From: a virus
Lineage: Duplodnaviria > Heunggongvirae > Uroviricota > Caudoviricetes
DNA: 32,650 nucleotides
Reading direction: 5' to 3' (one strand)
IMG/VR virus record: IMGVR_UViG_2740892015_000008
Both the position numbers and the translations under genes were made by a program. The notes under the pieces are model-generated. The model did no database searches. It saw nothing but the letters and a program-made list of their open reading frames with translations, and was not told the DNA's origin. Shown here piece after piece: positions 1-32,650 of this stretch (positions within the stretch are counted from its first letter, which is position 1; every line of letters starts with the position of its first letter).

Positions 1-2037
1 ACTGCCGGTCAGCATCGCCGCCATATTCTGTGCAATACCATCAAAGGTCTGCGTGGCTGCACTTTTAACCTGCGACATACTGTCCGTGGCGCTCTCTTCC
101 CACTCACTCCAGCCTGACTTCAGGCCTGCCATCCAGCTCCCGCGAAGCTGGTCTTCAGCCGCCCAGGTCTTTTTCTGCTCTGACATGACGTTATTCAGCG
201 CCAGCGGATTATCGCCATACTGTTCCTTCAGGCGCTGTTCCGTGGCTTCCCGTTCTGCCTGCCGGTCAGTCAGCCCCCGGCTTTTCGCATCAATGGCGGC
301 CCGTTTTGCCCGTTGCTGCTGTGCGAATTTATCCGCCTGCTGCGCCAGCGCGTTCAGGTGCTCCTGATACGTAACCTTGTCGCCAAGTGCAGCCAGCTGG
401 CGTTTGTACTCCAGCGTCTCATCTTTATGCGCCAGCAGGGATTTCTCCTGTGCAGACAGCTGGCGACGTTGTGCCGCCTCCTCCAGTACTGCGAACTGAT
501 TTTCCGCTTTCCACAAATCCCGGCGCTGCTGGCTGATTTTCTCATTCGCTCCGGCATGCTTCTCCAGCGTCCGGAGTTCTGCCTGAAGCGTCAGCAGGGC
601 GGCATGAGCTCTGTCTTCCTGACGATCGCCCGCAGACACCTTCACGCCGGACTGTTTCGGCTTTTTCAGCGTCGCTTCATAATCCTTTTTCGCCGCCGCC
701 ATCAGCGTGTTGTAATCTGCCTGCAGGATTTTTCCGTCTTTCAGTGCCTTGTTCAGTTCTTCCTGACGGGCGGTATATTTCTCCAGCGGCGTCTGCAGGC
801 GTTCGTAAGCCTTCTGCGCCTCTTCGGTATATTTCAGCCGTGATGCCTCAGACTCGGCCCAGTCCTTTGCTGCCATCTCTCTGGCCTTTTCAAGATCGGC
901 CTGCAACGTGGCGGCTGAAAGCCCAAGTTGCGCATTCGCTCTGTCCTCCCATGCTCCCCGGAGATTGGCAAGAAATGCTGAGGTTTTACCGCGCCGGTGG
1001 CTCCGGCTCTGATACCACTGCCATTTTTTGTCCGCCTCATCAAAAGCCTTTTCTGCTTTCTCCAGCATTTCCTGGGCAGTGTCCGGGCGACCAATATCCA
1101 GCACCGAATCCCACATGGATTTGAATGCCCGTGCTGTCCTGTCTGCCCAGGTCTCCAGCGTGCCCATGTTCTCTTTCAGGCGGCGGGTCTGGTCATCAAA
1201 CCCTTTCGTTGCGGCCTCGTTCGCCGCCTGCAATGCCCCGGCTTCATCGCCGGAACGCTGCAACTGAGCGACATACGCAATCTGCTCCGCCGTCACGTTA
1301 TGGAACTGGCGCGCCATCGCCGTCAGCCCCGACGTCGGGTCTGTGGTCAGCTTCCCGAAGGCTTCAGCAACCTTGTCCACCTCCACGCCGGATGCAGAGG
1401 AGAAACGCGCCACACTCTGGCTGATGGATGCAATCTGAGTCTCACCGCTTACTCCCGCCTTAACCAGTGCGCTGAGTGACTCGCTGGTCTGGTTAAACGT
1501 CAGCCCTGCCGCCTGCCCGGCTCTGGACAGGACCAGCATACGATCTGCCGTCAGACCCGACTGATTGCCGGAAAGGACCAGCGTTTTGTTGAAATCGGAC
1601 AGGGTTGAGTTGCCCTGATACCAGGCATACGCCAGCGCACCGGTCGCCACCGCCAGCGAGGTGGCCCCGACCATCGGCAGGGTGATCGCACCGGCAAGCC
1701 CCCTGAACATGGGGATCATCCCGCCGAAGGAGTCCTTCACCTGACCACCCTGTTGCAGCAGGATCAGCCACGGACTTTGCCCGCCTGCAAGCTGCGTGGC
1801 CACGTCGGTGAACTGCGCAGGCAGCATACGCATGGCAGCTTTATACTGCCCGACGGAAATCCCCGCTTTCTGTGCAGCCAGCGCCTGTCGGCTCAGAGAC
1901 TGTTCAACGACTGCCGCTGTTTTTTTCGCATCACTTTCCGTACCGGAAAAATGACGCCTGACTCTGGCCATCTGCTCGTCAAATCTGGCCGCATCCAGAC
2001 TTAAATCAACGACCAGATCGCCTACCGGTTCAGCCAT
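1..2037 (-). CDS. H: Tail tape measure protein gpH, N-terminal ~680 codons (3' end lies beyond window start)
   Basis: Minus-strand frame from ATG at 2037 (GGAGGAG SD upstream, overlaps T stop by 8 nt as in lambda) runs open to coordinate 1. N-terminus MAEPVGDLVVDLSLDAARFDEQMARVRRHF matches lambda gpH as recalled. Absent from the ORF track because it is truncated. Confidence 0.9.
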   Translation of the reverse strand, partial: MAEPVGDLVVDLSLDAARFDEQMARVRRHFSGTESDAKKTAAVVEQSLSRQALAAQKAGISVGQYKAAMRMLPAQFTDVATQLAGGQSPWLILLQQGGQVKDSFGGMIPMFRGLAGAITLPMVGATSLAVATGALAYAWYQGNSTLSDFNKTLVLSGNQSGLTADRMLVLSRAGQAAGLTFNQTSESLSALVKAGVSGETQIASISQSVARFSSASGVEVDKVAEAFGKLTTDPTSGLTAMARQFHNVTAEQIAYVAQLQRSGDEAGALQAANEAATKGFDDQTRRLKENMGTLETWADRTARAFKSMWDSVLDIGRPDTAQEMLEKAEKAFDEADKKWQWYQSRSHRRGKTSAFLANLRGAWEDRANAQLGLSAATLQADLEKAREMAAKDWAESEASRLKYTEEAQKAYERLQTPLEKYTARQEELNKALKDGKILQADYNTLMAAAKKDYEATLKKPKQSGVKVSAGDRQEDRAHAALLTLQAELRTLEKHAGANEKISQQRRDLWKAENQFAVLEEAAQRRQLSAQEKSLLAHKDETLEYKRQLAALGDKVTYQEHLNALAQQADKFAQQQRAKRAAIDAKSRGLTDRQAEREATEQRLKEQYGDNPLALNNVMSEQKKTWAAEDQLRGSWMAGLKSGWSEWEESATDSMSQVKSAATQTFDGIAQNMAAMLTGS

Positions 2038-2464
2038 ACCGGACTCCTCCTGCGATCCCTTCTGATACTGTCATCAGCATTACGTCATCCTCCGTCATTT
2101 CAGCCACATCCGGGGAAGCGCGGATAACTTCATTCCCGTCCGGACCAAAGCGGACGCCTCCGGCAAGCCCTGCCGCTTTCTGCATCAGCACATCATCTTC
2201 AGGCTCTTCGTCAGCCTCGCGCCGGTTCAGCAGACTGAAATCCAGCGGATGCATATCCGGATCGCTGAAAAACAGGCTGAGTACGGTGTACGTCAGCCCG
2301 GAAAAGTGCATATCCAGCAGAACATCATGAAAATAATGGGTACTGTAAAAGCGGTGCCAGTCGGCGTACTCCGTGGATGACATCCCGGCAAGCATGGCGC
2401 GCCAGTCGGGTCGCCCCATCTCTCGCGCCAGTTTCAGGGCAAAACTCAGCTCACCGTCGAACAC
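2030..2464 (-). CDS. T: Tail assembly chaperone T frame (expressed as G-T fusion by -1 frameshift)
   Basis: ORF in -1 frame relative to G, overlapping G 3' end at the slippery heptamer. Position between G and H as in lambda. Confidence 0.85.
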   Translation of the reverse strand: MFDGELSFALKLAREMGRPDWRAMLAGMSSTEYADWHRFYSTHYFHDVLLDMHFSGLTYTVLSLFFSDPDMHPLDFSLLNRREADEEPEDDVLMQKAAGLAGGVRFGPDGNEVIRASPDVAEMTEDDVMLMTVSEGIAGGVRYG

Positions 2465-2868
2465 TTTCCCGCAGAAACAGGCTCTGCAGGCCCGGCGTCC
2501 TCTGTCTGTTCAGGAGCATCATTCACCACAAACTCATACATACCGGACAGCCGGTACACCACGTTTTCAGCATGAGAAATTGCCTCCGCGGGCCAGGTGG
2601 TAAGCACTTCCTGCTCAATCTGTTTAACGGCTTCATTCATGGACGGCATCTGCGTCTTCTTCGGATGGTTATGCCACAGGGACATCGCCACCACAAAAGC
2701 ACCGGTTCTGATAAGGTCTGCCAAAGCAACCTGTTGGTTGCTGTCGGAGTCCGCCTGTTCTGCCTGTCGTTTCATCAGGGCGAGATGCTCAATACGCTGC
2801 AGGGCTGACAGTTCAGAAAGCGTGACGGTCACGCCGTTATGTTCAAATGATTCGGTTTTCAGGAACAT
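2446..2868 (-). CDS. G: Tail assembly chaperone gpG
   Basis: 140 aa, same length and position as lambda gpG; frameshift heptamer near its 3' end. Confidence 0.9.
   Translation of the reverse strand: MFLKTESFEHNGVTVTLSELSALQRIEHLALMKRQAEQADSDSNQQVALADLIRTGAFVVAMSLWHNHPKKTQMPSMNEAVKQIEQEVLTTWPAEAISHAENVVYRLSGMYEFVVNDAPEQTEDAGPAEPVSAGKCSTVS
2464..2470 (-). other. Programmed -1 ribosomal frameshift slippery site G GGA AAG (G to G-T)
   Basis: Plus-strand ctttccc at 2464-2470 is minus-strand GGGAAAG, in G's zero frame as G GGA AAG, 5 codons before the G stop. Identical to the lambda G-T slippery heptamer. Confidence 0.85.
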
Positions 2869-2883
2869 CGCTGATTCTCCGGA

Positions 2884-3624
2884 TTAACTGGCGGTGACGT
2901 TGATTTCTGCAACCGCAGCAAACTCACCATTACCGGATACGACCGGAATGTTGACCTTGCCTGCAGCAACACCTTTCACGGTGATGGTCATACCACTGAC
3001 CGACACGGTGGCTTTTGTTTTATCCGCAGACACCGCACGGAAGCTCTTGTCGGTTGCGCCTTCCGGCTGGAATGCCACGGTCAGCGTCGTGCTCTGCCCT
3101 TTAACCACCGAGGTGCTGGCAGGCGTCACGGTCATGCCGGTTGCCGCTGTTACCGTGCTGCGATCTTCTGCCATCGACGGACGTCCCACATTGGTGACCT
3201 TCACCGTACGGGTGATCACTTCCTTCGCTGTCACCGCCTTACCGATACTGCTGACCCAGCCACGGAACACATCGACCGTGCCGTTCGGGAAGCGGATTTT
3301 ATAGGCACGGGTATCACCTTCATTAAACCACGCCAGCAGCGCCTGCTGCCCCTGCTCTCCGGGCATCCACGCCAGCGTGAAGCTGGTATCTCCGGCGGAT
3401 TTCTGCCCCTGCCCGGTCGCGGCCCAGTCCGGATCTTCATCATCGAGATAACTGTCGTCATAGGACTCTGCGGTCAGTTCGCCGGGCGTCAGGTCTTTAA
3501 CTTTTGCCAGACGCGACCAGTCAACGTCTGAAAGCGGGTTCGCATAAGGGTCACCGTTCCCCTTATAAACCCACAGGGTGGTTCCGGCCCCTTTCACCGG
3601 TGCCAGAGGATTTGGTGTTGGCAT
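2884..3624 (-). CDS. V: Major tail tube protein gpV (C-terminal Ig-like domain)
   Basis: Translation matches lambda gpV (…[12 protein letters not shown]…, C-terminal Ig-like region). Start placed at internal ATG 3624 (MPTPNPL, SD GAGGA, 246 aa as in lambda) rather than the ORF-track start at 3654. Confidence 0.92.
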
Positions 3625-3631
3625 ATCGTCC

Positions 3632-4027
3632 TCACATTTCATAGGTAATGACATACGTCAGATCGGCTGAACTCCACAGGCCCGCATCATCGTCGCGCCG
3701 GTAGTCATAGCCACTGGCCACCATACTGGTGATCAAATCTGACAGTGCCGGGATATCGCTCATCACCGGATAAATCCGGGACTCCATCCACGCATCCAGC
3801 TCTGAATCCGGCACCTGAGCAGGCAGGAAAACTTCGATATGCAGCTCCGCCTGCCAGGTATCGCTGTCCAGCTCTTCGCCCGTGTATTCAGCGCCGGTGA
3901 GATAAACGGCAACTGCCGGAAAATCCGCCTCATCAAAAACAGCGGGGCGACCATCAAAAAGCGTCGCCCCGGTGTCATGCTTCTCCAGTGCATCCAGTAC
4001 GGCTGCACGGAGTTCAGTATGTTTCAT
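3632..4027 (-). CDS. U: Tail terminator protein gpU
   Basis: 131 aa, lambda gpU length and synteny; ATGA overlap with Z stop. Confidence 0.92.
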
Positions 4028-4602
4028 CGCTTTATTACCATTCTCAGTTGATGCTGCAGCGCATAGCCCAGCTCTTTCGGAAGACGTTCACGCCGTATCC
4101 GCTCAATATTCTGTTTAAACGCCGTGGTCAGCGGCACTGCCATCGGGATTTTCACCACATCAATGGGGTAACGGTTTTTCCCGGCCACACGCTGCATGAC
4201 ATGCCACCGGCCATTTTTCAGTTGCTGAATAAACGCGCCGGGAATACGACGGTTTCCCACCACAAGCACGCTACCGCCACCTTTCAGGGATGAACGCTGC
4301 CCCTTTTTACGACGCCTGCGGCGGGACAGGACAACCCGCGCATTCCCCAGCTTGATTACGGGCAAATCCCCCCGGTTAACCTTGATTCTGGCCTGCGGAT
4401 TTTTGACCGTGGCCCTTTTCAGCCTGGCCCTTTCCTTTACCAGTTTCCGGCGTACCTTTGTCTCACGGGCAACCTGTGCCGCCGACTGCGATATCGCGGA
4501 TGAAGCAACGCGGTTAATGGCCATTGCTGACGCACCAGGCACCGCCGTTCTGCTGATACGGCTGAGGTTTTCAACGGCCTGCTCAAGACCTTTTATGGCC
4601 AT
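4024..4602 (-). CDS. Z: Tail completion protein gpZ
   Basis: 192 aa, lambda gpZ length and synteny. Confidence 0.9.
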   Translation of the reverse strand: MAIKGLEQAVENLSRISRTAVPGASAMAINRVASSAISQSAAQVARETKVRRKLVKERARLKRATVKNPQARIKVNRGDLPVIKLGNARVVLSRRRRRKKGQRSSLKGGGSVLVVGNRRIPGAFIQQLKNGRWHVMQRVAGKNRYPIDVVKIPMAVPLTTAFKQNIERIRRERLPKELGYALQHQLRMVIKR

Positions 4603-4613
4603 ACATCCCCCCT

Positions 4614-4967
4614 TCAGCGACGACGGTTAACGGCAGGCGGCACGCCACGCCCAAGCCAGAGATGACAGCTTCCGCCATCATCCGGCGAAATCCGGTCTAT
4701 CCAGAAGTTTTCCTCACCGATGGTCAGCGTGTCGCCGCGCCGCAGCTGCCGCACATCATCAGTCCGGACAAACAGGGACGGGCTGGAGCCTTCAACGCGC
4801 ACGCCCTGTCCGGCATAGCTGATATTTTCAGGGTCATCAAAAACACCACGTATCACAGCACCGGACTGCTCACCGGATGTCATGGTGGCTGACGTTCCCA
4901 TGTACCCGCGTATCGTTTCATCGGCGCGGGCAATGGCAGCATCGAACAGGTTATCGAAATCAGCCAC
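4614..4967 (-). CDS. FII: Head-tail connector/tail attachment protein gpFII
   Basis: 117 aa, lambda gpFII length and synteny. Confidence 0.9.
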   Translation of the reverse strand: MADFDNLFDAAIARADETIRGYMGTSATMTSGEQSGAVIRGVFDDPENISYAGQGVRVEGSSPSLFVRTDDVRQLRRGDTLTIGEENFWIDRISPDDGGSCHLWLGRGVPPAVNRRR

Positions 4968-4978
4968 AGCGCCTCCCG

Positions 4979-5368
4979 TTATTGCATTCTGGCCAGGCCA
5001 CGTTCTGTCATTTCGGCTGCCACACCGGCAGAGACACGAAACGCCGTTCCCGGCAGCACAAATGCCACAGGTTCATCCCGCGTGGCGTGAAGTGCATCGG
5101 TATGCAGCGTCACCAGTGCCACGACCGTGACCAGTTCAGCAGTATCCTGAATCACGGTATCCGGCTGCGCTGATACCACCTCATTTTCATGCCCGGTCAG
5201 CGCATTTTCCGGGCTGATAGGGGTATCCTGATCGACAGTGTCATCAAGCTCCTCTTCCAGCTCTGCCACACGGAGCGCAAGTTCTTCTTTCGTCCCCGTC
5301 AGGCTGACATCACGGTTCAGTTGTTCACCCAGCGAGCGGAGACGGGCAATCAGCTCATCTTTCGTCAT
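4979..5368 (-). CDS. FI: DNA packaging / head completion protein gpFI
   Basis: Matches lambda gpFI from MTKDELIARLRSLGEQL. Start at ATG 5368 (SD GGAGGA directly upstream) rather than ORF-track start 5407. Confidence 0.88.
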   Translation of the reverse strand: MTKDELIARLRSLGEQLNRDVSLTGTKEELALRVAELEEELDDTVDQDTPISPENALTGHENEVVSAQPDTVIQDTAELVTVVALVTLHTDALHATRDEPVAFVLPGTAFRVSAGVAAEMTERGLARMQ

Positions 5369-5409
5369 GGACTCCTCCACAGAGAAACAATGGCCCCGAA
5401 GGGCCATGA

Positions 5410-6435
5410 TTACGCCAGTTGTACGGACACGAACGCATCAGGGTCAGCCAGCAGCATCAGCGGTGCTGACTGAATCATGGTGAACTCACGCGCCGGATCG
5501 CCGGTGGTCACCCAGTTTTTCGGGTAGCGGGCAGAGGCGTTAATACCTTCGCGCTGTGCGTCCGCATCCTGAATGCATCCATAGGTGCGCAGACCGCGTG
5601 CCTGAGTGTTCCCCAGCACCATCGTGTTGTCCGGCAGAAAGTTCTTTTTGACGTCGTTTTCCACGTACTGTCCGGAATACACGACGATCGCCGTATCGCC
5701 ATACATCCCCTTATAGGACACCGCTTCGCCCAGGTCTTTTACCGCTGTCTCCAGCTCGGAATTAGAGCCGCGACGGGTATCCAGCTTCTCCTTGACGGCT
5801 TTGAAGGAACGGAACAGCGCCCAACCTTTCGGATCAAACACGATGATATTCACCACGCCGCTGGCGTTCAGCGCGTAGGCTTCGATATCGTCGGTCGGGT
5901 CATACGTGGACTTGTCACGCTTGCTCCACTCCGTGCCGCCGGACTGCGTGATGTTATTCTCCTCACTGCGGCCCATATCCACCTCAACCGGATCGAAGGC
6001 TTCACCGGTCATGGTGTATTTGCCCTTAAGCACGGCAGAAACGGCCTGCATCTCTTCGACCTGAGCAATGGCCAGCTCTTCGTCTCGCATGTTCTGCATG
6101 ATGATGCGACGGCGGCGGTAAGCCGGGTCTGCCAGATTCTGTGGATCTTCATCCGGCAGGCGACGCAGGGTCATCTGCGGATTCACCTCATGCTTCGGCT
6201 TGACATATCCCGGCGTAAATTCGGAGGTGGAGCCGCCACGGGAGCGGATAACCTCACCGGAAACAATCGGCGAAACGTACAGCGCCATGTTTACCAGTCC
6301 CGGAATTTGTGAGAGATAGACTTTCTCCGTGGTGAAGGGATAGCTCTCACGGAAAAAGAGACGCAGAAACAGCGGATCAAACTTAAATTTCTTCTCATTT
6401 GCCGCCAGCAGCTGGGCGGTTGTGTACATCGACAT
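5410..6435 (-). CDS. E: Major capsid protein gpE
   Basis: 341 aa, lambda gpE length and synteny; N-terminus MSMYTTAQLLAANE. Confidence 0.95.
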   Translation of the reverse strand: MSMYTTAQLLAANEKKFKFDPLFLRLFFRESYPFTTEKVYLSQIPGLVNMALYVSPIVSGEVIRSRGGSTSEFTPGYVKPKHEVNPQMTLRRLPDEDPQNLADPAYRRRRIIMQNMRDEELAIAQVEEMQAVSAVLKGKYTMTGEAFDPVEVDMGRSEENNITQSGGTEWSKRDKSTYDPTDDIEAYALNASGVVNIIVFDPKGWALFRSFKAVKEKLDTRRGSNSELETAVKDLGEAVSYKGMYGDTAIVVYSGQYVENDVKKNFLPDNTMVLGNTQARGLRTYGCIQDADAQREGINASARYPKNWVTTGDPAREFTMIQSAPLMLLADPDAFVSVQLA

Positions 6436-6489
6436 AAAAAAATCCCGTAAAAAAGCCGCACAGGCGGCCTTTAGTGATGAAGGGTCAGG

Positions 6490-6822
6490 TTAAACGATGC
6501 TGATTGCCGTTCCGGCAAACGCGGTCCGTTTTTTCGTCTCGTCGCTGGCAGCCTCCGGCCAGAGCACATCCTCATAACGGAACGTGCCGGACTTGTAGAA
6601 CGTCAGTGTGGTGCTGGTCTGGTCAGCAGCAACTGCAAGAATGCCAACGGCAGCACCGTCGGTGGTGCCATCCCACGCAACCAGCTTACGGGTGGAGGTG
6701 TCCAGCATCAGCGGGGTCATTGCAGGCGCTTTCGCACTCAATCCGCCGGGCGCGGTTGCGGTATGAGCCGGGTCACTGTTGCCCAGCGGCTGGTAATGGG
6801 TAAAGGTTTCTTTGCTCGTCAT
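6490..6822 (-). CDS. D: Head decoration protein gpD
   Basis: 110 aa from ATG 6822 ([20 protein letters not shown] 6 nt upstream); lambda gpD length. Confidence 0.93.
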
Positions 6823-6831
6823 AAACATCCC

Positions 6832-7437
6832 TTACACTGGTGTGTTCAGCAAATCGTTAACGGCATCAGATGCCGGGTTACCTGCAGCCAGCGGTGCCGG
6901 TGCCCCCTGCATCAGACGATCCAGCGCAGTGTCACTGCGCGCCTGTGCACTCTGTGGTGCTGCGGCCAGAATGCGGCGGGCCGTTTCCACGGTCATACCG
7001 GGGGTTTCTGCCAGCACGCGTGCCTGTTCTTCGCGTCCGTGAGCCTCCTCACAGTTGAGGATCCCCATAATGCGGCTGTTTTCTGCCGCAACCGCTGCGG
7101 TGATCTGCGCGTTCACGTCCGGCTGCGCCGCGCTGGCGTTTTCGCCCTCCGTCGCTGGCACCACGTCAGTAACGTCAGCCTGCGAAGCAGTGGCTGAAAC
7201 AGCTGTTGATTGAGTCTCTTTGGTCATTCGCCCTCCTGAGAGACGGGATTTACGTGCATCCAGTGCATCACGCATGACGGTGATCGCATCGGTACTGTTA
7301 ACAAGTTCATCAGCCAGTCCGGCATCAATGGCCTCCTGACCGCTGTACACTGCAGCCTCGGTATCCAGCACAGCCTGCACGGACAGGCCGGTATATGCCG
7401 ACACCTTCTGCGCAAACATCTGGCGGGTTGCGTCCAT
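6832..7437 (-). CDS. nu3: Scaffolding protein Nu3 (nested in-frame in C 3' third)
   Basis: In-frame ATG at 7437 (MDATRQMFAQKV) gives a 201-codon product sharing the C stop, the same arrangement and length as lambda nu3. Confidence 0.7.
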   Translation of the reverse strand: MDATRQMFAQKVSAYTGLSVQAVLDTEAAVYSGQEAIDAGLADELVNSTDAITVMRDALDARKSRLSGGRMTKETQSTAVSATASQADVTDVVPATEGENASAAQPDVNAQITAAVAAENSRIMGILNCEEAHGREEQARVLAETPGMTVETARRILAAAPQSAQARSDTALDRLMQGAPAPLAAGNPASDAVNDLLNTPV

Positions 7438-8131
7438 CCGGGACTGCAGTGTCTCCCGGACGTCATCCGGAAGATGGCTGTAGGGGTTGCCATCCACCTT
7501 ATGGCTGCCGCTGTAAATCAGAGTGATTTCCACACCCTGTTTCTCCAGCGCAGCACCGTAATTACTGTGAGCCATCATGACGCCGATGGAGCCTGTCCGG
7601 GCGGTCTGCGTGACCAGACGCCGGGAGGCGGCACTGGCAAGCAGCTGACCTGCACTGCAGTTCATGTCGTTGGCCAGCGCCCATACCGGTTTTATGTCAC
7701 GCACACGGGCGATGATGTCAGCGCAGTCAAATGCCCCCGCCACCATCCCGCCGGGCGTGTCCATATCGAGCAGAATGCCGTCCACCATCGGATCGCTGGC
7801 AGCCTGTTGCAGACGGGCGATAATGCCGTTGTAACCGGTCATCCCCGAATACGGCTGCAGCGCCCGCGTCCGGCTGACCAGCGTGCCGGACACCGGCAGC
7901 ACGGCGATGCCGTTCATGACCTGATAACTGCGGGCCTGTCGTGGTCCGTCATCATCAACGGATAACGCCAGCGCCGCGGGTGCCTCTCCGGCAGTCAGGC
8001 TGTCGCCGGACACCGCATCCGTCAGGCGGCTGATCCCAAGCTGGCCTGCAAGCGCACAAAAGAAAACCCGCGCATAGGCGGGTTCAAGCATCAGCGGCTC
8101 ATTAAAGGCCATACTGGCAATATGCGGGAGA

Positions 8132-8151
<20 letters not shown>
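6832..8151 (-). CDS. C: Head maturation protease / scaffold gpC
   Basis: GTG start at 8151 preceded by GGAGGAG, giving 439 aa as in lambda gpC with the same 20-nt overlap of the B 3' end. The ORF-track version (to 8286) is an upstream extension into B. Confidence 0.88.
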
Positions 8152-11832
<3,681 letters not shown>

Positions 11833-11858
<26 letters not shown>

Positions 11859-12378
11859 TCAGCAACCCCGGTATCAGTTCATCCAGCGCGGCTGCTTTGT
11901 TCATGGCTTTGATGATATCCCGTTTCAGGAAATCAATATGCCGGTTATCCAGCTCAGGAAAACGTCGCTGCACCGACAGAGGAATACCGTCGAGAATACT
12001 GGATATTTCCCTTGCTATACGCGACAGCACGAAAGTACAGAATGCGGTTTCCACCACTTCAGCCGATTCTTTGGCATTTTTCAGTTCCTGCGCCGTCGCC
12101 TGAGCACGAGTCAGGCGATGGCGCTCAAATTCAAGTGTTCCGGGGTGAAGATCTGCCTCGCTGGCCAGCCGCAGTTCTTCAACCTCCCGGCGCAGCTTTT
12201 CGTTCTCAATTTCAGCATCCCTTTCGGCATACCATTTTATGACGGCGGCAGAATCATAAAGCACCTCATTACCCTTGCCACCACCCCGCAGAACGGGCAT
12301 TCCCTGCTCCTGCCAGTTCTGAATGGTACGGATACTCGCACCGAAAATATCAGCCAGCTGCTTTTTGTTGACTTCCAT
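11833..12378 (-). CDS. nu1: Terminase small subunit gpNu1
   Basis: 181 aa, N-terminus MEVNKKQLADIFGASIRTIQNWQEQG (winged-HTH); lambda gpNu1 length; directly downstream of cos. Confidence 0.95.
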
Positions 12379-12399
12379 TGTTCATTCCACGGACAAAAA

Positions 12400-12600
12400 C
12401 AGAGAAAGGAAACGACAGAGGCCAAAAAGCTCGTTTTCAGCACCTGTCGTTTCCTTTCTTTTCAGAGGGTGTTTTAAATAAAAACATTAAGTTACGGCGA
12501 AGAAGAACGGAAACGCCTTAAACCGGAAAATTTTCATAAATAGCGAAAACCCGCGCGCCTTCCGCCCCGTAACCTGCCGGATCGCCGGAAAGGACCCGCA
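12400..12600 (-). other. cos site region (cosB-like repeats, cosN-like 12-mer at 12557-12568, cosQ side)
   Basis: Minus-strand sequence upstream of nu1 reads almost as the lambda left end (CGCGGGTTTTCGCTATTTATGAAAATTTTCCGGTTTAAGGCG…) and, on the other side, as the lambda right end (…CGGGTCCTTTCCGG.GATCCG.CAGGTTACG). The intervening 12-mer is GGGCGGAAGGCG. Confidence 0.75.
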
Positions 12601-12648
12601 GAAATGAGCGGGTTAACATACGTTTATTTGCGGAAAAAATTACAGATA

Positions 12649-12672
12649 TAAAAAAGCCCCGCATCGCGGGGC
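12649..12672 (-). terminator. Rho-independent terminator (minus strand) after the small gene at 12695-12910
   Basis: Plus-strand GCCCCGC-atc-GCGGGGC with a preceding A-run; on the minus strand this is a GC stem-loop followed by TTTTTTAT. Confidence 0.6.
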
Positions 12673-12694
12673 TACAGATAGGCGTGGCTACTCA

Positions 12695-12910
12695 TTAGTT
12701 GACTTCAACAAATATAAAATCATCACTGCCTAAACAATGAGAGCCATAACGAACTTCATACTCCCCATTCAATTCAGAGCATTTAGACTTCGCATCGCCT
12801 TCCGTTTCATAAACACCAACAAGATGCCATGGCTTGTAACGTACTACAGCCCAACCAAGAACCCATCCTTGATTATCAGGATCTGCCTTCAGGTTATTTT
12901 CCACAAACAT
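12695..12910 (-). CDS. Hypothetical protein (71 aa), late-region moron
   Basis: ATG with AAGGAG SD 7 nt upstream; relatively AT-rich; followed by a terminator. No recognisable motif. Confidence 0.5.
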   Translation of the reverse strand: MFVENNLKADPDNQGWVLGWAVVRYKPWHLVGVYETEGDAKSKCSELNGEYEVRYGSHCLGSDDFIFVEVN

Positions 12911-12949
12911 AGTATTCTCCTTTGGGTACCCGGAGATATTCTATGCCAT

Positions 12950-13174
12950 TCAATAAACAGGCAGCAATGTAGCTGATACAATCTCCGCCATATTTGAATT
13001 CAGATCACACTCCACGGAGATTTCTTCATCCATGGCACTCACTTCATATGTTCGTGAATAACCCTCAGTGCATTTACCACTGAATGTATCTTCAACCAGA
13101 ACACGTCCACGCTGTAAAATCCGGAATGGGATTGTTCCGTTAAATGGCTTTATGGTTACCAGTAGTTTCTTCAT
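12950..13174 (-). CDS. Hypothetical protein (74 aa from MKKLLVTIKPF)
   Basis: ATG 13174 with GGAGGA just upstream (the ORF-track start at 13192 is a TTG). No recognisable motif. Confidence 0.45.
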   Translation of the reverse strand: MKKLLVTIKPFNGTIPFRILQRGRVLVEDTFSGKCTEGYSRTYEVSAMDEEISVECDLNSNMAEIVSATLLPVY

Positions 13175-13198
13175 ACATCCTCCGGATAACAAAAAAGA

Positions 13199-13642
13199 TT
13201 ACTTAATGCACTGAGTGCGAATATATTCCTGCAGTCCCCTGATCATTTTGTCGTTGATTGCGATTCGATCTCTGAGGACGAAATAATCCCGTTGAGCGGT
13301 GTCAGTAAGTCTGGGGCTGGCGCCATCATCCACGCCGGAGGCGGCGGTGATTTTATGCATGTCCGGACAGACTGCTTTGACGTGCAGCCACTTACGACCA
13401 GCAGAAACATCAGCACGAAGACTTTCGATAGTCGCGTTAGCATCAGCAAGCTCCTTTGTGTATCTGGCATCGAGTTCTGCTACATCACGTTGACGCTTCT
13501 GCATGTCAGTAATAATGGATGCGGCCTTATCACGCTGCTTTTTGTAAGTGATGGCGTTATCACGGTAATGATTAACCGCCCATGACAGGCAGACGATGAT
13601 GCAGATAACCAGAGCAGAGATAATCGCGGTTACTCTGCTCAT
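13199..13642 (-). CDS. Rz: Spanin, inner-membrane subunit Rz (i-spanin)
   Basis: Starts [34 protein letters not shown], matching lambda Rz. ATG 13642 overlaps the R stop (ATGA). N-terminal TM segment plus coiled-coil-like body. Confidence 0.9.
13243..13443 (-). CDS. Rz1: Spanin, outer-membrane lipoprotein subunit Rz1 (o-spanin), embedded in Rz in +1 frame
   Basis: Embedded ORF with lipobox LLVVSGC followed by the proline-rich SPPPPAW motif, as in lambda Rz1. Start chosen at ATG 13443. Confidence 0.8.
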
Positions 13643-14136
13643 TGTTGCCCCCACAAACAGACTTCACGCTCAATCTCGCGGCGAGTCATCAGCCCTTTCC
13701 ATTGCTTACCGCCAGCGTATGTCCAGCGCCGTAGCTGATCACATGCGCCTTTGATATCGCCCTGGTTTATTTTGCGAAGAAGCGTCGATGTTCTGAAATT
13801 TCCAACACCAACGTTGTAAACGAACGAGTAAAGAGCGCCGCGCGTTGTTTCCGGTATATCGACTTTGATGTACGGGTTAATTTGTCTGGCGACAGTGGCA
13901 AGGTCTTTATTCAGGAGGGCTTTGCATTCTGCTTCGGTATACGTTTTACCGAGCATGATGTCTTTTCCGGTGTGTCCGTGACATACAGTCCATACGCCAA
14001 CGATATCTTTGTATGGTATGTAGCTGACACCTTCCAGACCATCGTTACCACTTGGACCCGTGATTAACACAGATGCTATAGCAATAGCCCCGCCACCAAT
14101 AGCAGCAGCAACGGCTTTTCGTAATGATGGAGGCAT
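13639..14136 (-). CDS. R: SAR endolysin (T4-lysozyme-like muramidase with N-terminal signal-anchor-release domain), phage-21 R type
   Basis: 165 aa; N-terminal Gly/Ala-rich weakly hydrophobic segment [18 protein letters not shown] typical of SAR domains; matches phage 21 R as recalled; start overlaps S stop (TAATG). Confidence 0.9.
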
Positions 14137-14351
14137 TATTCACCTCTCGCAGCCTTACGCTTATCTTCTTTAATCTTGAAATAAAGGTTTGTCAGATACG
14201 TCAGCAAGCCAAATACCAGACTACCCAGCACTCCAATTGCCGCCCACTGTGAGGGCGTGACTTTATCTAGCAGCTGTAAAAACCAGTACCCGGCACTACC
14301 TGCTGAGGTGCCATAGGCGACACCCGTTGTTAACTTATCCATGGATTTCAT
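14136..14351 (-). CDS. S: Pinholin S (phage-21 S type) with dual-start motif (antiholin Met1, holin Met4)
   Basis: Starts [26 protein letters not shown], with two TM segments and a charged C-terminus. ATG at 14351 and a second in-frame ATG at 14342 read directly. The ORF-track 92-aa version is an upstream extension. Confidence 0.88.
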
Positions 14352-14387
14352 AACCCCACCTCGCAGATGCGGGTGCTGTGTAATGGA

Positions 14388-14412
14388 AATAAAAAGGCCA
14401 CCTGACGTGGCC
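14388..14412 (-). terminator. Intrinsic terminator-like hairpin between methyltransferase gene and S
   Basis: Plus-strand AAAAA-GGCCAC-ctgac-GTGGCC; on the minus strand a 6-bp GC stem followed by TTTTTATTT. Confidence 0.5.
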
Positions 14413-14418
14413 ACCAGA

Positions 14419-15471
14419 TTATTTCCCCACCAGCTCGTTTATCTCTTTCACTGTCTGGTTAAACCGCTCTGACTCAAGCTCAACACCTAAGGCCCGACGC
14501 CCCAGCGCCATTGCTGCTTTTATTGTGGAACCGGATCCCATAAAAAAATCAGCAACCAGATCACCAGGTCGACTACTGGCATTGATTATTTGCCTGAGCA
14601 TATCCGCCGGTTTCTCACACGGATGTTTACCCGGGTAGAACTGAACGGGTTTATGCATCCAGACATCGGTATAAGGCACGGAGACTGATACGGAGAAATA
14701 GCGCCGGAGAGATTTAAACTCATCCAGCAATTCAGAATATTTGCGATTCAGTGAATCATAAGATGCCACCAGCTGGTGGTGTGGTTGTTCCAGTTGTTGT
14801 TCCTGAAACTTCTCTGCCGCTATACGGGAAAACAGTGCCTGTAACTTCCGATAGTCAGCCTCATTCGGCAACTGCCACTGACTGGCACCAAACCAGTGGG
14901 AAACCATATTTTTCTTACCTGTGGCTTCGGCAATTTGTTTTGCCGTTATACCCAGTTCGGCACGAGCATCCCTGAAATACGATATCAGCGGTGCCATTAT
15001 GTGCTGTTTGAGTTCCCTTTCTTTTGCCGCATAGCCGTCACTTTTGCCGCGATATGGTCCCTGGTAATGTTCAGCAAACAGAACGCGCTCTGTGGCAGGA
15101 AAATATGCGCGCAGACTTTCTTTATTACACCCATTCCAACGTCCGGACGGCTTCGCCCAGATGATATGGTTAAGCACGTTGAAACGTTCACGCATCATGA
15201 TCTCAATATCAGATGCCAGGCGATGCCCACAGAACAGGTAAAGGCTTCCGGCAGGTTTTAACACCCGCCAGAACTGGGCCAGACAGTGGTCCAGCCACTT
15301 AAGGTAATCTTCGTCCCCTTTCCACTGATTGTCCCAGCCGTTGGGTTTCACCTTGAAGTACGGCGGATCGGTAACAATCAGGTCAATGGAATCATCAGGC
15401 AGGGACTGAATAAAATGCAGGCAATCAGCGTTGATTAAATCAACACTGTTTATTTTTACAGTATTTTTCAT
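14419..15471 (-). CDS. DNA methyltransferase, N6-adenine/N4-cytosine amino-MTase (permuted motif order: DPPY then FxGSG)
   Basis: 350 aa; catalytic motif IV-like IVTDPPYF near the N-terminus and AdoMet motif I-like FFMGSGST near the C-terminus. Confidence 0.8.
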
Positions 15472-15621
15472 GGATCAGTAAGCGTAACTCTGGTAGGCTC
15501 ACTCTGCTTTTGCGCTAAAGCAGTGGGCCGTGGTTCGCTTGTGACCAGTAGGCATGAGCGAATGGCTGGCAGGTGCTACCAACACCCACCAGCCGCCCAT
15601 TTTCACAGCAGGAAACCGCCA

Positions 15622-15825
15622 TTACTGGCAGCGTCTGAATTTATTCCCGTACCCGCCGTTATCCTTCGCCAGACCCGCCAGAACTAACTGAGTCAGTATT
15701 AACTGGCACCGGGCTTCGCTTACTCCGGTAGTTCTCGTCATCATGCGTGGCGTTACCCACTTGTCAGCAGGTAAGAAATGAAGGACTGCGGCGGCGGTTT
15801 CTGTCATATCTTGCTGTTTTAGCAT
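15622..15825 (-). CDS. Hypothetical small protein (67 aa), first gene of late region downstream of cassette
   Basis: ATG 15825 with AAGGGA SD 8 nt upstream (ORF-track start 15849 is an earlier in-frame ATG). No motif recognised. Confidence 0.45.
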   Translation of the reverse strand: MLKQQDMTETAAAVLHFLPADKWVTPRMMTRTTGVSEARCQLILTQLVLAGLAKDNGGYGNKFRRCQ

Positions 15826-15979
15826 GTCTTTTTCCCTTCTGGTTAACATGACATACCAATAACTCTTGTCTAAAAAGCCAGCAAGATAAAAAGCCAGTAT
15901 TCACGACCACCAGCGTGTTTACTGTACTGCACCAGGTTTACAGGTACAAAAAAACCGCTCAGCGGCGGGTTTAAGTTGT

Positions 15980-16012
15980 GTGGCGAAGTAACCACTCTTA
16001 ACACGATATAAT
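15980..16012 (+). promoter_or_regulatory. Candidate sigma70 promoter for the plus-strand cassette (perfect -10 TATAAT at 16007-16012, poor -35)
   Basis: Consensus TATAAT read directly about 80 nt upstream of ATG 16091; no good TTGACA-like hexamer at 16-18 bp spacing. Confidence 0.3.
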
Positions 16013-16090
16013 ACTTTTTGCGTACGCGTTAGGATTTTTATAAACTATGCGTCCCCATTCTCGCTATCTTTAGTCGGTCCTGGAATACAC

Positions 16091-17017
16091 ATGAAAGTTA
16101 GAAGCATAGGATTTACAATAAATAACAATAACAAAAATATTAATACCGTTGACGTAATGAATGCTTTTATCAACGCATCAAACAGAGAACACAGTCGCAC
16201 AGACTATACTCGTAAAATTCTCATTTCGGATGTGAATGATTTCTATTATGGATTAGTTGTCACATTCAGAAACCAAAAAAAGAACTGTAAGTCGCAATTT
16301 GTTGATGGTAAATTCCAGCTTAAAATTGAAGATCTTCAAGGAAGTGACAAACTTGCTAATTTCAACTTTTTCTTAATTAAAAAATCTAATCTTTCTGGTC
16401 TCTATATGTATCACCACGGTTCATGCAGTCTGAACACTCTCTTTTCTCATTTAGAAACAATAAGTAATGAATTTATCAGAAATCAAAATAAAGAAGAAAT
16501 AAAAAAACTTGGAGATAAACCAAAACAAAAAGAAGTAACTGCAATAAATAAAAAATACAAAGAAAGACTGACTTTCAGCCTTATGACAAATAAAAACAAC
16601 ATTCAGAGTGTTTTATGTCAATTCAAAGAGATTAAAAGCACAAGCTTTAAATTTAATTATATAGATTTTAAAGGTGGGCCAATGACTGCGCTTGAACAAT
16701 TTGTTAACACCACCACAATAGATATGAATTTTAATTCTAGCGACAGAACAAAAGTGCAACAACTATCTCAGAATCTTTCAAATATTTATAATTCTATGAG
16801 TGGAGTTGCTAAAGCACAGGTTATTGCAGTAAACCATGCAGGAATAGAAAAAACCATTGATTTTATGAACTGCCCTGTTTTTTTTGAAACATACGATTTC
16901 GATATAATTGCCGATAAAGTCAATGGATTGACAAACGATAATTATACAACAAACCCTGTTTTTGATATGATAAAAGAAGAAATGCTGAACGGGACGAATA
17001 AAAATGCCTTTATATGA
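16091..17017 (+). CDS. Hypothetical protein (308 aa), AT-rich, first gene of two-gene cassette; candidate defence/abortive-infection component
   Basis: Long plus-strand ORF in a minus-strand late region; Asn/Lys/Ile-rich; overlaps the start of the downstream gene; no recognisable catalytic motif. Confidence 0.7.
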   Translation: MKVRSIGFTINNNNKNINTVDVMNAFINASNREHSRTDYTRKILISDVNDFYYGLVVTFRNQKKNCKSQFVDGKFQLKIEDLQGSDKLANFNFFLIKKSNLSGLYMYHHGSCSLNTLFSHLETISNEFIRNQNKEEIKKLGDKPKQKEVTAINKKYKERLTFSLMTNKNNIQSVLCQFKEIKSTSFKFNYIDFKGGPMTALEQFVNTTTIDMNFNSSDRTKVQQLSQNLSNIYNSMSGVAKAQVIAVNHAGIEKTIDFMNCPVFFETYDFDIIADKVNGLTNDNYTTNPVFDMIKEEMLNGTNKNAFI

Positions 17018-17552
17018 ATGGCTAATAAATAAAAGATTGAGGTATCAGTACATTACACTGCTTGCATTCTCGATCCTGGCATTGCTTGCACTTTACCTAT
17101 TGTACAGAAACACACCTAAAGTAAGTGTTAACTTTTTTGATTTTTATCATAAAAACTTACGAGGCTATCTCTTCTCCGGTTTTATTTCCGTGGGTTCATT
17201 TTTATTGAGCCTGCATACCTTTGTCATAATAAATTTACGCGATAAGGTTTTTGCAACTCAGGAATATAAGGAAATTTATAGCATTGCCACTGGTATACCT
17301 ATTGACAAAATCAATGATAGTGTACTTTATAAACCTTTAGACAATTTATCCTCATTTATTAATACATCAATATTATGTTCTATCACAACAGCAATTGCAC
17401 AATTCACTATTGGACTTTCAACTAATTTATATGCATGCTTATTTTGCGTATGGCTTGCAATACTAACGGTATTTCTTTTATTACATTGCCTCATCATAAT
17501 CAGACAAAATATTAAAATTTTATTAAAGCAACAGAGAAAAAAAGGGGGGTAA
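17004..17552 (+). CDS. Hypothetical small membrane protein (182 aa, ~4 TM helices), second gene of cassette
   Basis: ATG 17004 lies inside the 3' end of the upstream ORF. Four hydrophobic segments (YITLLAFSILALLALYLLY, LFSGFISVGSFLLSLHTFVII, FINTSILCSITTAIAQFTIGL, YACLFCVWLAILTVFLLLHCLIII) and a basic tail KQQRKKGG. Confidence 0.7.
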   Translation: MPLYEWLINKRLRYQYITLLAFSILALLALYLLYRNTPKVSVNFFDFYHKNLRGYLFSGFISVGSFLLSLHTFVIINLRDKVFATQEYKEIYSIATGIPIDKINDSVLYKPLDNLSSFINTSILCSITTAIAQFTIGLSTNLYACLFCVWLAILTVFLLLHCLIIIRQNIKILLKQQRKKGG

Positions 17553-17567
17553 TTCCCCCTAATATTA
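17537..17567. terminator. Convergent (bidirectional) intrinsic terminator between Q and the cassette
   Basis: A7-GGGGGG-taatt-CCCCC-TAATATT; on the minus strand the stem is followed by T7. It overlaps the last codons of the membrane-protein gene and lies 5 nt from the Q stop. Confidence 0.7.
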
Positions 17568-17906
17568 CAACATTGAAAGCACACCATCCAGAAAACCAAG
17601 AGCTGTTTGCAACTCTTTTCTTATTGTCCCATCAGAACACTTCTGCTTCTTTGCAATAGTTCTTAGTGAGATGCCGATAACAAAATGAGCAATAACCAAC
17701 TCATACTCTTCGGGCTTATATTTCCGCAATCGCGCAACACAGCTGTCAATCATGATTCCTTCATCATCATCGCATTGTTGGCGTGTTTTCTTTCCATGAG
17801 GTAGTAAACCTTTAAACCCTGCAGCAACAGGCTGCCAGTCCACACCACTGTTATCTGCTGCAGCCCATGCACCCCAGCGGTCCAATACTTCATACATATC
17901 ACGCAT
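17565..17906 (-). CDS. Late-gene antiterminator Q, short QuuD-like type
   Basis: …MRDMYEVLDRWGAWAAADNSGVDWQPVAAGFKGLL…CSDGTIRKELQTALGFLDGVL resembles the E. coli DLP12 QuuD antiterminator as recalled. ATG 17906 with GGAGA SD (ORF-track start 17921 is a TTG). Located just before the late region. Confidence 0.7.
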   Translation of the reverse strand: MRDMYEVLDRWGAWAAADNSGVDWQPVAAGFKGLLPHGKKTRQQCDDDEGIMIDSCVARLRKYKPEEYELVIAHFVIGISLRTIAKKQKCSDGTIRKELQTALGFLDGVLSML

Positions 17907-17923
17907 CAACTTTCTCCACAAAA

Positions 17924-18919
17924 TCAGGCCAGCACGCCAATTGCCAGCGCACGATCGATAAAACGAAATATCAGCTCCAGCTGGGAGCCATACTTCTCTT
18001 CAAATGCCACGGTATCCGCATGCAGCTCGTCGTGATGCTTTCTGCACAAAGGCAACACAAAGAGGTCATGCGCTTTTGTCCCCATTCCGCCCTGACCGTG
18101 ACCTATCAAATGGTGGGGATCATCAGCAGGCTTTCCACAACATACACACGGCTGCGTCTTAACCCAGCTCGTGTACTTTTCGTTAACCCAACGGCGACGT
18201 TTGGGGCGTAACATAAAAGACTCCGGCGACTCCGGATCCACTTTCAGCGTCAGCACCTTTTTCGCTTTATCCTGGATGATGCTGGTGGCAGGAACCGAAG
18301 GCACAAGGTCACACTCCCGGGTGACAGACGGCACAACAGGCGTCGGTAATCTCAGTGCCTTACGGGCTGCACTTTCCGGTAAGGCATCCGCCAAGTCATT
18401 ACGAACCAGCCACCAGCACAGTTCCGGCATTGTCACAACGTGACTGTCATCAAAACCGAGATCCCGACGCACGACAGACAACACCCAGAGGGCACAGTTA
18501 TCCGTTGCCATTGATTCCAGCCGTTCCGTGAACTGATCGCGCAGCAGGTTATCGCAGTGCCAGCACAGACGGATTGCGCCCGGCGCGTGTCGCATTGTGG
18601 TCATGTTCTCGCAGTGCCAGTCGGAATGAGGCCACTGGCAGCCTTTTTCACGAAGTAACCAGCTTTCAAGACATTCCACCCCACCAGCACGACGGATCAC
18701 TGCCTCATTGCGGAATACGGCCCGAACAGCAGGATCATCCGCCAGCGGTTGTGATGCCGCAGGAACGGCACCACTGGCGAAAGATGAATAACGTTCCGGC
18801 TCAGGCTCCAGCAGAACACGTCCCTGCATAAACAGGGGCATCAGCTCTGAACCAGGCCTGAACAATACGATCCCCATACGCGGGGCTATTTCAGGGGTCA
18901 GTAGTGCTCTCACGGTCAC
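17924..18919 (-). CDS. Prophage protein with C-terminal Cys/His-rich motif (YdfU/DUF968-like)
   Basis: C-terminal CVCCGKPADDPHHLIGHGQGGMGTKAHDLFVLPLCRKHHDELH; nin-region position upstream of Q. Confidence 0.55.
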   Translation of the reverse strand: MTVRALLTPEIAPRMGIVLFRPGSELMPLFMQGRVLLEPEPERYSSFASGAVPAASQPLADDPAVRAVFRNEAVIRRAGGVECLESWLLREKGCQWPHSDWHCENMTTMRHAPGAIRLCWHCDNLLRDQFTERLESMATDNCALWVLSVVRRDLGFDDSHVVTMPELCWWLVRNDLADALPESAARKALRLPTPVVPSVTRECDLVPSVPATSIIQDKAKKVLTLKVDPESPESFMLRPKRRRWVNEKYTSWVKTQPCVCCGKPADDPHHLIGHGQGGMGTKAHDLFVLPLCRKHHDELHADTVAFEEKYGSQLELIFRFIDRALAIGVLA

Positions 18920-18920
18920 C

Positions 18921-19718
18921 TCAATGAACGGTATCGAGCAGCTTTAACAGCTCAGGGAATCGGGATTCGAAGAAATGCGGCTGCGTCTCGCGCGGATTTG
19001 CGGGACTGGTGATGTTCTTGCCGAACATGCAGCCTTTCGCTGTCAGCGACCAGAATTTTTTGATGTTGTTAATCGCGGTACGGCTGTATCGTTCGCGTTG
19101 TTCAACGATCCCCAGCTTCACCATCTGGTGATATGCCTGATTAGCCGTAAGGCGGATACCATACTGTTTCAGCAGTGCACTCAGCGACAGCGTGGGGCGA
19201 CTTGAGCCATCAGGCGCGTCAGCAGGAGCATCAATGGCATAGCGCGGTGCCAGATTCGGTAAGCCAACAGCCTCCTGGAGTTTCTGACAGGCACCAAGCA
19301 CAGATGAGTTAGACAGGTTTAACTCCCGGCGCATAAAGTCCAGCAGAATCACACCAGCCTGCATCTTGTCAGCAGCCTGCCCGGATAATTTTTCCGGTGC
19401 GCTGGTTACCATATCGAAAGTACGGATCACCTTCAGATGGAATGACGGACTGATCCACATTGCATAGGCATACACCAGTTCTTTGCAGACATACGTCCCC
19501 TGGTTATTTCCGCCACGAATAACGTTAACTGGCTCTATATTGACCGAGTTGCAAATCTGCAACTCGCTTATTAAACGTTCAGTTTGCTCATTGCGGAGCC
19601 AGAATGCAGGCTTATGCTTATCCAGAGAACCGGCAGCCCTGTGTAGATCGTTCAGGCTGTAACGCCCATAAGCATCACGACGAACTTCAATACCATCAAT
19701 AACCATCAGATTATTCAT
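18921..19718 (-). CDS. KilA-N domain protein (Roi/antirepressor-like)
   Basis: N-terminal IDGIEVRRDAYGRYSLNDLHRAAG pattern typical of KilA-N DNA-binding domains. Confidence 0.6.
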   Translation of the reverse strand: MNNLMVIDGIEVRRDAYGRYSLNDLHRAAGSLDKHKPAFWLRNEQTERLISELQICNSVNIEPVNVIRGGNNQGTYVCKELVYAYAMWISPSFHLKVIRTFDMVTSAPEKLSGQAADKMQAGVILLDFMRRELNLSNSSVLGACQKLQEAVGLPNLAPRYAIDAPADAPDGSSRPTLSLSALLKQYGIRLTANQAYHQMVKLGIVEQRERYSRTAINNIKKFWSLTAKGCMFGKNITSPANPRETQPHFFESRFPELLKLLDTVH

Positions 19719-19737
19719 ACTTCGTTTCTCCTCTTAA

Positions 19738-20127
19738 TCAGGCGGCTGCACCCGCCGTTTTCTCGTACTTACTGATGGTGAGCTCGACCTTCCCTTCCGG
19801 GATAACCGGTCCCCACTCCACCAGCATCCTTTTCACCTGACTGTCGTCTTCCCACACACCCGCGTGGGTCAGGACGTCAAACAGTGCCTTGTTATAGTTG
19901 TCCAGATCGCGGATCCGGTTATCCGGAGGAAACAACACGATCTCCACTGAAGCAGGTGCCGACGTTGGTTTTGGCAGACGACGTAACTGCTCAACTATTG
20001 CTGCGCACGCCGCGCTCTGAAATTTTCGCCCCGCCGCGCTTATCAGGCTCTTACCAGCAAATGCCCCTTTGTTGGGGTGTCGCCAGTACGTGTTCACGCT
20101 GGGCGGGAAAGGCAGGATCAGCTTCAT
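19738..20127 (-). CDS. rusA: Holliday junction resolvase RusA
   Basis: 129 aa; LPFPPSVNTYW near the N-terminus and a DLDNYNKALFDVLTHAG acidic catalytic region; nin-region location. Confidence 0.85.
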   Translation of the reverse strand: MKLILPFPPSVNTYWRHPNKGAFAGKSLISAAGRKFQSAACAAIVEQLRRLPKPTSAPASVEIVLFPPDNRIRDLDNYNKALFDVLTHAGVWEDDSQVKRMLVEWGPVIPEGKVELTISKYEKTAGAAA

Positions 20128-20450
20128 ACTTTCAGGCCTCTCTCATGTAACCAGTGAGTTGCACGCAGCCTTGCGTTTTCCTCACCGGCAAGCAGTGAGC
20201 GGATAATCCCGACCGCCTCGCTGTCGTCGTCCTTCACCGCGGTATGAAGCGTGATCCCCCGGGCCACACCACGCTTTATCGTGATGACGCCTTTTTTCTC
20301 CAGTGCGCGAAGATGCTCCACCGCTGCATTCACTGAACGGTATCCCAGCATGGTTGCCACCTCCTGATTGGTTGGCGGGAAGCCACGTTCTTTCTGATAA
20401 GAAATCAGCATATCCAGCACCTGCTGCTGGCATTGAGTTAACGTCGTCAT
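20124..20450 (-). CDS. LexA-like DNA-binding-domain-only protein (no S24 peptidase domain)
   Basis: 108 aa; LTQCQQQVLDMLISYQKERGFPPTNQEVATMLGYRSVNAAVEHLRALEKKGVITIKRGVARGITL parallels the LexA N-terminal winged-helix domain; the ORF ends before any protease domain. Confidence 0.7.
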   Translation of the reverse strand: MTTLTQCQQQVLDMLISYQKERGFPPTNQEVATMLGYRSVNAAVEHLRALEKKGVITIKRGVARGITLHTAVKDDDSEAVGIIRSLLAGEENARLRATHWLHERGLKV

Positions 20451-21100
20451 GCCGCCATCTCCCTGACCAGTTTTTCCGCCTGCTGGCGAACCTGCGCCAG
20501 AAAGGCCTCACCACATGCCTCAAGTTCATCGCGCCCGATGTAGCTGATTGCCGGTCCCTTCCAGGTCTTGTCGAAAACAGCAATAGCACCAGCGAAGAAA
20601 GCTCCTGTCGGCACCTGCTTCTCGTCCTTCGGTATAAACCAGGCAGGCAGTTCAAAACCAATACGCCCGCGAATAAAAGCAATATGATCTGCATCTTCCG
20701 GCCACCACACTTCGCTGGTGGCAGCTTTGATCAGGAAAACATAGCGCCCGCCTTTATCACGCATGGCACTGGCATGCTTCATGATGTAACGCATGCCGGT
20801 GATGTATTCCCCCTCATGCTGACTGGCGCGGCTGTATGGGGGATTGCCAAAGGCAGCACCTTTAAGCTCCGCAAGGCGTTCTGACCAGTCATGCGCCAGC
20901 GCGTTGTCTTCCGCCGTGTAATACGCGGCACATTTGGCGTTATCACCGTCAGTGAACAGATCCAGAACAAACGGGCCAAACAGGGTGTTAATTCCCCAGA
21001 AAATGTTATCCGGCGTGCGCCACTGATCACCCACTTCCTTCAGCTCATGGACTGGTTTGTTCCGCAGTTCCACCAGCGCCTGGCAATATTTATTACTCAT
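20447..21100 (-). CDS. Phage-type DNA N6-adenine methyltransferase (Dam-like, NPPY motif)
   Basis: FGNPPYSRA catalytic motif; ATG 21100 overlaps the upstream stop (TAATG), giving 217 aa; ORF-track start 21133 is an extension. Confidence 0.75.
   Translation of the reverse strand: MSNKYCQALVELRNKPVHELKEVGDQWRTPDNIFWGINTLFGPFVLDLFTDGDNAKCAAYYTAEDNALAHDWSERLAELKGAAFGNPPYSRASQHEGEYITGMRYIMKHASAMRDKGGRYVFLIKAATSEVWWPEDADHIAFIRGRIGFELPAWFIPKDEKQVPTGAFFAGAIAVFDKTWKGPAISYIGRDELEACGEAFLAQVRQQAEKLVREMAA

Positions 21101-32650: not shown

Follow-up and report, generated by a model that had tools for sequence, protein, structure and literature searches.

The window analysed here is a stretch of 32,650 nucleotides from a virus record (Caudoviricetes; IMGVR_UViG_2740892015_000008), and its minus strand carries a cos site that resembles that of lambda on both sides of a divergent cohesive-end 12-mer. 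The locus raises the question of what such a replacement does to packaging: the preliminary description had proposed that the prophage would produce different cohesive ends and be packaging-incompatible with lambda, or else be packaging-defective. Comparison of the site with lambda, with deposited phages and with prophages in genome and metagenome collections makes it highly probable that this is a functional lambda-type cos whose cosN has, in its right half, a common natural allele, an ordinary site without a defect. The present analysis supplies the anatomy of the site, its distribution, the finding that the terminase does not vary with the allele and the decoupling of hexamer and flanks; the anchoring of the terminase and the tolerance of changes at bp 7-12 are taken from the literature.

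Read on the minus strand, the cos junction of the window consists of ...CAGGTTACG, GGGCGGAAGGCG and CGCGGGTTTTCGC..., in this order; shown with other stretches of flank, it reads ...GATCCGGCAGGTTACG GGGCGGAAGGCG CGCGGGTTTTCGCTATTTATG... and ...GGGTCCTTTCCGGCGATCCGGCAGGTTACG GGGCGGAAGGCG CGCGGGTTTTCGCTATTTATGAAAATTTTCCGG.... The cohesive-end 12-mer of cosN, GGGCGGAAGGCG, occupies positions 12556..12567 (minus strand), one base lower than 12557-12568, where it had first been placed; the site itself, a lambda-type cos with a divergent 12-mer on the minus strand, was read correctly. The 12-mer occurs as a single copy in the window (chance expectation 0), whereas the canonical lambda 12-mer GGGCGGCGACCT was not found there, the window holding only two unrelated matches with two mismatches each, at chance level. 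In the lambda reference NC_001416, the left end is GGGCGGCGACCTCGCGGGTTTTCGC and the right end ...CCGACAGGTTACG, which gives GGGCGGCGACCT as the 12-mer. This alignment, suggested at the outset as a check, bears out the lambda 12-mer given in the preliminary description and shows that it differs from that of the window. The first six base pairs, GGGCGG, are identical to lambda, and bp 7-12 read AAGGCG in the window versus CGACCT in lambda. Base by base, the changes lie at bp 7, 8, 9, 10 and 12, while bp 11 is C in both; the earlier statement that positions 7-12 differ is accurate for five of these positions and wrong for bp 11. The two 12-mers match at 7/12 bases and mismatch at 5/12, and the overhang predicted from the sequence is, as had been anticipated, unlike that of lambda.

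All five changes fall within bp 7-12; the left half of cosN, the flanking CG pairs and cosQ are retained. By comparison, nucleotide divergence from lambda over Nu1-A is 3.35%, with third-codon-position values of 4.8% for A and 18.7% for Nu1. Because five of six sites are changed in the hexamer against a far lower divergence in Nu1-A, the cluster is not attributable to chance; even at a per-site divergence of 15%, the probability of at least five changes in a hexamer is no more than 4e-4. With AAGGCG in place, two of the five rotationally symmetric pairs of lambda cosN, 3/10 and 6/7, are lost, and a new pair, 4/9, is gained. An inversion or local reverse complement as the origin of the hexamer was considered and rejected, since reverse-complementing CGACCT gives AGGTCG rather than AAGGCG.

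The cos region of the window was aligned as a whole against that of lambda, and the element calls rest on this alignment. Directly 5' of the predicted top-strand nick lies a 5'-CG-3' dinucleotide (12568..12569, minus strand; lambda bp -2 and -1), and a second one lies directly 3' of the 12-mer, by the predicted bottom-strand nick (12554..12555, minus strand; lambda bp 13 and 14). The junction takes the form ACG/GGGCGG....../CGCG, in which the left half and the nick-flanking CG pairs of a lambda-type cos are all present. Upstream, at the lambda spacing, is the cosQ heptamer GGGTCCT (12590..12596, minus strand), which reproduces the lambda sequence and spacing column for column. In published work, cosQ is the packaging termination signal, and both cosQ and the nick-flanking CG pairs are conserved (PMC4669245). 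On the other side, a cosB-type region extends from bp 13 to the start of Nu1 (12379..12555, minus strand), with R3 (CGTTTCCGTTCTTCTTC), I1, R2 (GAAAGGAAACGACAGG) and R1 (CTGTCGTTTCCTTTCT) matching lambda. The assignment of these two stretches as R2 and R1 follows the lambda sequence. The R elements keep the same spacing to cosN as in lambda, and the complex form of cosB (R3, the IHF site I1, R2 and R1) is present in full, the R-site positions being taken from PMC9026076. What separates the cosB region from that of lambda is a few substitutions and one 1-nt deletion, the latter outside the R elements. The deletion lies near 12400 (minus strand) in the R2-R1 interval (alignment column 198), with the Nu1 ATG at nt 190, counted from the left end, rather than at nt 191 as in lambda; it is common to the window and the deposited phages PhiR46_1 and PhiR70_1, and since both phages share it, it is evidently tolerated. 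The flanks had been described as lambda-like, and they are: the window shares with lambda the architecture and spacing, cosQ, ACG before the nick, bp 1-6 and 11, and bp 13 onward through R3-I1-R2-R1, and it differs at five base pairs of cosN, in the R2-R1 deletion and in the predicted overhang, GGGCGGAAGGCG.

Approximately 90 nt upstream of cosN, the window also contains a terminator-like hairpin (12655..12673, minus strand) with an 8-bp stem, seven G-C pairs and a following TTTTTAT. It comes after a 71-aa open reading frame (12695..12910, minus strand), between the lysis genes and cos, a position that falls inside the expected late transcription unit.

The genes that would act on this site are likewise of lambda type. 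On the minus strand 3' of cos, the gene order is Nu1, A, W, B. Nu1 (TerS; 11833..12378, minus strand) is an intact protein of 181 aa, identical to lambda Nu1 at 169/181 residues (93%) and matching Pfam Phage_Nu1 with 318 bits, and A (TerL; 9933..11858, minus strand) is an intact protein of 641 aa, identical to lambda gpA at 634/641 residues (99%), with Pfam GpA_ATPase (172 bits) and GpA_nuclease (250 bits) domains. A Nu1-type TerS is thus adjacent to a gpA-type TerL with a nuclease domain, the arrangement of a lambda-type cos. They are followed by W, an intact head-tail joining protein of 68 aa (9730..9936, minus strand; Pfam gpW), and B, an intact lambda-family portal protein of 533 aa (8132..9733, minus strand; Pfam lambda-family portal). 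A lambdoid prophage integrated in the chromosome of E. coli SBF22, complete from the integrase through gpJ and Lom, shares 99.93% identity with the window over 32.6 kb. Directly upstream of the lysis cassette, the window carries a 350-aa open reading frame (14419..15471, minus strand), and at the matching position of the SBF22 prophage a 350-aa gene is annotated as a DNA methyltransferase.

How a lambda-type terminase might deal with such a cosN can be read from published genetics. Natural differences at bp 7-12 of cosN have been called "common" (Feiss et al. 2015, PMC4669245): N15 and phiD326 vary from lambda at bp 9 and 12, and Gifsy-1 at bp 8, 9 and 11. The phenotype of mutations at bp 7-12 is minimal and that of the symmetric mutations in the left half severe, as illustrated by G2C, which lowers the yield about 10-fold, and C11G, which has no effect; this asymmetry has been attributed to anchoring of TerL by cosB-bound TerS (PMC4669245). 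Lambda TerL cuts cosN-N15 as efficiently as cosN-lambda, with the same yield for both, neither the lambda nor the N15-hybrid terminase discriminates between cosN sequences, and the authors conclude that the upkeep of bp 7-12 is not under selection (PMC4669245). The changes covered by these experiments are single ones and the two of the N15 allele, while AAGGCG is a replacement of five of six bases; by analogy with these alleles, and in view of a terminase that does not vary with the hexamer and of the occurrence of the hexamer in the deposited phage PhiR46_1, a lambda-type TerL would be expected to cut the AAGGCG cosN efficiently. In the mechanism that we favour, Nu1 would bind the R sites of cosB, with IHF at I1, and thereby anchor gpA, which would nick the top strand after ACG, just before G1, and the bottom strand at the boundary of bp 12 with the CG at bp 13-14. 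At these predicted nick positions, the outcome would be 12-nt 5' overhangs of GGGCGGAAGGCG in place of the lambda overhang GGGCGGCGACCT. The cosB anchor would set the bottom-strand nick with no reading of bp 7-12, and because the nick would be placed in this way, the hexamer would be free to vary. The two ends of the phage would be perfectly complementary and its life cycle unaffected, because both would be cut from copies of the same cosN. The sole consequence would fall on hybrids: packaging from a variant to a canonical cos, in either direction, would yield ends mismatched at 5/12 positions.

To find how often the hexamer occurs, 5,426 complete E. coli genomes were surveyed with a 46-nt probe in which each 28-nt seed word spans the variant hexamer. 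The variant junction is present in 155 of these genomes, and plasmids account for 16 of its 166 places; the equivalent canonical probe finds 8,401 places in 4,481 genomes; the AAGGCG allele therefore makes up about 2% of the lambda-type cos sites in E. coli. Eight complete chromosomes carry the exact junction (46/46), and many more carry it with one flank difference. In IMG/VR, 82 contigs have the variant, 78 with the exact 25-nt junction and 4 with a one-base flank variant, and a further 31 contigs with the variant junction come from public metagenomes, mostly of the human gut. Among GTDB species representatives, the variant is carried only by an Escherichia sp. Two deposited phages contain the 12-mer, PhiR46_1 (PV340565) and YDC107_1 (CP025712). 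This distribution disposes of a sequencing or assembly artefact, or a mutation private to one contig, a reading for which nothing speaks beyond the window being a single sequence: the junction recurs at 46/46 in eight chromosomes and turns up again in two phage records and in independently assembled contigs of IMG/VR and of metagenomes, and we give this reading no credence.

The same survey bears on whether the site is dead, that is, whether the five-base change abolishes bottom-strand nicking and leaves the prophage cryptic for packaging. The extent of the change lends some weight to this idea, five of six right-half base pairs being altered, including bp 10 and 7 of the lambda symmetric pairs, and so does the lack of documented physical ends in any record or contig examined: neither deposited phage record (PhiR46_1, YDC107_1) begins or finishes at cos, and 0/109 of the IMG/VR and metagenome contigs with the exact 25-nt junction terminate at the nick site. 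The carriers themselves point the other way. Among 83 of them, at least 33 distinct 45-nt left flanks lie beside the 12-mer, cosQ is GGGTCCT in 82 and ACG precedes the nick in all 83. In 48 carriers the neighbouring TerS shares about 95-100% of its residues with lambda Nu1, and in 12 about 80-85%; divergent forms, a 182-aa type (about 55%) and a 183-aa type (about 35%), lie beside the variant in 2 and 4 carriers, respectively. Scored by finding open reading frames, with a cut-off of at least 550 aa for TerL, 67 of the 68 carriers that could be assessed have an intact TerS, and 43 of 48 an intact TerL. The minority of decayed prophages, the 5/48 that lack a full TerL, could be counted in favour of a defect; these five are ordinary deletion derivatives or TerS-only elements. 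An identical hexamer is thus kept in at least 155 genomes, 82 IMG/VR contigs, at least 33 left flanks and several TerS types, together with conserved cosQ and nick-flanking bases and nearly always intact terminase genes. A dead site would not be expected to spread or to stay conserved in this manner, and judged from the sequences the carrier pattern is what a working site, not a lesion, would be expected to give. In addition, the right half of cosN tolerates change in published experiments (PMC4669245), and the allele occurs in one of the PhiR panel of temperate phages, PhiR46_1. With a match to lambda in every cos element to which published genetics assigns an essential or specificity-determining role, an intact terminase and an allele that is frequent over many backgrounds, the proposal that the prophage is packaging-defective is very improbable.

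The PhiR panel, including PhiR46_1, is said to originate from Brenes and Laub in 2025, and another paper used it in efficiency-of-plaquing assays. The PhiR46_1 record gives ECOR13 in its host field, and from this field and the use of the panel in plaquing we infer that PhiR46_1 has been propagated as virions.

If AAGGCG were instead the mark of a separate cosN specificity, with a co-evolved TerL nuclease that reads AAGGCG and not lambda cosN, and vice versa, a hexamer far more diverged than its flanks is what such a switch might leave behind. We compared the terminases of 4 variant-cosN and 36 canonical-cosN phages with genes of equal length, and found no position in Nu1 or gpA fixed between the two groups. 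The gpA of one canonical-cosN phage (L008) is identical to that of the window at 636/641 residues, in the same range as those of the other variant-cosN phages (632-636/641), and another canonical-cosN phage (L011) has a Nu1 identical to that of the window. Within this comparison no terminase residue tracks the cosN allele, and a co-evolved terminase is not apparent. The flanks are just as indifferent to the allele: in 45 variant carriers with a lambda-type cosB, the 118-nt right flank is identical to that of canonical carriers in 18/45, and the 45-nt left flank to that of some canonical carrier in 10/45. The allele is moreover paired with several divergent TerS types, and the lambda and N15-hybrid terminases lack cosN specificity in published experiments (PMC4669245). 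We therefore attach very little weight to a separate specificity. The expectation that the prophage would be packaging-incompatible with lambda survives only in part: it does not hold for recognition by the terminase, since cosB, cosQ and the terminase itself are of lambda type, and it applies only to the ends of hybrid chromosomes, mismatched at 5/12 positions.

A functional lambda-type cos with a natural right-half allele also fits the spectrum of cosN hexamers in IMG/VR, taken from a scan, partitioned by position, that held the left half and flanks constant and let the right half vary. The canonical CGACCT was found at least 116 times, followed by AAGGCG (82), which is the commonest non-canonical hexamer, CGTCCG (the N15 type; 64), CAGCGG (22) and CGTCCT (14). 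Minor hexamers include AGACCT (7), CAGGCG (4), GAGCGT (3), CAGACG (3), TGACCT (2) and several singletons, among them one AAGGCT. Each of bp 7-12 varies, and when the whole 12-mer was left free, a left-half change was seen in 1/120 sites. The one-step neighbours of AAGGCG are CAGGCG (four) and AAGGCT (one), intermediates being scarce relative to the main alleles. No flank position fixed between the variant and canonical classes was found. Because no flank position is fixed and some variant carriers have flanks identical to those of canonical carriers, the hexamer behaves as a discrete allele recombined into many backgrounds. A plausible route for its transfer would begin with a chromosome packaged between unlike cos sites, pass through a heteroduplex at the annealed ends and be resolved by replication or repair. 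Chromosomes with mismatched ends are indeed viable and give both alleles (Feiss et al. 2015, PMC4669245), a 2-bp end mismatch lowering the viable yield about 4-fold (PMC4669245).

These data are also in line with a more far-reaching possibility, that the hexamer is a maintained polymorphism in which CGACCT, AAGGCG, CGTCCG, CAGCGG and others define selected "cohesive-end compatibility groups". The hexamer is more diverged than its flanks and decoupled from them, and intermediates are rare. If it were true, hexamer alleles would be exchanged among phage backgrounds right at the joint of the cohesive ends, and a 5/12 mismatch would act as a partial post-packaging barrier that penalises chromosomes packaged from the cos of one phage to that of another in polylysogens or mixed infections. 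Recombination acting together with neutral drift of bases under no constraint accounts for the same data, and we consider selected groups unlikely.

Among the closest known systems are PhiR46_1 and YDC107_1 (Ravinvirus), whose 12-mer and cosB are identical to those of the window and whose Nu1 matches at 181/181 residues. Both are N15-like linear plasmid prophages (telL/telR, ParAB, a large primase) in which cos is unannotated, whereas the window belongs to an integrated lambdoid prophage. N15 and phiD326 have the cosN GGGCGGCGTCCG, likewise a right-half variant with G at bp 12 as in the window, and the N15 sticky end is annotated (NC_001901). However, N15 has two changes (bp 9 and 12), its cosB is of another, simple kind and its TerS has a specificity of its own, in contrast to the five changes and the lambda cosB of the window. 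In Gifsy-1 and in mEp213 and LLS, the latter two with the cosN GGGCGGCGCGCT (PMC12315714), the variation is likewise found only within bp 7-12, but the hexamers are others, the changes are fewer than in the window and the phages have non-lambda head genes. AAGGCG fits the description of right-half variants given by Feiss and is more diverged than the published examples compared here (N15, phiD326, Gifsy-1, mEp213/LLS). Neither the 12-mer nor its reverse complement turned up in a phage paper when searched for in full texts, a search outside which lay the dedicated survey of Vahanian et al. 2017; the only two papers returned were unrelated, one on a plant gene and one on Streptomyces.

The AAGGCG allele provides a well-populated example for a known rule, namely that bp 7-12 of cosN vary and bp 1-6, the nick-flanking CG pairs and cosQ do not. 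The persistence of a five-of-six replacement in a phage that has probably been propagated would add natural evidence for the model in which nicking is directed by the cosB anchor. In practice, annotators and tools for terminus prediction should allow for 12-mers other than GGGCGGCGACCT at a lambda-like cos, and phages or cosmids with the AAGGCG allele would anneal improperly to lambda arms. The importance for biology at large is small.

Several individual records deserve mention in their own right. In PhiR46_1 (PV340565.1), telL/telR are annotated at the record ends, and ParA/ParB and a 1331-aa primase are present, while the head-tail module is wholly of lambda type (Nu1, A, W, B ... J, Lom, Stf) and not of N15 type, with a complex lambda-type cosB; the phage is a mosaic of a Ravinvirus lifestyle and lambda packaging specificity. 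Related records are YDC107_1 (CP025712.1) and E. coli "plasmids" of about 46 kb with the variant junction, for example NZ_CP101200.1 and NZ_CP165740.1. PhiR70_1 (PV340577.1), from the same panel, has at 3001-3012 the cosN GGGCGGAGACCT, in which bp 7 is changed from C to A and the flanks are otherwise identical to lambda; its hexamer, AGACCT, is the one that also occurs in 7 IMG/VR contigs. The allele GGGCGGCAGCGG, the fourth that is well populated, found in 22 IMG/VR contigs (for example L231, 2343-2370), differs from lambda at bp 8, 9, 11 and 12, and the right flank of its carriers is mostly CGCGGATTTTCGC; it can be likened to the Gifsy-1 pattern from the literature with an extra change at bp 12.

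In L130 (cos at 4116) and L189 (cos at 3155), both with the 12-mer in forward orientation, a 183-aa TerS-like open reading frame about 35% identical to Nu1 begins at nt 137, and within about 6 kb there is no TerL, portal or capsid gene, tail-type genes being found instead; these could be cos-bearing satellites or PICI-like elements, or deletion derivatives. The metagenome-derived contig IMGVR_UViG_3300045988_113976 (56,122 bp) carries two variant junctions, reported on opposite strands, which could reflect two inverted prophages or an assembly chimera.

Follow-up and report, generated by a model that had tools for sequence, protein, structure and literature searches.

Our analyses of a 32,650-nucleotide stretch of Caudoviricetes DNA (IMG/VR record IMGVR_UViG_2740892015_000008; hereafter the window, to whose full length all positions refer) have identified what scores as a strong one-way intrinsic terminator just past the stop codon of the antiterminator gene Q and, beyond a two-gene cassette of foreign composition and opposite orientation, a conserved block that resembles a late promoter followed by its own terminator. 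The window is a lambdoid prophage in which the rightward direction (from pR to the late genes) is that of the minus strand. Overall, these features are probably best explained by a terminator that closes the pR-to-Q operon and by a late promoter, pR', that has been displaced past the cassette.

Reading along the minus strand from cI, the genes follow in the order cro, a cII-like gene, replication genes, a LexA-like gene, RusA, a KilA-N gene, a DUF968 gene, and Q. The features that bear on the end of this operon and on the adjoining cassette are:

24674-25366, plus strand: cI.
17565-17921, minus strand: antiterminator Q gene, a short form of the Q21/933W family (PF06530, E=2.5e-45).
17537-17560, minus strand: intrinsic terminator at the Q end (stem 17560/17559-17555 with 17549-17543; U7 templated by 17543-17537).
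17004-17552, plus strand: cassette gene 2, encoding a 182-aa protein that ends RKKGG and has three strong hydrophobic segments and one weaker segment.
16091-17017, plus strand: cassette gene 1, encoding a 308-aa protein with a RexA-like predicted fold.

The hairpin at the Q end had been described, in the original prediction, as a G6-TAATT-C5 structure with a T7 tract on the minus strand, and direct reading confirms it at 17544-17559: the plus strand carries A7 (17537-17543), G6 (17544-17549), TAATT (17550-17554), and C5 (17555-17559). The Q stop codon (TAA on the minus strand) occupies 17567-17565 and is separated from the stem by 4-5 nt, in agreement with the distance of about 5 nt given before. 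The open reading frame of the membrane protein (17004-17552) ends in AGA AAA AAA GGG GGG TAA, its TAA lying within the hairpin loop, and the terminator overlaps the final five codons and the stop codon of this gene. The ORF end also bears out that the template of the T7 tract is the A7 run encoding the C-terminal lysines of the membrane protein, the last two lysines of which are encoded by the A-run. On the minus strand the stem consists of 6 pairs (5 of them G-C; -10.9 to -11.4 kcal/mol) and is followed by U7; folding of the hairpin yields -11.4 kcal/mol for the minus and -12.7 kcal/mol for the plus strand. Its z-scores against dinucleotide shuffles are modest (-1.4 for the minus and -2.1 for the plus strand), because the shuffles retain the G and C runs. 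A search of Rfam with positions 13500-18500 gave no match even at E up to 1.

Terminators were scored over the entire window on both strands (65 kb of strand) by a formula of the d'Aubenton-Carafa type, in which the hairpin energy per nucleotide is combined with a weighted T-tail, using modern energy parameters. Only 13 sites have d>0, and the Q-end hairpin, with d=+29.1 in the Q direction, is the third of these, which upholds by score the proposal that it is a canonical intrinsic terminator for early-right transcription. A consensus scan ranked the same site (AGGGGGAATTACCCCCCT and TTTTTTTCTCT on the minus strand) second among the terminator-like sites in 12000-22000. On the minus strand from pR (about 24600) to the Q stop it has the top d score, the sole other site with d>0 being 23358-23345 (d=+16). 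In the cassette direction, where the tail is TAATATTACAAC, the score is d=-28.6, and the plus-strand tail of the hairpin (UAAUAUUACAAC) contains no U-tract. The hairpin shows the GC-rich stem-loop followed by a U run, at the end of a transcription unit, that characterizes intrinsic terminators, and it does not show the U-tract on both strands that characterizes bidirectional ones; by score it is a strong one-way terminator in the Q direction only and is sub-threshold toward the cassette. The earlier description of a strong terminator shared by Q and the cassette is hence accurate as to its strength in the Q direction, but "shared" was an overstatement, the stop codon of the cassette gene lying in the loop. 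By itself this is an ordinary intrinsic terminator of the textbook kind, located where two genes converge, and matters little.

The hairpin is kept in all of the 25 near-identical copies found in IMG/VR. It is identical in 19 of them; in three an A->G change in the loop extends the stem to G6/C6, in another three the homopolymer runs are one base shorter (T6, or C5 and T6), and all 25 have at least T6. The exact Q 3' end, the hairpin, and the cassette co-occur in 215-217 of the complete genomes of E. coli. Other Q alleles are homologous only as far as the Q stop or its vicinity; the hairpin belongs to the cassette side of a mosaic joint, being supplied by the cassette and not by Q. A stable hairpin is present in 16 of 18 junction types, and the score exceeds zero in the Q direction in seven of the 18 and in the cassette direction in four. 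The junction hairpins of different cassettes, and likewise those of diverged homologues of the window cassette, are unrelated in sequence; of these homologues, the one from Kosakonia alone carries a terminator that is strong in the Q direction (d=+26.8). A Q-direction terminator at the Q-cassette junction thus appears recurrent, and even common, but not obligatory, and with seven of 18 junctions and the Kosakonia copy alone possessing one, the insulation that it provides may be dispensable. A ribosome terminating at the Q stop could hinder the folding of a stem only 4-5 nt away, which would lower the efficiency of termination.

Beyond the cassette, in the direction of late transcription, the following features are found:

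16020-16031, minus strand: putative Q-binding element and -35 region of pR' (TAACGCGTACGC, with the palindrome GCGTACGC inside it); left boundary of the cassette hotspot.
16013-16008 (TATTAT), 16010-16005 (TATATC), and 16008-16003 (TATCGT), minus strand: candidate -10 hexamers of pR'.
15972-16013, minus strand: predicted -10 region of pR' and near-invariant initial transcribed stretch TGTTAAGAGTGGTTACTTCGCCACACAACTTAA, recognized by conservation.
15948-15966, minus strand: putative tR' (GCCGC-TGA-GCGGT and T7; d=+8.8).
15849-15622, minus strand: 75-aa ORF, the first gene after tR'.
15471-14419, minus strand: DNA methyltransferase.
14396-14412, minus strand: second strong terminator, in the gap between the methylase and holin genes (d=+30.0; an annotated terminator in phages SfV and Ayreon).
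14414-14136, minus strand: holin ORF.
14136-13639, minus strand: endolysin ORF.

The holin and endolysin we take to be of the phage 21 types (pinholin and SAR endolysin, respectively). On the late strand of the window the conserved block reads TAACGCGTACGC-AAAAA-GTATTATATCG-TGTTAAGAGTGGTTACTTCGCCACACAACTTAAA-CCGCCGCTGAGCGG-TTTTTTT, and it comprises the palindrome (TAACGCGTACGC, 16031-16020), a TAnnnT hexamer, a near-invariant stretch (TGTTAAGAGTGGTTACTTCGCCACAC), and a terminator (15966-15948). The last of these is the weaker hairpin with T7 that had been reported near 15948-15968 (GCCGCTGAGCGGT and T7), and it is homologous to terminators annotated in phages Ayreon and SfV. This terminator, together with that at 14412-14396, lies between the putative promoter and the late genes. 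The pR' transcript is predicted to start near 15998 (+/- 3 nt) and, when ended by tR', to be roughly 50 nt long.

The block is retained past differing reverse-oriented cassettes in all seven of the annotated loci with a short PF06530 Q that were picked by hand (viz. two Stx phages, SfII, a Klebsiella phage, and three E. coli phage or prophage loci). Among 80 IMG/VR loci chosen at a Q identity of at least 87%, it lies 1.0-3.8 kb past the Q stop in 78, the other two lacking enough sequence; about 11 more distinct types of cassette are found at these loci, the main ORFs of which are all antisense to Q. Conservation between cassette types begins exactly at TAACGCGTACGC. Diverged homologues of the window cassette (45-70% identity; Salmonella, Kosakonia, and Yersinia) likewise face a convergent PF06530 Q and precede the block. 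In the DLP12 prophage of E. coli K-12 the order is quuD, a reversed nmpC, and then the block (NC_000913.3 577,222-577,276), about 120 bp upstream of essD; a statement in PMC7918800, which cites Rueggeberg 2013 for it, places the DLP12 lysis operon under the control of a Q-type antiterminator. Fourteen complete E. coli genomes have an empty site, in which the Q 3' end and the block occur in one 318-bp stretch without a cassette. In the one empty site that was read (L092), 16 nt separate the Q stop from the block and its terminator, and toxin genes in late orientation, then a holin gene, follow downstream. We consider the empty site to be the decisive result for the predicted position of pR'. 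Because the block is conserved past every cassette and lies near the Q stop in empty sites, we conclude that pR' most plausibly corresponds to about 16031-15995 on the minus strand, with the hairpin at 15966-15948 as its presumptive tR', and that a pR' inside Q is unsupported. This accords with the first of two alternatives in the original prediction, which had placed the late promoter past the cassette within 15850-16090, and with its placement of the cassette between Q and the late genes. The block of the window is located not directly downstream of Q but 1.5 kb away from it.

Further indications come from the way in which the block varies. The element upstream of the -10 region falls into four classes (GCGTACGC, GCGGTCCGC, ACGTACGT, and CGTTTACAATCG) that track the helix-turn-helix region of Q, and the transcribed part of the block is nearly invariant across these classes. 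A variable upstream element joined to an invariant leader is the pattern that would be expected of a Q-binding element followed by a leader that contacts polymerase or sigma, although Q and the upstream element could co-vary because they are linked and not because one recognizes the other. Phages SfV and Ayreon, which have a lambda-type Q, share with the window the terminator and everything downstream of it; the homology ends at 15971, and upstream of the shared terminator these phages have a lambda-like promoter containing AACGATGGG. The putative hexamers of pR' are weak in comparison to the consensus and lie below the calling level of a promoter scan, and several registers are possible. The stretch TGTTAAGAGTGGTTACTTCGCC is near-invariant and contains the pause-element candidates AAGAGT and TTACTT, neither of which matches the consensus convincingly, and the initial transcribed region yielded no convincing -10-like sigma-dependent pause element. 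A full-text search of the literature for the block sequence returned nothing relevant.

The Q protein of the window belongs to a recognized Q family. Its likely true start is the ATG at 17906 (MRDMYEV...), and its homologues begin at MRDMYEV. The preprint 10.1101/651190 assigns the label PF06530 to the Q21/933W family and to the Q82 family alike, a duplication which is apparently a misprint; as this label does not decide the matter, the window Q has been placed with the Q21 family because of its match, albeit a weak one (E=2.6e-4), to the Q21 structures 6JNX and 6P18. The identification of PF06530 with the Q82 family was dropped, since the match to the Q21 structures points to Q21, and a comparison of the block with the features of the phage 82 pR' (a pause at +25 and GCC at +15-17; PMC5001585, PMC4914094) was abandoned along with it. 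As regards N-type antitermination, the ORFs on the pL side are not N-like, cro and cII overlap, boxA-like matches occur at chance level (12 observed, 11.3 expected), and a near-identical phage has no annotated N; all of this is absence of evidence only.

On the basis of these comparisons, the following transcript architecture is proposed. The Q-end hairpin would act as a factor-independent one-way stop that closes the early-right operon just past the Q stop codon. Its source would be the 3' end of the inserted cassette, which is AT-rich, antisense, and made up of two genes; the last codons of the cassette, AAA AAA GGG GGG, provide one stem arm as well as the template of the U-tract. RNA polymerase that comes from pR should stop at the hairpin, because it is not modified by Q and no N/nut system is evident, and the stop would spare the cassette and the late region from antisense early transcription. 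The late promoter would lie at about 16031-15995 and consist of the palindromic putative Q-binding element, a TAnnnT -10 hexamer, and the conserved initial transcribed stretch; after it would come tR' (15966-15948), the 75-aa ORF, the methylase gene, the second terminator, and finally the genes for lysis. The Q protein produced by the early operon would act in trans at the displaced pR', and late transcription would therefore never cross the cassette.

Other explanations of the hairpin merit consideration. It could be the mere 3' end of the cassette (a moron), stabilizing the convergent mRNAs against 3' exonucleases and having no regulatory role, its T7 tract being a by-product of two lysine codons. 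Its location on the cassette side of the recombination joint is in keeping with this explanation, as is the fact that nearly every cassette type has its own unrelated hairpin, many of these without a T-tract on either side; there is also no covariation among the hairpins, because they are not homologous to one another. We nevertheless regard it as rather unlikely: in the cassette direction the hairpin scores well below a terminator, whereas its Q-direction score is one of the top three in the window, A-runs just upstream of the hairpin recur in unrelated cassettes (those of the window, L003, L009, L036, L058, and the Kosakonia locus L095), and a tract of T6 or longer has been kept in every near-identical copy. 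It is highly improbable that the hairpin is instead a site for site-specific recombination or insertion by which cassettes are exchanged (comparable to an integron attC or a transposon end) and not a signal for transcription. The sharp boundaries of the cassettes, right after the Q stop and right before TAACGCGTACGC, and the presence of a Q-proximal hairpin in 16 of the 18 junction types would fit such a site, but the hairpins share neither sequence nor architecture, no recombinase or repeat accompanies the cassettes, and the long conserved flanks (Q and the pR' block) would suffice for homologous recombination. The pR'-side flank of the window cassette (16032-16049), moreover, still resembles the spacer of the empty site.

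The second alternative of the original prediction put pR' inside or at the 3' end of Q, with Q-modified polymerase ignoring the terminator, reading antisense through the cassette, and silencing it by collision. An extended -10-like sequence, TGtTGTAAT (17572-17564, minus strand), does overlap the Q stop, and a transcript starting there would begin inside the stem and so escape the hairpin. The promoter scan did not call this sequence, however; the 3' end of Q contains neither a -35 nor any called promoter, and between alleles this part of Q shows no promoter-like conservation. The Q-type-specific block, by contrast, lies past the cassette in all relatives whatever the cassette type, is found near Q in cassette-free sites, and varies together with Q, and on these grounds we consider a pR' within Q to be very improbable.

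The gap between Q and the putative displaced pR' is, in the loci compared, an insertion hotspot for antisense cassettes. The GC content of the window cassette is 27-34%, against 46-58% in its flanks, and this foreign composition, together with the occurrence of about 20 distinct cassettes at the same site, is characteristic of a moron hotspot. Except for L036 with L089, the cassettes at this site have no sequence similarity to one another. Known or candidate defence systems are represented in five of the approximately 20 cassettes (Kiwa, TIR-TM, PDC-M53, PDC-S33, and PDC-S60), and the cargo in DLP12 is the nmpC porin. The family of the 308-aa protein is confined to the Enterobacterales and is convergent with a PF06530 Q in every context that was fetched. 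This protein has no matches in Pfam, NCBIfam, or PADLOC and, among the PHROGs, matches only phrog_2802 (function unknown); the 182-aa protein has no matches in Pfam, NCBIfam, PADLOC, or PHROG. The fold predicted for the 308-aa protein is RexA-like, and the pair looks like a Rex-type anti-phage system.

A further feature is located at the pR' end of the cassette:

16018-16046, plus strand: candidate cassette promoter (-35 TTGCGT at 16018-16023, 17-bp spacer, -10 TAAACT at 16041-16046).

The -35 hexamer of this candidate lies inside the palindrome, and the promoter is about 38 nt before the ATG; its score is below the threshold of the scan. A TAnnnT hexamer at a spacer of 17 or 18 is present in 13 of the 14 distinct cassette types that have TTGCGT, and far fewer occur at other offsets. 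The TTGCGT-TAnnnT pattern is, by reading of the sequences, absent from the empty site, from the Q classes with other upstream elements, and from three of the four diverged homologues of the cassette; hence, the candidate promoter does not appear to be general and is a lead only. An extended form of the proposal would give Q a dual role, in which it loads on the pR' polymerase and at the same time occludes the cassette promoter through the TTGCGT in the palindrome, the gap being a docking site for antisense defence cassettes and the terminator shielding the cassette earlier. We think this quite unlikely; if it were true, a prophage abortive-infection system (the Rex-like pair) would be switched off exactly at commitment to late development.

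The nearest parallel to the proposed architecture is the Q/pR'/tR' switch of lambdoid phages (lambda 6S RNA; StxS, PMC7547250; phage 21, PMC6606751, 10.1101/651190), with which the window shares a Q of the Q21/933W family, a putative Q-type-specific element upstream of the candidate -10 region, a short predicted leader running to an intrinsic terminator, and lysis genes that come next. In cassette-free relatives the promoter is near Q, as in the textbook layout (16 nt in the site that was read). The window differs in having about 1.5 kb of antisense foreign DNA between Q and the promoter and in the length of its leader, which is predicted to be only ~50 nt, the leader of lambda measuring 194 nt and StxS 258 nt. 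The Q-binding element of phage 21 consists of TGAGCA direct repeats, whereas the putative element of the window is the palindrome GCGTACGC; the window Q is 113-118 aa long and that of phage 21 is 162 aa; and no pause element was found in the window block.

Bidirectional intrinsic terminators between convergent genes, which Ju, Li and Liu reportedly described in 2019, likewise consist of a single GC hairpin at the point where two genes converge, flanked on one side by an A-tract, but the window hairpin has a U-tract on one strand only and overlaps coding sequence and a stop codon. The quuD-nmpC-essD region of DLP12 resembles the window in its short PF06530 Q, its convergent accessory gene, its junction hairpins, and its block about 120 bp before the holin gene. 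Its cargo is a porin and that of the window a Rex-like pair, its upstream element is ACGTACGT in place of GCGTACGC, which matches its different class of Q helix-turn-helix, and its junction has no canonical Q-direction terminator (best d=-2.4, as against d=+29.1 in the window). The lc porin of phage PA-2 presumably has the same arrangement as nmpC of DLP12, and the hotspot architecture extends this old porin arrangement to many defence cassettes.

Morons and the defence hotspots of P2 and P4 prophages (PMC9122126) are similar to the present site in their fixed position and in their many unrelated, AT-rich cassettes, which here too would be transcribed independently. The present site differs in that it separates Q from the cognate late promoter of lambdoid phages, in that its cargo is antisense to Q in every case examined, and in the overlap of the candidate cassette -35 with the putative Q-binding element. 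The splitting of Q from its predicted promoter by a hotspot for antisense cargo is a variant of the known biology of morons and defence hotspots. The implied transcript map covers many prophages of E. coli, Salmonella, Klebsiella, and Yersinia, some Stx1 and Stx2 phages, and DLP12 of K-12. Antisense cargo would part Q from its promoter by 1-4 kb in phages with a short Q of the Q21 family, and annotating pR' "just after Q" would therefore be wrong for such phages. Cargo in the gap, defence systems included, is predicted to lie outside the Q-dependent late transcript, in contrast to toxin genes inserted after tR'. The sharply bounded gap between Q and pR' is also a handy source of uncharacterized defence candidates, among them the predicted RexA-fold pair of the window.

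This pair can be compared with RexA and RexB of lambda (RexA structure, PMC11077077). It has no sequence similarity to them that gives a Pfam or PADLOC match, and it is located in the Q-pR' gap, whereas the genes of lambda are in the immunity region. The partner protein in the window is 182 aa long and has 3-4 hydrophobic segments; RexB is 144 aa long.

The gap between the stop codon of the Q antiterminator gene and TAACGCGTACGC is occupied, in the window (16031-17565) and in its relatives (L001-L003, L006-L010, and L036-L090), by approximately 20 unrelated cassettes, all of which are antisense to Q. The gap is an insertion hotspot, and its cassettes include the following:

Kiwa, hotspot cassette in L009
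TIR-TM, hotspot cassette in L003
PDC-M53, hotspot cassette in L008
PDC-S33, hotspot cassette in L071
PDC-S60, hotspot cassette in L081
nmpC porin, hotspot cassette in the E. coli K-12 prophage DLP12

The hotspot is empty in E. coli Combat2C1 (L092, 1700-3300) and in 13 other genomes. In L092, 16 nt separate the Q stop from the predicted late promoter and terminator block (pR'/tR'), beyond which genes for an ADP-ribosyltransferase and a subtilase-type B subunit are found in late orientation ahead of holin; this toxin moron sits after tR', as is also the case in Stx phages. On the pR' side of the window cassette, the late-strand sequence CATAGTTTATAAAAATCC (16032-16049, minus strand) is similar to the empty-site spacer CATAAGTTATGAAAAAATCAC, and in some cassette types vestigial codons of the Q C terminus, ATTCTA, read on the opposite strand as the -10 of the cassette promoter, TAGAAT. 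These two observations hint that cassettes inserted directly at the Q stop and that short stretches were duplicated or lost in the process.

A candidate promoter for the window cassette lies at its pR' end:

16018-16046, plus strand, candidate cassette promoter with its -35, TTGCGT, within a palindromic putative Q-binding element

TAnnnT is enriched at a spacer of 17-18 in 13 of 14 cassette types that share TTGCGT. Because the -35 falls inside the putative element, binding of Q there could repress the cassette. Q seems to be the sole means of antitermination in this phage lineage: neither an N-like antiterminator nor nutR was detected in window 21000-26500, a region in which cro overlaps the cII-like gene and the genes on the pL side are YfdP/YfdQ-like.

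The tR' of the window copy is weak and one G shorter than in its relatives. Two strong terminators (d, a d'Aubenton-Carafa-type score) are found further along the late strand:

14396-14412, minus strand, strong terminator (d=+30) between methylase and holin
12656-12672, minus strand, strong terminator (d=+48)

Owing to its position, the former would back up the weak tR' ahead of the lysis genes; leak-through might allow expression of the 75-aa ORF and the methylase in lysogens.

At the Q-end terminator (17537-17560), near-identical copies (L012, L013, L014, L016, L017, and L025) vary in homopolymer length on the window plus strand (A7/A6 and C5/C6), and some carry an A to G change in the hairpin loop. 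Where the A-run differs in length, the final codons of the membrane-protein gene are read in another frame; the L013 version of the protein is 185 aa long. An extended -10-like sequence, TGtTGTAAT (17564-17572, minus strand), overlaps the Q stop and last codons, and a start from it would land within the terminator stem; this likeness is probably due to chance, since these positions showed no -35 and no promoter call by scan. At the other end of Q, mechanical calling places the start at TTG 17921 (minus strand); its homologues begin with MRDMYEV, which suggests a start at ATG 17906 and a protein of 113 aa.

Follow-up and report, generated by a model that had tools for sequence, protein, structure and literature searches.

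The LexA-like gene and its operon

The window, by which is meant the whole stretch of 32,650 nucleotides that was analysed (IMG/VR record IMGVR_UViG_2740892015_000008), is an SfV/mEp460-type lambdoid prophage of E. coli. Its minus strand carries an early-right operon with the gene order cro, CII-like (PF06892), Ash/Rha, replication protein (HTH_36/DnaD_N), PerC-like, Dam (PF05869), a LexA-like ORF, RusA, KilA-N, DUF968/HNH and antiterminator Q. Divergent from this operon is the gene for a cI-like repressor (HTH plus Peptidase_S24; 24674..25366). The initial annotation, made from the sequence alone, had given the coordinates and the length of the LexA-like ORF correctly (Table 1), and it had placed the gene in a translationally coupled run with RusA and Dam. 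This coupling is borne out by the sequence as read: the Dam stop overlaps the LexA-like start in an ATGA at 20447-20450, the LexA-like stop (TGA) overlaps the rusA start in a second ATGA at 20124-20127, and at a distance of 8-12 nt upstream there is a GGGAG Shine-Dalgarno. On the minus strand immediately around the gene, no promoter-like or terminator-like match was found that brackets it, and PADLOC returned no meaningful defence-system match.

Table 1. Positions in the window of the LexA-like gene, the parts of its product, the neighbouring genes and the two candidate operators
Feature	Position	Strand	Basis or remark
LexA-like gene (LexA-DBD plus tail protein; SfV orf42 / mEp460_046 / PHROG 362 family)	20124..20450	-	ORF, 108 aa, ATG start
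Residues 1-70, LexA-type winged helix-turn-helix	20241..20450	-	AF2, Foldseek to 3jso_B, phmmer to 1lea
Residues 39-52, S39 plus recognition helix SVNAAVEHLRALEK (LexA: SPNAAEEHLKALAR)	20295..20336	-	alignments
Residues 71-108, linker plus two-helix tail, putative dimerisation element	20127..20240	-	AF2, conservation, dN/dS
rusA (PF05866)	19738..20127	-	directly downstream of the LexA-like gene, overlapping start
Dam (PF05869)	20447..21133	-	directly upstream of the LexA-like gene, overlapping stop
PerC-like (YfdN-type) gene	21100..21594	-	most constant upstream neighbour of the module; synteny
Candidate operator 1, near-consensus SOS box TACTGTATGTAAAAACAGTG	24883..24902	.	PWM 24.4 bits
Candidate operator 2, SOS box CACTGTTTATTTTTACAGTA	15444..15463	.	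PWM 22.8 bits

The operon position, PerC-like (with or without a methyltransferase), LexA-like and rusA, upstream of DUF968 and Q, is that of the PHROG 362 family. Among the loci compared, the constant neighbours are the PerC-like gene on the upstream side and, on the downstream side, rusA (a clade of Klebsiella phages excepted), DUF968 and Q; the adjacency to rusA is kept in L010-type phages, mEp390 and Citrobacter prophages. That a functional link to Dam might be obligatory was considered and rejected, the methylase being missing from the SfIV, L002 and Citrobacter loci and its position being taken in the L010 group by an unrelated, D12-class methyltransferase.

Distribution and previous annotation of the family

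The gene block is about 97% identical at the DNA level in 51 phage records. The LexA-like protein itself is 95-100% identical in SfV, SfII, mEp460, SfIV, phage cdtI, phi1720a-02 and many Stx2a and Stx2c phages, and annotated proteins that are 100% identical occur in phages SKA5 and Ayreon and in Stx2c phages. These homologues are the same protein as that of the window, and the SfV orf42 family lies in the same PerC-(Dam)-LexA-like-RusA-KilA-N-DUF968-Q block. SfV orf42 is entered as 'unknown', and the SfII and mEp460 (mEp460_046) products are entered as 'LexA DNA binding domain protein'; such entries are annotation only. The match to PHROG 362 ('transcriptional repressor'; E=1.1e-59) runs over the full length, C-terminal tail included (query 1-108 versus 1-106/106). 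RefSeq uses the name 'LexA family transcriptional regulator', and a single 90% cluster has 2527 member sequences.

Among 5426 complete E. coli genomes, 2233 (about 41%) have the gene, in up to four copies per genome, and full-length copies are present in 2223. More distant full-length relatives (40-50% identity) are found in mEp390, in Klebsiella phages and in many IMG/VR contigs; a scan of genome contigs with the single protein added just two informative loci, plus true lexA genes. The LexA-like gene is thus already known as a feature, widespread and annotated just as the initial reading of the sequence had it, and as a mere sequence feature it is of little import, since dozens of phages already have it annotated. 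Literature searches found no functional study of the SfV orf42, mEp460_046 or PHROG 362 protein. The gene is also carried by phi1720a-02, the 'bully phage' of a preprint in which interference with other prophages is ascribed to Cro.

A LexA-type DNA-binding head

The LexA-like protein matches the whole of the Pfam LexA_DNA_bind model (PF01726, positions 1-65/65) with E=2.9e-19, and a phmmer search against the PDB retrieves the E. coli LexA structures 1lea, 1jhh and 3jso at E values of about 1e-15 (6.9e-16 for 1lea). In an AlphaFold2 (AF2) model, which was computed from a 17-sequence family alignment and has a mean pLDDT of 83, helices at residues 6-22 and 28-35 are followed by the recognition helix at 40-52 and by wing strands at 56-58 and 66-68. 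Foldseek superimposes this model on LexA in the LexA-DNA complex 3jso (3jso_B) with an rmsd of 1.0 Å over 68 residues and 50% identity. The close parallel to the LexA N-terminal winged-helix domain that had been claimed for the protein therefore stands, and the alignment with the DNA-binding domain of E. coli LexA, which had been put forward as a check, gives a good match. The claimed lack of a Ser/Lys peptidase domain also stands: there is no match to the S24 peptidase domain (PF00717) in the protein, which ends at residue 108, and the TIGR00498 lexA equivalog model is covered at positions 1-91 of 203 only, with 70.8 bits against a cut-off of 110.95. Lacking this peptidase, the LexA-like protein is by its nature unable to cleave itself. 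[quoted passage not shown]

The residues of E. coli LexA that contact DNA, as listed second-hand, are S39, N41, A42, E44 and E45, all in helix III (PMC3091678). Four of these five (S39, N41, A42 and E45) are kept in the LexA-like protein, in which E44 is replaced by Val, and the wing residues R64-G65 are identical in the two proteins. The helix SVNAAVEH differs from the SPNAAEEH of E. coli LexA at 2 of 8 positions, E44 and P40, each of which is Val; in addition, R28 is Asn. Across the family, S39 and N41 are conserved as base-contact residues. E44 has been lost in all clades, and the residue in its place is variable. Positions 42-45 of the recognition helix differ from clade to clade, reading AAVE in the prophage's own clade, TIAG in a 65%-identical Citrobacter clade, AAFE or AAAE in others, and AVLL in the Klebsiella clade, where both Glu residues are gone.

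The C-terminal tail and the cleavage-site position

On what follows the head, the initial annotation was mistaken in two respects. It had described the protein as consisting only of the DNA-binding domain. However, the AF2 model has a low-confidence or disordered linker at residues 71-75 and then two helices, at 75-88 and 93-103, with pLDDT values of 87-89. The tail is kept in relatives from other phage lineages down to about 40% identity (38-50%), with A97 and L101 invariant and the hydrophobic pattern conserved. The dN/dS ratio is about 0.08 for the whole gene and 0.06-0.14 for the tail (two comparisons in which dS was not saturated), and the tail is under purifying selection, like the DNA-binding domain. 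Since an amphipathic helical hairpin behind a flexible linker is the form expected of a dimerisation element, the tail may serve in dimerisation and so replace the C-terminal domain of LexA.

The annotation had also held that the protein stops before any cleavage site. Instead, the HMMER alignment continues to query residue 90, which corresponds to LexA residue 86, and sets 'SLLAGE' on the LexA 'RVAAGE', so that A88-G89 (within 'LLAGE', residues 86-90) falls on the A84-G85 scissile bond of LexA. Because the homology to LexA runs on to this position, the family probably descends from a lexA gene that was truncated just past the cleavage site. The possibility that A88-G89 is maintained as a site for cleavage, in trans or otherwise, was rejected. 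Close relatives have LLVGEE or LLANEE here, and distant ones have ER, TR, DD and others. Because the family does not conserve Ala-Gly, the dipeptide is a relic or a coincidence rather than a functional site, and the conserved Ala-Gly self-cleavage site that marks LexA proper is lacking in this family. The AF2 model places a helix at A88-G89.

Candidate SOS boxes in the prophage

The consensus of the SOS box is TACTGT(AT)4ACAGTA (PMC4139847). A search of the window for LexA-box-like sites, which had been proposed together with the initial annotation, gave a divided answer. Sites of the form CTGT-N8-ACAG with at most one mismatch number 17 against 10.7 expected, a count that is reached in 5 of 100 shuffles and is not significant. 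In contrast, a 20-bp position weight matrix (PWM) of E. coli SOS boxes, whose scores are rough, finds two outstanding sites, at 24.4 and 22.8 bits, where the maximum of 100 shuffles is 16.2.

The stronger site falls within the gene for the cI-like repressor, where the linker that joins the HTH and S24 domains is encoded. When the cI homologues of ST64B (sb38), Klebsiella phage 1 LV-2017, phiNP, Flotzy and L020 are compared, the box forms a conserved island in an otherwise diverged linker (69-76% DNA identity). A TTTAC(C/A) element 17 bp upstream of the box likewise survives in the diverged cI homologues; it looks like a putative -35 of an SOS-controlled promoter internal to cI. The second site covers codons 3-9 of a late-region N6_N4 DNA methylase gene (14419..15471, minus strand). 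Every methylase homologue that was fetched has the box at these codons, a conservation that is uninformative because the whole region is about 95% conserved.

The presence of such boxes does not by itself call for a phage-encoded ligand. The cI-internal box also occurs in ST64B, phiNP, Flotzy and Klebsiella phage 1 LV-2017, none of which is among the tblastn matches for the LexA-like protein, and host LexA is consequently a sufficient ligand. Strong SOS boxes are frequent in temperate phages. An unbiased enumeration of 5-mer dyads was carried out on four divergent carriers of the gene (the window, L010, mEp390 and Klebsiella phage Kp4865-4). Three dyads are common to all four, and the only meaningful one among them is ACTGT-N8-ACAGT. 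The enumeration gave nothing convincing as a non-SOS operator shared by the four carriers, a result from which clade-specific operators would escape. The one hint that helix and boxes covary comes from Citrobacter loci, which are mosaic and very few: a prophage with an SVN[AS]AVEH helix has both SOS boxes, and the clade with an SVNTIAGH helix (TIAG) has no SOS box within ±6 kb.

The arrangement in Klebsiella phages

A different arrangement, in which rusA is missing, is found in Kp4865-4 and 80 IMG/VR loci. Here a terminator is followed by a promoter, a dinI-like gene (PF06183, E=1e-25), a 96-aa ORF, the LexA-like homologue, DUF968 and Q, and an SOS box, TACTGTTTATTTATACAGTG, covers the -10 region and start site of the promoter. 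An SOS box lies at most 1.5 kb upstream of the homologue in 72 of the 80 loci, and the dinI-like gene precedes the homologue in 76, most exceptions being truncated contigs; as the 80 loci are mostly at least 94% identical, they amount to about one evolutionary observation. Even so, the arrangement connects the family with the SOS circuit through the regulation of the LexA-like gene itself.

Models for the function of the LexA-like protein

For the function of the protein, we tentatively favor a model in which it is a RecA-insensitive, probably dimeric operator binder of the LexA type, made from the early operon and acting most likely at CTGT-type SOS boxes of the prophage and of the host. In this model, a small transcription factor would be produced from the delayed-early (PR-side, nin-like) operon. 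Its winged-helix head would read CTGT-like half-sites, and its two-helix hairpin would take over dimerisation from the LexA S24 domain. Production would begin once the early operon is on, that is, after SOS induction, when host LexA has already been destroyed. RecA* would be unable to inactivate the newcomer, as the Ser/Lys protease is missing. The protein would then most likely re-occupy LexA-type operators, namely the two boxes of the prophage, one in cI and the other at the beginning of the late-region methylase gene, and, if the idea is extended, those of the host; the outcome would be repression that is re-imposed and no longer sensitive to RecA. The suggestion, present in the initial annotation, that occupancy of SOS boxes or phage operators makes repression RecA-insensitive is thus a reasonable hypothesis; both the DNA specificity and the physiological consequence are what we infer from the features described above.

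Binding to SOS boxes is favored by the retention of four of the five helix-3 contacts together with the wing R64-G65, by the two prophage boxes, which score far above the shuffle maximum, and by the placement of the Klebsiella homologue in an operon with an SOS box and a dinI-like gene. However, the model is weakened by the replacement of E44 by Val at a position that is variable in the family, and of R28 by Asn. It is also weakened by the occurrence of the boxes in phages without a match to the protein. Furthermore, residues 42-45 vary by clade, which would not be expected if the family targets the invariant SOS box of the host.

This last point leads to the main rival. It is possible, though we find it doubtful, that the protein is a phage-specific regulator, either an activator or a repressor, which uses a diverged operator of its own and has no role at host SOS boxes. 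The clade differences at 42-45 resemble those of immunity specificities, as if operator specificities were diversifying, and the loss of E44 in all clades fits the same idea. There is also a precedent in gp6 of GIL01. This truncated LexA homologue has a palindromic site of its own, GaCACAnnTGTGaC, which overlaps the -35 of the late promoter P3, and by binding there it activates P3 (PMC6182141); gp6 matches the family profile over the DNA-binding domain (hhalign 96.7%, E=3.9e-10, 33% identity). Yet the recognition helix of the LexA-like protein has moved little from that of E. coli LexA, with the two differences in eight given above, and that of gp6 reads SHKTAHRY. In addition, there is no candidate for such an operator, the enumeration over four carriers having yielded the SOS box as the sole meaningful shared dyad, and the late genes are already served by the Q antiterminator. 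The LexA-like lineage is separate, with similarity to gp6 at the profile level only, and the activator role of gp6 is not simply transferable to it.

A second alternative takes its cue from the gene neighborhood. Here the protein would be an accessory DNA-binding factor, architectural or targeting, for the recombination and replication genes (RusA, the DUF968/HNH nuclease and Dam) rather than a transcription factor. The adjacency to rusA, with its stop/start overlap, is indeed kept at 47-65% protein identity, DUF968 and Q follow downstream in every clade examined, and the DUF968 protein of the Klebsiella locus has a faint match to the RecA-dependent nuclease (Ref) family (E=0.0076). We nevertheless consider this role improbable: rusA is missing in the Klebsiella clade and Dam is optional, synteny in mosaic lambdoid phages is weak evidence for functional coupling, and the domain is a sequence-reading winged helix-turn-helix with the base-contact residues S39 and N41 conserved. 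Finally, that the gene is a decaying, functionless remnant of a captured lexA could be read from its resemblance to LexA residues 1-86 plus about 18 unrelated residues and from the 'AG' relic on the cleavage site, but it is most improbable and is effectively refuted by selection and conservation, with dN/dS at about 0.08 in head and tail alike, full-length copies in those 2223 genomes, a tail kept to about 40% identity in Klebsiella, Citrobacter and other phages, and translational coupling maintained.

Returning to the model of a RecA-insensitive binder of SOS boxes, a stronger form of it can be stated, which we regard as rather unlikely. As an uncleavable LexA mimic, dimeric via its tail and bound to canonical SOS boxes, the protein would, after the early operon has been switched on, shut both the host SOS regulon and the LexA-controlled promoters of the phage down again despite persistent RecA*; in the Klebsiella phages, it would be SOS-induced together with a DinI-like modulator of RecA, and the two would constitute a two-component anti-SOS module. 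If this were true, about 40% of E. coli genomes would carry a phage-borne off-switch for the SOS response. Shiga-toxin phages, in which both induction and the release of the toxin are driven by SOS, are among the carriers of this RecA-proof look-alike of LexA. If the protein binds SOS boxes, it could shape the duration of the SOS response, affect which co-resident prophages, colicins and SOS-controlled toxins fire, and alter the effect of SOS-triggering antibiotics on Stx production.

Comparison with known systems

The protein is most readily compared with E. coli LexA itself (1LEA, 1JHH, 3JSO; TIGR00498). The winged HTH is 50% identical, S39, N41, A42, E45 and R64-G65 are the same residues in both, and the homology extends across the hinge as far as the point that corresponds to the A84-G85 cleavage site. 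Unlike LexA, the phage protein has no S24 peptidase/dimerisation domain, and so neither Ser119 nor Lys156; it has Val for E44 and for P40, Asn for R28, and a new two-helix tail. Its score lies below the TIGR00498 cut-off, and its gene is phage-borne and placed in a phage early operon. In extent, the protein also recalls the N-terminal cleavage fragment LexA 1-84, which likewise comprises the DNA-binding domain and the hinge up to the cleavage position without the protease/dimerisation domain. The fragment formed in nature is a transient product of LexA breakdown with weak binding to DNA, whereas the phage protein is a selected gene product to which a conserved helical tail has been added.

Anti-SOS factors known from mobile elements act by protein-protein contact. 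GIL01 gp7 binds LexA, and DinI-like and PsiB-type proteins modulate RecA. The proposed dampening of SOS is common to these factors and to the LexA-like protein, and in the Klebsiella phages a dinI-like gene shares the operon of the homologue. However, they are modulators of LexA or RecA, as opposed to a proposed DNA-binding mimic, and the sequences are unrelated.

A nearer parallel is provided by GIL01 gp6, the 66-aa LexA homologue of a Bacillus tectivirus (Betatectivirus), in whose recognition helix K38 is essential (PMC6182141). Like the LexA-like protein, gp6 is a phage-encoded protein of the LexA-DBD type without a protease domain, its gene lies among early genes, and the DNA-binding domains are homologous at the level of profiles. 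Close sequence kinship, a K38-type recognition helix included, was not found: BLASTP gives no alignment between the two, the recognition helix of gp6 has diverged, and N41 of the LexA-like protein sits at the position of K38. In addition, gp6 ends at the wing and has no helical tail, and it belongs to a Gram-positive tectivirus without cI. Its function as an activator has been demonstrated, whereas the LexA-like protein is known from sequence. GIL01 gp6 is the closest characterised analogue of the LexA-like protein, which thus represents a separate lineage of a kind that is already known, the phage LexA-DBD protein without a protease.

SOS boxes within the cI-like and methylase genes

Within the cI repressor gene, a near-consensus LexA box, TACTGTATGTAAAAACAGTG, falls in the linker, with a conserved TTTACC 17 bp ahead of it. 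In the cI homologues of ST64B, phiNP, Flotzy, and Klebsiella phages, which have 69-76% DNA identity, the linker has diverged, and the box and the TTTAC element stand out in it as a conserved island. This conservation suggests that an SOS-controlled promoter lies inside the gene, from which a C-terminal cI fragment would possibly be made, starting at GTG 24923 or ATG 24947. Such an internal promoter in a cI gene is not known to have been described before. In addition, the late-region DNA methylase gene carries a strong SOS box just past its start, as do all of the homologues fetched. The DNA around this box is ~95% conserved, so its presence throughout says little about selection on the box itself.

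Coordinates of SOS boxes and neighbouring genes (L numbers, related phage and prophage loci)
Feature	Location	Setting
Near-consensus LexA box and upstream TTTACC	window 24860-24902	inside cI-like gene 24674..25366 (+)
cI-gene LexA box, other loci	L001:11185; L002:5103; L020:5080; L107-L110:510; L114:2206	
Strong SOS box	window 15444-15463	codons 3-9 of N6_N4 DNA methylase gene 14419..15471 (-)
Methylase-gene SOS box, position shared	L001, L010, L014, L016-L018, L020, L114	
PF05869 'phage Dam'	window 20447-21133	directly upstream of LexA-like gene
D12-class N6-adenine methyltransferase, PF02086	L010:7119-7991	same slot
DUF968 protein gene	window 17924-18919 (-); L025:11590-12633	
Overlapping ORF pair, 308 aa and 182 aa	window 16091-17552 (+)	between Q and methylase
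Conserved Klebsiella unit	L025:10282-11402 (Klebsiella phage Kp4865-4); also L026-L105 (IMG/VR loci)	
DinI-like moron and HumD/UmuD'-like gene	L024:1131-1460 and 1723-2043 (mEp390)	

Neighbouring genes and related proteins

The slot directly upstream of the LexA-like gene is occupied by either of two unrelated methyltransferases, each in one phage lineage. This is a non-homologous replacement in which the function of the slot has been kept. Downstream, the position of the DUF968 protein, whose C-terminus is HNH-type (HNHc_6), is conserved across all clades; the Klebsiella-locus version shows a faint similarity (E=0.0076) to RecA-dependent nucleases of the P1 Ref-like family. The 308-aa and 182-aa ORFs, which are convergent with Q, match nothing in Pfam or PADLOC, and the 182-aa product has several hydrophobic segments. 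This inserted pair may constitute a moron, one with a role in exclusion or abortive infection, for instance.

[quoted passage not shown] These proteins seem to carry tandem LexA-type DNA-binding domains on a single chain, which, if so, would serve as built-in pseudo-dimers.

SOS-related genes in Klebsiella phages and mEp390

The conserved Klebsiella unit runs in the order terminator, SOS-box promoter, dinI-like gene, 96-aa ORF, LexA DNA-binding-domain homologue (with an N-terminal extension of 25-35 residues), 67-aa ORF, DUF968, and Q. Given this order, the late antiterminator Q of these phages appears to have an SOS-regulated promoter upstream of it. In mEp390, the LexA-like homologue is 47% identical, and the DinI-like moron has its own SOS box, TACTGTATATGCATACAGTC. 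This moron and the HumD/UmuD'-like gene of the same phage indicate that SOS-related cargo clusters in these phages.
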